A stretch of DNA of 64,000 bases from Malacoraja senta (Eukaryota), in NCBI GenBank assembly GCA_038087875.1, contig CM075989.1:21950001-22014000 (forward strand), read 5' to 3'. The position numbers and the translations under genes are program-made. Numbering within the stretch: position 1 is the first letter of the stretch; every line of letters begins with the position of its first letter. A model generated the notes under the pieces. That model did not search any database. It was given only the letters and a program-made list of their open reading frames with translations, and was not told where the DNA came from. Shown one piece after another: positions 1-64,000 of this stretch.

Positions 1-380
1 TCACCCGTCCCGACGTAGTGCAGCCCATGGAGTGCAGCAGCAGCAGCAGCAGCGCCTCGCCCGTAGCCCCGTCGGTCGGCAGCTCGGCCAGCTGTCCGAC
101 CTTCGGACCTTCGCTTACCGCCCACACCACCACCCCTCCTTCTTACGGCCGATCATCGGTTCATGAGTTGGATGGGGGTGCCGGACTTTGCGCGCGACGT
201 CTTGTGAGCCAACACTCCTCAGCTGGCCCGCCGGCTGGGCTTTGTGTGCAGTCCAGCACCCGGGCCAACTCATCATTCACCCAGCCACGGCCGAGTCGGT
301 CAACGAATTGCTGTCGGGGAATTTGTCCCGTATTTTGACCTATTGTCCCTTCTTTGTGAGTGAGAAAGTTGGCAACCCTA
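1..380. mobile_element. End of a GC-rich non-autonomous hAT-like DNA transposon (other end outside the window)
   Basis: Ends in GTTGGCAACCCTA (reverse complement TAGGGTTGCCAAC, a hAT-type terminus) with subterminal GGGACA repeats. GC/CpG-rich interior stops abruptly at 380. Confidence 0.6.
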
Positions 381-894
381 CTTAGATCATAGATATGATC
401 TATATCACTCTGGTTGCCTGGCAAGGTGAAGATTAAGATACTGGACAGCAGCCTTACAAAGAAGCTGAAAGCAGCGAGTTTTTGCTCTCGAATAGTGAAA
501 AATGAATACCACCTTTAACTCATTGGGACAGAGAGCACTGCAGGAAATGTCATGAAGTGGTGATCTCATTAGCTGGCTTCATCCTGCTTTCTGAATGTAA
601 ACAAAGTTTCTGCCAGAGAGGTAACCTTGAGTTCTTTATCACAAAGTAGGGCAAGCTCTTTGCAACAAGGCGCCGTTCATATCGGCTGCTAAACCCACCA
701 GTGATACCAAAATCAGTCTTACTTAGAGGCTTCAGCAAATTATATATAAAATTAACCTCGGGCTGCTTAATAGCCTGTGTGATTGTTTAGTGTTCAGCTC
801 TTACACGACAGTTGTGTGTTCAACACACACGTGAAACATGATTAAATCACCAAGGATTGCTTCATCAACAAGGTTCAGTATTACTAACAACATT

Positions 895-1204
895 GGGCGG
901 CACGGTGACGCAGCGGTAGAGATGCTGCCTTGCAGCGCCAGAGACCCGGGATCGATGCTGACCACGGGTGCTGTCTGTACGGAATTTGCACGTTCCCCCC
1001 GTGACCTGCGTGGGTTTTCTCCGGGTGCTCCGGTTTCCTCCCACGCTCCAAAGACGTGCAGGCTTGTAGGTTAATTGGCTTGGTACAAAGGAAACTTGTC
1101 CCGCGTGTGTGTAAGATAGTGTTTGTGTTCGGGAACCGCAAGTTGGCGCGGACTCGGTGGGCCAAAGGGCCCGCTTCCGCGCTATATCTCTAAACTAAAC
1201 TAAA
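895..1204 (+). mobile_element. HE1-like tRNA-derived V-SINE, full length
   Basis: tRNA head (GGTGACGCAGCGGTAGAG...GGGATCGATGCT), V-domain GGGTTTTCTCCGGGTGCTCCGGTTTCCTCCCAC, CR1-like tail and (CTAAA)n end. Confidence 0.9.
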
Positions 1205-1315
1205 TCAGCTGGTAGAATTTGCTTTTTTTTTGCATTTGGTGCTCTAAAAATCATCTCTCTTTCATTAGTATGGATGCAACATCAAACATAGGGTTTCTGG
1301 AGTTCAGAAATAGAA

Positions 1316-1722
1316 ATGGTCCTCACCTACAAAGCCCTCAACAACCTGGCCCCCCCTTATCTCATTGACCTCCTCTCCCCCTACCAACCCTCACGGTCCC
1401 TCAGATCCACATCAGCTGGTCTCCTCTCCACTCCTAAATCAAACCTCTGCACTTTTGGAGGCAGAGCCTTCTCCAGGGCAGCTCCCAGGCTCTGGAATTC
1501 CCTCCCACAACCGGTCCGAAATTCTGAGTCCCTCACCATCTTCCAGTCCCGCCTCAAGACCCATCTCTTCACCTCTGCATACCCTTAGTCCCATGTTCCC
1601 CTCCCCTCTGTCTTACTGCTCTATTTTGTTTTGTTTATTCCTGACTCTCAATTGTAAAGCGACTTTGAGTCCTGAAAAGCGCTATATAAATAAAATCTAT
1701 TATTATTATTATTATTATTAAT
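1316..1722 (+). mobile_element. L2-clade LINE 3' fragment
   Basis: ORF2 C-terminus LTYKALNNLAPPYL...RAFSRAAPRLWNSLP...LKTHLF, L2-type 3' UTR (GTAAAGCGACTTTGAG...AAAAGCGCTATATAAAT) and (TAT)n tail. Confidence 0.9.
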
Positions 1723-1889
1723 AAATAAGTGAAAAAAGTGAAAAGTAGAAAAAATTCAGGTGGACATCTTAGATCACATTTGTCACCACATCCAGGTGTG
1801 CCATCTCTCCCAGAATGCATTGCTCAAAGAACAAATCACATCACCTGGTGGTGCTAGTTTAATTCCAGCATAATGAGCTGCACAATTTG

Positions 1890-2089
1890 NNNNNNNNNNN
1901 NNNNNNNNNNNNNNNNNNNNNNNNNNNNNNNNNNNNNNNNNNNNNNNNNNNNNNNNNNNNNNNNNNNNNNNNNNNNNNNNNNNNNNNNNNNNNNNNNNNN
2001 NNNNNNNNNNNNNNNNNNNNNNNNNNNNNNNNNNNNNNNNNNNNNNNNNNNNNNNNNNNNNNNNNNNNNNNNNNNNNNNNNNNNNNNNN
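1890..2089. other. Assembly gap (200 N)
   Basis: Run of exactly 200 N. Confidence 0.99.
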
Positions 2090-2607
2090 CTCTATGATTC
2101 TATGGGTGATAAGGGAATAAAGTTTAGTGCAAGGTAAAGCCAGCAAATCCGAGCAAGGTTAGTCTGAGGGTTGGTCAGAGTGTTATAAATGTGGAACATT
2201 ATTGCTGTGAACAGAATTGTCTTTTGTTCAGGGGTTTTATGTTGTGAAAACCACTGCTCAGTGACAGTGTGGGTTACAGACAACATGTAGATAATCCCTG
2301 GCCACAACACCAGGAAATTATGCTCAAATTACACCATAAATGGAATTGATCCCAGACACCACTGTCTCCATTGGCAGAGGAAGGAGCGATTGCAACAGTT
2401 AACATCGATCAAATAATATTAGTCATTCTGGGTTAATATTTGATCCCCCCCATTGTAGCAAAACTGAACGTTAGGAAATAAGAATAATATTCCTGTGTTC
2501 CCTGATATAATTAAATTAATGTTATCTAAAAGGACCTGGCCAGTTAGGCTAAGGATGACAGATGGGTACAATCAGTTCAAGTAAGGTAATGCAAATTTGG
2601 TACCAGA

Positions 2608-3223
2608 GCCGCACGGGCCCGATCCACCCGCCCAACAACCACACCACCGACGACCGGAACGTGCCCGGTAGGCCCGACTCACCTCATAGGCCTCCCAGGG
2701 GACTGTGAAGAAGCATGGCAGCGAGGCCTGTCCGGTTGCCGAAGGAGCCTCAGCGGCGGCAGCGTGGGCCTAGGACGTAGGCGGGGGTGGAGCCTCGGCG
2801 GCAACGTGAGCCTCGGCAGCAGCGTGAGCCTCGGCGGAAGCAGGAGTCTCAGTGGCGGTGGGGCCTCCTGATCGACCCGCGATCGACAGTTGATGAGCGT
2901 GAGGGGGAAGGGGAAGACAATGGGGACCCGGCGTGGGGGGACCGCCATGAGGGACGGGGGGAGAACAAAGGGGGAGCCAGTGTGGGAGAAGGAGGGGGGG
3001 GGGGCACTCTAGTTTAGAATCCTCTACCCAGGGGATAAGCCTGCATGCGTTTGTTTGTTTGTTCCATTGCACACGGCAGCCAACAGTCGCTTGTCTTTTC
3101 TTTTGTTTCTCACTTTTAATTCAACTTTAATTTGAAGTTTTCGTGTACATTGTTGTTTGTTGTGACTGTTGGCGGATCAATTTCCCTCCAGGGGTGAATA
3201 AGGTTTAATCGCATCGTATCGTA
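2608..3223 (+). mobile_element. GC-rich non-coding retroposon with Rex1-type 3' tail
   Basis: Tail TGACTGTTGGCGGATCAATTTCCCTCCAGGGGTGAATAAGG...(ATCGT)n matches the 3' end of the Rex1 LINE at 42678-42985 (minus). Body is shared with 20890-21220 and 30342-30656. Confidence 0.7.
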
Positions 3224-3309
3224 GAAGGCATTACCCACATAAAGCAAAGAGTAGGAATTTATATTCTTGCAGGCTGTTGGATTTAGCAATTACAGTGAAT
3301 TGCACAGTA

Positions 3310-3500
3310 GTACCAAGTACCTGCAGATGCTAGTGGACAGAGGTAAGGCCACTCTGGAGTAGTTCAACGGGTCAGGCAAGGATATGTGGCGTTTTGGGTC
3401 GGTACATCGGAAGAAGGGTCCCGACCTGAAACATCGCCTATCCATGTTCTCCAAGGATGCTGCCTGACCTGCTGAGTTACTCCAGCATTTTGTGTGTTTC
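3310..3500. mobile_element. Degenerate fold-back Penelope terminus (hammerhead-bearing)
   Basis: Inverted then direct copy of the PLE terminal repeat (GAAGAAGGGTCCCGACCTGAAACATC...GAGTTACTCCAGC). Confidence 0.7.
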
Positions 3501-3884
3501 CAAGATTGAATTACAGCCATCTTGGGTTCATCCCATGGTTGAGTTGAAAGTCATATGGTCATTAGATCATCAAATTGACCTGGTCCAACTTTGACATTAT
3601 GGGAATGTGGAACTGTTACCAGTGAGGTACATGAGGAAAGAGACATCCTAGATAAGTCTGGCACTAACAAAAGCAGCATCAGAGAAGTGCTGAGATGTGA
3701 TTACAATGTTCAAAAGTTAGACAGTGAAGCATTTTGAAGCTTTTCAGACATTCATTTGGCTCAGGATATCTCTGAAAATAATGTCAATGAGTTTTCAAAG
3801 TTGCAATTGACACAATACCCAAACCAAGTAAAAGAAAGTTCCATGTTGCTACTACCTTTTTGTGGAAAATCCACATTCCAGAAC

Positions 3885-4212
3885 TCATAGAGTGATGCAA
3901 CTTGGAAACAGGCCCTTCAGCCCAACTTGCCCACACTGGCCCAACATGTCCCAGCTACACTAGTCCCACCTGCCCGTGTTTGGTCCATATCCCTCCAAAC
4001 CTGTCCTATCCATGTACCTGTCTAACTGTTTCTTAAACATTGGGATAGTCCCTGTCTCAATTAACTCCTCTAGTAGCTTGTCCATACCCACACCACCCTT
4101 TGTTTTAAAAAGTTACCCCTCAGATTCCCTTTAAATCTTTTCACCTTAAACCTATGTCCTCTGGTCCTCGATTCGTGTACTCTGGACAAGAGACTCTGTG
4201 CATCTACCCGAA
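3885..4212 (-). mobile_element. CR1 (HER1-like) LINE 3' fragment
   Basis: Reverse complement of CR1 ORF2 end plus the GGGCTGAAGGGCCTGTTTCC tail shared with the SINE. Confidence 0.85.
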
Positions 4213-4312
4213 CTGTATGAATATTTTTATCATATTCAAAAAAATGCGAAAAGATTCCTTCAATATTTTGGATGTATCATGTATCTCCCTAATAAGAAGA
4301 GCTCATCAGCTA

Positions 4313-4637
4313 GGGCTGGACGGTGGTGCAGTGGTAGAGTTGCTGCCTTACAGCACTAGAGACCCTCGTTCAATCCTGACTAGACGTGCTGTCTGAACAA
4401 AGTCTGTACGTTCTCCCCGTGACCTGGGATGGTTTTCTCCCAGTGCTCCGGTTTTTTTCTCCCACACTCCAAAGTCATACTGGTTTGTAGGTTAATTGGC
4501 TTTGTTCAAAAAAATTGTAAGTTGTCCCTCGTGTGTTGGACAGTTCTAAGGTGGGGAGGTCGCTGGTCAGTGCAGACTCGGTGGGCTGAAGGGCCTGTTT
4601 CTGCGTTGTATCTCTAAACTAAACTAAAACTAAACTA
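4313..4637 (+). mobile_element. HE1-like V-SINE
   Basis: tRNA head, V-domain, (CTAAA)n tail. Confidence 0.9.
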
Positions 4638-5604
4638 TGCTGCGAGCCACATTCTATTTTATGCTTTTGGTGGTTGCCTGAGCAGAGGAGGACTTGGCTT
4701 TAGTTTATAAAATAGTATTTTGGAATAATTGTGAATAGAATTTTTTCTCTCTTCTGGAGCCATTATGTGCCGTCGGTTATTCTGTGTATCATGATTCACC
4801 ACACATCTGGAATTAAGGCAATTTGATCAGCGTTGCTGGTGAAGTGCCAATTTAGGTGATTGAGATGTGTGGAAACAAGTCACATTTAGCTACTTTTCTG
4901 CTCTTCGTGTTATTAAATTCATGTTTCACAAATTACATACAAGAAAAATGTCTGCCAGCTGTTTTGGATTGTCATCATTGCAATATTAAAATAATAACGC
5001 ATAAGAGGTAAAATGTCCTAAAGTCTTTAATAATTCTATTAAAACTAAACGGGAGCAAAGCAGTAGCAGAAAATGAAAGAAATACTGGTGGTTTCAAAAT
5101 TGAAAAGACAAACGGATGACAATCGGCTTGCAACTATGCAATCAGCCATCAATTATATAAAGTATAGATTGGTATAAACCAGCATCTCAAGTTCCTTGTT
5201 ACTACTAATAATTGTGTCAAGTTGGCTTGAAAATGGAAGACAAGAACACAGGTGTCAGGGGTTACGGGGAGAAGGCAGGAGAATTGAGTTAGGAGGGAGA
5301 GATAGATCAGCCATGATTGAATGGGCCGAATGGCCTAATTCTGCTCCTGGATCGTATGATCTTATGAAAATCCACGCAGTCACGGGGTGAATGTACGAAC
5401 TCCGTGCAGGAGGCACCCGTGACCAGGAGGTGGTTTTCACTGACGGACTTTTTACTTCTGCAAGGATCCGTGCTCTTTGTAAAATGTGTGTGGCTTGAAT
5501 GAAAATGCGAGTGGTCTGATTCATTAGTTCGTAGACAACATAGACATTGATAGAGTTCTGATTGGTGAAGAAGCTTGTCAAAGGATACAAAAGGATACCA
5601 CAAA

Positions 5605-5830
5605 GGTGGCACGGTGGAGCAGCAGTAGAGTTGCTGCCTCACGGCTCCAGAGACCCGGGTCCGATCCTGACTACGGGTGCTGTCTGTACGGAGTTTGCAC
5701 GTTCGCCCCGTGACCACATGGGCTTTCCCCGGGTGCTCCGGCTTCCTCCCACACTACAAAGACGTTCAGGTTTGTAGGCAAGTTGGCTTCGATAAAGATT
5801 GTAAATTGTACCTAGTGTGTAGAATGGTGT
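5605..5830 (+). mobile_element. HE1-like V-SINE, 3' truncated and fused to CR1
   Basis: Head and V-domain present, then continues directly into CR1 sequence. Confidence 0.85.
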
Positions 5831-5834
5831 CGGT

Positions 5835-6190
5835 AATCTTACAGCGGAGTGTAAAACCATGAGGGGTATGGGGATGAATACACAGAGTCTCTTACCTCGA
5901 AGGTAGGGGAATTAAAAACCAGAGGACATAGGTTTAAGGTGAGATGGGAAAAATTTATTATGAACCTGAAGGGCATCCTTTTCACACAGTGTATGGTGGA
6001 TATATGGAACGAGCTGCCACAGGAGGTAGTTGAAGCAGGTGATATAACAACATTTGGACAGTTACATGGATAGAAAAGGTTATGAGTGATATGAGCCAAA
6101 CACAGGCAGATGGGCCTACCGTAGATGGGGCATCTTGGTCGACATGGAACAAGTTGGGCTGAAGGGCCTGTTTCCATGATATATGACTCA
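5835..6190 (+). mobile_element. CR1 (HER1-like) LINE 3' fragment
   Basis: Degenerate ORF2 end (RGHRFKVR...WNELPQEVVEAG) and HER1-type tail. Confidence 0.85.
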
Positions 6191-7099
6191 ATAGACAATA
6201 GGTGAGGGAGTAGGCCATTCGGCCATTGGAGCCAGCACCGCCCTTCAATGTGATCATGGCTGATCATCCCCAATCGATGACTATGCACTGTGTAAAACGT
6301 CCAAAACTGGAGCAAGAGTGTTAACCTACAAAGCTCAGTTGCGCCTGGAACAAGAGCTGAGATCAGCCAGTTCTTGCTAAATGAGGCCAGTCACTGTCTG
6401 GGGACTCTCCAATTGTAACTGTTTGTCTCCAGGCTTACCGACTGTCAAATGTATCAAAAACTTATGAGTGTCTCTAACATAAGCAAACATTCAAAGATGA
6501 TTAGTATGACTCTATGCCCCCGCTCTGGTCCCATGCAACTTTGGTTGGAAAACAGCAGAGGTCAACTTTACTCCGAACGCAGTTATGACAAACAGGCGGA
6601 AAAGGTTCCAGGGAAATTCCCGGCTGCGGGGTTGTGTTTTGGCAAGTCAGGAGCCTAGCTGCCCGAAGATAAAAGTTCAGAGCAAGTCATGTTTGCAGTG
6701 ATCCTTTTAATCTTTAATGTTTGCATCCATTGCAAACAGCGGCAAGCGATTAAGGAAGAACCTTGAACATCATTTTAAAGAAAAATGCAGGTTCAGTGAT
6801 TACACATGACAGCTTTCTTCTATGAGTGGTTTACTCTGTAGATAGGTTTAATTTCAACCAATTGATGTCAGTGTTATCGGCACCCTTAGGAGGAAAGAAC
6901 ATTTAAACTGTTCATGGAATTGTGGACCTATTTGTAAAATAAAGGTCATATTGTATGGCTGAAATGTGGGGAAAGATTTGACTCAGTTGGATAAATCCTG
7001 ATTGTTTATTATGGGGAAGAGCATTGAACTGGACCCTAACCTTTGTGACATTAAATGGATCAATTAAGTTTTTTTGTGTTAGCCTGAAAATAAATAGTC

Positions 7100-7445
7100 A
7101 CTTTTTTTAGCCAGAGGGTGGTGAATCTGTGGAATTCATTGCCACAGACGGCTGTGGAGGCTAAGTCAATGTAGAAGGGTCTCGACCCGAAAACGTCACC
7201 TATTCCTTTACTCCAGAGTTGCTGTCTGACTTGCTGAGTTACTCCAGCTTTTTGCGTTTATCTCCAAGTCAGTAGATATTTTTAAGGTGGAGGTTGACAG
7301 ATTCTTGATTAGTAAGGGTGTCAAGGGTTATGGGGAGAAGGCAGGAGAATGGGGTTGAGAGGGAAAGATAGATCAGCCATGATTGAATGGTGGAGTAGAC
7401 TTGATGGGCTGAATGGCCTAATTCTGCTCCTAGAACCTATGAACC
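7100..7445 (+). mobile_element. CR1 3' fragment interrupted by a hammerhead/PLE terminus at about 7174-7263
   Basis: QRVVNLWNSLPQ-coding motif and GAATGGCCTAATTCTGCTCC tail. Inserted AGGGTCTCGACCCGAAAACGTCACC... segment is flanked by a degenerate AAGTCA(AT)GTAGA duplication. Confidence 0.85.
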
Positions 7446-7569
7446 TTTCCTGCCGAGCAATTCTTTTTTGAAGTTACAATGGATGGGGAGTGGAATGTGG
7501 AACTTGTCTTAAATTCTTCAATGCATAACTTGACCCTAATGCAGGCAAATGGTAGAATATACAACATTT

Positions 7570-7878
7570 GGGGCAGCACAGTGGCTCAGCTGGTAGAGTG
7601 CGACCTGCATCTGATCCTGACCTCGGGTGCCGTCTGTGTGGAGTTTACACGTTCTCCCTGTGACCACGTGGGTTTCCTCCAGGTGCTCCAGTTCCCTCCC
7701 ACATCCCAAAGACCCGCGGGTGTGGAGGTTAATTGTTCTCTGTCAATTGCCCCCATTGTGTGTGGAGTGGACGAGCAAGCGCAACAACACAGAATTAGTG
7801 TGAACGTGATCGGAGTGGATTCAGTGGTCTGAAGGGCCTGTTTCCATGCTGCGTCTTTCAATCAATCAATTCAATCAA
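7570..7878 (+). mobile_element. V-SINE, divergent subfamily with (TCAA)n tail
   Basis: tRNA head and V-domain. 3' body (GGAGTGGACGAG...AGAATTAGTGTGAAC) resembles the copies at 20586, 22160, 34280 and 63632. Confidence 0.8.
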
Positions 7879-8426
7879 TAGATCAATACAACACAGGAAC
7901 AGGCCCTTTAGCCCACAATGTCCAAAGCCAAGCAAGTTGCCAAGTTAAACAAATCTCCTCTGCCTGCACAAAATTAAAGAAAGTCAAATTTGGCAGGACA
8001 TTCTAAAGCACATTGAACCAATTAAGTAATTTGAGAACTTTCCCTGGCTATAGCAACTTGACATGGAGCAGATTGTCCTTGGATCTAATTGTGGCCATTT
8101 CTTTGGTGATCTGAAATTAATCTCCAAATAATGAATTGCTGTTGGTTTTCTGATTGCACTCTACAGTTGAACTTCGAGTGATGTATAAAAATAGTAGTCT
8201 TTTGACGTTATTTTAGAGCTACAGTAAGGAAAGGCTACTCGGCCCACTGGGTCCACGTTGACCAACGATCACCCCGTACATTAGTCCGTACCTACACACT
8301 AGCGACAATTTTACAGAAGCCAATTAACTGACAAATCTGTACGTCTTTGGATTGTGGGAGGAAACTGGAGAAAATCCACACAGGTCATGAGGAGAACGTA
8401 CAAACTCAACACAGATAGCGCCCGTG

Positions 8427-8648
8427 TTTAAGAAAGAACAGCAGATGCTGGAAAAATCTAAGGTAGACAAAAATGCCGGAGAAACTCAGCGGGTGAGGCA
8501 GCATCTATGGAGCGAAGGAAATAGGCGACGTTTCAGGTCGAGACCCTTCTTCAGACTAAAGAAGGGTCTCAAACCGAAACGTCGACTATTCCTTCACTCC
8601 AGAGATGCTGCCTCACCCGCTGAGTTTCTCCAGCATTTTTGTCTGCCG
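8427..8648. mobile_element. Palindromic (fold-back) Penelope-terminus insertion with hammerhead motifs
   Basis: Inverted arms centred on CTTCAGACTAAAG. 16-bp TSD ACAGATAGC(G/A)CCCGTG at 8411-8426 and 8649-8664. Confidence 0.9.
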
Positions 8649-8697
8649 ACAGATAGCACCCGTGGTCAGGATCTCACCCAGTTCTATGGCGCGGTAA

Positions 8698-8995
8698 AGG
8701 GCCTGTCCCACTTGGGCGTCATTTGCAGGTCATTTACACGACATCATTTAGGCATCACGACGCACGACGCGCGCATGGTGCTCATCACACGTGCATGGTG
8801 CGCATTACGCACGCATGGTGCATGGTGACGTAGGCAGTGACGCGCGACGTGCGCATGGTGCTCATCTCACGTGAATGGTGCGCATTACGCACGCATGGTG
8901 CGTGGTGACGTAGGCAGTGACGCGCCCCAGGATTTTGGGATTCTTCGAGCGCCACCTGCGTGACACGCAAATGACGCTGAAGTGGGACAGGCCCT
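8698..8995. mobile_element. PIF/Harbinger-type MITE
   Basis: TIR AGGGCCTGTCCCACTT...AAGTGGGACAGGCCCT, TAA target duplication, internal 80-bp tandem duplication. Confidence 0.9.
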
Positions 8996-9033
8996 TAAGG
9001 CAGCAACTCTGCCGCTGTGCCTCTGTGCTGCCC

Positions 9034-9310
9034 TATTACCTACAATCCCATCTACTTTAATTTTGTATAATGACCTGTTAAGTGGGACCTTATCAAAAGC
9101 CTTCTGAGAGTCCAAATTCACCACCGTGACTGGTTACTGACTCTGCACTATCTATTCCACTAGTTACATCCTCAACAAAAAAAACCTCCAATAGCTTTGT
9201 TAAGCTTGATATCCTTCTCATTAAATCAATGCTGACTTTGCCCAGTCCCATTAATGCTTTCCAAGTGTTCTGTTATTGCACATTTTGTTATAGGTTCCAG
9301 TGAATTTCCC
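9034..9310 (-). mobile_element. Old CR1 reverse-transcriptase fragment
   Basis: Minus-strand translation VVNLDSQKAFDKVPLNRSLYKIKVDGIVG matches the CR1 RT motif YLDFQKAFDKVPH. Confidence 0.85.
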
Positions 9311-9663
9311 ACAACTAATCAAGGTGAACAACTAATCGCACTTCTCCAGCTTTCCCAATCCTCTCACTGTTTCTGTGCCAGTTTAGACCTGACAATACAC
9401 AACAGGCCCATTCACTTCTGTGGCTGCAAGGGAGAAGGGTGTGGTATATCGTAATTTAATTGCAATTTTATTGGATTAATTTTAATATACCTATAATTTT
9501 TTACAATGCTGTATGTCTTCTTTTTTTAATTTAAAGGATTTAAGAAGTTTTTATTTGATTGATTACTTTTTAATCATCCTTGCATGTGTGTTTGCTTATA
9601 TGAGAGACACCCACAGATCATTGATATCTTTGACAGCTGGTAAGCCTGAGACAAACAGTAACA

Positions 9664-10234
9664 CCGAAGATAGACACAAAATGCTGGAGTAACTTGGCAC
9701 AGTGCAACGGTCGATCCTTACAGCGCCAAAGACCCGGGTTCGATTCTGACCACGGGTGCTGTCTGTATGGAGTTTGTACGTTCTCCCCGTGACCTGCACG
9801 GGTTTTCTCCGAGATCTTTGGTTTCCTCCCACACTCCAAAGGTTTGTAGGTTAATTGGCTTGGTAAAAAAGTAAATTGTCCCTAGTGTGTGTGTGTTGGA
9901 TAGAGTTAATGTAAGGGGATCGCTGGTCGTCAAGGACTCGGGGGGCTGAATGGCCTGTTTCTGTGCTGTATCTCTAAACTAAACTGAACTAAACTCAGCT
10001 GGACAGGCAGCATCACTGGAGAGAAGGAATGGGTGATGTTTCGGGTCGAGACCCTTCTTCAGATTGAGCTGGAGAGCAGGAGGAATCACAGAGGGGGAGC
10101 AGCAAGAGAGGGTGTTGCAGAACTCTCGTCGGAGAGAGGAAGAGAACTTCTTCAAAGTAGGCATACCTTGAGGAGATTTTGCGTTGGAGCAGACGGAATG
10201 TGTAGGAAGGAACTTCAGATGCTGGTTCCTTCCT
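9664..10234 (-). mobile_element. Circularly permuted Penelope-derived insertion with hammerhead motif, interrupted by a SINE
   Basis: 15-bp TSD AGACAAACAGTAACA at 9649-9663 and 10235-10249. Minus-strand order is distal tail, putative ORF start, hammerhead, proximal tail. Confidence 0.8.
9696..9995 (+). mobile_element. HE1-like V-SINE inserted in a PLE terminus
   Basis: Head, V-domain and tail. Flanks GGAGTAACT and AACTCAGC rejoin the PLE repeat. Confidence 0.9.
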
Positions 10235-10380
10235 AGACAAACAGTAACAATTGGAGAGGCCCTGGACAGCAACTGGCCCTTGCTTAGCAAGAACTGGCTT
10301 CTCTCAACTCTTGATAGACACAAAATGCTGGAGTAACTCAGAGGGACAGAGAGGCATATGCTGCCTGTCCCGCTGAGTAA

Positions 10381-10604
10381 AGGGCCTGTCCCACTTGACG
10401 ATTTTTTCGGTGACTGCCGGCGTCATATCAGTGTCGCCAAAAGATTTTGAACATTTCAAAATCCAGCGGCAACAAAGAAAATGTTGTGGCACTTGAAAAA
10501 TCACCGCTCGTCATACGTCACCACGCCGCGTCATTCCGGTGACCTGATATGTCAGTCAATGATGCCGGCAGTTGCCGAAACAATCGCCAAGTGGGACAGG
10601 CCCT
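10381..10604. mobile_element. PIF/Harbinger-type MITE (second internal type)
   Basis: Same 16-bp TIR as 8698-8995, extended to an imperfect inverted repeat of about 46 bp. TAA TSD. Inserted in a PLE terminus (about 10313-10665). Confidence 0.9.
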
Positions 10605-10802
10605 TAACTTCAGCATTATGTGTCTATCTTCGATTTAAACCTGCATCTGCAGTTCCTTCCGACACATTCTCTCAACTCTTGTTCCAGATGCGAATGAGCT
10701 TTGTACGACAACTTGCTGGCACCAGTTTTGGATGTTTTACAGTCAGTACAAAGAGTCATAGTCATGGAGTCACATGGCCTACTCCCTCACCTATTGTCTA
10801 TT

Positions 10803-11177
10803 GAGTCATACAGCATGGAAACAGGTCCTTCAGCCCAACTTGTTCCATGTCGACCAAGATGCCCCCATCTACGGTAGGCCCATCTGCCTGTGTTTGGCCC
10901 ATATCACTCACTCATAACCTTTTCCATTCATGTAACTGTCCAAATGTTGTTATAATACCTGCCTCAACTACTTCCTGTGGCAGCTCATTTACAGATGCCT
11001 AGTAAATATTTCCCCTCTCACCTCAAACCTGTGTGTCTGGTTCTTAGTTCCCCAATCTCTGGGGTAAAAGACTCCGTGCATTCATCCCTATATCCCTCAT
11101 GATGTTATAGTCCTCTGTAAGATTACCGACACCATCCTACACACTAGGGACAATTGGCAATCTTTACCGAAGCCAAT
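10803..11177 (-). mobile_element. CR1 3' fragment plus SINE piece (inverted counterpart of 5780-6190)
   Basis: Shares the SINE/CR1 junction GTAAGATTACCGACACCAT and long identical blocks with 5780-6190. Confidence 0.8.
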
Positions 11178-11803
11178 TCAAGCAGGCGGGACTAGTGTAG
11201 ATGAGACATGTTGGTCGGTGTGGGTAGGATGTGCCGAAGGGCCTGTTTCCACTCTGTATCACTCTATGACTCTAAATGCTTTCCCCTGCAATGCCATACC
11301 AGGCAATATCTCAGGGAGCCACACCTTACACAGACATATATCTTACAGGAGCAAAGTCCGACTTTCCCGCTTCTGAAAATTACACGTGTTACCTGATTTA
11401 TCTGATGTAGATGCTACAGATTTAATTCTAAATTTTTTTTTTTACTCATTCCTTGACTCATTCTGGGGCCTTGCTGGTAACGGCCAGTATTAATCGGCCA
11501 TCCTTGATTATTTATGAAAAGTTGGTGGTGAAGTTTAGTTCAATAGGAACTAAAAACCACTGCCGATTCACAAACAGAACTTTTCATCCAACTGAGTATT
11601 TAATTACCAACTTGAAGGTCGCAAGGTCAAATTCCAGAACAGTCTGACACTCAAATGCATTTGTACCAGTGGGTTAAACTCTTTAAATTTAATTGTCGGT
11701 GAAAGCTGCAGTAGAAGAAATAAGAATATAGTTTAATTATTTCGATAAAGAAGGAACTTGCCATTCATCTAGCAACTTGCACTTCAAAGTACATAACGGC
11801 TAT

Positions 11804-12545
11804 GGAGCAGCACGATGGCACAGCGGTAGAGTTGCTGCCTTACAGCGCCAGAGACCCGGGTTCAATCCCGACTACGGGTGGCTTGTCTGTAAGGAGTTTG
11901 CACGGGTCTCCCCGTGACCTGCGTGGGGTTTTCTCCGAGATCTTTGGAAGATCTGTGGTTTCCCCCCACACTCCAAAGATGTAGTTTGTAGTTATTGGCT
12001 TGGTATAAGTGTATATTGTCCCTAGTGCGTGCAGGCTTGTGTTAATGTGTGGGTATCGCTGGTCGGTGCGGACTCGGTGGGCACAGAGTTTGTACATTCT
12101 CCCCGTGACCTGGGTGGTTTTCATTAATTCATAAGTTCCGGGAGAAGAATAGGCCACTCGGCCCATCAAGTCTACTCCGCCATTCTATCATGGCGGATCC
12201 TATCTTTTCCTCTCAACCTCTCCAACCCCATTCTCCCGCCTTCTCCCCATAACCCTGTCACACCCGTACTAATCAAGCATCTCTCAAACTCGGTCTTTAA
12301 AATATCCATTGACTTGGCCTCCACAGCCTTCTGTGGCAGTTTTTTGCCAGGGGCTCTGGTTTCCTCCCACACTTTAAAGACGTACAGGTTTGTGGGTTAA
12401 TTGGCTTTGGTAAAGATTGTAAATTGACCCTATTGTGTAGGATAGTGCTGGCGTAACAGGGATCGCTGGTCGGCACGGACTCGGGCGGGCAGGGACGAAG
12501 GGCCTGATTCTGCCGTGTATCTCAAAATTAAACTGAATTAAATTT
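11804..12545 (+). mobile_element. Two tandem HE1-like V-SINEs, the second interrupted by a minus-strand CR1 tail (about 12125-12340)
   Basis: Full SINE 11804-12083, then a headless SINE split by CR1 3' sequence. Confidence 0.85.
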
Positions 12546-13527
12546 TCCAATAATGCAAACGAGGCTGTCTTAGGATGTCTCCCCTCAGCCGGCCCACATG
12601 CCAGACCTTGTCCAGCGATGTAGCCCACTCTGCCAGTGCACACACCCAGCAGAATCTACATCTTTCAAATCCTTCAGTGCGTGACCCAGCCGGGTCAGGG
12701 TGGATTGAAGCATCACACAGACGGACATCTGAACTGCCTTTAATGGAATAAATCAGTTTGGATTCACCGCATTATTCAGCTTTCTGGTCTTCATGGGCGG
12801 CAGTGGCGTGACACATGGTGAGGATGGGAAACACTGCTCTGACAGGGTTGAAATAAATGCAATAGTTCCCTGCCCTTTAGGTCTTGATTGCAATGCAGTT
12901 GCATTACAATATACACTTTATATTTTTACTCTGTTGCAACCTGTTAAAAAAAATACTTCATCTAACTTCACTTTGGACCGTGTAAGGAGCTCCCACCGCA
13001 AGGCTGAGTCCGCGCGACTCGCAGGAAGTGAATCTCTGACCTTTGCCCCCGCAGGGATGCCTATTTCCTCAGGACTGGGGTCAGGAGGAAGGGGGCAGCC
13101 ATCCCATTGTACCAAGTAGTCTCCTCCTTGCCAGTGTTTACAATTCCACCAGCTTCGGCCCCGAGCAGATCAGAGGTCCGGGATGGGAATGCTAAATGAG
13201 ATGCAGTGGAATGCTCCCCGGCTTCCTGGCTCAGCATCCTCACCTTGCCCGAGCCCCCCGGACACCGCGATTGTCAAGAGGTTGCTGGTGGTGGAACATG
13301 TGTCAACCTCCTCCCAGCGTCGGGTCACAGGAGGGGAAGCCTCACAATAAGCTGAAGAGCAGCTTTCAACGTCGAAAAAAAAAAAAAAAAAGACATTGCC
13401 GGCTTCAAGTGACCTGATGACATTTGGGTCTTAGGGTCACTTGACTGTCCATCTCCGCACTCAGCCTGAAGCCCCAGTGACAGGGAAGATTGAGGGCTGA
13501 GGGCCAGTTCCTACGCTGTACCATGCA

Positions 13528-13772
13528 GTAAGGATCTGCAGATGCTGGTTTACACCCAAGATAGACTCAAATTGGCTGGAGTCACTCAGCGGACGGGCAG
13601 CATCTCTGGAGAGAAGGAAATGGGCGACGTTTTGGGTTGCGACCTTCTTCAGACTGAGGGTCAGGGGAGAGGGAAACAAAGAAGGGTAAGGAGTGAAAAT
13701 GAGAGATCGATGGGGACGAAGGTCAAGGGAAAGTAGAATAGATCGTTGTTAGCTGGGGAAAGGTGACAAAGA
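13528..13772 (-). mobile_element. Penelope 3' terminus with hammerhead region
   Basis: Reverse complement of ...TCAGTCTGAAGAAGGTCGCAACCCAAAACGTCGCC...CCAGCATCTGCAG plus upstream pyrimidine-rich PLE sequence. Confidence 0.8.
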
Positions 13773-13849
13773 GGCATTGGAGGCCCAGGACAGAAAGGCC
13801 TCTGTGACAGGCAGCCGCGCAATCTTCACCTCCCATCCACATTGCTAAT

Positions 13850-14330
13850 GGAGTCATACAGCACAGAACAGGCCCATCGGCCCCACCCGCCCTTGCCGAC
13901 AAACATGCCCCATCCACATGAGTGGCCTGCATTTGGCCCGTATCACTCTAAATCTTTCCTATCCATGAACCCGTCTAAGTGTCTGTTAAATGCAGTATCT
14001 GGCTCAACTACCTCCTCTGGCAGCTCGTTCCGTATACCCACCACATTCTGTGTGGAAAATGTTCCCCTTAGATTCCTCTTAAACCTTGCACCTCTCACCT
14101 TACACATACTGTTTGTCTTCTGATTCTTGATTTCTCCCAACCTGGGTAAAAGACTATATGTATTCACCCTATCTAATACCCCTCATGATTCATCAACCTC
14201 TATAAGATGATCCCTCATCCTCCTACGCTCCAAGGAATAAAGTCCTATCCTGCCCAACTTCTCCCTGTAGCTTAGGCCCTCGAGTCGTGGCAACATCCCC
14301 GTAAATCTTCTCTGCACCCTTTTCACTTCC
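13850..14330 (-). mobile_element. CR1 (HER1-like) LINE 3' fragment
   Basis: Translation VQRRFTGMLPRLEGLSYREKLGRIGLYSLERRRMRDHLIEV. Confidence 0.9.
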
Positions 14331-14401
14331 CTTCCTCTACCCCATGCATTCTGCTGTGCAGGGTCCATTACCCTTTGTGTTTGGAGCGGTGTGGACAGGC
14401 T

Positions 14402-14714
14402 GGGCAGCACGGTGGCGCAGCGATAGAGTTGCTGCCTTACAGTGCCAGAGACCCCGGTTCGATCCTCACGCCGGTTGCCTGTCCGTATGGAGTTATACCT
14501 TCTCCCTGTGACCCGCGTGGGTTTTTCTCCAGGTGCTCCGGTTCCTTCCCACACTCCAAATATGCGCAGGTTTGTAGGTCAATTAGCGTGGTAAGGATTG
14601 TAAATTGTCCCTAGTGTGTAGGTGGTGCTCGTGTGCGGGGATCGCTGGTCGGCACGGACTCGGTGGGCCAAAGGGCCTGTTTCCATGCTGTATATCTAAA
14701 CCAAACTAAACTAA
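14402..14714 (+). mobile_element. HE1-like V-SINE
   Basis: Head, V-domain, tail. Confidence 0.9.
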
Positions 14715-16244
14715 AGGTGGGAACCTAGTGTGAGGCTGATTGTGTGTCGTATCCAAATGAATGGCTCCGATCCAGAAGAGACAACGGTAGATTATGTTTC
14801 CGACTTACTACTACTGCTTATCTTCAATAAATGTCCCTTCATCCAAACTGCATCTAAAAAGTCTTCAAATTATTCTTATTGTGTGTGTACCATGAAAAAT
14901 AAATGGAGGGATTTATTTCAGAACCGAGTTAGATGAGATGATCAACTGCATAAGCTTTGTACTTGTAATTTATAATATGGGAAATCCCACAATCTATTAC
15001 TGCCTTGAACCACACGGTTATTATTATCTCATATTCATAGTGACTCCTAAACTGAGTATGTTTCATAATATTGTCATTTGCCATTTATCAGTCAAATTTG
15101 AGGTAATATATCACCTAGAGTTATTTTTGGAATATTGTTTTGTTAATGTGGGTCTTAGTATATCATGGGAACTCTCAGTACAATACAGTCATTGGACATT
15201 TAACAAAGGAAGATAAATGATAAAGAATTAATCACTATCAATGTATGTGTTCTGTACATATTTATGGAATAATCAGTTAGTGGGATATTTTCTGGAATAT
15301 GTCTACTACTAACCAACAGTTATCTGCTTGATGTCAAATTTAAGTTGGAACAAACTGCAGAGGACAAGTTGGACGTCGAGGATATGTGCTTATTTTCATC
15401 CTCTAACCCAAAGGAGCATTTTTCACTAAGTCTCTGCTTTGCAACTTTGCTGATCAATTCACATAAAGACCTTCTTGCAAACGTCTCTTCCTTGCAGATG
15501 TCACAGCCACCGCCGAGGATTGGTGTCTGCTGTTCACGTGCCTCGGGTAACAAATGAAACTGTCACAGGTCTGTGTTCTCTCCGTGCTTTGACCTCCTCG
15601 TGATGTTTCCCAGCTCAAGGCTATTCGGGGATATGATTGTGGTTTGGTGTTGGGGCAGGGATGGGGGGTGGGGGAGTTCAGGTGCGGAGGTTGGTGCTCT
15701 TTTGTTTTGCAAGATGACTTTTGTTCTTCTGTTGATAATTCACTTGAAAATCTCTATCCAAATTTGAGAACACATCACTATTTGCCTCCAACAGTCATAA
15801 CGATCGCTTTTGAGGCGAGAATGCGAATATTAGAATAACTAGAATGGGAATATTATGAAAACAAAGATACAATACTTCTTATTGAACTAATGATATTAAA
15901 ATAGTTGTACCATGTACAATCATTTAAATGAACATATCTTTGAACTTGGAAAAAGGGCATGTGGTGAAAAATAGGACAACTCCACCATAATGTTTGAGAC
16001 TAATACTGAATTGCTGTTAAATCACAAAGTACTTGAGCTAAAACACCAGGAGAAACACTCAAGCAAGATAACCAAGACCAATGCTAAACCAGTATATAAA
16101 CTGTCCATAAATACTTACGCTGTAGAACAATAACTAACTTCATATTCAGTAATAAGCTGAATATCTGCACAAGCTGTAGTTTTAACCAAGAAACCCTATC
16201 CCAATGTCACATGAGAATAGAAAATACCATTACACAGTTAAACT

Positions 16245-16400
16245 ATAATGTTTTATTCTTAATGTTTTAATGTTTTATGTTTTATTCTTAATGGTTTACT
16301 GTAGGTCGCGTTACTTGCGAGCGGAGCACCAAGGCAAATTCCTTGTATGTCTATATACTTGGCCAATCAATTTATTCATTATTATTCATTATTATTATTA
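16245..16400 (+). mobile_element. Rex1/Babar-type 3' UTR fragment
   Basis: GCACCAAGGCAAATTCCTTGTATGT...CTTGGCCAATCAA followed by a short-repeat tail. Confidence 0.55.
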
Positions 16401-17644
16401 ACAAGCTGGCTGTGTGCATCAACCTCAAGTTTTTAATCTTTTAAAAAACTGCACATGAAAAAGACAAAATGAGATTTATCAAATGTTAAAAAAATTCTCA
16501 TATTAATAATAATTTCAAAAACCTCAGAGGAAATTTGTTCAAGGAAACAAGAGAAAATGTGAATATTCCCGAGCTGTACAGAGGGAGGGTGTGATGGTCA
16601 GCGTCAAAAATAGACACAATTGCTATTTACGTTTTTTGACGGACGCTCAGAGAGAAAGAGAATTGGTCTCCTACATTCGCCCATAACAACCTTTGGCTTT
16701 CCACGAGCATGTCTCAGTGTGGGACCAACGCACTATTTATCACTGGAGCTTCCCCGGATTTGACAATCGCTGGATGTTCTGACATTGTAATTGAGCCTGG
16801 TTGTCTTTTCTAGGACACCAGAAGATCTAACTCAGTCAAGGCACCTCACTTCTGCTCGAGATCTCTATAAATGATCTATCAGTTAAAGACGCAGACTGAG
16901 TAATCAATCAGTGCAGAAATACTGAAGCCTTCGCATGTATCATCTAGGGCACTGTTCCTTTCGACTTCCACTGCCCAGCACATTGGCAATTCAGGCAGCA
17001 TCAGAACATTGATACAAATGTTGACTTTTATGAGATTCCAGACTAGTACGTAAGGCCCAACAGTCAGAAAACTGATATTAATATTTAGCAGAATAACCAA
17101 TAGAGACATAGGCCCAGTTAAAAATTAACTGAAACATATAAAGATATGTATTACAGGTTTCAGCTTCTGCGATCCTTTCTATGAGTAAGCACCTATTGGG
17201 AAATAAAAAGGAAATCAATTTGAATTGAGTTACAGAAACAAAATTTTTAGAAGATAATTCAGATCAATTATTGCGCACGTACTCATTCTCTGTCAGTTCG
17301 AATTTTCTTCCACTAGAACCTGGATCTAGCTGTCTAATCTTTGATAAACAGGAGTTAGATTGCTTGGCTTTTCTGTGTTCCCCAGAGTTAACACTCCTGA
17401 TACAGATCAATTAAGCTTTATTTAAAAAGAAAATAGATTTTAAAAGGAATCTGATATCGTGCGTTGAAAGTTCAGCATCGGAAATAGAACGACGTTTACG
17501 CTGTCAGGCTTATGACTGTCAGAAAGCCAAAGGCTTCTGATTGCAGTCATCAACCAGAACTGTATGTTACCTGGAGAAACGGTGAAGGGCTTTGTGTTTA
17601 TATAGAAGCATGTGAACTGCAGTTGCTGGTTTCCCTTTTACTCT

Positions 17645-17752
17645 TTCACGCGATCACGGGGAGAACGTACAAACTCCATACAGACAGGAGTCGTAGTCAG
17701 GTCTAACCAGGGACCCTGGTGCTTTGAGGCAGCAACTCTACCGCTGCGCCAC
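17645..17752 (-). mobile_element. V-SINE 5' fragment
   Basis: Reverse complement of the SINE head. Confidence 0.8.
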
Positions 17753-17973
17753 TCGGAAAACTCTTTCATTTGGTGGAGAATTCCACATTCCATATTCTTT
17801 TCATTCTGTGGATTTTTTGGAAAACGTAATCATTTTTTGGATTCACTAATGAGCATATTGAGGGTATCACACATAATTCTAAATAAGTCAAGCCCAATCT
17901 GAAAACCATAATGTGAACATCCTACATTTACAGTCAAATTCATAATTCTCAGAGCAAAAAGCTTCTCTCCATT

Positions 17974-18287
17974 GGGCAGCACGGTGGCGCAGCGGTAGAG
18001 TTGCTGCCTTACAGCGCCAGAGACCCGGGTTCGATCCTGACTACGGATGCTGTCTGTACAGAGTTTGTACGTTCTCCCCGTGACCTGCGTGGGTTTTCTC
18101 CGGGTATCTCCGGTTTCCTCCCACACGCCAAAGACGTACAGGATTGTAGGTTAATTGGTAAAAATATTAATTGTCCCTAATGTGTGTAGGATAGCGTTAA
18201 TGTGTGGGGATCGCTGGTCTACGCGGACTCGGTGGGACGAAGGACCTGTTTCCGCACTGTACCTCCTAGCTACACTAAACTAAACTG
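17974..18287 (+). mobile_element. HE1-like V-SINE (near consensus)
   Basis: A box GGTGGCGCAGCGGTAG, B box GGTTCGATCC, V-domain, tail. Confidence 0.92.
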
Positions 18288-18356
18288 AAAATTAATAAGG
18301 GTCAATTCCATGGTTCGACAGTCGCAATGGGGAATACGAGTCACAGGGATCATCTT

Positions 18357-18640
18357 GGGCGGCACGGTGGCGCAGCGGTAGAGTTGCTGCCCCAGAGCGC
18401 CAGAGACCCCGGTTCGATCCTGACTACGGGTGCTGTGTGCAGAGTTTGCAAGTTCTCCTCGTGGCCTGTGTGGGTTTTCTCCTGGTGCTCCGGTTTTCTC
18501 CCACACTCGATGGAAGTACAGGTTTGTAGGTTAATTGGCTTGGTAAAAATTGTAAATTGTCCCTTGTGTGTGTATGATAGTGTAAATGTTTGCTGGTCAG
18601 CACGGACTCGCTGGGCCTGTTTCCGTGCTGTATTTCTAAA
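18357..18640 (+). mobile_element. HE1-like V-SINE
   Basis: Head, V-domain, tail. Confidence 0.9.
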
Positions 18641-19587
18641 GTCTAATGATTGTATCCTTGGCAAATACTGATTGCCTCCCTTGACCTTGTGTCTTTTAAC
18701 ATGGATGAAATACTCCAGCCTGCTTCACTATGCCGCATGGCACAAGATTCCCCCCCGGATCGGGGAACCATAACAAAATATTGTTATTTCAAAGACCACG
18801 ATATTCCCAGTAGATTGGGCAATGTGTGAATTTGACCTCGCCAAATGTCTGTTGATTAACTCCTTCATAAAGGATTTAGTTTGATATTTGATTAAGAAAA
18901 CCCAAAGGTCACCTGTGTATGTACAAACGCAAATGATCCCCAAAAGAAATACTGGTAGACAATGAAATCTGTACCCTGCAGAACATAATTGGTGATAGCT
19001 GAATAAATAGGGTAGATCGATATCTTGCAGTTTCGAATGATGACCTTGGAAGCTGAAGGAAAATTTCACCCAACTTCATTATCTCATTTTACCTGTAGTT
19101 AGTTTTTTGGCTTTGGAGATCAAATACCTCGGCCAGAATCCAAACTTTGTGCAATCAGTGGAAGGAATATGTTTAATGAGCCAATTAACCTTTTCTTGTC
19201 CTGTACCTGCCTCTGATCCTTCTGTGGAATACCTCATTTCCTTTGATCTTACATCGAGATGCAGAGATGAGTTCTGGCAAACCTCATCCAAATTAGATCG
19301 GTAGATCACAGCGACCGATCTTTCATGGAACAACAGCCTCCTTGTAAAGAGAGAGGAATTTGCAAATTGCTGACCATAGTTACCCACCACATTTGTTTAC
19401 ATCTCGCTTGTAATGTATTGATGGTATTGTCAACCTTCCGTAGCACACTTTTGTGTTATCAGATGAGTGCAAAATGTCATGAAGGTTGCAAAGTTTTGTT
19501 TTATTTTGTGATGGCTTAATCTGACTTTGCTTCCTTTAAAATATTGCACAAACATATCCGGAAGAAGCCGAATAATTCCTGCAGCGA

Positions 19588-19848
19588 AAGAGAGAGGGGC
19601 GGAGAGGGAGGGAGGGAGGGAGGGAGGGAGGGAGAGGGAGAGGGAGAGGTGGAGGGAGGGAGAGGGAGGGAGAGAGGAAGGGAGAGAGGGAGGGAGAGAT
19701 GGAGGGAGGGAGGGAGAGAGGGAGGGATATGGGGAGAGGGGAGGGAGGGATGGGTAGTGGGAGAGAGGGAGGGAGGCAGATGGGGAGAGGAGATGGGGGT
19801 AGAGGGAGACAGGGAGGGAGAGGGAGGGAGGGAGGGAGACAGGGAGAC
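19588..19848. repeat. Polypurine (GGGA/GA)-rich low-complexity tract
   Basis: About 260 bp, almost only G and A on the plus strand. Confidence 0.95.
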
Positions 19849-20585
19849 AATAGCCATGGAAGTAATATACAGTTTAGTGTCCAGGACTATCTGCTATTAA
19901 GAAATGACATCATCTAGAGGCAGGACGTCATGCAGGTGTGATTTACATGGAAATATCAGAGGGCATAAATGTCTCTGGCTTTTGAGGCTGGGTATTAGGC
20001 AGTCCAACAAGCCATTTATAAACCTCCAATGTTAATGGGCGAAACTATTAAATGGTTAAGGCTGAAGACTCATGCTTGAGCAGCTGTGCTGATAAGTGAT
20101 TAAAAAGGAGTAAAGCATTGCCAACTGGTTTTCATTACGGTGATAAAATGGTTCTCTTTTCACTTGAAACGGTTTACTAGCCAGTTCATTACTGGGGTGC
20201 CTGTGTGTTTTACTCCATCACAGGCAATTTGACCTAACATAAAAGGCTGAAAGGACTATGGACGGGCCTTAATCAAATGCTAATTGTAAGATATACTGGG
20301 GAGTATTAACACCCTGAGTGTAGGGTTGTGCCTGTTATGGATCATATCTATTATGGCATAAACCAGACACAAACATTAAATACAACCGTCGATAGTGAAA
20401 GCTCTGCCTGACTGTAGAGGGGGACTGTGGTTAAATGAGCACACTGGCTTCCTGCAATGTTGAAGAGGTGTTGCATTACACAAGCAGATATGTGAAGAAC
20501 GATCAGTGGGAAACCTGCACCAGTTACTTGGTGTGTGTCGGGTTCACAGCTATTGGTACGAAGCAATCTGTTTCAGAGTGGGGTT

Positions 20586-20870
20586 CCAGCACAGGGGCGC
20601 TGCTGGTAGAGCTGCCGCCTCTTAGCAGCGGAGACCTGGCTTCGACCCTGGAATCCTGATCCCGGGCGCTGTCCGTGTGGAGTCCGCACGTTCTCCCTGG
20701 GACCGCGTGGGTTTCCTCCAGCTGCTCCGGGTTCATCTCGCCTCCCAAAGACGTGCAGGTTTAATTAGCCTCTGTGAAATGCCCCCCGTGTGCAAGGAAT
20801 GGAAAAGCAAGTGGGATAAAGCAGAACTTATGCGATCAGGTGATCAGCGGTCAGTGTGGACTTGGTGAGC
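20586..20870 (+). mobile_element. V-SINE, divergent subfamily
   Basis: Degenerate head and V-domain GGGTTTCCTCCAGCTGCTCCGG. Confidence 0.8.
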
Positions 20871-20889
20871 ACACAGCAGTGGTTGATTA

Positions 20890-21220
20890 GTGTGAGGGGG
20901 ATATCGCCGTGAGGGACGGTGGGAGAACAAAGGGGGACCCGGTGTGGCGGGGGGGGTGGCGGGGGGGGGGGGGGGGGGGCTCTCTAGTTTAGAATCCTCT
21001 GCCCAGTGGATAAGCCTGCATTTTTCGTTGTTTGTTTATTTGTTCGTTCCGGTGAAGGCGCTGTGCACGCGGCAGCCAGCCAACACTCGCTTGTCTTTTA
21101 TTTTTTGTGTCACTTTTAATTTAATTTTAATTTCAAGTTTTCGTGTGCCTTGTGTGTTGTGACTGTTGGCGGACCAAATTTCTCTCCAGGGATGTATAAA
21201 GTTCTACCATATCGTATCGT
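20890..21220 (+). mobile_element. GC-rich retroposon with Rex1-type tail (5' truncated copy of 2608-3223)
   Basis: Shares CTCTAGTTTAGAATCCTCT...GATAAGCCTGCAT...GTGACTGTTGGCGGA...(ATCGT)n. Confidence 0.8.
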
Positions 21221-21477
21221 GGGCCCAAGGGCATGTCACCAGGCTGTGTCTCTAAACTTAACTAAATTAAACTACACTTCATAATTAGATTACTTTTCCC
21301 CCATAAATAATGTGCAATCGTACAATGTTAGAATAATTTACCACTGGTCATTTAAAAATCCCACTGTTGCTAATGTCTGGTCAAACTAAGGTCTGGTCAA
21401 ACTGAGCTGGCTAATGGAGAGAGTCCAAATCCTGCAGCCTTATCATATCCAGTCAAGAATGGTTGCAGCTAATCTAC

Positions 21478-21935
21478 ACCAGGCCGCCAGCATAATCAAG
21501 GACCAGTCTCACTCCCTCTTCTCCCCTCACCCATCAGGCAAGAGTTATACAAGTTTGACAACATACCACCAGATTCAGGGACAGTTTCTTCCCAGCTGTT
21601 ATCAAGCAACGAAACCATCCTTTCACCAACTAGAGTGCAGTCTTGACCTCTCATCTACCTAATTGGAGACCTTTGATCTATTTTTAATTAGACATTATCC
21701 AATGTTATATCTTGTATCCTTTATCCTTTATCTGTGTATTGTGGACTTCTTGATTATGTTCACATATAGTCTTTCCGCTGAAGATAGACACAAAATGCTG
21801 GAGTAACTCAGCCTTTCTGGACAGACAGGCAGCATCTCTGGATAGAAGAAATGGCTGACATTTCGGGTCGAGATCTTTCTTCAGACCTTTCCGCTGATTG
21901 GATAGCACGCAAACAAATGCTCTTCACTGTACTTC
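21478..21935 (+). mobile_element. Rex1 LINE 3' fragment
   Basis: AASIIKDQSHSLFSPHPSGK-type ORF end and RFRDSFFPAVI motif, then Rex1 tail. Contains a PLE insert. Confidence 0.85.
21782..21886 (-). mobile_element. Short hammerhead/PLE-terminus insertion
   Basis: 11-bp TSD CTTTCCGCTGA at 21771-21781 and 21887-21897. Begins GTCTGAAGAAAG on the minus strand. Confidence 0.88.
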
Positions 21936-21978
21936 AGAAACATCCTATCACATCTAGAGAGCAGCAATACTTTGGTTA

Positions 21979-22138
21979 AAAGACGCAATTTGCTGGTGTA
22001 ACTCAGTGGGTCAGGCAGCATCTCTGGAAACGATAGGGAGAGGTGAAAAAATTCTTCAAGTTAGGCATACCTTGAGGAAATTTCGCAGTGGAGCTCTAAA
22101 ATGTAGACATAAGGAACTGTAGATGCTGGTTGAATAAA
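21979..22138 (-). mobile_element. Circularly permuted Penelope-derived insertion
   Basis: 13-bp TSD AATACTTTGGTTA at 21966-21978 and 22139-22151. Same permuted order as 9664-10234. Confidence 0.78.
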
Positions 22139-22159
22139 AATACTTTGGTTACTTTTCTT

Positions 22160-22440
22160 TGTTTAGCGATACATCGTGGAAACGGGCCCTTCGTTCCAGC
22201 AAGTCCATACCGACCATGGATCGCTGTTCACACTAGTTCTACAATATCAAACTTTCTCATCCACTCCCACCAGTGGCCTATTAACTCACAAACCCACACG
22301 TCTTTGGAATGTGGGAAGAAACCGGAGCACCCAGCGGAAACCCACGTGCAAACTCCACACAGACAGCACCCGAGGACAGGTTCGGACCCGGTCACTGATG
22401 CTGTGAGGCAGCAGCTCCACCTGCTGCGCCACTGTGCCGC
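22160..22440 (-). mobile_element. V-SINE, divergent subfamily
   Basis: Reverse complement of head, V-domain and tail. Confidence 0.85.
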
Positions 22441-23287
22441 TTTTGTTTCAGTGGACGGATGCACATTGGGGTTTTTTTTTAATTGAAGTTTTAGCAAAAT
22501 TAAGCAAACTTTGAGTTATTTAAAACTACTGTCAGAAGTTGCGACAATTTTCAGACACTATGTGCAACGACTAAACCGAAATCAATAATGATAACAACAA
22601 ATGCTAACTCAAACTCACATTAAAATCTAGCATGATCTCTGGGGTCAATATCAGCACACCTCTGGTCAACACATCTCACAAACTAATCGCAGTGAAAGGC
22701 ATAGTGGCATTCTCATACATGAATTAGAATGTATTTCTACATGGGTGGCATTTAGTGTCAAAGTACAGCTTTACTGGCAAGAAACAAAATCACTTTTCCA
22801 GGTAGGCTTTTTGAGCGGTCTTCAATTTCAATGAGTTAAACTGAAACCTTCACTCTTTATTTATGTAGAAGCCATAAGGTATTAAAAGAGCACACACAGT
22901 AGTTTCCAGAGAAAGATTGACACCGATACGCAAATAAACAAGAAGAAAGTGTTTGCGAACAAGACTGGGTTGACCCGTAAGATGGTGCAGTTCTCCCACA
23001 TTATTTGTGAGAGAAACGTAATCTAATTTGATGCAGTTTAATTCTGAAGTTTAGTGTAGTTTAGATTAATTTAGGTTATTTTGAACTACTGTTCTAGTCT
23101 AGATGAGGAAAGGCCTTGCCAACCTGTCTTGTTACTCACCAAACATGGATAGCCTTCTCTCTCAATTCATTCCCCATCTAATCTCTGTTCACACTTCTGG
23201 ATTGTGGAAACATTCTCAGTCTTGCAAAGCTTCATGAGCTTAATACCCCTCTAAAACCTTCTTATTCATAGACAGGTACATGAATAG

Positions 23288-23409
23288 AAGGGTTTCGGCC
23301 CGAAACGTTGCCTATCTCCTTCGCTCCATAGATGCTGCTGCACCCGCTGAGTTTCTCCAGCATTTTTGTGTACCTTCGATTTTCCAGCATCTGCAGTTCC
23401 TTCTTAAAC
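23288..23409 (+). mobile_element. Short young hammerhead/PLE-terminus insertion
   Basis: Nearly identical to 38098-38221. 10-bp TSD ACATG(A/G)ATAG. Confidence 0.88.
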
Positions 23410-23419
23410 ACATGGATAG

Positions 23420-23828
23420 TTTAATTTAGTTTATTTTTGTTTATTGTCACGTATACCGAGGTACAGTGAAAAGCTTTTGTTATGTGCTAACTAGTCAGCA
23501 GAAAGACAATACATGATTACAATCAAGCCATCCGCAGTGTGCAGATACGTGACAAAGAGAATAACGATTAGTGCGAGATAAAGGTCAGTAAAGTGAAATT
23601 AAAGATAGTCCAAGGATCGGCAATGAGGTAGATAGCAGCTCTGGACTACTCTCTAGTTGTTGGTAGGATAGTTCAGTTGCCTGATAGCAGCTGGGAACAA
23701 ACTGTCCTTGGATCTGGAGGTGTGCGTTTTCACACTTCTGTACTTCTTGCCTGATGAGAGAGGGGAGAAGAGGGAGTGGCCGGGGTGCGACACCTCCTTG
23801 GTTATGCTGGTGGCCTTGCCGAGGCATC
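23420..23828 (-). mobile_element. Rex1 LINE 3' fragment
   Basis: Minus translation CLGKATSITKEVSHPGHSLF...SGKKYRSVKTHTSRSKDSLFPAAIRQLN and Rex1 tail. Confidence 0.88.
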
Positions 23829-24111
23829 GTTAGAGGGATATGGTTGAAACGTGGACAAATGGGACTAGCTGAGATGGTGCATCTTGGTCAGCACGGACGA
23901 GTTGGGCAGAAGGGCCTGCTTCCATGCTGGATGGCTCAATGACTAAGCATCTCTAGTTCTCCAGGACTGAGATGGGTAAACATTTACAAGTTTCTGAATG
24001 AAGGAATTTCTCCAGACCTCAATCTTAAATTACAAAATCTTAAACTGGAAAGGACAGGTTTGGAGGAATATGTGGCAAACACGGGCTGGTGGGACTAGTG
24101 TAACCTGGACA

Positions 24112-24502
24112 TACACAACTGCTGCTTACCCACCACACCACCTCCAGGTCCCTCAGATTCGCCGACTTGGGGTTACTGAACATCCCGCGGTCTAGGCATA
24201 AGCTCAGGAGCGACCGCGCCTTTGCGGTTGCAGCTCCTAGACTGTGGAACAGCATCCCTCTTCCCAACAGAACTGCCCCCTCCATCGACTCCTTTAAGTC
24301 GAGACTTAAAACTCATCTCTACTCCCAAGCCTTTCTTGACGTCCTCTGAGCGAGGGCTATATGTATGTAGTGATGTATGTATTTAATCTATGAACCACTG
24401 TTGTATAATGTTAGTACCTCCACCAATGTAAAACACTTTGGCCAACGAGAGTTGTTTTTTAAATGTGCTATATAAATAAAAGTGACTTGACTTGACTTGA
24501 CT
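24112..24502 (+). mobile_element. L2-clade LINE 3' fragment inserted in a CR1 tail
   Basis: DRAFAVAAPRLWNSIPL...FKSRLKTHLYSQAF, (GACTT)n tail, TGGACAT duplication. Confidence 0.9.
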
Positions 24503-25119
24503 TGGACATGTTGGTCAGTTGGGCCAAAGGGCCTGTTTCCACACTGTATCACTCTATGACACTATGACTGTGCAACCCTTAAACTCAGCTCCATGTTCTG
24601 GACCTTCTGGTCAAAGGAAACAATCTCTCAGTATCCATCCTGTCAATTCCTTTCAACACATTACATGTTTTAATGACATCACGCTATATTCTTTTATACT
24701 CTATCCAGTGTGCACTTAAAACACTACAAACTCAAGATCCATCATAAAGCTGACTGCTCATCCCAGGAAACAAACCAATAGATGAACTCTCCACTTCCTC
24801 CAAGTCTTGAATATCCTTCATGAGTATTTAGACACAATTGTAAACAGTCGAGGTCTCAACAGAACCTGAAAAACTAGCAACACTTAATAAGCTAGACATC
24901 AGAACGAAAATCACAATGTCTCCGCGCTAGACTCCAGGAACTGTAGATGCTGGTATATCAAAAAAGACACAAAGTGCTTGGGTAACTCAACGGGCCAGGC
25001 AGCATATCTGGAGAACATGATAGGCAATGTTTGTAGTCAGGACCTTTCTCCCGAAATGTCCCACCAAAACGCTGCCTGTTCATGTTCTCCAGAGATGCTG
25101 CCTGAAGTTACTCCAGTAT

Positions 25120-25500
25120 TGGCAGCCCTGCCAACAATCTGTCTGTTTTTTCGTTTTTCTTTTTATTTTTTGTGTGTTTTAAAAGTCTGTGTAAATGTTC
25201 TCGGGTTTGTGTTATGTGGGGGGAGGGGGAGGGGGAGGGGGAACCTTTTTTCCAGTTTCTTACCTTGCCGGAGATGCGATTGTTTTCCAGATCGTATCTC
25301 CGGTCACTCTGCGGCCTACCATTGATGGAGCTGGGGGCCTCCTCGGACTAACTTCAGCCCCACTGCAGGGCGTGGACTTAACATCGGACCTGATCCCTTG
25401 CCTGGGATCGCTCCAACTGCAGCCTGCGGACTTTACCATCGTGAGCTCGCAGTCTCGGGAGAGGCTAGTCGGGAGCTCCTACGACGCAGAGGCTTCCACC
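25120..25500 (+). mobile_element. GC-rich non-coding interspersed repeat (related to 56160-56525)
   Basis: AGCCTGCGGACTTTACCATCGTGAGCTCGCAGTCTC matches AGCCTGCGGACTCTAACATCGTGGAGCTCGCGGTCTC at about 56164. Confidence 0.6.
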
Positions 25501-25573
25501 TATTAACCACACCTTGCACCTCAGGTTTCTATTTCTGAATTCCATATTTAGGTTTCAGTTTAGTTTATTGTAA

Positions 25574-25847
25574 GTACACAAAAATGCTGGAGAAACTCAG
25601 CAGCATCTATGGAGCGAAGGAAATAGGCAACGTTTCGGGCCGAAACCCTTCTTCAGACTGACAGGGGGTGGGGAGAAGAAAGGGAAAAAAGGAAAAAAGG
25701 CGGAGGAGGAGCCCGAGGGCTGGGGGAGGGGAGGAGACAACCAGAGGGCTGATGAAGGGGAGGGGACAGCAAGGGCTAGCAGAGTTGAGAGAATTCAATG
25801 TTCAAGCCCCCAGGATGTAGACTGCCCAAGCTTTAACACTTTAACAC
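25574..25847 (-). mobile_element. Penelope 3' fragment (GIY-YIG ORF end plus hammerhead)
   Basis: Near-identical to 37918-38183. 14-bp TSD TTAGTTTATTGTAA at 25560-25573 and 25848-25861. Confidence 0.92.
25626..25661 (-). ncRNA. Minimal type I hammerhead ribozyme motif
   Basis: UCAGU-CUGAAGA-A-GGGU(UUCG)GCCC-GAAACGUU-GCC. Activity not shown. Confidence 0.7.
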
Positions 25848-26227
25848 TTAGTTTATTGTAACGTGTACACTGTACTCAGTATGTTTTAGAAACATAGAAA
25901 CATAGACAATAGGTGCAGGAGTAGGCCATTCGGCCCTTCAAGCCAGCACCGCCATTCAATATGATCATTGCTGATCATCCAAAATCAGTGCCCCATTCCT
26001 GCTTTCTCCCCATATCCCTTGATTCTGTTAGCCTTAAGAGCTCTATGTAACTCTTAAAAGGACCATTGCTTCTGTGGAATTAGACACTATTCCGAGGTAG
26101 AGTGGAAAGCTTTTGTTGCGTGCTATCCAGCCAGCGGAAAGACAATACACGATTACAATCGAGTCATTTACAGAAGCCTAATAAGGGAATAACGTTTATT
26201 ATGGTCAAAGTAAGAAATGTTGCTGTA

Positions 26228-26706
26228 ACATGTCCGAGACACTACATCTTGAAAATATTAGACTTGTCTTGGCAGAAAAACCAGATCATTTTCCCAAGAC
26301 ATGGACACCATTCATTGATTTATTACAAGGATAATATGGTGCAACACAATTTTGGATTTAAATCTAATTACGGGTTGGGTGAGGTGGGTGGGGAGGGATG
26401 AGAGGCAGGTATACCAACACTTTTCTCTCTCTTTTTCTTTTTGTCCTTTTATTTTTTTTTCTCTATTCCTCTGTTCTTTTTTTCTATTATTCCCTCTTTG
26501 GCTACACTACTTTGGTAGTCTAGGAGTTCTATCTTTGCACATCTCACTTCTTCTCTTTCTTGCTTTTTCTCCTTTCTTTTCTTCTAATTCAAAGCTAAAA
26601 AGTTAAAATTGTAGCAGTACAATAACTGTATAATTGTATATGCCGTTGGTTCCATTTTTGTACATTTGCTTCTAATAAATAAATAAATAAAAAATAAATA
26701 AAAAAT
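26228..26706 (+). mobile_element. L1-clade LINE 3' fragment
   Basis: ORF2 end MSETLHLENIRLVLAEKPDHFPKTWTPFIDLLQG*, T-rich 3' UTR, A-rich tail, 13-bp TSD AAATGTTGCTGTA (26215-26227, 26707-26719). Confidence 0.8.
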
Positions 26707-26761
26707 AAATGTTGCTGTAGGAGTAGAGATTTGAGAGTGTGGAGCGATCGTAATGTGAGTT

Positions 26762-27261
26762 AGAAACATAGAAATTAGGTGCAGGAGTAGGCCATTCGGC
26801 CCTTCGAGCCTGCACCGCCATTCAATATGATCATGGCTGATCATCCAACTCAGTATCCTGTACGTGCCTTCTCTCCATACCCTCTGATCCCTTTAGCCAC
26901 AAGGGCCACATCTAACTCCCTCTTAAATATAGCCAATGAACTGGCCTCGACTACCCTCTGTGGCAGAGAGTTCCAGAGATTCACCACTCTCTGTGTGAAA
27001 AAAGTTCTTCTCATCTCGGTTTTAAAGGATTTCCCCTTTATCCTTAAGCTGTGACCCCTTGTCCTGGACTTCCCCAACATCGGGAGCAATCTTCCTGCAT
27101 CTAGCCTGTCCAACACCTTAAGAATTTTGTAAGTTTCTATAAGATCCCCTCTCAATCTCCTAAATTCTAGAGAGTATAAACCAAGTCTATCCAGTCTTTC
27201 TTCATAAGACAGTCCTGACATCCCAGGAATCAGTCTGGTGAACCTTCTCTGCACACCCTCT
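26762..27261 (-). mobile_element. Young CR1 LINE 3' fragment
   Basis: Uninterrupted EGVQRRFTRLIPGMSGLSYEERLDRLGLYSLEFRRLRGDLIETYK...GYGEKARTGY and (TTTCTATG)n tail. Confidence 0.95.
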
Positions 27262-27602
27262 AAGTTAAAATTGTAGCAGTACAATAACCGTATAATTGTA
27301 TATGCCGTTGGTTTTATTTTTGTACATTTGCTTCTAATAAATAAATAAATAAAAAATAAATAAAAAATAAATGTTGCTGTAGGAGTAGAGATTTGAGAGT
27401 GTGGAGCGATCGTAATGTGAGTTTGTAGATCTGCTTCTGTGGCCAACACGCAAATAGTCGCCTGGGTTGGTCGCCATCTTGGGAAGCAGAGCTTTCTTCG
27501 TGACCTCACTGACGATCATTTCCGGGTGAGTTTGCACCAGTTTCCATGGGCGATACACACTGGCACATCTGTCTCCTTCCCAATATCAGTCAAGTTTGTA
27601 AT

Positions 27603-27810
27603 GGTAGACAAAATGCTGGAGTAACTCAGCGGGTCGGGCAGCATTTCTGGAGAAAAAGAATAGGCGACGTTCAGTCTGAAGAAGGGTTCCAACCAAGTCG
27701 AAAAGTCACCCATTCCTTCTCTCCAGAGATGCTGCCTGACATGGTGGGTCACTCTGGCTTTTTGTGTCTATCTTTGCTGTAAACCAGCATCTGCAGTTTC
27801 TTCCTGTACA
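27603..27810. mobile_element. Fold-back Penelope-terminus element
   Basis: Inverted arm, then TCAGTCTGAAGAAGGG..., then direct arm. Confidence 0.85.
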
Positions 27811-27825
27811 TACAATACTCTCTCT

Positions 27826-27966
27826 GGGGTGGGGGACTGCAACCTTCACGTGGTCCACCCTGTTTCGACTAATGCAATCAACCCGACGCGCACAAACAAT
27901 CAGATCAAATAGAACAAGTTGACCCACAACTCTAGACTCTGCACGCCATAAATACGCAAGAAGAAG
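27826..27966 (+). mobile_element. Short retroposon 3' fragment with (AAG)n tail (possibly Vingi/Ingi-type)
   Basis: 12-bp TSD AATACTCTCTCT (27814-27825, 27967-27978). Ends ...ACGCCATAAATACGCAAGAAGAAG. Clade is tentative. Confidence 0.65.
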
Positions 27967-30184
27967 AATACTCTCTCTTTTTCTCTTCAAACTCAGAACA
28001 TGAAACACTGTCCTGAAACAAAACCAAGTCCTGGTGCTGACTGTTGCTATCAGTTTATATCACTTTGACTGAGAGAGTGAGTACATTGGATTCCTACTTT
28101 GCCTGTTAATAAAAGTTAGGACTCTGTCTTCTGTTTCTGGTTCTGTTTGAGGCAAACATTTATAGCTGCCATGCACTGTTCTTGACATCCCTCCCCTTGC
28201 ACCATTAGTATTAGGATCACTCAGTGTTGGTAGTTGCAGTGGAAGGAATCTTGGTTCAGATTCCAGCATAAAGTGTGACATTTGCACTTTGGTTTTCTAC
28301 CGAGGGAGAGTGTGGCAGTTTCAGGCTGTTCTGTGGGGGAGGGCGGGAAGGATTCATCCCTGTTCCACTCAGCTGCAACTCCTACCATCCCCAGAGATGT
28401 CAGTGGGCTGAACAGTCCCCCCCCCCTCTCTATACTGAGAACGTGAGTGTGCGGATGAAGGGAATTAAGCAAGTGGGAGGAGAGGGAAGAGCAGGGAAAT
28501 TAAGCTAACAGAATTGCAGCAATTGCTGGGAAGCACCATTCCCAAGGAATTAGTAATCATCAGAATACTGTCTAATTCCTCAGAAGCAATGGTCCTTTTA
28601 AAACATGCTGAGCCATGTTAAATAATAATTAATGGATGGATTTGTCTGCACTGATAAAACGCTCTGGGAGAACTTATTTTGTAAAATGAAGCAAAAAAAA
28701 AAACATATATCAAAATATTATTGGATGACAACCCTTCAGGCAAAGAAAATATTTTATTTTGTCTCGATAAAATAGATTGGCTTTGCCATGCTATGTGTAA
28801 GCTGGAGCCATATAAAATTATGTTAAGTTTTAATGTTTAAAAGTCATCGGGAATTTCAATGCAATATCATTGCACACTGTGGTGCTGTTTGATTGCTGCA
28901 AAGGGTTTGAATGGATTATGATCTCCCGACAATAGCCCACAGAATAGCTGCTACACTTCTAATTGAAAGTTCCAGTCAACTTCATATAGACTCCTGCCTA
29001 CATGAAAAAAAGTTTTCTGTAGTGTTTAAAGCTGGTTGTTTCTTTGCATCCCCATGTCTTGTCAGAAGTCTCTTTCATTGCACCCAGCATCTGTGACAGT
29101 GAAATCATCTCGCCCTCCAATCTTTCAAGCGTGTAATCACTTTGACTTGAGAAGCACAGATATTTTTCAAAAGAGAAGTTACTGGGTGGTTTTCCACCAC
29201 AAATCCAACATTTTCATTCCCTCCCGCCTGTGAAGATTTCCACAGCGGTAATAATTTTTTAACTCTCCACCTGGATTTCACACTGTGTAACTAAGGAGCG
29301 AAGGGCTTATCTGTGTATCACATTAAATGTTTGTTTTCAATACACATTGTGTAGCCTTCACTAACCAGTTAAAGACCTGCAACTCCCCTCCGAAGACAAA
29401 AGGCACTGCATATTCCAACAGAGAGCTAAGCACCCCTTTCACCATGTCTTACTTTGAATAATTATGAAGGGATTTATTTAAATTAAGACATACCGACCAT
29501 TCAGGTTTAAATCTTGGCACAGGATAAGATAATCGTGTCCATGAGTGTTGGATTAGTCGAATGAAACCAAAGGACTCCTATTCCTTCAGCACAAGAGCGG
29601 TAGAGACCCTGCCCCTTCTTTTTAAAGGCTTTATTTTAAGACCCATAATTGCCTCAAGTATTCTCAAGAGTCCCTGAACCCAGACAGAGTGCGGAAAAAA
29701 TAAAGTCACTGCAGAAATTTTTGTTTTTGTGTTGCATTAAGACAGATAGGGCCAGAAAGCATCCCCTTTCCCGTTACTCAACTTTTTGCAGCCGACACTG
29801 TTTTAAATAGTCAGAGATTTAATTAAACTAATTGATTCCCTTGCATTTTATTAGTCATTGTCATAACGAAGATCTGACCCCGTGGTTACTCACTTAGATT
29901 AGAGTCCGTGAGGGATGTTCTCCGTGAAACAATGATGTAAATTGTGGTGGAGTTAGCCCACTCGTTCACTGTTACAGACTTGCATTAGCTGTAAAGCTGG
30001 GAGGACAACAGACAATGGTAAAAAATAATCTGTCGTGATCTTCAAAATAAACCTAATTGCTTCAATCACAAAATATTCTTGTACTAAAAAAACCCCGAAA
30101 GGTTTATATTTTTTATCTCCGCCTGACAAATATAAAATATAATCTTCGTGTCTTGGAGTACGACTGAGTGCAGATAGTCCATCA

Positions 30185-30725
30185 ATTCATAAGTGATAGG
30201 AGCAGAATTAGTCCATTTGGCCCATCAAGTCTACTCTGCCATTCAATCCTGGCTGATCTATCTCTCCCTCCTAACCCCGCTCTCCTGCCTTCTCCCCACA
30301 ACCCATGACACCCATACTAATCAGGAATCTATCTATCTCTGCGGTGGCGAAACCTCGCAGCGGTGGGGCCTGGCGGAGGCAGCAATGCCTCCTCGCGGGT
30401 CGATCCACGGCCAACGGTCGATGAGAGCGTGGGGGAGGGAGGGCGAAGAACAAAGGACAATGGGGACCCGGTGTGGGGAGACCTTGCGTGGGGAGACCCA
30501 GGGTGTGGGGTGGGGGGGGGTAGAATAAAAGGGGGAGCCGGCGCGCTTTATAACTTTGTCAGCGCCGTAGATGGCCGCTATTTGTATACATAGGGTATGC
30601 AAACAAAGAATCTCACTGTGTCTAGTCACATGCGACAATAAAGTATTCCATTCCATGTTATAAAAATATCCATTGACTTGGCCCTCACAGCCTTCTGTGG
30701 CAATGAATTCCACAGATTCACAGAT
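30185..30725 (-). mobile_element. CR1 3' fragment split by a GC-rich insertion
   Basis: CR1 tail 30185-30341 resumes at about 30660 (AAAATATCCATTGACTTGG). Confidence 0.85.
30342..30656 (+). mobile_element. GC-rich retroposon with the same body as 2608-3223 but a different tail
   Basis: Shared GACAATGGGGACCCGG(C/T)GTGGGG body. Tail AAGAATCTCACTGTG...CACATGCGACAATAAAG(TATTCCATTCC). Confidence 0.7.
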
Positions 30726-31392
30726 AGATATTTCTCCTTGGAGATGGAATTTACTCCCTTTGGAGAAATAGATAATACTGCAAATTGGGACAATCCCAAT
30801 TGACCTGCGATCATGGCAACTTCCTGTTTCTGTTAAGGCATTTAATTAGGGAAGAGAAAGCCAAAGAATCCTGAGCCAATTTGTTGCTGGGGCCAGACAA
30901 TCTTCAGCCAGCTCCGTCCGTGGCCGACCGAAAATAATGTAAAGCCTAGGTGCTGCGGTATCTAGACTTCTCTGGGAGCCCATTGCTTAACCGCCAGGTG
31001 ATTGGCATTATTGAAAGTATGCCAAGATGTCAGGATAAGAGGCCAGAGGTTCAGGATTGGCAAAGGTACGCTTTGGGACAAGCTTCTGAACATGGAGAGT
31101 GATCCACAACTGGAATAAATTATTAGGCATGATAATAATGGGCAGGGTGCTGGACTTGTGGAAGGTAGGCATCCTAGGTGGAGAAATTGTGCATTTCAGG
31201 TTAGTGTGGATCTTGGGACCTGCCCAGAAGTTAAGTTTAGTTTAGTTTAGACAATAGACAATAGACAATTGACAATAGACAATAGGTGCAGGAGTAGGCC
31301 ATTCGGCCCTTCGAGCCAGCACCGCCATTCAATGTGATCATGGCTGATCATCCCCAATCAGTACCCTGTTCCTGCCTTCTCCCCATATCCCT

Positions 31393-31630
31393 TTAGTTTA
31401 GAGATACAGCGTGGAAACAGGCCCTTCGGCCCACCAAGTCCACACCGACTAGCGATTCCCGCACACTCACACTATCCTACACACACGATGGACAATTTAC
31501 ATTTATAGCGAGCCAATTAACCTACAAACCTGTACGTCTTTGGAGCGTGGGAGGAATCTGAAGATCAGATTCAGAGAAAACCCACGCAGGTCACGGGGAG
31601 AACGTACAAACTCCGTACAGACAGCACCCG
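31393..31630 (-). mobile_element. HE1-like V-SINE (5' truncated), adjacent to CR1 tail and PLE terminus fragments
   Basis: Reverse complement of V-domain and tail. Confidence 0.88.
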
Positions 31631-32049
31631 ATTCTTCGGATCCTGACACAAAACGCCACCTATCCATGTTCTCCAGAGATGTTGCCTGACCCGCTGAGTT
31701 ACTCCAGCATTGTATCCTTATGAGTAACTGACTATTTGTTTGCTAATTGTAATCCTTTTGACTCGATCAATTGACATGGTTTAACCTGGAGACTTAATCT
31801 TGGGCTTTCTTCAATCGAGTCAAGGAAACAGCCTATGCTGCCTGAATCAGTGTGTCACATAATCTTTGCCGCAAATTGTACTCATCTCTAGTTCACAATT
31901 ATGGTGACCGCTCCCCAATTTGCCCCCAACTTTTACATCATGCAAGTGAGAAGATGCAGTCGTATATTATTCCAGGATACCTCACATGACTGAGGTGGAC
32001 CATCTAGCTCATCAAATCTAAACCAGCCCTCTCTTAAAAAAACCCAATT

Positions 32050-32260
32050 TGCACAAAGGGTGGCGGGTGTATGCAACGAGTTGCCGGCAGAGGTAGTTGA
32101 GGCTGGTACTATCGTGATGTTTAAGAAATATTTAGACAGGTTTGGAGGGATATGGGTCAAATGCAGGCAGGTGGGACTAGTGTGGATGGGACATGTTGGC
32201 CAGCGTGGGCAAGTTGGGCTGAAGAGCCTGTTTCCACACTGTAAGAATCTATGACCATGA
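32050..32260 (+). mobile_element. CR1 (HER1-like) 3' fragment
   Basis: NELPAEVVEAGTIVMFKKYLDR and tail. Confidence 0.85.
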
Positions 32261-32872
32261 CTTACAAAAAGTCATACAATTGTCCCCCAATTCCATCTCT
32301 CTTTTTCAATTCCCCCAATTCCCAACTCAAATATCACTGTACCTTAATTGAATCTTGAATCTTGAATCTCTTGTTATTCTCCTCCCCTGCATTATTTTAA
32401 TTCTGGAACTATTTATCAACATTATAAGGTCATAAGTGATAGGAGTAGAATTAGGCCATTCGGCCCATCAAGTCTTACTCTGCCATTCATTCTTGGCTGA
32501 TCTATCTCTCCCTCCTAACCCCGTTCTCCTGCCTTCTCCCCATAACCTCTGACATTCTTGTGAGAGCTGTTATTGAGCCTGAAATTATCATCCTTGTGAA
32601 AATACAGAAGAGTCCTAGAATATCAGCTGAGCATTTTTCAGTTGTGGTTTTGATGTCTCTGTATCCATGTAGAATTTGAATCTGTCACTGCCTTCTGCGA
32701 TCATTAGTCCATTGGAAACTCTGCCCAATAAATTGATAGAGTGGACAAAGTAGACTGTAGTAAAGGTGACCCTATTGTAACATCAATGTCATCATTCAAA
32801 TAACCTCCAATGTGATATATTGATATATAACTTATTATCATTACTTTCTTGTTGTTTATTGTACCTATTCCT

Positions 32873-33030
32873 GGGTGGCTCGGTGGCGCAGCGGTAGAGT
32901 TGCTGCCTTGTAGCGCCAGAGGCCCGGGTTCGATCCTGACTACGGGTGCTGTCTGTACGGAGACCGCTGGTGGCCGTGGTTTCGCTAGGCTGAAGGTGCT
33001 GTTTTCGTGCTGTGTCTCGAAACTAAACCA
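32873..33030 (+). mobile_element. Internally deleted V-SINE
   Basis: Intact tRNA head joined directly to the tail, V-domain absent. Confidence 0.8.
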
Positions 33031-33089
33031 TCTCCATAACAGCATAACTAATTAACATTTTATAACGGGACATAATAATAAAGAATGGT

Positions 33090-33367
33090 GAGACATTGGT
33101 GCAGCTGGTAGAGCACTGCCGCCACAACACCGGAGACCCGGGTTCGATCCTGACTACGGGTGCTGTCTGTATGGAATTAGCACATTCTCCCTGTGACCAC
33201 GTGGGTTTCATCCAAGTACTCAGGGTTCCTCTCGCATCCCAAAGACTACAAGTTTGTCGGTTAATTGGCTTCTGGAAATTGTCCCTCGTGTGTAGGATAG
33301 ATCTAGCATATGGGTGATTGGTGGGCCTGTTTCCACATTTTGTCTCTGAGCTAAACTAAACTAAACT
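33090..33367 (+). mobile_element. HE1-like V-SINE
   Basis: Head, V-domain, tail. Confidence 0.88.
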
Positions 33368-33986
33368 ACGGTATTACACAACCTCTCAATTAAACTCAAG
33401 TAACCTTTTACCTTGGAACGATAACCGATAACACAGGGGAGAAAGCTCATTGCATTTTTTTTTTAAGCTGTGGTTTATTATTGATTTATTGTGAGTCTTT
33501 GGTTATTGTGTTATCACAATAATGGTTATTGCTATCATCAGGATCTATCATCACACGTTGAAATGATGTACACTGAAAGCAGCCGCTATACACAAATTTA
33601 TTTTAAGAGGCTTGCACTGCACACTTCCGCTGAAATTGGTCTTGCCACCGCTCAGAATGCAGAAGCTTATTGAAGAGTCACAGGTTGCAACACATTTAAT
33701 GCAATCATATGAATATTTCATGGCCTTTAGAAGATGAGATGAATCCATATTCATACCTTCAGATAATAATATTATTTCTCACATACCTTTTGGTTTATGT
33801 AATATTGGCGCAGATATATTTTGCATTCCTAGCTCAATTCAGCAACCTTGCTGACCTAAGCATGACTTTAAAATTTATTCCAGTTTTAGCTGTACAGCTG
33901 TTGGTCTCTACCCTTGTTCAATAAGTACTGCAAATTCATATTACCCCTATGACAGAAAGTATTTTACCCAGAGCAGGGGAACCATG

Positions 33987-34222
33987 GGGCGGTATAGTGG
34001 CGCAGTGGTAGAGGTACCGCCTTACAGCGCCAGAGAATCGCTTTCGATCCTGACTACCGGTGCTGTCTGTATGGAGTTTGTGCGTTCTCCCTGTGACCTG
34101 TGTAGGTTTTCATCAATATCTTTGGTTTTCTCCCAAAATCCAAAGACATACAGGCTTGTAGAATTGTAAATTGTCCCTAGTGTGTGTAGGGTAGTGTTAA
34201 TGTGCGGGGATCGCTGGTCGGC
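33987..34222 (+). mobile_element. HE1-like V-SINE
   Basis: Head, degenerate V-domain, partial tail. Confidence 0.85.
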
Positions 34223-34279
34223 TAAATTGCTGCTATTTTTATATTCCATGTGCTTCATAGATTATATTCTGCATTGTCT

Positions 34280-34590
34280 ACCAGAGACCCAATTCGATCC
34301 TGACCTCAGATCCTATCTGTACGGAGTTTGCACGTTCTCACTGTGACCGCGTGTGTTTATTTCGGATGCTCCGGTTTCCTCCAACATCCCAAAGACTTGA
34401 ATGTTTGTAGGTTAATTGACCTCCGTAAATGTCTCTAGTGTGTAGGGAGTGGATGAGACAGTGCGATAAGATAGAATTAGTGCGAATGGGAGATTGATGG
34501 TCTGTGTGGGCTTGCTGGGCCGAAGGGTCTGTTTCCATGTTGTTTATATAAATAAAATCTGTTATTATTATTATTATCTCTAAACTAAAC
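34280..34590 (+). mobile_element. V-SINE, divergent subfamily
   Basis: B box, V-domain, GGAGTGGATGAGA body, tail. Confidence 0.82.
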
Positions 34591-36066
34591 TCCCTAAACT
34601 CAAAATAAACAAGTAGATCAACTAACTAGAACGTTGTTAAATTGGTCGTCTCAATTCACAGTTATTTATAATGAAGTCTATGGGACAGATGCAAAACACA
34701 CAGTGCTGGACTAACTCAACGGGTCAGGCAACATCTGTGGAGGACATTGATTGGTGATGTTCCAGACTTCTGACACCATGTAGACGGATGATTTTTTTTA
34801 ATGCAGATCATTTTTACGGCTTTGGAAAATAACCTTCCTGTGAATTAAAAAAAAAAAAATAATTCTTCTACACAATTACAGTCCTTCACTTTGTGTGTTG
34901 ACTTTAAAATCTAACCTTGGCTATGGAGGAACTCGGGTTTGGACTGTGACATATTTTCATGGAACCGTACTTATTAATCTTCTAGAAATCTGCTAAAGAT
35001 CTTTCAATTTTGATTTGTTTTCAAACCTGGATTCGGTCAGATCAAACGGAAAGCTGCCCCTTTAATTCTGCAGAAAAGCAGCTCTCTGGTGCAGCTTTAT
35101 TACCAGTTGTAACTAATAACTGAAGGCAGTTATCTCAGCTGTTAAAAAGGGTGTGTGCATCTGCTGGCTACAGTTTCGAGCGTTAATAAAAAGGTCACCG
35201 AGTGAAAACCTAATAGCTGTCTTTTTCTTCCCCCTATTCGGGTTATGACTCTGATCATGCTGTTCTTACATAGATGCTGTTTCATATAACCTTAGATGAT
35301 TAAATACAGAATAAAATTAGACCTCTGAGGAGGCCATTACAGCCCTCTACAGGCCGTGATGTAGGCTCAAGCACCTGCAACTCTAAGCATCCGCTCGTAG
35401 CCATAAAAAGAGGCATCTGTTGTAGAGATGTGTTATCACTTTATCCTTGCTCCTATCTGCTCGCTCCAGTCACCAGTCCTATTTGATGTGAATTACTGTC
35501 AAATATTTTACAAACAGCTCATACAGCCAGGAAGTTCATGGTTATCAGCCTCTGTATAAAGAACAGGGCAGAGAGTTTCAGAAAACCTTTGACACCGTGA
35601 AAGGCGGGTTGCTGAGCTCCAGTTGACCCCCCGGATAATGAGAACTTTTTTTTTACTCTCCTTCGCAGTGAGTGCATTTAGTACAGGGATCATTTTGATC
35701 CTCGATGACTGTTGCAATTTTCAGTGTGTTTTTGGATCTCGTGTTTTGGGATTTCAAAAACACTCGACCAATAAACAGCGCATACATCAGTGGTAACTAA
35801 CTCTCACCTATCATCAGCTGGTTTGGAATTTGCTAAAGAGTTTTCAGTCTAAATCCAGAAGGTATGATAAAATGAGCCTTGTAAAAACATAGTTTCCTTC
35901 TGACTGGTTTGTTAAATCAGTAGCTCCTTCCTCTTGGCCGATTTACAACATTTTTGTAGCAGAACAGGGGAACTGTGCTGAGTTAAATATATTTTACCTT
36001 GTGAAAGTTTTGTGTTGTTAGTTTTCATGTATTTCGTGTCATATGTACCTAATAGCAAATGTGAAG

Positions 36067-36212
36067 GCTTTCGTCTGACGAAGTCTGAAGAAAAGTCTCG
36101 ACCCGGAACGTCACCTATTCCTTTTCCCCAGAGATGCTGCCTGACCCGCTGAGTTAATCCAGCTTTTTGTGTCTATCTTTGGTTTAAACCAGCATCTGCA
36201 GTTCCTTCCTAC
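36067..36212 (+). mobile_element. Short hammerhead/PLE-terminus insertion
   Basis: GTCTGAAGAAAAGTCTCGACCCGGAACGTCACC...CAGCATCTGCAGTTCCTTCCTAC, flanked by ATGTGAAG. Confidence 0.85.
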
Positions 36213-36474
36213 ATGTGAAGTTTTTTGGTGTCTCTTATCGCTGAATTAGAAGACTTTGAGTTCAGGCACCTGACATGAGCACATCATCTAGACGGGATAT
36301 TTGTAAGCAGGAGGTGTCCCAGACTGTCAGAGTCGTTGCCTCTTGGACGAGGTTCCTAAACTGTTGACCTCTTTGTTCTCTCAAAAATATACCAAAGCAC
36401 CATTTGAAGGAAAGCCGCAATCTTTCACTTTTACTGCGTTCCTCTCTGACTCATCCCTTCTCCATATCTCTTTT

Positions 36475-36858
36475 CATAAGTTCATGTGTTATAGGAGCAT
36501 AATTAGGCCATTTGACCCATCAAGCCTATTCAATCATGGCTGATCTATCTTTCCCTCTCAACCCCTCTCCCCATAACCCCTGACACCCTTGCTAATCAAG
36601 AACCTGTCAATCCCTGACTTAAAAATATCCATTGACTTGGCCTCCACAAGCTTCCGTGGCAATGAATTCCACAGGTTCACCACCCTCTGATTAAAGAAAT
36701 TCCTCCTCATCTCCTTTCCAAAGGTATGTCATTTCATTCTGAGGTTCTGCTCTCTAGTCCCAGACTCTCCCACTCGTGGAAACATCCTCTCCAATGAGCC
36801 CCCCCTCATTCTTCTAAACAGCAGTGAGTACAAACCCAATGGCGTCAAATACTCATCA
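36475..36858 (-). mobile_element. CR1 3' fragment
   Basis: Reverse complement of ORF2 end and tail. Confidence 0.85.
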
Positions 36859-36967
36859 CAGAGGAGTCTGAAGAAAGGTCTCGACCCAAAACATCATCCA
36901 TTCCTTCTCTCCAGAGATGCTGCCTGTCTGTTCCGTTGAGTTACTCCAGCATTTTGTGTTGCTCATC

Positions 36968-37220
36968 AAAGAGACCCGGGTTCGACTATGGATGCTGCCT
37001 GTGTGGAGTTTGTACGTTCTCCCTATGTCCTGCGTGGGTTTTCTCCGGGTGCTCCGGTTTCTCCCCACATTCCAAAGGCGTGCAGGTTTGTAGGTCAATT
37101 GGATTCTGTAAATTGCCCTATTGAGTAGGATAGAACTAGTGTACGGGGTGATCGCTGGTGTGGACTGGATGGGCCAAAAGGCCTGTTTCCACACTGTATC
37201 TCTAAACTAAACTAAACTAA
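36968..37220 (+). mobile_element. HE1-like V-SINE (5' truncated)
   Basis: B box, V-domain, tail. Confidence 0.88.
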
Positions 37221-37439
37221 GAAACTAATAAATGTTAGCTCTGTTTCTCTCTCTGCAGATGCTGCTTGTCTTGCTCATTATTTTCAGCACTTTCCGATAT
37301 CAGTTTTATTCCGTTTGTATCTGGATCTCAGACAAAACATGGGAAACATGTTCCTTATTTATTAATGATAAGGCATCAGCTTTAGAAGAAGTTAAAAGGA
37401 TCACTACAGATTAGAGAAGCCAAAAGGATCATGATATAT

Positions 37440-38221
37440 ATACCCCACCACTCGCCACATCTTCCCATCTCCCCCCATGTCTGCCTTCCGCAAAGACCGC
37501 TCCCTCCGTAACTCCCTTGTCAATTCTTCCCTTCCCTCCCGTACCACCCCCTCCCCGGGTACTTTCCCTTGCAACCGCAAGAGATGCAACACTTGTCCCT
37601 TCACCTCCCCCTCGACTCCATTCAAGGACCTAAGCAGTCGTTCCAGGTGCGACAGAGGTTCACCTGCATTTCCTCCAACCTCATCTATTGCATCCGCTGC
37701 TCTAGATGCCAGCTGATCTACATCGGTGAGACCAAGCGGAGGCTTGGCGATCGTTTCGCCGAACACCTCCGGTCGGTCCGCAATAACCGACCTGACCTCC
37801 CGGTGACTCAGCACTTCAACTCCCCCTCCCATTCCGTATCTGACCTCTATGTCCTGGGTCTCCTCCATGGCCACAGCGAGCAACACCGGAAATTGGAGGA
37901 AATGCACCTCATATTCCGCTTGGGCAGTCTACATCCTGGGGGCTTGAACATTGAATTCTCCCAATTCTGCTAGCCCTTGCTGTCCCCTCCCCTTCATCAG
38001 CCCTCTGGTTGTCTCCTCCCCTCCCCTAGCCCTCGGGCTCCTCCTCCGCCTTTTTTCCTTTTTTCCTTTCTTCTCCCCACCCCCTATCAGTCTGAAGAAG
38101 GGTTTCGGCCCGAAAAGTTGCCTATTTCCTTCGCTCCATAGATGCTGCTGCACCCGCTGAGTTTCTCCAGCATTTTTGTGTACCTTCGATTTTTCCAGCA
38201 TCTGCAGTTCCTTCTTTAACA
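37440..38221 (+). mobile_element. Penelope-like element 3' part: GIY-YIG endonuclease region plus terminal repeat with hammerhead
   Basis: AFRKDRSLRNSLV...CNRKRCNTCP (frameshift) ...FTCISSNLIYCIRCSRCQLIYIGETKRRLGDRFAEH...E..LIFRLGSLHPGGLN. 10-bp TSD CATGATATAT (37430-37439, 38222-38231). Confidence 0.95.
38088..38122 (+). ncRNA. Hammerhead motif of the Penelope terminus (stem III variant GAAAAGUU)
   Basis: CUGAAGA at 38092, stem II GGGU(UUCG)GCCC, GAAA. A C>A change breaks the AACGUU palindrome. Confidence 0.6.
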
Positions 38222-38676
38222 CATGATATATTAATTAATTGTTAACTAAATAATCCTATATTTTCAACTTTGTTGCGTACTTAAATTGAACTTTCAGTTA
38301 TACTGGTAAATATATCATAATATTTATTTGATATAATAAGGAATGTGTTTTTGATTCTTCTGTTGCCTTTACTGTGACACTGCATTGGTTTCAGCTATGT
38401 GTTCTAACAATCAGCAAACATCACTTTGCCTGTACATGTGAGTCACATCAAGGCTACAGCGGTAAGCTTTGTTTACATTGTGCCTTGGTGCCTTAATTTA
38501 GACTCATTGCCATACACTGATCTGAAGGATTCATAGCAGATCATCTTTTTCATCTGCCGCATCTTCACAGTGTGAAATTTTTTTTTTTACAAATGTTGGG
38601 CAAATCCATGCATGCTGGACGCTGACTAAACTCATCAAATGATGTACATGTGTAGATAGGACATAGAACAGATAAG

Positions 38677-38989
38677 GGGCGGCACGGTGGCGCAGCGGTA
38701 GAGTTGCTGCCTTACAGCGCTTAAAGCGCCAGAGACCCGGGTTCGATTCCGGCTACGGGTGCTGTCTGTACAGAGTTTGTACGTTCTACCCGTGACCTGT
38801 GCAGGTTTTCTCCGAGAACTTCGGTTTCCTCCCACACTCCAAAGACGTACAGGTTTGTAGGTTAATTGGCTTGGTAACTGCAAATTGCCCCCAGTGTAGG
38901 AGAGTATTAATCTGCGGGTCGGTGCGGACTCGGTGGGCCGAAGGGCCTGTTTCCGCGCTGTATCTCTAAACTAAACTAAACTAAACTAA
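38677..38989 (+). mobile_element. HE1-like V-SINE (head-duplication subfamily)
   Basis: TTACAGCGCTTAAAGCGCCAG head, V-domain, tail. Confidence 0.92.
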
Positions 38990-38994
38990 AAAAG

Positions 38995-39480
38995 TACAGG
39001 CTCTTTGGCCTACAATGTCGAAGCTAAACATGATGCCAAATTAACTAATCTCCTCTGCCAGCACGTGATCCATATCCCACCATTCCTGCATATCCATGTG
39101 CCTATCCAAAAGCCTCTTATATGTCACTATTTTATCTGCCTCCACCACCAATGTGTTGCAGGCACCAACCACTCTCTGTGGAAAAATACTTCCCCGCACA
39201 GCTCCTTTAAACCTTGTCCTTCTCACCTTAGTGCTATGCCTTCTTCTCCTTGCCATTTCCACCCTGGGGGGGGGGGGGAAGTTCTGACTGGCTACCTTAT
39301 TTAGGCCTAGCTCAATGTTATATACTTCTATCAGGTCTCCCTCAGCACCTGACGTTACAAGAATAACAACCCAAATTTGTCCATCATTTCCTTGTATGTA
39401 ATAGCCTCTAAACCAAGCAGCATTCTGGTAAACCTCTGCTGTACCCTCTCCAAAGCCTCCACATCTTTCCTGAAATGGGT
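38995..39480 (-). mobile_element. CR1 3' fragment
   Basis: FPQRVVGACNTLVVEADKIVTYKRLLDRHMD. Confidence 0.8.
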
Positions 39481-39514
39481 GGAGAGACCTAATTCACTCC
39501 CCTTTTACTCAGCA

Positions 39515-39938
39515 TAGTTCAGTTTAGTTTGGTTATTATTGTAACATGTACTGAGGTACAGGAAAAGGTTTTGTTGCATGCTATCCAGTCGAAGACAAGA
39601 CTAAACATGATTACTATCAAGCTGTCCACAGTGTACAGATAAAGGATAATGGGCACAACATTTAGTGCAAGATAAAGTCCGATAAGGTCCGATTAAAGAT
39701 AGTTCCAACATCTCCAATGAGGTAGATGGGAGAGTCAGAACCGCACCCTAGCTGGTGAGAGGAAGCTTCAGTTGCCTGATAACAGCTGGGAAGAAACTGT
39801 CCCATATTCTGGAGGTGTGCGTTTTTAAACCTCTGTACTTCTTGCCGGATGGGAGAGGGGAGAAGAAGGAGTGATGGGCTGAGACTGGTCCTTGATTATG
39901 CTGTTGGCCTTTTTGAGGCAGCCTGAAGTGTAGATGGA
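39515..39938 (-). mobile_element. Rex1 LINE 3' fragment
   Basis: SIYTSGCLKKANSIIKDQSQP and Rex1 tail. Confidence 0.88.
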
Positions 39939-40124
39939 CAATAGTATAGAGTCATACAGCATGGAAACAGACCGTTCAGCCCAAATTGCCCACACTGACC
40001 AACATGTCCCATCTATACTAAATTGAAACACCCTCTAAATGACTCATCAAACATTCAATCTGAAGATGGGTCCCAGACTGAAACATCATCTGTCCATTCC
40101 CTCCACCGATATAGTTATAGTCAA

Positions 40125-40337
40125 AGAGTCATACAGCGTGGAAACAGGCCCTTCGGCCCAACTTCACCACACCCACCAACATGTCCTAACTACACTAGTC
40201 CCACCTGCCTGCATTTGGACCATATCCCTCCAAGCCTCTCCTATCCATGTACCTGTCTAATTGTTTCTTAAACGTTGCAATAGTCCCTGCCTCAACGACC
40301 TCCTCTGGCAGCTCGTTCCATACACCCACCACCCTTA
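40125..40337 (-). mobile_element. CR1 (HER1-like) 3' fragment
   Basis: Same family as 3885-4212. Confidence 0.85.
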
Positions 40338-40827
40338 GTAGACAGAAAGTATTGGATATTTGCAAACAGATCCAGAGAATATAGATGTAAAGTCAAATTC
40401 CACCAACCCTATCCCGACCAGACTTAACTATGTCTTACTTCAACATCTGAGTGGGCAGAGTAGCTGCGATAAGAGTTCGCCTTGCAGTGGGAATATTGCC
40501 AGGTTACTGAAATCAGGCAGGTGTTCAGTCTTTTTCAAAATCTGATTCTCTTTGTAAATGGAACATGAAATGACATTAATATACAGTATCACACAGCAAG
40601 TCATCTTTCTTTCATTGAAGCTCACTGTAGATCTACTTTAAGTAATGGTATTAGGGAGAGAGTTATAGCTATACATGCACTGGCACAACCTGGTTCAAAC
40701 ATTCACATTTCAGCAGGCAAGGTGGTGTGTTGTATACAGACGTGAAAGACATCTTCTTATGTCTTGCCAGTGGAATGATAAACTAACTGTGAAAGCAAGT
40801 TAAAATACCTTTCTTTTACTGTTTTAA

Positions 40828-41119
40828 GTTTTTAGTTTTAGAGATACAGCGTGGAAACAGGCCCTTCGGCCCACCGAGTCCGCAACGACCAGCGATCCCG
40901 CACACTGACACTATCCCACACCCACTAGGGACAATTTACACTTACACCAAGCCAATTAACCTACAAACCTGTACGCCTTTGGAGTGTGGAGGAAACCGGA
41001 GATCTCGGCTAAAACCCACGCAGGTCACGGGGAGAACGTACCAACCCCGTGGTCGGGATAGAACCCGGGTCCTTGGCGCCGTAAGTGCTGTAAGGCACCA
41101 ACTCCACCACTGCGCCACC
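40828..41119 (-). mobile_element. HE1-like V-SINE
   Basis: Reverse complement of head, V-domain and tail. Confidence 0.9.
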
Positions 41120-41570
41120 ATTATCAGAGTAAATATTTCCGACAAATGTAATAATCTCTAGATTACTGCTTTTCGTAAAACTGGTCATTCACTTTGATAG
41201 TTTCCTAGTACATGGAACATGGAACAGTACAGCACAAGAACAGGCCCTTCGGCCCACAACATCCATGCCAAACATGATGCCAAGACCATCTCTTATCTAC
41301 CTGTGCATAATCCATATCCCTCCATTCCCTGCATCTCCAAATACATAACCAAAAGCCTGGTTGAATAGAATTTGATGAATTCCTCCATTATGTGCTTACC
41401 ATCATGGTCTTACCAAAGATATAGGAGCAGAATTAGGCCATTCGGCCCATCAATTCTACACCATTCAATCATGGCTGATAATGTAACAAACGGCTCATTT
41501 GTGATCCAAGAAACTGAGGCCAAGAATAACATCTCTTTTTTTACACACAACTTTTTGATCTTAACCCAAT

Positions 41571-41672
41571 TCGGGTCGAGTCTGAAGAAGTGTCTCGACC
41601 CGAAACATCACCCATTCCGTTTCTCCAGAGATGCTGCCTGTCCTGCTGAGTTACTCCAGCATTTTGTATCTA
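41571..41672 (+). mobile_element. Short hammerhead/PLE-terminus insertion
   Basis: TCGGGTCGAG (inverted stem II piece) followed by TCTGAAGAAGTGTCTCGACCCGAAACATCACC... Confidence 0.85.
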
Positions 41673-41784
41673 TCCCCCTGTCAAATGTTTTTGAAGCAAT
41701 GTACGATGATAACAGGCCAAGGCAATCATGTTCTGTCTCTGAACTTTAGTCAAACATGGATTAATGATGACACTTTTTCCTGTT

Positions 41785-42150
41785 TCATGAATTTAAGGAG
41801 CAGAATGAGGTCATTCGGCCCATCAAGTCTACTCCGCCATTCAATCATGGCTGATCTATCTTTCCCTCTCAACCCCATTTTCCTGCCTTCTCCCCATAAC
41901 TCCTGCCATCCTTACTAACCAAGAATATGTCAATCTCCATCTTTAAAACATCCATTGACTTGGCCCCACAACCATCTGTGGCAATGAATTCCATAGATTC
42001 ACCACCCTCTAACTAAAGAAATTCCTTCTCATCTCCTTTCTAAAGGTACGTCCTTTTATTCTATGCCCTCTAGTCCTAAACTGTCCCACATGTGGAAACA
42101 TCCTCTCCACATCTACTACTCACCGGACCTTTCACTGGTCGCTAAGTTTC
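41785..42150 (-). mobile_element. CR1 3' fragment
   Basis: Reverse complement of ORF2 end and tail. Confidence 0.85.
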
Positions 42151-42677
42151 ATGAGAAATGGTCATTGTTTTGAAAACTTATATTATTAGATTTGGAGCTC
42201 GACAGACTATTTATGTGCAACAACAAATGACTTAATCTTCACCTGATTCATTAATAAAGAAACATTTATCAGATATGCAGATCTCACTTTTGCTGTATAC
42301 CTCGTTCACTTTTCCAATACAGGTCAGGTTTTCGTGTTCATTTTACACCACCACCAAGAGCAAGTGAAGGCAAATTCCATTCTCAATACCTCTTGAATTA
42401 AACATCTCTTCAACATTCACCTTAGCATTGCAGTCAATCACTCTGTCTGTCTGTTGCCATTTTGGTTAGGACTTCCCACAGCATGCACGTACAAAGTAGA
42501 TTTTCAATAACATTGATAAACTCCTCAGCAAGCAATTAGCTCTTTAACTGCAATAATTGACTGACAACCTAGTAGAGACTTAATTTGGACTGCCCTGCAG
42601 TTTTGATACAGTCCAAAAAAAAGGGACCGTTCATGCAATATACTGTTCACTAACAATTATTAATCATTAACTTATAT

Positions 42678-42985
42678 ACGATACAATACTATACAATAGA
42701 ACTTTATTTATCCCAGGAGGGAATATGACTGGGAATCTGCCAACAGTCATAAAACACAACATTATACATGAAACATGAAATTAAAGTGACGAGGCCAGGA
42801 TTGGGGATGTGCAAAGATTGGCGACGGGGGGGGGGTGTCAGTCTACCCCATGACAGAAGGGGGAGGAGTTGTACAGTTTGATAGCCACAGGGAAGAAGGA
42901 TCTCCTGTGGCGTTCTGTCCTGCATCTTGGTGGAACCAGTCTGTTGCTGAAGGTGCTCCTCAGGTTGACCAAGTGTGTCATGGAG
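42678..42985 (-). mobile_element. Rex1 LINE 3' fragment
   Basis: LVNLRSTFSNRLVPPRCRTERHRRSFFPVAIKLYNSS, tail ...TTCCCTCCTGGGATAAATAAAGTTCTATTGTAT... Confidence 0.9.
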
Positions 42986-43196
42986 GCAGTGAGCTGTATG
43001 TACAGCAAGTGCCCTAATAGCAAGGAACAGTCATTTCTACCCAGTGAAGTAGAATCTCTAATTGAATGCAATTAATACTTAGAATGAACAGACACGGAGT
43101 GAGAAAGAAAATGCAGGCAAACAGGTTAAATGTGTAGGGAAGAACTGCAGATGCTGGTTTATGCTAGCCTCCTCATTGCCCAATCTAAAGATGCTC

Positions 43197-43563
43197 AGTG
43201 AAAGGCCTGCATAGAGTGGATGTGAAGAGGATGTTTCCACTAGTGGGAGAGTCTAGGACTAGAGGTTATAGCGTCAGAATTAAAGGACATTCTTTTAGGA
43301 AGGAGATGACTAGAAATTTCTTTAGTCAGAGGTTGGTGAATCTGTGGAATTCTTTGCCACAGAAGGCTGTGGAGGCCAAGTCAGTGGATATTTTTAAGGC
43401 AGAGATAGATAGATTCTTGATTAGTGCGGGTGTCAGAGGTTATGGGGAGAAGGCAGGAGAATGGGGTTAGGAGGGAGAGATAGATCAGCCGTGATTGAAT
43501 GGCGGAGTAGACTTGACAGACCGAATGGCCTAATTCTGCTCTTATCACTTATGATCTTATGAC
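43197..43563 (+). mobile_element. CR1 3' fragment
   Basis: KGLHRVDVKRMFPLVGESRTRG...QRLVNLWNSLPQKAVEAKS...GYGEKAGEWG*. Confidence 0.92.
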
Positions 43564-43853
43564 CTGATGCCTGATTTCCCACCAGGGAAAAATCTAATTA
43601 GGTCCACAAATTGAATGCAGATTTATGTAAATAGCCGTCAGTCATGATTTCCTGTGCTGTTCACTGCAAATGTACTGACAACTTTTCACACCTGTGTAAA
43701 ATAAGAACTAAAAGAAAGGCATGTTTTGGCCGTTAGGAATGGAACACTTAGGAAGGTACGTGAGAGGAATAGAATGGGCAGATGCACAGAGTCTCTTTCC
43801 CAGAGAAGCAGAGGGCACAGTTGTAAGGTGAAGGGGGAAAGATTTAACAGGAG

Positions 43854-43957
43854 TTAAATCTCTGAAGAAGGGTTTCGGCCCGAAACGTTGCCTATTTCCT
43901 TCGCTCCATAGATGCTGCTGCACCCGCTGAGTTTCTCCAGCATTTTTTGTGTACCTT
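43854..43957 (+). mobile_element. Short young hammerhead/PLE-terminus insertion in a CR1 fragment
   Basis: 15-bp TSD AAGATTTAACAGGAG (43839-43853, 43958-43972). Confidence 0.92.
43861..43892 (+). ncRNA. Minimal type I hammerhead ribozyme core
   Basis: CUGAAGA (43862-43868), A, GGGU(UUCG)GCCC, GAAA, palindromic AACGUU. Predicted cut after 43889. Confidence 0.65.
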
Positions 43958-44025
43958 AAGATTTAACAGGAGCCTGAGGAGTAACTTTTTCACACAAAGG
44001 GTGGTGGGTGTATGGAACGAGCTGT

Positions 44026-44139
44026 AAACAGTATTGAATGCATGTATAGCCTAGGAGAATGTTGGATGGAATCTTGTAAGGATCATGTATTGGATATATT
44101 TAATTCTCGAATAAAGTATATTTTGAAATTTAAAAAAAA
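44026..44139 (+). mobile_element. Probable L1/Tx1-type 3' tail
   Basis: Ends GAATAAAGTATATTTTGAAATTTAAAAAAAA and interrupts a CR1 fragment. Confidence 0.45.
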
Positions 44140-44707
44140 GATGGTTGAGGCAGAGACCTCATGAGTTACTCCAGCACTTTGTGTTTTACTGGAGATTCCA
44201 GCATCTGCAGTTCCTTACTGTATGTCTTCATTTAAAAAAGGAAGTCTACTGGTACCTGGTACTTGACCATAACATTGTTGACGTTTCCAATTTTAGTTGC
44301 CGCAGCTAAACCTCCAGAGAAGAGAACTATGCTGAATGTTCTTCTTTTACAGAAATCTGGAGCCAGAAGTGGGGTTACTAGTGAGAGAAGACCTGGAAGG
44401 AATTACACGAAGAGTCATTCTCTTCTGACAGAAGGAGTTATTTTTATGTCAAAGCAGACCATATTAATATCTCAATTTGTCAAGGAGATATCAGTGTGGT
44501 GTGTCTTGGAACTGAATTTTGAACCTCACATAATATCCATTGCATATATTCCTCTCCTGGTAGGTAAGAAGATGAAAATATGATTTAATTTTCACAACAT
44601 CAGACATTCGGATCAATCCCCTGCCAATCCCCTTTTTAATGCCTCCCAGTCACCATAGTTTGATGGGCAATCTCCAAATATTAAATCAGCTTTGTTGTCG
44701 ATATTGT

Positions 44708-44900
44708 GGACACAAGGAACTGCAGATGCTGTTTTACAAACAAGGCACAAGGTGCTGGAGTAACTCAGCCGGTCAGGCAGCACCTCTGGAGAAACCTCCG
44801 GAGTCTGATAAAGGGTCCTGACCCGAAATATCACCCAACCACGTCCTACAGAGATGTTGTCTGACCCATTGAGTTTCTCTGACACTTAGTGTCGTTTTTT
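44708..44900. mobile_element. Degenerate fold-back Penelope-terminus element
   Basis: Inverted arm, then GTCTGATAAAGGGTCCTGACCCGAAA arm. Approximate TTGT(C/T)GATATTGT duplication. Confidence 0.75.
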
Positions 44901-45368
44901 GCTTGTTGATATTGTAGGAGTCATGAGCTCATTAATTCATGTCGTAGGAGCAGAATGAGGCCATTCTGCCCATCAAGTCTACTCTGCCATTCAATCATGA
45001 CTAATCTATCTTTCCCTCTCAACCCCATTCTCGTGCCTTCTCCTCGTAACCCCTGACAACCGTACTAATCAAGAATCTGCCAATCTCCGCCTCACAAATA
45101 TCCATTGAATTGGCCTCCAGAGCCTTCTGTGACAATGAATTCCACAGATTCATCACCCTCTGATTCCTTCAATCTATCTGTCTTACACTGCCTTTTACAG
45201 TAAACATGTACAAATATTTTCATTCTGAAGGGTGAAGACCATGGGATGGGCAACTATCTCAAATGTGCTGGATCATACTGTATTAGTTGTTACATCCCCA
45301 TCTGATAATCAGTTACATTGTCATCAATAAAATGCCTGGCAATCTGATCACGTGACGAGAACCTGCTA

Positions 45369-45672
45369 GGCGGCATAGTGGTGCAGCGGTAGAGTTGCTG
45401 GCTTACAATGCCAGACACCCGGGTACGATCCTGACTACGGGTGCTGTCTGTACGGAGTTTCTACGTTCTCCCCGTGACCTGCGTGAGTTTTCTCCGAGAT
45501 CTCTGGTTTCTTTCCACACTCCAAAGACATACAGGTTTGTAGGATAATTTGCTTGGTATAATTGTAAATTTCCCCTAGAGTGTGTAGGATGGAGTTAGTG
45601 TGCGGGGATCGCTGGTCGGCGCGGACCCAGTGGGCCGAAGGGCCTGTTTGCGTGCTGCATATCTAAACTAAA
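45369..45672 (+). mobile_element. HE1-like V-SINE
   Basis: Head, V-domain, tail. Confidence 0.9.
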
Positions 45673-45836
45673 GTATATCCCATTACCAGTGAAGCTCCCA
45701 TGTACAATACACATACAACAATAAGTCACATAAGTCGTGCAAAATGGCGATGGAACTGCAATATTACTGAAGCACGCTAGAAGCTTATTTCACTAACATC
45801 AGAAATCTTGATCTTTTATCTTCATAGGCTTTGATT

Positions 45837-46098
45837 GACTGTGGAACAGCATCCCTCTTCCCATCAGAACTGCCCCCTCCATCGACTCCTTTAAGTCGAG
45901 ACTTAAAACTCATCTTTACTCTCAAGCCTTTCTTGACGTCCTCTGAGTGAAGGACTTATGTATGTATTTATGTATGTACATAATCTATGAACCAATGTTA
46001 TGTAACGTTAGTACCTCCACCAATGTAAAGCACTTTGGCCAACGAGAGTTATTTTTTAAATGTGCTATAGAAATAAAGTGACTTGACTTGACTTGACT
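45837..46098 (+). mobile_element. L2-clade LINE 3' fragment
   Basis: Near-identical to 24240-24502, with (GACTT)n tail. Confidence 0.9.
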
Positions 46099-46596
46099 AA
46101 AACTGAATATTTACCTCAGTGATTTCCACAATGCTTTGAGTAAGGCAAACTTATTGTGCCCCATACCCTCGGAACTTGCACTTTGAGCAAACACTTTCAG
46201 GGTAATGTGTTCATGGCAATTTGCCTCAGCGATGAGAACATTTTCCTTCATTGTTTCCACATTTATTGATAAATGGTGCTGGTGTCAACTGACACGACCA
46301 ACTCTATCCGGATGCCTTCGGTCTTTACTTGTTGCTAATGGCAAATTAACTGTGCTCACCACTGTCGTAGGTAGTAAGTATAAACTTAACTTTCCAGATC
46401 CGCAAGTGTCGACTTACATTCCCATGCCAAAATGATGAAACCTTTTACTGCTGCACAATAACATGTAGCACAATGACCTACATTCCACTGTGAACCTGCT
46501 TAAAATAAACGCAGCAGCTGACTAAATACTATCTTAGTTATCAAACATGTTAATGTTTTGGGGATATTTTTAATACCTTTGAAATTCAAAGGATTT

Positions 46597-46900
46597 GGAC
46601 GGCACGGTGGCACAGCGGTAGAGTTGCTGCCTTACAGCTCCAGAGACATAGGTTCAATCCTGACTACGGGTGCTGTCTGTACGGAGTTTGTACGTTCTCC
46701 GCATAACCTGTGTGGGTTTTCCCCCGCACTCCGGTTTCCAAAGACGTGCAGGTTTGTAGGTAATTGGCTTCGGTAAAATTGTGAACTGTCCCTAGTGTGT
46801 GTAGGATAGTGTTTGTGTGCGGGGATCGCTGGTCGACGCGGACACGGTGGGCCGAAGGACCTGTTTCCGCGCTGTATCTCGAAACTAAACTAATCTAAAC
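46597..46900 (+). mobile_element. HE1-like V-SINE
   Basis: Head, V-domain, tail. Confidence 0.9.
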
Positions 46901-47029
46901 TTACAAACAAGATAAATTCAGCAAAACAATTGAAGAAGTTTAAAGACAATTAACATTAAAATAAAAGTTTGAAACAATCAACAATATTTAATCAAGAAGG
47001 CAACTTAAATGTATAAACGCTGTGCCAAC

Positions 47030-47602
47030 ACATTTATGTTACTGTGGTGAAGAAGGCTTATGGTATACTTGGCATCATAGTTAGGGGCTGTGAGTATAAT
47101 AGTCTGAAAATCACTTGATAGTGATTCAGAAAATCACTATAACTTGTGAACTTGTGAAAATCATGTGCAGCTTTGAGGGACTTTGGTTCAGCCACATTTG
47201 GTGTATTGCACGATCTTTACAGGAAGGATGTGGAGGCTTGCGAGAGAATACAGAAGAGTTTTTTTTGGTTTTTTTTTACAATAGGTGCAGGATTAGGCCA
47301 TTCGGCCCTTCGAGCCAGCAGATCTTTGCCAGATTAGGGAGCATTAGCTTCAGGAAAATGTTGGACAGACTTGTATTGTTTCCTCAGTAACGCTAGGGGT
47401 CGTGAGGACGGTTGGTAGACGTATATAAAATGATGATCGACATATATAGGGTAGACAGTCAGAACCTTTTTTCCTAGGGCGGAAATGTCAAAGACTAGAG
47501 GGCATAGCTTTAAGGTGTGAGGGACAAAGTTTAAAGGAGATGTGTGGGGCAGGTTATTTCACACAAAGACTGGTGGCTGCACCAGGGGTGGTGGTGGAGG
47601 CA
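47030..47602 (+). mobile_element. Older CR1 fragment (resumes 48377-48430)
   Basis: Degenerate VVKKAYGILG...KTRGHSFKV...GRLFHTK. Split by a younger CR1. Confidence 0.8.
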
Positions 47603-48376
47603 CGTATTATCTGAATGGTGGCCGATTAGGAAAAGGGGAGATGCAACGAGACCTGGGTGTCGTGGTACACCAGTCATTGAAAGTAGGCATGCAGGTGCAG
47701 CAGGCAGTGAAGAAGGCGAATGGTATGTTAGCATTCATAGCAAAAGGATTTGAGTATAGGAGCAGGGAGGTTCTACTGCAGTTGTACAGGGTCTTGGTGA
47801 GACCACACCTGGAGTATTGCGTACAGTTTTGGTCTCCAAATCTGAGGAAGGACATTATAGCCATAGAGGGAGTGCAGAGAAGGTTCACCAGACTGATTCC
47901 TGGGATGTCAGGACTTTCATATGAAGAAAGACTGGATAGACTCGATTTGTACTCGCTAGAATTTACAAGATTGAGGGGGGATCTTATAGAAACTTACAAA
48001 ATTCTTAAGGGGTTGGACAAGCTAGATGCAGGAAGATTGTTCCTGATGTTGGGGAAGTCCAGAACAAGGGGTCACAGTTTAAGGATAAGGGGGAAATCTT
48101 TTAGGACCGAGATGAGGAAAACATTTTTCACACAGAGAGTGGTGAATCTCTGGAATTCTCTGCCACAGAGGGTAGTTGAGGCCAGTTCATTGGCTATATT
48201 TAAGAGGGAGTTAGATGTGGCCCTTGTGGCTAAAGGGATCAGGGGGTATGGAGAGAAAGCAGGTACAGGATACTGAGTTGGATGATCAGCCATGATCATA
48301 TTGAATGGCGGTGCAGGCTCGAAGGGCCGAATGGCCTACTCCTGCACCTATTTTCTATGTTTCTATGTTTCTATGT
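47603..48376 (+). mobile_element. Young CR1 LINE, ORF2 C-terminal about 220 aa intact, 5' truncated
   Basis: YYLNG...QRDLGVVVHQSLKVGMQVQQAVKKANGML...LVRPHLEYCVQFWSP...WNSLPQRVVEA...GTGY*, (TTTCTATG)n tail. Confidence 0.97.
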
Positions 48377-49923
48377 ATACGTTAGTGGCGTTTAAGAGGC
48401 TTTTAGGTAGGCTCATGGAAGTGTAGGGAGAGAGCATTTTTTGCCTTGTTAATGTCTGCAGTACAAAACTATGTGGTAACAACATGCACATTCAAGATCT
48501 ACAATCAGAAAGTGAGGCTTTTCTTCGCTGTTTGCAACAGTGTCGTCTAAATGCACAGTGTTTGCCTGGTCAGTTATTCTGGTTCATACATCATGCTGGG
48601 AACAGGATCGGGCCAATAGGCTCTGAATTGTTGTGGGCATCTCCCAATCTCCTCCCACCGTCTCGTTGGAAAATCAGTGGAATTCTTGGAAAGGTGACGG
48701 GATTGCATATTTTTGGCCACGGCTGATATTTTGCCAGGAGACATATCAAATCTCCTACTGTTGAGCTCCCTAACTTACTGCTGCCCATCACTGGAAGAAA
48801 TATCAGATGAGTGTTCAGTGTTAAATAGACATTAAAAAAAAAGAAAGTTGCTACAAGTTGTTCAGGGGCTTACCAAATATTATAATTTAAATATAAGTCA
48901 CATTGAAAGGCGTCGTGATGTCACATAAATGCCAAAGATGACATGTGAATGTAATTGAACGAAAACAATGTACAACTGTTCCATTGTTCGATTCTTCTCA
49001 CTCTCCATTGACCAGGGCAGTGCCCTGGAGAACCTTAGTTCAATGAACACAGTTTGAAGCAGTGGACAAAGAGTTTTCTGTGCACAAGGGAAGGGGAAGG
49101 CACAATCCTTTTCTGTGTTCACAGAAGGTGGCGGAGAATTTTCACCACGACAAGTCTGACACCATCACCGTCCCCCTGCAACCACACTGACTACAGCGGA
49201 CAACGTAAATAAATGACTGAATCCTCTGCCACCTATTGCCTCTTCAGTCACAGGAAAATCTTCCCCTTCAGAATCAGATGGTCCTTACTCCTACCTCTGC
49301 CCTTGTCCTGAACTAGCCTAAAGAACAGTGAGCATGTTCCCTTCCGAGCCTGTGTCATTGGCATGTTGAAGTATGGTCTAATCACCCTTTGTTCCTTGCA
49401 TCTTCTTAAGGTTTTGGAGGTTAGCCAGCACCTACAGGTATCTAGAGAGTTCAGGCAATGTTGGATGAAGGGAGCCACATGCATCCATCTTGATCCAGAA
49501 CTGTTGCAGATGGTCTATTCCACCTTGGCTTCCAATTCCCCAGTTGACAGCACAAATGGTACCTGTCAAGCCACCTCTTGATGATGTTGTGAGTTGTGTT
49601 GTACCACAGGGACCATCAGCCCCGGCACTCTACGCTCCTCTGCTGCCCTAATGCCTCCTGGTGATATTCTGTTACGGCATGTCTATCCGAGGCCGAGACC
49701 CCACTGCAGGAGAGTTTTGTCCTCGGGCGGGCAGTCCGGACAACAGAGATAGATGGATGTCCTTGCCAGTAGAAGCAGAGCGGAATTAGTTCTACCCTGC
49801 ACCCACGCCCACCCAACCATCTGCTCCAAAAACATCAAGACAATGGTAAAAAAACTTAAAATAGGCCAACAAATATTTCAAGTATTCTTCAGTGTGATTG
49901 TTGATTTTAAGATCACGATTTAA

Positions 49924-50236
49924 GGTGGCACGGTGGCGCAGCGGCAGAGTTGCTGCCTTACATGGCCAGAGATACCGGTTGGATCCTGACTACGGGTGCT
50001 GTCTGTACGGTGTTTGTACGTTCTCCCCGTGACATGCGTTGGTTTTCTTAGGGTGCTCCAGTTTCCTCCCACACTCCAAAAACGAATAGGTATGTAGGTC
50101 AATTGGATTGGTATAACTGTAAACTCTCCCTGGTGTGTGTAGGATCGTGTTAACGCGCGGGGACCACTGGTCGGTGTGGACTCGGTGGGCCGACCGGCCT
50201 GTTTCCATGTTGTATCGCTGAGCTAAACTAAACTAA
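49924..50236 (+). mobile_element. HE1-like V-SINE
   Basis: Head, V-domain, tail. Confidence 0.9.
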
Positions 50237-50790
50237 AATATAGCAAGAAATAATGGTGGTACTCTAATGGATCATAGTCACATCCAATTAAACTGGAGAA
50301 ATTAAAGATTAACTTTCCACCCAGTGAATGCAGCAAATAATATTTGCTAATAAACAACATACCTCACTAACTACAAACATCCAACATTAACATTTGTGAC
50401 TTGGGTTTAATTAAATGAAGGTAGTATTGATTCCCCCCCCCCCCCCCCAAAGTAATAGGTTTCACATAAGACGATTAATATTATTCACACCCACATGTCT
50501 GCTGAATGATCTTGACCCTTGTAACCTTGGCCTTTTCAGAGGCTTACACTGCGCCTGCTTGCAGCCTGTCCCCGGCATGTTATTGACATAAACAGAATTT
50601 AATCTGTCTCTAGCAAGCACGAGCCAACCAGCACATTGGGCGATGACTGTGCACCACACAACAAGCTGCACAGCAGTGCCTAGTGGTGGTGGCACTATTT
50701 CTGCAGTCAGAATTAAAACAATAAAGTATCCACACGAATCCCTCCGTGTCCCAACTCGTAACTGAATTGGACTTAAATTAAATAAAAGGA

Positions 50791-51246
50791 CACAGAATGC
50801 TGGAGTAACTCAGCGGGTCAAGAGGCATCTCTGGAGAACATGGATAGGTGACGTTTCACACAGTGCTGGAGTAACTCAGCGGGTCAGGCAGCATCTCTGG
50901 AGAACATGGATAAATAACGTTTCACAGAGTGCTGGAGTAACTCAGCGGGTCAGGCAGCATCTCTGGAGAACATGGATAGGTGACGTTTCACAGAGTGCTG
51001 GAGTAACTCAGCGGGTCAGGCAGCATCTGTGGAGCGAAGGAAATGGGCAACCTTTCGGGCCGAAACCCTGAAGGAAATAGGCAACGTTTCGGGCCGAAAC
51101 CCGGAAGGGTTTCGGGCCGAAACGTTGCCTATTTCCTTCGCTCCATAGATGCTGCCGGAACATGGATAGGTGACGTTTCACAGAGTGCTGGAGTAACTCA
51201 GCGGGTCAGGCAGCATCTCTCGAGAATATGCATCGGTGACGTTTCG
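50791..51246 (-). repeat. 66-nt tandem array derived from the Penelope terminus, with an internal young fold-back insertion
   Basis: Units start at 50791, 50857, 50923, 50989 and 51179 (CACAGAGTGCTGGAGTAACTCAGCGGGTCAGGCAGCATCTCTGGAGAACATGGATAGGTGACGTTT). Confidence 0.92.
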
Positions 51247-51319
51247 TAAGATCATAAGTTCATAAGAGTGGAATTAGGCCATTAGAACAATCTGAGCGTT
51301 TGTTGGCATTGGGCCTGCA

Positions 51320-51718
51320 CTCGCTGGAGCGGGGACCTGATTGAAACGTACAGAAAAGTGTAAGACCTGGCTAGAGTGGACGTGGAGAGAATGTTTCCAC
51401 CAGTGGGAGAGTCTAGGGCAAGAGGTCATAGCCTCAGAATTAAAGGACGTTCTTTTAGGAAGGAGATGGGGAGAAATTTCTTTAATCAGAGGCTGGTGAA
51501 TCTGTGGGATTCTTTGCCATGGAAGGCTGTGGAGGCCGTCAGTGGATATTTTTAAGGCAGAGATAGATAGATTATTGATTAGTACGGGTGTCAATGGTTA
51601 TGGGGGAAAGGCAGGAGGATGGGGTTAAGAGTGAAAGATAGATCAGCCATCAAATGGCAGATTAGACTCGAAGGGCCGAATGGCCCAATTCTGCTCCTAT
51701 TACTTATGACCTTATGAC
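51320..51718 (+). mobile_element. CR1 3' fragment
   Basis: Same family as 43197-43563. Confidence 0.88.
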
Positions 51719-52140
51719 TATTCAGCTGAATTGAGGAAGGGATGTGTAACTTCCAGTTCAAGTTGAAAGTCCAATGTGAACAAAATATAGAAGTTACATG
51801 ATCCCTGACTCAACGGTTGACATTACTTACTGTAAACAATTTCTGCGTTTCAAAATAGGATTTTTACCGAAACCATCAGTTTAGGTGGCGTTCCGGTACA
51901 AATAACTCCTGCAACTGATGAGCAAGATCCAGCTCAGATTTGGAAACAAAGTGCCTTTGTCTGAAAGCAAATAGTAAATGCATCACAGGGTCAATAAGTC
52001 AGAATGCTGTTGGGTCATTAGGATGCATCTCTCTCAGCCTACGCAGTAATGGGGGGATCTATTAGAGAGATTATTTCACTGAGTCACAGACTGAGATAAT
52101 CCATTCAATGAGTCTACAACTGAAAATGGTCCTCTCAGTG

Positions 52141-52288
52141 AAGATAGACACATAAATGCTGGAGCAACTCAGTGGGTCAGGCAGCATCTAAGGGAGACAC
52201 AAAATGCTGGAGGAACTCAGCGGGACAGGCAGCATCTCTGGAGAGAAGGAATGGGTGACATTTCGGGTCGAGACCCTTCTTCGGACTG
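52141..52288 (-). mobile_element. Partially duplicated hammerhead/PLE terminus
   Basis: Two tandem GACACA(T/A)AAATGCTGGAG...GGCAGCATCT segments followed by the hammerhead reverse complement. Confidence 0.85.
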
Positions 52289-52477
52289 ATCAGGCGATCA
52301 GGCAGCAAGACTGGTGAAAAGGAAAAGCTGGGTTGGAACCCGTCTTCGGACCGAGAGTCGTTTACCAATCCACCCACCGGAAGGATTCACATATTGTGGC
52401 AGTAAGGATCCAATCGGCTGAACTATGGTTGATTAAAACACCCCTTAAATGCTGACTGGTTTCTACTAATCTAAACA

Positions 52478-52626
52478 CTGAAGATCTCGGAGAGAACCCA
52501 CGCAGGTCACGGGGAGAACGTACAAACTCCGTACAGACAACCACTCGGTAGCCAGGATCGAACCCGGGTCTCTGGCGCTGTAAGCGCTGTAAGGCAGCAA
52601 CTCTACCGCTGCACCACCGTGCCGCC
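52478..52626 (-). mobile_element. V-SINE 5' half (head-duplication subfamily)
   Basis: GGCGCTGTAAGCGCTGTAAGGCAGC. Confidence 0.88.
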
Positions 52627-53039
52627 ATGCCACCCAGAAGGGTGTTTGGCTTCTGAATGGCTGCTGTGACTACTGACATACACATTGATTTACAAGGCAG
52701 GAACCATAAAGTAGGTTATCTGCGTTGAAGCCAGCGTACAGAGTAACACATATTAATGGACGCTTCAGCATCATGCCTTTGTAGGGATATATAATCCATT
52801 GTTACAAAACAGGATGCATTTATAAAAATCATGGATTGTATTTATAGATACCAAAGAATGGATGTCCAGACACTTTTCCAGTCCTTGGTCTATAAGCCAA
52901 AATATTAAATCACTTTCCGAAGATGCAGGCTTCAGTTGAGTGTGAGTTTAGCTTATAGTCACGTGTGCCGAGGTACAGTGAAAAGCTTTTGTTGCGTGCA
53001 AACCAGTCGGCCGAAAGACGATACATGTTTACAACTGAA

Positions 53040-53385
53040 TGGTGAAAAGCCTGGATAGAGTGGATGTTTCCACTAGTGCAACAAGAGATGGGAGCCAGCC
53101 TCAGAATTAATGGATGTTCCGTTGGGTAGGAGATGAGAAGGAATTTCTTTAGTCAGAGGGCGGTGAATCGGTGGAATTATTTGCCACAGAAGGCTGTGGC
53201 GGCCAAGTCAATGGATATTTTTAAGGCAGAGATAGATAGATTCCTGATTAGAACGGGTGTCAAAGGTTATGGGGAGAAGGCAGGAGAATGGGGGTTAAGA
53301 GGGGAAGATAGATCAGCATTGATTGATTGGTGGAGTGGACTTGATGGGCCGAATGATCTAATTCTGTCCCTATAACATATGAAAT
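53040..53385 (+). mobile_element. CR1 3' fragment
   Basis: MRRNFFSQRAVNRWNYLPQKAVAAKS...GYGEKAGEWG. Confidence 0.88.
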
Positions 53386-54270
53386 TATGAAGCGAGCCAT
53401 CCACTGTGTACAGCTATTGAAAAGAGTGGAGTGATTGCCAGCAATGTGCCAAGCAACATTGGATACCTGGTTAGAAAATACTTTGAAACTGTGCACAGAA
53501 GTTGAGTCACGGGGTGATGGGATTGGGGTGGGGGGGGGGGGGGGGGGCGGGAGGGGAGAGAGACGGAGACAGTGAACACTTCACATATTCTTATCACTCT
53601 CTTTTCCTCTTGACTCCCTCTGTGAAGTTGCGATCTATCGTCCACTGCTCCTTCCAGACAAGACTTGCATTTCTGCAAACTGTGAATAGCACAAATGTTT
53701 AGATTTCAGTTCATGAAGGTTGCAGTAGACCAGACAGTGAGTACATTAACAATGTTTTGACTTACACAAGTTTTTGACTTTTTTCTGCCAAACCACTACA
53801 TCAGACAGACGAGTTCAAAGTTGCTAATGGGGGAAGAAAACCCTGTTTAGAAATATTACCTCAGCTTAAAATATAACCTCAGCTTTCCTAGGTGATGAGA
53901 GAGGGGGCAGAATTATTGATATGGTTGCCAATTTGGTTCACATTGTTTCATTAATATATGACGGACTCATTCTGGTGGGAACGTGATTGCCATTATGTAC
54001 CCAAAAGTCATTTTGCTGTATCTCTGTACAAGTGTACTGCTGGCACATTCCAAGTGGCGAGCGTTAGAGTCTTGACTGTACCTAAGCTGATCCCATGGTG
54101 TTCAGTACAATCATCAAAAGTCTTCTGCGCTGTTGAACTGCTGTGGGAGTATCGCAGCACTAATGAGCTACGCCTCCACATGACATAATGTGCCAATGCA
54201 TAGAAACATCGAAACATAGAAAATAGGTGCAGGAGTAGGCCATTCGGCCCTTTGAGGCAGCACCGCCATC

Positions 54271-54604
54271 GGGCAGCATGGTGACACAGTGGAAGAGTTG
54301 CTGCCTTACAGCGCTTGCAGCGCCAGAGACCTGGGTTCGATGCTGACCACAGGTGCTGTTTGTACGGAGTTTGTACTTTCTCCCCGTGACCTGTGTGGGT
54401 TTTCTCTGAGATATTCGGTTTCCTCCCACACTCCAAAGACGTACAGGTTTGTAGGTTAATTGGCTTGGTCAATGTAAAAAAAAAAAAAATGCCCCTAGTG
54501 TGTGTAGGATAGTGTTAATGTGCGGGGATCGCTGGTCGTCGTGGACCCGGTGGGCCGAAGGGCCTGTTTCCACGCTGTCTTTCTGAACTAAACTAAAAAC
54601 TAAA
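54271..54604 (+). mobile_element. HE1-like V-SINE inserted in a minus-strand CR1 tail (about 54200-54770)
   Basis: Head with duplication, V-domain, tail. CR1 flanks are collinear. Confidence 0.9.
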
Positions 54605-55556
54605 TATGATTGTGGCTGAATATCCAAAAACAGTACGCCGTGCCTTCTTTCTCCCCATATCCCTTGATTCCGTTAGCCTAAAGAGCTATCTCTTGAATAC
54701 ATCCAGTGATTTGGCCTGCACTGCCTTCTGTGGCAGAGAACTCCACAAGTTCACAACTTTCTGGGTGAAAACTGGGTGAATGCAACATCTGGATCGCAGG
54801 AATGAATCAAAATATGGAAGAAATGGTTCAGCTCAAGAGAGGTTCCTTGATCCGTTCATTACGACATCTTTGAATTTGCAAGAAAAAAATACTCAAGAAC
54901 TATTTGGCGAGTGTTCGTGCAGAAAATGCTCGCTGGAATCCATTTAAGGAGGGATTCAATTCTGGGTGATTTAATTTAGAGGTACATTTGAACATGCAAT
55001 TGTTTCTAACAGGCAGTATTAATGGCAAATTGCGATTTTCATGTTCAAAGCTGACACTGTTAACAAATATAAACGATCAGGCATTGCTTGAGCCAGCTGT
55101 GAAGATGGGAATGTTTGCCAGGCATTTCGTTAGACACCATTGAAATTATAATTTAAAGCCACAGGGCCTTGTTCTGTGCTTGTATATATTTGAAAGGCAC
55201 TTAAATACCCGATTAATAACTATAGCAATGTTGCAATGTCAGAACAAAACACTTTTCCCCTTTTTCTGATCACATTTCACCTACATGGTGCCTTTTTATA
55301 ATGTGACTTTGTTCTTGTGTTCACAGCAAGAACAGTATTAGTTTAATGAGCTAAATAAACCAAGATTAAAACAGGTAAAACTCTTCGCTGCGATTTGCAT
55401 CAAAAATAATAACACTGAAAAAATAAAAAATCATGCTTCAGAAATGAAGATTTACTACACAATCTTGTTTTCATTGGTTTCACCTGACTTGATGCTTATT
55501 TATAATGTACATTTCATGGCTGGATTCAAAACGCCAGAATAATTGTACTCATACCA

Positions 55557-55875
55557 TATAGAAACATAGAAACATAGAAAATAGGTGCAGGAGTAGGCCA
55601 TTTGGCCCTTCGAGCCTGCACCGCCATTCAATATGATCATGGCTGATCATCCAACTCAGTATCCCGTGCCTGCCTTCTCTCCATACCCCCTGATCCCTTT
55701 AGCCACAAGGGCCACATCTAACTCCATCTTAAATATAGCCAATGAACTGGCCTCAACTACCTTCTGTGGCAGAGAATTCCAGAGATTCACCACTCTCTGT
55801 GTGAAAAATGTTTTTCTCATCTCGGTGCTAAAAGACTTCCCCCTTATCCTTAAACTGTGACCCCTTGTTCTGGAA
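55557..55875 (-). mobile_element. Young CR1 3' fragment
   Basis: SRTRGHSLRIRGKSF...GYGEKAGTGY, near-identical to 48060-48376. Confidence 0.95.
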
Positions 55876-56159
55876 CATGGAACAATATATAGAAGATAGA
55901 AGATAAACAAAGTTGTAGAGTAACTCAGTGGCTCAGGCAACATCTCAGGAGAAAAAAGATGGTCACGTATCGGGTCATAAGGAATAGGAGCAGAATTAGG
56001 CCATTCGGCCCATCAAGTCTACTCCGCCATTCAATCATGGCTTAATTTTGCCCCGATATCCTATGAACATGATAATTTGCTGTCAGTAAACTTCATAACA
56101 TCTATTTGACCTCATGAAGAGTGTTTTTGGACCCACCTTCAAAGGGATTCTAGAAACCA

Positions 56160-56525
56160 CGGGAGCCTGCGGACTCTAACATCGTGGAGCTCGCGGTCTC
56201 TGATCAGAGACCGACTTCCAAGCTTCGATCGCCCCGACGCGGGGGCTTCGACCGCCGGCTGCGGGAGCTTCAATCGTCCCAACTGCGGATGGTTCAACTG
56301 CCCCCGAATGCGGTAGAATAAAAAAGCGGAAGAGGTTTGGACTTTATTGCCTCCATCACAGTGAGGAACGTAGGGAATCCGCTGTGGTGGATGTTCATGT
56401 TAACTTTTATGTAGTTGTGTGTCTTGTTGCTTTTTTTTTAGTATGGCTGTATGGTAATACGAATTTCACTGTACCTTAATTGGTACATGTGACAATAAAC
56501 TGACCTTGAAACCTTGAAACCTTGA
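56160..56525 (+). mobile_element. GC-rich non-coding retroposon with Rex1-type tail
   Basis: Internal GCTTCGATCGCCCC-like repeats. Tail GAATTTCACTGTACCTTAATTGGTACATGTGACAATAAA followed by (ACCTTGAA)n. Confidence 0.75.
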
Positions 56526-57197
56526 TACAAAAATATGATATCCAATTCGTTTGTTAGGAAGAGCACATTTGTACATCCTTTGGGTCATGTTATTGTGTAC
56601 ATTGGTATCAGATAGCATGAGTCAACACCAGCTTGTAAAGTCCGTGAGATTGCCTTATCACAGTGACTGACACCATTGATCCACAGCGGTTTCGATGGCA
56701 GATCTGAATTTGTAACAATACTGAAAGGTTACTTTTCTTACTTGTAGGACATTGTTCTCCTTTACCGAAGGCATCAGTCAACCTCGTTACCCCCAAGCTC
56801 AGATGTTTACAAATGTGAGTTATGAGAGCTTTGTTGGATATTGTTTTAAGATGCCTGCTTCATGGACTTGTCACTAACTAATTCAATACTTATTATCCAA
56901 GACTTAAATTATATTATGTAAACAGGGATATACTTTTGAATTGCAAAAGATTGTCCAACAAGCACCTCATATTTAATATATCTCCAATCTGAAGAAGGAT
57001 CTCGACCCGAAACATCACCCATTCCTTCTCTCTGGAGATGCTGGTTGCCCCGGATGCAAAGACTGAGACAAAAATAGTTGCCTAATCCCTGGCTGAGTAA
57101 ATGTTTTCAGGGGAGTGACCATTTTAAATTCTTAATATTAACAAAAAAGGCAGCTGGCATAATCAATTATAGAATGATAATCAGCAATATGAATTCT

Positions 57198-57304
57198 GAA
57201 TCTGAAATCTGAAGGAAGGGACTCGACCCGAAACGTCACCCATTCCTTCTCTCCGCAGATGCTGGTTGTCCCGCTGAGTTACTCCTGGTTTTTGTGACTA
57301 TCTT
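57198..57304 (+). mobile_element. Short hammerhead/PLE-terminus insertion
   Basis: 13-bp TSD CAATATGAATTCT (57185-57197, 57305-57317). Stuttered start GAATCTGAAATCTGAAG. Confidence 0.9.
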
Positions 57305-57820
57305 CAATATGAATTCTCCCAGTGATTTGACAAACCCTGAGTGCAACAACCTAACACATTCTCAACGATATTAACATCAGAAACGTTGAAATGTTCATGC
57401 CTAACCTTGAGATTTATTAAGCGATTTCATACAGAAACCCAGTTTCAGTGGTGAACATAAATTGGATATAAACACATAACCATCCAGGTCTACTTTGTTT
57501 TCCTTGATAGAAACCTGGTCATAAAATGTTCTAGATTAAGTGGTTCAATTTGATCTCTAAATATTATTTCACCAGAAAGTCCTGTAACTTGGTTCAGTCG
57601 TCGACATTCAATGAATTCCAATTATCGAGTCATGGAATCTTAGTGTGGAAACAATCCCTTCGACCCAACTTGCCCACACCCACTAACATGTTCTGTCTAT
57701 TCTATAACTGCCTGCATTTGCTCATATTCCTTCAAACCTTGGCCTATCCATGTACCTGTCAAAATGTTTCTTCAACATTGCAATAGAGCCTGCTATCTTG
57801 AGAAGATAAGCAAGGCTTAC

Positions 57821-58120
57821 AGGGCGGCACAGTGGCACAGTGGTTGTGTTGCTGCCTTACAGTGCCAGAGTCACAGGTTCAATCCTGACTACAGGTGCTG
57901 TCTGTATGGAGTTTGTACGTTTTCCCCGTGACCTCCATGGGTTTTCTCCGAATGCTCCGGTTTCCTCCCACACACCAACGATGTACAGGTTCGTAGTTTA
58001 ATTGGCTTTGGTAAAATTGTAATTTGTCCTCAGTGTGTAGAATAGTGTTAGCATGCGGGGATTGTTGGTCGGTAGGCTGAAGGGCCTGTTTCCACACTGT
58101 ATCTCTAAACTAAACTAAAC
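57821..58120 (+). mobile_element. HE1-like V-SINE
   Basis: Head, V-domain, tail. Confidence 0.9.
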
Positions 58121-58692
58121 GAAAGCTTGAAAAGCAAAAGACATGTTCTGAGAGGGGTGTGTGGTTTTTTTTAAACGACAGAAAATAAGTATCTCCAGAG
58201 CATTTTTGGTGTTTTACATCGCTAGGATCTGGTGTAGAGGCGTGGATTTGGAAACAACAAGTACAGGCAGTTTCCACCAGTGATCACTTGACCCATAAGC
58301 TCACAATGAAGTCACAATGAAGAGGCAAAGAGCTTATATTGAATGACAGATGAATCTTGTGCTGCTCCATTGCATAAACAACCAAGAGTGCCTGCAGCAT
58401 TTTGTCTGTTAATTTAGACATAATTCATGCTTCAAATATGTTGACTCCAAGTTGTCAATGGGCAGGCAGCGTGCTTCCTCAGGTGCTTGTGAAGGTGTCA
58501 AAGGAGGGGCGTTCTGAAGTGGTTAGTGAGTGAGCAGTCATCTGGAAAGCCGAGAATGTAGATGCCATAATGTAGTCAATAAAAAAAGGAAGCTCTTACC
58601 CTTCATATTCCCTCAGGTTTATTTTTCACAATACATTTTCTGTAATCAGGCTTCCATAGGCTAGGATTCTGTCCGATTCACCTCTACCCTTT

Positions 58693-59058
58693 GTCTGAAG
58701 ATGGGTCTCGACCCAAAACATCACCCATTCCTATTATTTGTAGGAAGGAACTACGGATGCTGGTTTAAACCGAAGATGGACACAAAATGCTCAGCATGAC
58801 AGACAACAAATCTCTGGAGAGAAAGAATGGGTGATGTTATGGGTTGAGACCCTTCTTCAGACTAGAGTCAGGGGAAAGGGATACGAGAGATATAGGCGGT
58901 GATGTAGAGAGATATAGAACAATGAATGAAAGATATGCAAAAAAGTAATGATGATAAAGGAAACAGGCCATAGTTAGCTGTCTGCTAGGTTCTATCCATT
59001 CCAATTCCTTCTCTCCAGAGATGCTGCCTGACCTGCTGAGTTACTCCAGCATTTTGTG
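58693..59058. mobile_element. Nested PLE termini (plus-strand short copy containing a minus-strand longer copy)
   Basis: Outer TSD TCTACCCTTT (58683-58692, 59059-59068). Inner copy at about 58740-58990 is in opposite orientation. Confidence 0.75.
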
Positions 59059-60029
59059 TCTACCCTTTACAGACATTGGACTTTGTCTATGGAACTGTTA
59101 CACTGCAATACTGAGAACTATATCTGCACTCAGCATGTTCCCCATTGCCCTATCCATTGTACTTGAGTTTGGCCTGATCGTATTTACGTATAGTAGGATC
59201 GGATTTGATTTTTTGGCGTGCAAAACAAAGCTTTTCACCCTACCTCGATACACACAACAGTAATAAACTAAAACTTAAACCCGTGGAGAAATAAAGAAGA
59301 AAGGGTGGGGACTTGAAGCAACTGGTTGCAATGTGCTCTAATCCAATATTCCTCAGCCTTTGATTGAAGAAGTTTGATACGTTTTAAACAGATGAAAGTC
59401 TGGAACGTAGGCATGCTTTATGGTTCTCTTGTGAATTTTCAAATGTCTTATGACCGTATTACATTACAAATCTTATTTCCAATACTAAATTCCCACTGCT
59501 TATTAACTATCCAACATGATAGCCAAAAGCATGTTCAGAAAATTCTTGAGCAATTTAACTGAATCTCCCTTTTATTATTGATGCCTTAGCTGGCCACTAA
59601 TTTCCAATTAGATCTTCCCATTTCTCTCTGGTTATTTTTGACGTTTTATGGACCTTCTTTTTTTCTGCCATTTCATGATCGTTTTATCCGTGACCTACGT
59701 GAATGCGAATTGTTCCTGAGATGTGGATGGAATCGGAGCCTCGGGTGAGCGTTGTGTGATGTTGGCTTTGTGTGAAGTTTCATTAGGAACTTTGAAGTGT
59801 GGTAGATAATGTGCTTTGCCAGAATCTTCTGCTGAATTGCAAAACTGACCTGCAGGCTTTCTAATGTTTTGAATATCTCACCTTTCCCCTGGGTGTGCCC
59901 GAATTACTGAAGCACCTTTTATGTCTTACTTTAGTTCATAATTGCACAGGAGAAAATGAGTAGGAGTAGAACATTCCGCCCCTCAAGCCTATCCCCGCCA
60001 TTCAATGTAATCATGCTTGTTCTGCAAGA

Positions 60030-60490
60030 ATAATCCCAGGAATGATTGGGTTAACATATGATGAACGTATGATGACGGCATTGGGCCTGTACTTGCTGGA
60101 GTTTAGAAGGATGAGGGGACACCTCATTGAAAGTTACCGAATAGTGAAAGGCCTGGATAGAGTAGATGGGGAGAGAATGTTTCTACTAGTGGGAGTCTAG
60201 GACCAGAGGTCATTCATACTCTTAGAATAAAAAGATGTCCCTTTAGGAAGGAGATGAGGAGGAATTTCTTTTGTCAGAGGGTGGTGAATCTGTGGAATTC
60301 ATTTACACAGAAGGCAGTGGAGGCCAAGTCAATGGATAATTTTAAGGCAGGGATAGATAGATTCTTGATTAGTACGGGTGTTAGGGGTTATGGGGAGAAG
60401 GCAGGAGAATTGGGTTAAGGGGGAGAGATAGATCAGCCATGATTGAATGGCGGAGTGTATTCAATGGGCCGAATGGCCTAATTCTGCGCT
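60030..60490 (+). mobile_element. CR1 3' fragment
   Basis: LGLYLLEFRRMRGHLIESYRIVKGLDRVD...QRVVNLWNS and tail. Confidence 0.9.
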
Positions 60491-60651
60491 AGTCCTATTT
60501 GCCCACCTTTGGCCCACATCCCTCTATAAGCCTAGCCTGCCCAACCTCTCCCTATCACTCAGGCCCTTCATTTCTGGCAACATCCTTGTAAATCTTCTCT
60601 GCACTCTTTTGAGTATCATATGTCAATTTTCTGTAACTCGAGTCAGCCAAG

Positions 60652-60736
<85 letters not shown>

Positions 60737-60737
60737 T

Positions 60738-60767
<30 letters not shown>
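60652..60767. repeat. (GATA)n microsatellite
   Basis: About 29 units with one interruption. Confidence 0.98.
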
Positions 60768-60768
<1 letters not shown>

Positions 60769-60828
60769 CATTATCAATAAATCACCCACCCCCACCCCCC
60801 CCCACACCCCGGGTCCCCTTTTATTTCT

Positions 60829-61144
60829 CGGCACGGTGGCGCAGCGGTAGAGTTGCCTTACAACGCCAGAGACCAGGATTTCACTCCTGACTACGGGTGC
60901 TATCTGTACATAGTTTGTACGTTCTCCCCGTGACCACATGAGTTTTATCCGAAATCTTCGATTCTCTCCCACAGTCCAAAGACGTGCAGGTTTGTAAGTT
61001 AATTGGCTTGGTGTATGTGTAAAAAATTGCCCCTAGTGTGTGTATGATGGTGTTAATGTGCGGGGATCTCTGGTCGACGTGGACCCGGTGGGCCGAAGGA
61101 CTTGTTTTCGCGCTGTATCTCTAAACTAAACTAAACTAAACTAA
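60829..61144 (+). mobile_element. HE1-like V-SINE
   Basis: Head, V-domain, tail. Confidence 0.9.
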
Positions 61145-61521
61145 TAGATGAGGAAATGTGCCTAATAGTCGTTACCAGGTTGAGTGAAGACCAAAGAAAG
61201 GATAGTTGGTGGAAACAGTTATTCTACATAGAAATAGTTGCTAATTGCAAAGAGAATCTGGAGACACCCACGGCAATTGGTGATTCTGTCCATGGTAAAA
61301 ATGTGATTGATTATTATAAGTCTGTCAAACATCATGTGTCGTCTCATCTCGACATTTAACCTTTCATGTTGTCACAGATGTATATTTGTATTCCTAGATA
61401 GTACTAAATTGATTTTGAACTTGTATAGTTTCTTCCATTTACATGGCAGGCTAATGGTTCATTCAAATTGTCAGTTGTGTACGACGAGAATTTAATCTGC
61501 AATAATTCTGTCCACTCTCTA

Positions 61522-62666
61522 CCAAGGTCAAGGTTAAGTTCAATGTTATTTGCACAACCACAACACAATGAAAACTTTTCCTACAGCAGCATCACGGGTA
61601 CATGGACTCAGACAACACACAAAACATCAATAACGTATAAATTCTGCAGGTTAGTGAAGAGAAAAAACTGTGAAAAAAACCTCCATTAGTTTTAGGTCGG
61701 GCACGGTGGCGCAGCGGTAGAGTTGCTGCCTTACAGCGCTTGCAGCGCCGGAGACCCGGGTTCGATCCTGACCACGGGTGCTGTCTGTACGGAGTTTGTA
61801 CGTTCTCCCCGTGACTGAGTGGCTTTTCTCCGAAATGTTTGGTTTCCTCCCAAACTCCCAAGACTTACAGGTTTGTAGGTTAATTGGCTTGGTGTCACGT
61901 GTAAATTGTCCCTAGTGTATGTAGGTTAGTGTTAGCGTGTGGGGATCGCTGGTCGGTGCATGCTCGGTGGGCTGAAGGGCGTCTTTCCACGCTATATCTC
62001 TAAATTATACTAAACTAAACTAAGCTAAGCTAGTGCAAAACACAATTCAAAATCAAGTCCATTGGCCTGCAAGCGGTAAATATTCGTTGTTACATTGCTT
62101 TGGTAGGATTAGGGTTAGGGTTAGGGTTTGGTTAGGGTTGTACTGATCAGGTCAAAAACCCGATGTCAGAAAATAGCTGTTCCTGAAGCTGGTGGTGCGG
62201 GACTTTGGATTTCTTTATTTTACAACTGAATGATGGGTCGATACTGTATCGTCACATGTACTCCTGTACAGTGACATTCTTAGATTAGCATACAATACAT
62301 GTATGCAAAGTGTTAACACGTATAACAAAGTCACAAAAGTATGCAATGTAGTCCCAATGGCCCCCCTCCTTCTTGCCCCCCCATCCCCACTCCCCAAGTC
62401 CCACTTTTTTCTGGGTAGCCCCGCAACATCGGGTCCCTCTTTGATCTCTGCACGCCCCCAGCCCCCCCCCCCCCCCACCCACCACCGGGTCCCTCTTTCT
62501 CTCTTTCGGCCTTGCCTGGATGGGTGGGATCCTTGAAGATAGATGCTACCTTCTGTAGATGCTTTCGATCAATGGTGGGGAGGGAGGTGTCCATAATGGA
62601 CTGGGCTATGACCACCAGTCTTTGCAGCCCCTTGCATCTCTGGACATTGGAATTGCCAGAATACAA
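61522..62666 (-). mobile_element. Rex1 LINE 3' fragment with nested SINE and GC-rich insertion
   Basis: YSGNSNVQRCKGLQRLVVIAQSIMDTSLPTID...KVASIFKDPTHPG at 62500-62666. 3' UTR pieces at about 62030-62215 and 61522-61695. Confidence 0.75.
61697..62030 (+). mobile_element. HE1-like V-SINE (head-duplication subfamily)
   Basis: TTACAGCGCTTGCAGCGCC head, V-domain, tail. Confidence 0.92.
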
Positions 62667-62674
62667 TCGTGCGA

Positions 62675-62875
62675 GTAGAAGGCTGTGGAGGCCAAGTCAA
62701 TGGATATTTTTAAAGCAGAGATAGATTCTTGATCAGTACGGGTGTCAGGTATTATGGGGAGAAGACAGGAGAATGTGGTTAGGAAGGAGAGATAGATCAG
62801 CCATGGTTGAATGGCGAAGTAGACTTGATGGGCCGAATGACCTAATTCTGCTCCTATTACTCATGACCTTATGAC
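62675..62875 (+). mobile_element. CR1 3' fragment
   Basis: KAVEAKSMDIF-coding motif and tail. Confidence 0.85.
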
Positions 62876-63296
62876 AACTAGTCAGGATATAATGTACAAA
62901 TAGCATCTGCAGAAGTTTGTTTGTCTATGGTCCCATTAGTCAGCAGGATGATAGAAACAAGATTCAATTTTTTGTAAATCTACTATTTTCATTGACTACA
63001 CAACAGAAAAACCATGATATAGCGATATTAATGATATGAATTAATATCTATTAAGTCATTGTGCACAAATATTGGAAAATATTTTGGGCAACTTCAAATT
63101 TCTGAATCAATCATTGACTGAGTAAATAATGTCAGTGCTGCATTAACCAATTGTAATGTTCAAAGGAGGCCTGAATATAGTTATTATCTGAAAACAATAG
63201 TTTCCATTACAGTTGTTGAGCTAATCACTTCCTTTTGATTGACAATAACTTTCTGCTTCATTTTCATCCAAAGATTTAAACTAAATGGAATACATT

Positions 63297-63610
63297 TTTA
63301 GTTTAGTTTAGTTTAGTTTAGAGATACAGAGCGGAAGCAGGCCCTTCAGCCCACCAAGTCCTTGCCAACCAGTGATCTCCCCTCCCCGTACACTTAACAT
63401 TATCCTACACACACTAGGGATAATTTTACCAAAGCCAAAAAACCTACCAACCTGTAAGTCTTTGTGTGTGGGAGGACCCGGAGAAAACCCATGCGGTCAC
63501 AGGGAGAACGTGCAAACTCCGTACAGACAGCACCCGGCACCCGTGGTCGGGATCGAACCCAGGGCACTGGCGCTGTAAGGCAGCAACTCTACCGCTCCAC
63601 CATTGTGCCG
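63297..63610 (-). mobile_element. HE1-like V-SINE
   Basis: Reverse complement of head and tail, (TTTAG)n. Confidence 0.88.
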
Positions 63611-63631
63611 CTGTTCACTGTTGCAGGACAA

Positions 63632-63887
63632 CATCAGAGACCCCGGGTTCGATCCTGATCTTGGGTGCTGTGCGTGTGGAGTTTTTCACGTGTTCCCTGT
63701 AACCACGAGGCTCCCCAGTTTCCTCCCACATCCCATAGACGTGCAGGTTTGCGGGGTAATTGTCCCTGAAAATTGTCCCAAGGGTGTTGGGAGTGGATGC
63801 GAAAATGGGACAACATAAAACTAGTGCGAGTGGGTGATCGATGGTCGGCATGGACTCGGTGGGCCGAAGGCCTGTTTCCATGCTGTA
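63632..63887 (+). mobile_element. V-SINE, divergent subfamily
   Basis: B box, V-domain, GGAGTGGATGCGAAA body, tail. Confidence 0.85.
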
Positions 63888-64000
63888 AGCAAAATTAGGT
63901 TGGAGCTCTTTTTAATACAGCCAGAGCTAATCATCGCATTGTTGGAATCACAAACAATTTAAATTTAGACGTCAGCATTTCATTCTTGCAATAAAGTTTC

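Follow-up and report, generated by a model that had tools for sequence, protein, structure and literature searches.

The insert at 9664-10234 of the window, i.e. the whole 64-kb stretch of DNA that was analysed, is a real, recurrent permuted form derived from a Penelope element (PLE). Our preferred but still tentative reading is that it is a one-off TPRT product, for which reverse transcription would have started at the start of the element's tail and run to the usual stop at the 5′ side, then jumped ahead within the same RNA molecule before halting where it had begun. The copy is old and most likely inert.

Boundaries and order of the insert

The 15-mer AGACAAACAGTAACA has two exact occurrences in the 64 kb, at 9649-9663 and 10235-10249, and an exact pair like this near the ends is expected by chance at about 1e-5. 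The pair is the 15-bp TSD that an earlier, sequence-only reading had placed around the unit. Without a SINE that was inserted later the insert has 270 nt, and 263 nt if a 7-nt piece is left out as well, compared with about 265 nt in the earlier estimate. On the minus strand it runs from the 7-nt piece through the tail, a 34-nt spacer, an ATG-led segment and a hammerhead to the rest of the pseudo-LTR (pLTR) body. The order described before, with the ATG-led segment from 10164 followed by the hammerhead, was confirmed, and the translation is as given. The features are:

9649..9663, no strand: TSD, left copy, 15 bp, exact match to 10235-10249
9664..9694, minus strand: 3′ part of the pLTR body, closing ...GTCTATCTTCGG at 9664; ends at the tail-start site (first RT start site)
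9695..9995, plus strand: later SINE with a (TAAAC)n tail, splitting the pLTR body
9996..10065, minus strand: 5′ part of the pLTR body, beginning at the commonest 5′ end of short copies
10030..10065, minus strand: minimal type I hammerhead; core 10062-10056, bulged A, stem II 10054-10043, GAAA 10042-10039, cleavage after 10035
10066..10164, minus strand: ATG-led segment of 33 codons; in the element it follows the tail and is high-copy; shared with the second permuted copy
10165..10198, minus strand: 34-nt spacer between tail and ATG, presumed 5′ UTR
10227-10199, minus strand: PLE tail AACCAGC...CCTACACA at the 5′ end of the insert, equal to positions 106-132 of copy 36082
10228..10234, plus strand: 7-nt inverted copy of the tail end (arm 10225-10239 with overlaps); read on the minus strand (10234-10228) it is AGGAAGG, first in the insert
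10235..10249, no strand: TSD, right copy, 15 bp, exact match to 9649-9663

Projected onto the ordinary copy 36082-36213, the pieces correspond to positions 3-70, 71-101 (the piece 9664..9694, where 3 nt of the TSD match the element too) and 106-132. The insert thus starts at position 106 and ends at position 101 of the ordinary copy, which bears out the claim of a circular permutation that starts where it ends. In contigs of other copies, 10227 and 9661 are joined across a single letter, so that the gap between the end and the start of the insert is 1 nt with the 3-nt TSD overlap and 4 nt without it. The SINE is skipped by joints of other copies (9691->9994, 9692->9996). ARAGORN found no tRNA gene in it; we take it to be HE1/V-SINE-like.

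The repeat family in the window

The 64-kb window contains 31 clusters of the repeat. One copy of a related subfamily has the ordinary order:

37430..38231, plus strand: 5′-truncated PLE with GIY-YIG ORF end, 3′ UTR, hammerhead, body and tail; 10-bp TSD

Here the repeat (38089-38230) follows the end of an ORF with a Pfam GIY-YIG match of 22.8 bits (cut-off 22.6), and the 3′ UTR between this ORF end and the hammerhead is pyrimidine-rich. The relatives of the ORF comprise 17 matches, with skate, ray and shark first and others too, the best at 66%. Because a related copy continues a GIY-YIG ORF with elasmobranch relatives, the repeat is the pLTR of an elasmobranch PLE, and the Penelope origin proposed from the sequence holds. 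The TSDs of other copies are 10-16 bp long.

For comparison of the ends, 35 arms were aligned to copy 36082-36213, leaving out the insert, the second permuted copy (see below) and the array at 50778-51246. The 3′ ends of 13 arms lie at positions 91-103 and those of 18 at 122-132; four end earlier and none at 104-121. At least two of the 18 late ends resemble over-extension into the flank, and the reference stops at 132. For the anole PLE, internal starts of the RT at either end of the tail, i.e. two start sites, are reported (PMC11167929). By analogy, the two groups of 3′ ends match two RT start sites that bound an optional tail of 30-40 nt. The 3′ end of the insert falls in one of the two common groups and is therefore an ordinary tail-less end.

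At the 5′ side, 20 of the 35 arms reach positions 1-3, making the 5′ edge of the hammerhead the commonest 5′ end. Of these full arms, four run on into a pyrimidine-rich UTR (two of them judged by composition alone and within the range of shuffles), six are arms of head-to-head pairs, and the flanks of the remaining ten are no likelier to be alike than shuffles (one ambiguous).

Several other arrangements of the repeat were observed. The tail start also serves as a 5′ end, since solo tails at 43129-43161 and 5169-5202 begin there; no TSD was found for them. Head-to-head inverted pairs (8427-8648, 44708-44902, 27603-27817, 24936-25105 and 3310-3534) meet at a near-palindrome at the 5′ edge of the hammerhead, the first two having TSDs of 16 and 13 bp, respectively. 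The rarer tail-to-tail inversion is found at 58693-58889, where an inverted hammerhead fragment directly adjoins a copy that runs to the tail end. A head-to-tail array at 50791-51034 consists of 3.7 copies of a 66-nt partial pLTR unit (92% identity) without the hammerhead core; a 34-nt dimer of a different subfamily and an inverted arm come next. The array could have arisen by repeated RT jumps or by minisatellite growth. Two tail-less bodies form a partial tandem at 52141-52290. Beside the insert, pLTR fragments (10313-10380 and 10604-10678) lie around an element with inverted ends at ~10380-10600.

A second permuted copy

A second copy in the window is permuted as well:

21979..22138, minus strand: second permuted copy, 160 nt; 13-bp TSD at 21966-21978 and 22139-22151

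It contains the tail, the UTR, about 33 nt after the ATG, and then pLTR body from just past the cleavage-site region. Running from the tail start to the T-run that immediately precedes the tail, it has the same register as the insert, and its presence in the window argues against the insert being an accident. The bases around the ATG are identical in the two copies (15/15). The UTR-ATG segment is present in only these two copies of the window, both of which are permuted at the tail start. Their internal junctions differ, and that of the second copy lies in imperfect homology (~15 nt) between the ORF start and the body. The insert had been chosen beforehand, so that only the second copy is an independent test of a stop at the tail start. 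Two of the 35 other arms (the solo tails at 5169 and 43129) start at this site, which gives a chance of ~0.06-0.13; the support from the second copy for an exact stop is real but modest.

The same order would result if a unit-length PLE (tail-ORF-3′ UTR-body, with the tail at the 5′ end only) had been inserted and had later lost its interior by DNA deletion. Solo units with a 5′ tail are described (PMC8557442, PMC2377424), microhomology deletions are reported to disable many rotifer PLE copies (PMC3846280), and next to the homology of the second copy there is possible homology of 2-3 nt at the junction of the insert. However, the downstream breakpoint is the commonest cDNA end, which a deletion has no reason to hit, and both copies would have to have lost almost all of the ORF, each time with breakpoints no more than ~130 nt from the tail. 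We thus regard a later deletion as very unlikely.

The 5′ junction of the insert

The tail end is repeated in inverted form over 15 nt (10199-10213 versus 10225-10239), and the 7-nt piece lies within this repeat, in which 14 of 15 positions are complementary (93%) and 5 of the 15 nt lie inside the TSD. The piece could stem from priming of the second strand at the tail-end site or from fold-back of the cDNA, both of which would leave the same sequence. In L1 twin priming, a short segment at the 5′ junction is inverted, with microhomology to the end of the second strand. The inverted piece of the insert, in contrast, starts at the second PLE start site and has only 7-10 nt. An inverted 5′ piece is described as common in PLEs (PMC8557442), and the 7-nt inversion is a miniature of it. 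The anole PLE protein is reported to cut and extend both strands (PMC11167929).

Proposed formation by a forward template jump

Under the preferred reading, the template would be an RNA across the pLTR-ORF junction, in the order body (X), tail (Y), and UTR plus ORF start (I). The anole RT is reported to need RNA up to +172 and to start at or before +111-118, i.e. ~55 nt past the second start site are required (PMC11167929). Because of this need for RNA past the second start site, the template probably held X, Y and the ORF start one after another. A stretch of ~270 nt of such an RNA would cover every part of the insert.

Insertion would begin with cuts in both strands, presumably by the GIY-YIG enzyme, at the spacing of 15 bp that the TSD records. 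One strand would then prime internally at the tail start, where the insert ends, a site that the anole element suggests to be an RT start. The RT would copy X up to the 5′ edge of the hammerhead, the usual stop of short copies, and could from there jump ahead, still on the bound RNA, to a point ~130 nt beyond the tail, and then copy I and Y. It would halt at the observed position, 1-4 nt from its own start, probably because of the RNA-cDNA hybrid or a bound protein. The inversion at the other end would be produced if the other strand primed at the tail end for 7-10 nt, or if the cDNA folded back, and the ends would be joined at AAC/GTT. The SINE insertion and the decay of the ribozyme would have come afterwards.

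The jump is favoured by the bimodal 3′ ends together with the X side of the insert at position 1, the commonest 5′ end, and also by the two UTR-ATG copies, in which the permutation lies at the tail start each time and the internal junction differs. Forward joins at the hammerhead edge are common, as the joint 10063->10199 (tail end to hammerhead edge) is carried by 34, 28, 35 and 18 contigs in the four runs described below. R2 is reported to make template jumps in vivo (PMC3414825), and such jumps have been proposed for PLEs (PMC3846280); a demonstration of a jump by a PLE RT was not found in the PLE literature searched.

Several points weaken the jump reading. A jump on linear RNA and one pass around a circle give the same DNA. 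The listed contigs that cross the junction region could mean a shared master, not independent events, and the junction of the second copy lies in imperfect homology, as would that of a microhomology deletion. The exact stop is supported by one independent copy, with the chance given above. Both ends of the insert match over 3-5 nt, unlike the starts of the anole RT, which are reported to occur without homology to the cut DNA (PMC11167929).

The hammerhead and circular templates

The hammerhead of the insert reads CUGAAGA-A-GGGUCUCGACCC-GAAA-CAUC (10062-10035). The C-G pair of stem III is lost, i.e. the insert has CAUC where most of the depth of other copies has CGUC (place 10037). Core and stem III are intact in 1 of 16 matched copies of the window. 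Rfam gave no matches at the gathering threshold on the 64-kb window and four chance-level matches at E<=10, leaving the hammerhead unrecognised, and its identification is therefore a reading of motifs. The region folds about as well as shuffles (z 0.12). The core, the bulged base, the G-C stem II and the family-wide palindromic stem III fit the descriptor features published for minimal PLE ribozymes (PMC4209133), so that the minimal hammerhead claimed for the unit is retained on this basis.

The internal junction of the insert lies at the 5′ edge of the hammerhead, 31 nt upstream of the cleavage site. A direct origin of this junction by hammerhead cutting and ligation was rejected because of that distance. 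A less direct route would be a covalently closed circular RNA template, on which the RT would start at the tail start, go round once and stop at its own primer; we consider it improbable. It would account for the register of 1-4 nt in both copies without an extra step, and circular PLE RNA has already been proposed (PMC4209133, PMC6765202). The X side of the second copy starts in the zone just past the cleavage site, and the sizes of 263 and 160 nt are within or near the range of retrozymes. The circle could have been a hammerhead-cut and ligated retrozyme-like monomer from a tandem array, or a ligated fragment. The junction upstream of the cleavage site would require a prior tandem master, and none was seen at the locus or among the copies of the window. 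The two permuted copies also have different junctions, and the circular fold of the insert, an old and decayed copy, is unremarkable (z -1.35 versus 60 shuffles, 53% paired). In anole, moreover, cleavage is reported to be dispensable for insertion, with no reads ending at the cleavage site (PMC11167929). Of the three routes offered by the sequence-only reading, i.e. a circular RNA or a tandem multimer primed internally, or a jump of the RT from the RNA 5′ end to a 3′ end, the jump fits best, and the circle is without direct support given the 31-nt offset and the differing junctions.

Back-splicing of the insert was rejected, as its junction has no donor-like end. In long copies, a pyrimidine tract plus CAG stands directly before the hammerhead core, at 38040-38095 (plus strand) and 25659-25700 (minus strand). 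It resembles a splice acceptor, and the same bases, with TCAGTC at the 5′ edge of the hammerhead, are Initiator-like; AAG|GTATG at 10166, before the ATG, is donor-like. TCAGTC could mark a putative transcription start, and a back-spliced circle of ~165 nt is conceivable as an idea only. A D. virilis intron is described to end at a comparable site before the hammerhead core (PMC4209133).

The ATG-led segment

The ATG-led segment follows the tail in two copies of the window and is high-copy in the contigs. Its position after the tail, its conservation and background on the family favour it as the putative start of the PLE ORF, which is what it probably is. A comparison with longer proteins gave no candidates, and the two matches among protein cluster representatives were both unrelated. 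N-terminal PLE fragments from sharks begin further downstream and do not overlap with it, and all matches in the atlas were at 0.80 or lower. A pattern scan of metagenomes returned four loci, each with only 19-36 nt matched, which we take as chance. The end of the segment (10069-10081) matches a pLTR stretch (10016-10028) at 12 of 13 bases; the junction is not placed there.

Contigs of four organisms

Contigs from four DNA-type runs, representing four organisms, were aligned to 9450-10312. The left junction (9450 to 9686-9687) is present in all four organisms, with 0, 13, 7 and 11 other letters, respectively, showing that the insertion predates their split; the organism without any differing letter may be the species from which the window comes. 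On the right, a flank contig of one run apparently extends to ~10197. No empty-site joint is among the 15 joints listed, beyond which there are 2675 others. The summed depth of the ATG-led segment is 5e4 to 1e6, compared with 20-50 in the flank, although this depth is not a copy number.

The 32 pieces listed, beyond which there are 599,980 others, comprise 4 from the left flank, 2 from the SINE, 22 that end at 10065-10084, and 4 that run across the junction region. Of these last four, three have 20 nt on the hammerhead side and are alike in three runs; they probably represent one locus that starts mid-tail. The fourth spans the junction by 63 and 117 nt and without a net change in length, so that 1 of the 32 listed pieces crosses by at least 31 nt on both sides. 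The four crossing pieces probably come from two other, paralogous loci, and a contig with the insert's own junction is absent among the pieces listed in each run. The joints from tail end to hammerhead edge may be tandems or minimal permuted units. Loose ends at 10063 (1771-2648 per run) are mixed, with an agreement of 0.33-0.34; they agree with the commonest 5′ end and also include UTRs of different subfamilies.

These contigs bear on the possibility that the insert belongs to a small non-autonomous family whose master was already deleted (X-Y-I-X-Y, SIDE-like). A linear transcript longer than the unit would then have been copied from the second to the first tail start. The crossing of the junction region by listed contigs of probably two paralogous loci is in line with such a master, and the insert's own junction contig is unlisted in every run, showing that crossing contigs can be missed. 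Non-autonomous, internally deleted PLEs are described (PMC8557442, PMC3846280), as is the register with a tail at the 5′ end of inserts (PMC8557442, PMC2377424). In contrast, crossing pieces would rank longest and yet make up only 4 of the 32 listed, versus the 22 that stop at 10065-10084. The second copy has another junction, and the halt at the tail start would still need a cause. A deleted master is thus an unlikely origin.

Comparison with known systems

The family was compared with anole PAc (PMC11167929) and D. virilis Penelope (PMC2377424) and with an overview of PLEs (PMC8557442). It shares with them the pLTR, the minimal hammerhead and the TSD, and its short copies also have a tail of 30-40 nt bounded by two RT start sites, the tail at either end, and the inverted 5′ piece. 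What sets the insert apart from short PLE copies is that sequence of the ORF start stands ahead of the hammerhead and that the unit closes at the point where it begins. PLE inserts with the tail at one end or the other had already been described (PMC8557442), and solo ORFs that begin with the tail repeat as well as internal deletions are in print (PMC8557442, PMC2377424, PMC3846280). In the 5′-tailed register the insert equals a unit that lacks its interior, which makes it less surprising. The sequence-only reading had overlooked both the internal starts of the PLE RT at either tail end (PMC11167929) and the tail at either end of inserts (PMC8557442). Short TSD-flanked PLE inserts closed on the RT start site were not found described in the openly accessible literature searched. 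The term "circularly permuted" is used in a rotifer PLE paper for possible assembly artefacts (PMC3846280).

Non-LTR retrozymes are described as tandem hammerhead repeats that are expressed as circles (PMC7229834). A 2026 preprint ties retrozymes to pLTRs, reports solo monomers with one chondrichthyan sampled, and admits minimal hammerhead motifs for retrozymes (bioRxiv 10.64898/2026.07.22.740005). The insert resembles them in being short, non-coding and related to a PLE pLTR, with one type I hammerhead per unit, and its 263 nt are within the monomer range of roughly 150-450 nt (PMC7229834). In contrast, its GC content of 50.7% is above the <45% given for retrozymes (PMC7229834), and its hammerhead is minimal with a lost stem III pair, compared with the canonical or active ribozyme of retrozymes. 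One unit lies between the TSDs and no repeat of the unit was found in the 64-kb window, and the junction is not shared with the copy at 21979-22138. Because tandem organisation, low GC and ribozyme integrity fail at this locus, we do not file the insert as a retrozyme; of the retrozyme-like monomer proposed earlier, the size and the content stand.

R2 SIDEs and template jumps (PMC3414825) are alike in that short non-autonomous units have a ribozyme-bearing end joined elsewhere on the parent, by a jump or a deletion. As described there, R2 SIDEs make up active families and are collinear with their parent, whereas the insert is rotated about the pLTR-ORF junction, with internal initiation.

Open frames at 26850-27515 (minus strand), 47521-48276 (plus strand) and 55656-56012 (minus strand) are further features of the window; they presumably resemble the C-terminal part of a CR1/HER-type LINE. 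A run of N within 1783-2091 (200 N in the window) is an assembly gap.

Implications for PLE replication

A permuted insert preserves the start point of the RT, the point at which it came off the template and its stopping point; such inserts bear on how PLEs regenerate full-length, tandem and 5′-tailed copies. In the sole in vitro study, initiation is reported to be internal and to depend on RNA that lies downstream of the tail (PMC11167929), and circular RNA has been proposed for PLEs, with no demonstration found in the PLE literature searched. With two permuted inserts in 64 kb, an elasmobranch genome should suffice for a census from DNA alone that weighs jumps against circles and deleted masters. 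It is conceivable, though we hold it to be unlikely, that skate and ray genomes hold fossil PLE inserts in large numbers, each closed exactly on the RT start site and formed by an RT that copies circular RNA once round. If true, this once-round rule would explain the 5′-tailed full-length copies and the tail-to-hammerhead joins in tens of contigs, as well as the birth of retrozymes from circles of the pLTR and the ORF start.

Follow-up and report, generated by a model that had tools for sequence, protein, structure and literature searches.

Penelope-like elements (PLEs) are described as carrying a GIY-YIG endonuclease, a hammerhead motif in the terminal repeat, a 30-nt tail and a target duplication, and their 5'-truncated, tandem and inverted copies as well as tails at the 5' end have been reported (PMC8557442, PMC2377424). 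A family of repeats in the 64-kb stretch of repeat-rich animal DNA analysed here, referred to as the window, is alike in these respects, but the insertion at 21979-22138 differs from the described PLEs in that its 5' piece, composed of the tail, the leader and 31 nt of the open reading frame (ORF), is joined near-exactly to a terminal piece of 59 nt. For PAc (Poseidon of Anolis carolinensis), reverse transcriptase (RT) is reported to start internally at two sites flanking the tail, both target strands to be cut at A+T-rich sites, and hammerhead mutants to insert normally, with no RNA-seq reads beginning or ending at the cut among the data presented (PMC11167929). PAc belongs to the Poseidon clade, whereas the family in the window has a linker of the Neptune/Nematis type; the PAc start is reported to lack homology to the target, while 1-5 nt of possible pairing are present in each of the two permuted copies described below; and template jumps do not figure in the available part of the PAc description (PMC11167929).

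Minimal type I PLE hammerheads (PMC4209133) resemble the motif in the window in the core CUGANGA..GAAA..NUH, the lack of a real helix III, the palindromic centre and the huge copy number. The circular-template model outlined in that source leads to more-than-unit copies with a rebuilt hammerhead, whereas 21979-22138 is without the core and most copies start upstream of an uncut core. Non-LTR retrozymes are likewise short and non-autonomous, originate from the terminal repeats of PLEs and have long target duplications (PMC7229834; preprint 10.64898/2026.07.22.740005). They are described, however, as tandem units with a whole hammerhead in each and a circular RNA (PMC7229834), and the assignment of 21979-22138 to this class was rejected on the ground that it is a single monomer with no core. 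R2, the SIDEs and in vivo template jumps (PMC3414825) are similar in that short derivatives combine a 5' and a 3' part and that jumps at the 5' end leave genomic traces; in R2 a ribozyme cut sets the precise 5' end (PMC3414825), whereas the common 5' end of the family in the window lies about 31 nt upstream of the predicted cut.

The sequence at 21979-22138 is a real, single insertion of 160 bases with its halves swapped, in a skate- or ray-like genome, and is a piece of a Neptune-type PLE of cartilaginous fish. An exact 13-mer, AATACTTTGGTTA, brackets the insertion as left (21966-21978) and right (22139-22151) copies of the target site duplication and occurs just twice in the whole window; when 20000 pairs of sites were drawn at random at a distance of 160 nt, only 15 gave a repeat of at least 13 within 5 nt on either side. 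Read along the minus strand, a T-rich linker (22132-22138) is followed by the 30-nt Penelope tail at the 5' end of the insertion (22131-22102; tail as defined in PMC8557442 and PMC11167929), the leader between the tail and the ATG (22069-22101), the first 31 nt from the ATG at 22068 (22038-22068; MPNLKNFFTS, in relatives MP-LKKFSSSLRR), and then, from CCTATC at 22037 down to 21979, the post-hammerhead terminal repeat of the ACCTATCCATG subfamily, which runs from about +2 after the predicted cut to its end before the tail. In relatives the leader is in frame with the ATG segment.

The natural order of the PLE in the window is proximal repeat, tail and ATG segment, with the proximal-to-tail join present in seven window copies, and a Leucoraja erinacea protein (P0020) reads this order through to SPQGMP..KKFSSSLRR. 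When the end and the start of the insertion are joined, the linker completes this natural join: the sequence becomes GTC-T6-ATTC-AACC and matches the natural join of the subfamily within 1-2 bases. The hammerhead core is missing, since none of the seven motifs detected in the window by a regular expression lies inside the insertion, and the fold of the insertion gave a z score of -0.9. The duplication of 13 bp, the minus-strand order of distal tail, ATG segment and proximal repeat ending at the start point, and the absence of the catalytic core, all claimed in the preliminary description, are thus borne out. TGGTTA, the plus-strand 3' end of the left target copy, may have been the primer of cDNA synthesis, TGGTT of this copy being able to pair with AACCA at the tail start, and the post-hammerhead repeat (21979-22037) would be the part copied first.

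Two separate small insertions, or an artefact of assembly, could in principle mimic such a permuted element, the window being dense in pieces of this kind (48 nhmmer matches in 64 kb) and the locus being known from the assembly alone. This explanation is highly improbable, however, for one exact 13-bp duplication surrounds both pieces, the end and the start abut, and four genomes have contigs with the same architecture, which is also that of 9664-10234.

The parent family is represented in the window by a frameshifted 3' end on the plus strand at 37444-38222, including the linker, GIY-YIG, 3' UTR, a hammerhead at 38092-38119, the repeat and the tail. Within this region, 37512-37973 matches Pfam PF01541 (GIY-YIG endonuclease) at 22.8 bits against a cut-off of 22.6, and the best relatives of the endonuclease fragment (37444-37973) are from skates, rays and sharks, with 66% to a protein of Leucoraja erinacea. 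On its 3' side the fragment continues into a 3' UTR rich in pyrimidine, which precedes a minimal hammerhead motif, a proximal repeat of about 65 nt and the 30-nt tail. The CX2-5CxxC linker between RT and the endonuclease marks Neptune and Nematis PLEs (PMC8557442); in the window it reads CNRKRCNTC, and like motifs are present in three of four ray and shark proteins. No RT domain was found in the 64-kb window, the assignment to the Neptune type being based on the linker motif, and relatives carry YIDD/YVDN motifs. The tail, of 30-40 nt, is at the 3' end in natural copies and at the 5' end in 22102-22131. A profile of the terminal repeat detected 48 pieces in 64 kb (nhmmer).

The hammerhead motif of the family fits the minimal core with a palindromic ACGU helix III, and the core pattern predicts the cut at GUC^ACC (positions relative to this cut are hereafter given with a sign). 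Helix II is visible by eye, while helix I is just 2-3 bp as read from the sequence, as against the 4-5 bp expected of a minimal type I hammerhead. The stability of five hammerhead-region folds was not above that of shuffles, and comparison with Rfam gave no match at the gathering score. Pattern scans for further loci found none in metagenome and genome contigs, and in viral contigs gave only two matches, both attributed to chance and both in one unrelated coding sequence. The 54-aa ORF piece gave no match in a word-indexed protein search and two proteins in a HMMER search; of these, P0020 was informative and P0021, being repetitive, was disregarded. P0020 (skate) is a TRIM-like gene model in which the proximal repeat, the tail and the ORF start lie in one frame, and the predicted ORF of P0005 (zebra shark) finishes in a translated hammerhead-like stretch.

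Another permuted insertion is located on the minus strand at 9664-10234, between a 15-bp target duplication (9649-9663 and 10235-10249), and is composed of the tail, the ORF to about +99 from the ATG, the whole hammerhead and the proximal repeat, the last split by a nested SINE-like repeat. Its junction lies at the 5' edge of the hammerhead and its core is whole. The target duplication, the subfamily and the junction all differ from those of 21979-22138, in agreement with the independence of the two insertions proposed earlier. Seven extra bases at its 5' end (10228-10234) repeat sequence of its own tail in inverted orientation (hairpin, z -6.6); such a fold-back copy is what a cDNA with a free end at the start of the tail would be expected to leave. 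An 8-mer, TGAAGAAG, is common to the ORF start and the hammerhead start of this insertion (10054-10061 and 10147-10154), and one contig joint (10060-10147), in one of the four genomes analysed below, seems to use it.

The starts of copies were counted in the window for 45 of the 48 nhmmer pieces, namely those including the region around or just after the cut, with three tail-only or far-downstream pieces left out. A total of 22 of the 45 pieces start at -32 to -29. The profile itself begins at -33, and for this reason the natural 3' UTR was looked for upstream of these starts: four of the 22 run on into it and 18 do not. The starts of the other 23 pieces are spread between -26 and +38; four, at -9 to -8, belong to one tandem cluster. 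Near the cut only 59001 (+3) and 21979-22138 (+2 or +14) start, and this number, 1-2 of the 23 off-peak pieces against 2.1 expected for a 6-nt window under a uniform spread, is at the level of chance.

For a wider sample, contigs of four runs from four organisms (89,302-109,102 per run) were aligned to 249 bases of the first permuted insertion (9992-10240), which hold the tail, the ORF start, the core, the cut site (10035/10034) and 43 nt beyond it in one stretch. Among the best 24 of 1519 rows of loose ends, the best six places were identical in the four runs: 10001, 10004, 10061, 10062, 10063 and 10067. The ends at 10001 and 10004 are the natural continuation and that at 10067 is the natural 3' UTR. 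At 10063, the ends were supported by 1934, 2754, 2795 and 2812 contigs in the four runs, and the flanks were unrelated to each other and A+T-rich (agreement 0.32-0.34); as about 90% of the depth disagrees with the reference at 10064, the real position of the ends is probably -30 or -31. The best-supported starts are thus 27-33 nt upstream of the cut with the core intact, and none of the best 24 rows lies near 10034. The weakest of these rows had 241, 355, 369 and 359 contigs, so that any place near the cut had fewer than 241-369 contigs, if the rows listed are the best ones.

All of the best 15 of 492 tail-first joints link 10195-10201 (the tail end) to 10059-10067 (the hammerhead 5' edge), although the top joints may be between neighbouring copies, and some events are uncounted. 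Among the best 12 of 699 joint rows, two connect the hammerhead start with a piece of the ORF (10060-10147 and 10063-10116), and seven connect it with 10027-10030 (+5 to +8); these seven could be a minor near-cut class. At least five contigs in the four genomes cross the ORF-to-hammerhead junction. The histogram of junction positions proposed in the preliminary description was thereby obtained in part, with its peak 27-33 nt upstream of the cut and nothing near the cut in the best 24 of 1519 loose ends and the best 15 of 492 joints. The reference belongs to the ACCCATTCC subfamily, and that of 21979-22138 differs from it at five positions within the 12 nt that follow the cut, so that copies of the latter subfamily would be clipped near +13. 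The summed depth drops about 6- to 9-fold from ATG+20 to ATG+45 in all four runs, near the ORF-side break of 21979-22138, which may reflect a common end point or only the divergence of subfamilies. At reference position 10141, about 98% of the depth differs. A cap would be marked by a G added to the common 5' end, as in work on LINEs; such a G was present in four of the nine rows listed from 10063 against three of the 11 copies in the window whose first bases are AGT or AAT, which is only a hint. An R2-like 5' end made by the ribozyme was rejected on these counts, with the best-supported ends at 10061-10067 as against the cut at 10035/10034, and with 18 of 45 window pieces starting at -32 to -29 and lacking the natural 3' UTR upstream as against 1-2 near the cut.

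The position of the junction in 21979-22138 was estimated by a two-parent pair-HMM with one jump, from the ORF-side parent to each of five hammerhead-side parents under three settings. In all 15 runs, +2 ranked first with a posterior of 0.20-0.49, and the interval from -2 to +3 received 0.30-0.64, the remainder being mostly at +4 to +16; the exact +1 was absent from the top eight positions in every run. The blastn alignment of the insertion passes through TCACC on the 5' side of the cut, and its nhmmer match begins at +14. The best junction is accordingly 22038/22037 (+2), within an ambiguous zone on the minus strand (22030-22046) with alternatives from -2 to +16, and this placement, as a best guess, is weakly fixed. 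The earlier claim that homology sets in not more than about 1 nt from the cut holds insofar as +2 is the likeliest position, but not in its precision, with only 0.30-0.64 in -2 to +3 and +1 outside the top eight. Relative to the common sequence, the ORF side of the junction has four changes in eight bases; two of these bring it closer to TCACCT, the sequence lying across the cut. In the best single alignment there is little or no exact microhomology at +2, and both sides are rich in pyrimidine with the near-matches TCACCT/TCCTCT. A simple deletion at the TCACCT microhomology, raised earlier as a caveat, is unlikely to have made the junction, as a start at -2 received only 0.02-0.05. A join at the 8-mer TGAAGAAG followed by loss of helix II was also rejected, starts at or below -20 receiving at most 0.02 (one parent, G at +1).

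These values bear on a different origin of the insertion, namely from a solo Penelope copy of unit length whose middle part went missing, whether through a long jump on a tandem transcript or through DNA deletion at a later time. In such a copy the tail, ORF, 3' UTR, hammerhead and proximal repeat stand in normal order without a terminal repeat, and the permutation would be a matter of viewpoint. Solo copies with target duplications, and ORFs with a 34-bp repeat at both ends, are described (PMC2377424), the tail is reported at either end (PMC8557442), and the pyrimidine-rich sides with their near-matches would suit a deletion. Random deletion, however, should scatter the downstream breakpoint, whereas the joints cluster at the hammerhead edge (best 15 of 492), both permuted cases in the window keep less than 100 nt of the ORF, and the two deletion routes received the low posteriors given above. 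We consider this origin improbable; its long-jump version is indistinguishable from a jump on the same RNA by the copy at 21979-22138 alone.

The preliminary description had proposed that self-cleavage made the RNA's 5' end, which was then ligated or jumped to a 3' end. In one form, the hammerhead would have cut the template at GUC^, and RT would have run off the 5'-OH end, losing roughly a base, before jumping to an RNA end further downstream; in another, RT would have copied a circle joining that 5' end to an unrelated, non-ribozyme 3' end. Either way, 21979-22138 would be one of a rare class of copies from cut templates. The modal junction at +2 with little or no microhomology, the absence of the core, the second window copy at +3 (59001) and the seven of 12 joint rows at +5 to +8 (best 12 of 699) are in line with such a cut. 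The motif of the family agrees with the minimal hammerhead core and has a palindromic ACGU helix III (PMC4209133), and the anole hammerhead is reported to cut in vitro with protein present (PMC11167929). In contrast, the four genomes show no peak at the cut among the best 24 of 1519 rows and a main peak 27-33 nt upstream, the near-cut count in the window equals chance, and the exact +1 is outside the top eight. A canonical circle formed by cutting and religation would rebuild the core, yet the core is missing. Helix I is only 2-3 bp and the five folds are not above shuffles; minimal hammerheads are said to cut poorly and only as dimers (PMC4209133), and eight of nine Xenopus dimers did not cut in the experiments reported (bioRxiv 10.64898/2026.07.22.740005). 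Taken together, the linear and circular forms are unlikely. The permuted structure, the hammerhead of the family and a jump or join in copying stand from the earlier proposal, but since starts and joints pile up 27-33 nt upstream with the core intact and the near-cut count is at chance, its self-cleavage part fails most of its own test. The reading of 21979-22138 as a fossil of ribozyme activity is possible but not favoured, and coincidence with the cut site is more likely.

We lean, with modest confidence, towards the formation of 21979-22138 in one target-primed event of a Neptune-type PLE, with a template jump on one uncut RNA. The endonuclease, to judge from the family, would have nicked A+T-rich DNA with the 13-nt stagger observed in the duplication. 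Reverse transcription would have begun at an internal point of the RNA, immediately ahead of the tail, as the insert end and the in vitro precedent of the anole element suggest, and proceeded towards the RNA 5' end. In most events the enzyme would pass the uncut hammerhead and stop about 31 nt upstream of the cut, where the ends are observed; this usual end, the A of TCAGTC, is perhaps the transcription start, and runs up to it would yield the very common 130-nt hammerhead-headed copies. In the case of 21979-22138, the enzyme would have left the template about 32 nt earlier, at the hammerhead 3' edge (position uncertain), possibly upon stalling, re-engaged at about ATG+31 and copied back through the leader and the tail to its own start, where the abutment of end and start is observed. 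Stopping at its own starting point would make the permutation near-exact. For the other permuted copies, re-engagement would have taken place at the tail end or further into the ORF, again followed by copying back to the own start. The nearness of the junction to GUC^ in 21979-22138 would then be due to chance or to a stall at the ribozyme fold, without any cut; since the junction would fall at the same position whether RT stalled at the fold or the RNA had been cut, evidence from RNA would be required to interpret even a peak at that position.

According to the ends in the best-supported rows, the usual template is uncut and begins just upstream of the ribozyme, which agrees with biochemical work on the anole element, and a jump to a downstream part of the RNA would be the source of the permuted copies. 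To the combined view that the permuted mini-copies record a same-RNA jump to the enzyme's own start and that the common 5' end at -31 is the transcription start, we give about an even chance. The sequence TCAGTC, which marks the common 5' end at the 5' edge of helix I after a pyrimidine tract, is both initiator-like and splice-acceptor-like. It fits the initiator consensus TCAKTY, a fly consensus (PMC6483594), and in Drosophila virilis an intron is reported to end at the 5' edge of helix I (PMC4209133).

The PLE family, the minimal hammerhead, tails at either end, solo copies and the idea of a circular template are already in print (PMC4209133, PMC8557442, PMC2377424). Near-exact permuted PLE mini-copies with an ORF piece, or junctions at the cut, were not found in the literature searched, from which subscription papers and supplements were largely absent. 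The role of PLE hammerheads is described as unclear (PMC8557442), and permuted copies bear on the question of how tails reach the 5' end of PLE insertions. If the class of cut templates were real, 21979-22138, the copy at +3 and the joints at +5 to +8 would be genomic evidence of germ-line cutting by minimal ribozymes. With one diverged junction, 21979-22138 cannot show cleavage, and the copy alone is ordinary; it is the population of ends that makes the hammerhead question testable, and the dated copies, which cartilaginous fish contain in enormous numbers (89,000-109,000 contigs per run on 249 bases), amount to a natural experiment.

The window contains a number of other arrangements of the terminal repeat. 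Five head-to-head inverted pairs, near 3405, 8555, 25053, 27672 and 44800, are joined at or near the hammerhead start (3311-3529, 8427-8652, 24929-25121, 27605-27804 and 44709-44902). Partial tandem copies are present at 50783-51069. At 50783-51246, tandem units of 66 nt start from GAAAC (base of helix II, -8) and are accompanied by inverted and core-only pieces of another subfamily; none of these units has a complete core. Stuttered or inverted extra bases were observed at the 5' junctions of hammerhead-headed copies (36070-36090, 57190-57210 and 43845-43861), in the form of repeated TCTGA starts and of an inverted piece of the target site.

Repeats of other kinds are also present. An element of about 230 bp with terminal inverted repeats (10380-10606), which we take to be a PIF/Harbinger-type MITE, is inserted at TAA within a Penelope piece, and the regions 26850-27515 and 47521-48276 are presumably CR1/L2-like RT fragments. 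A repeat of about 300 bp with an (AAACT)n tail, which we assume to be SINE-like, is very abundant in the window (for instance 891-1208, 9695-9991 and 22157-22440); one copy is nested in the first permuted insertion, and another ends beside the right target copy of 21979-22138.
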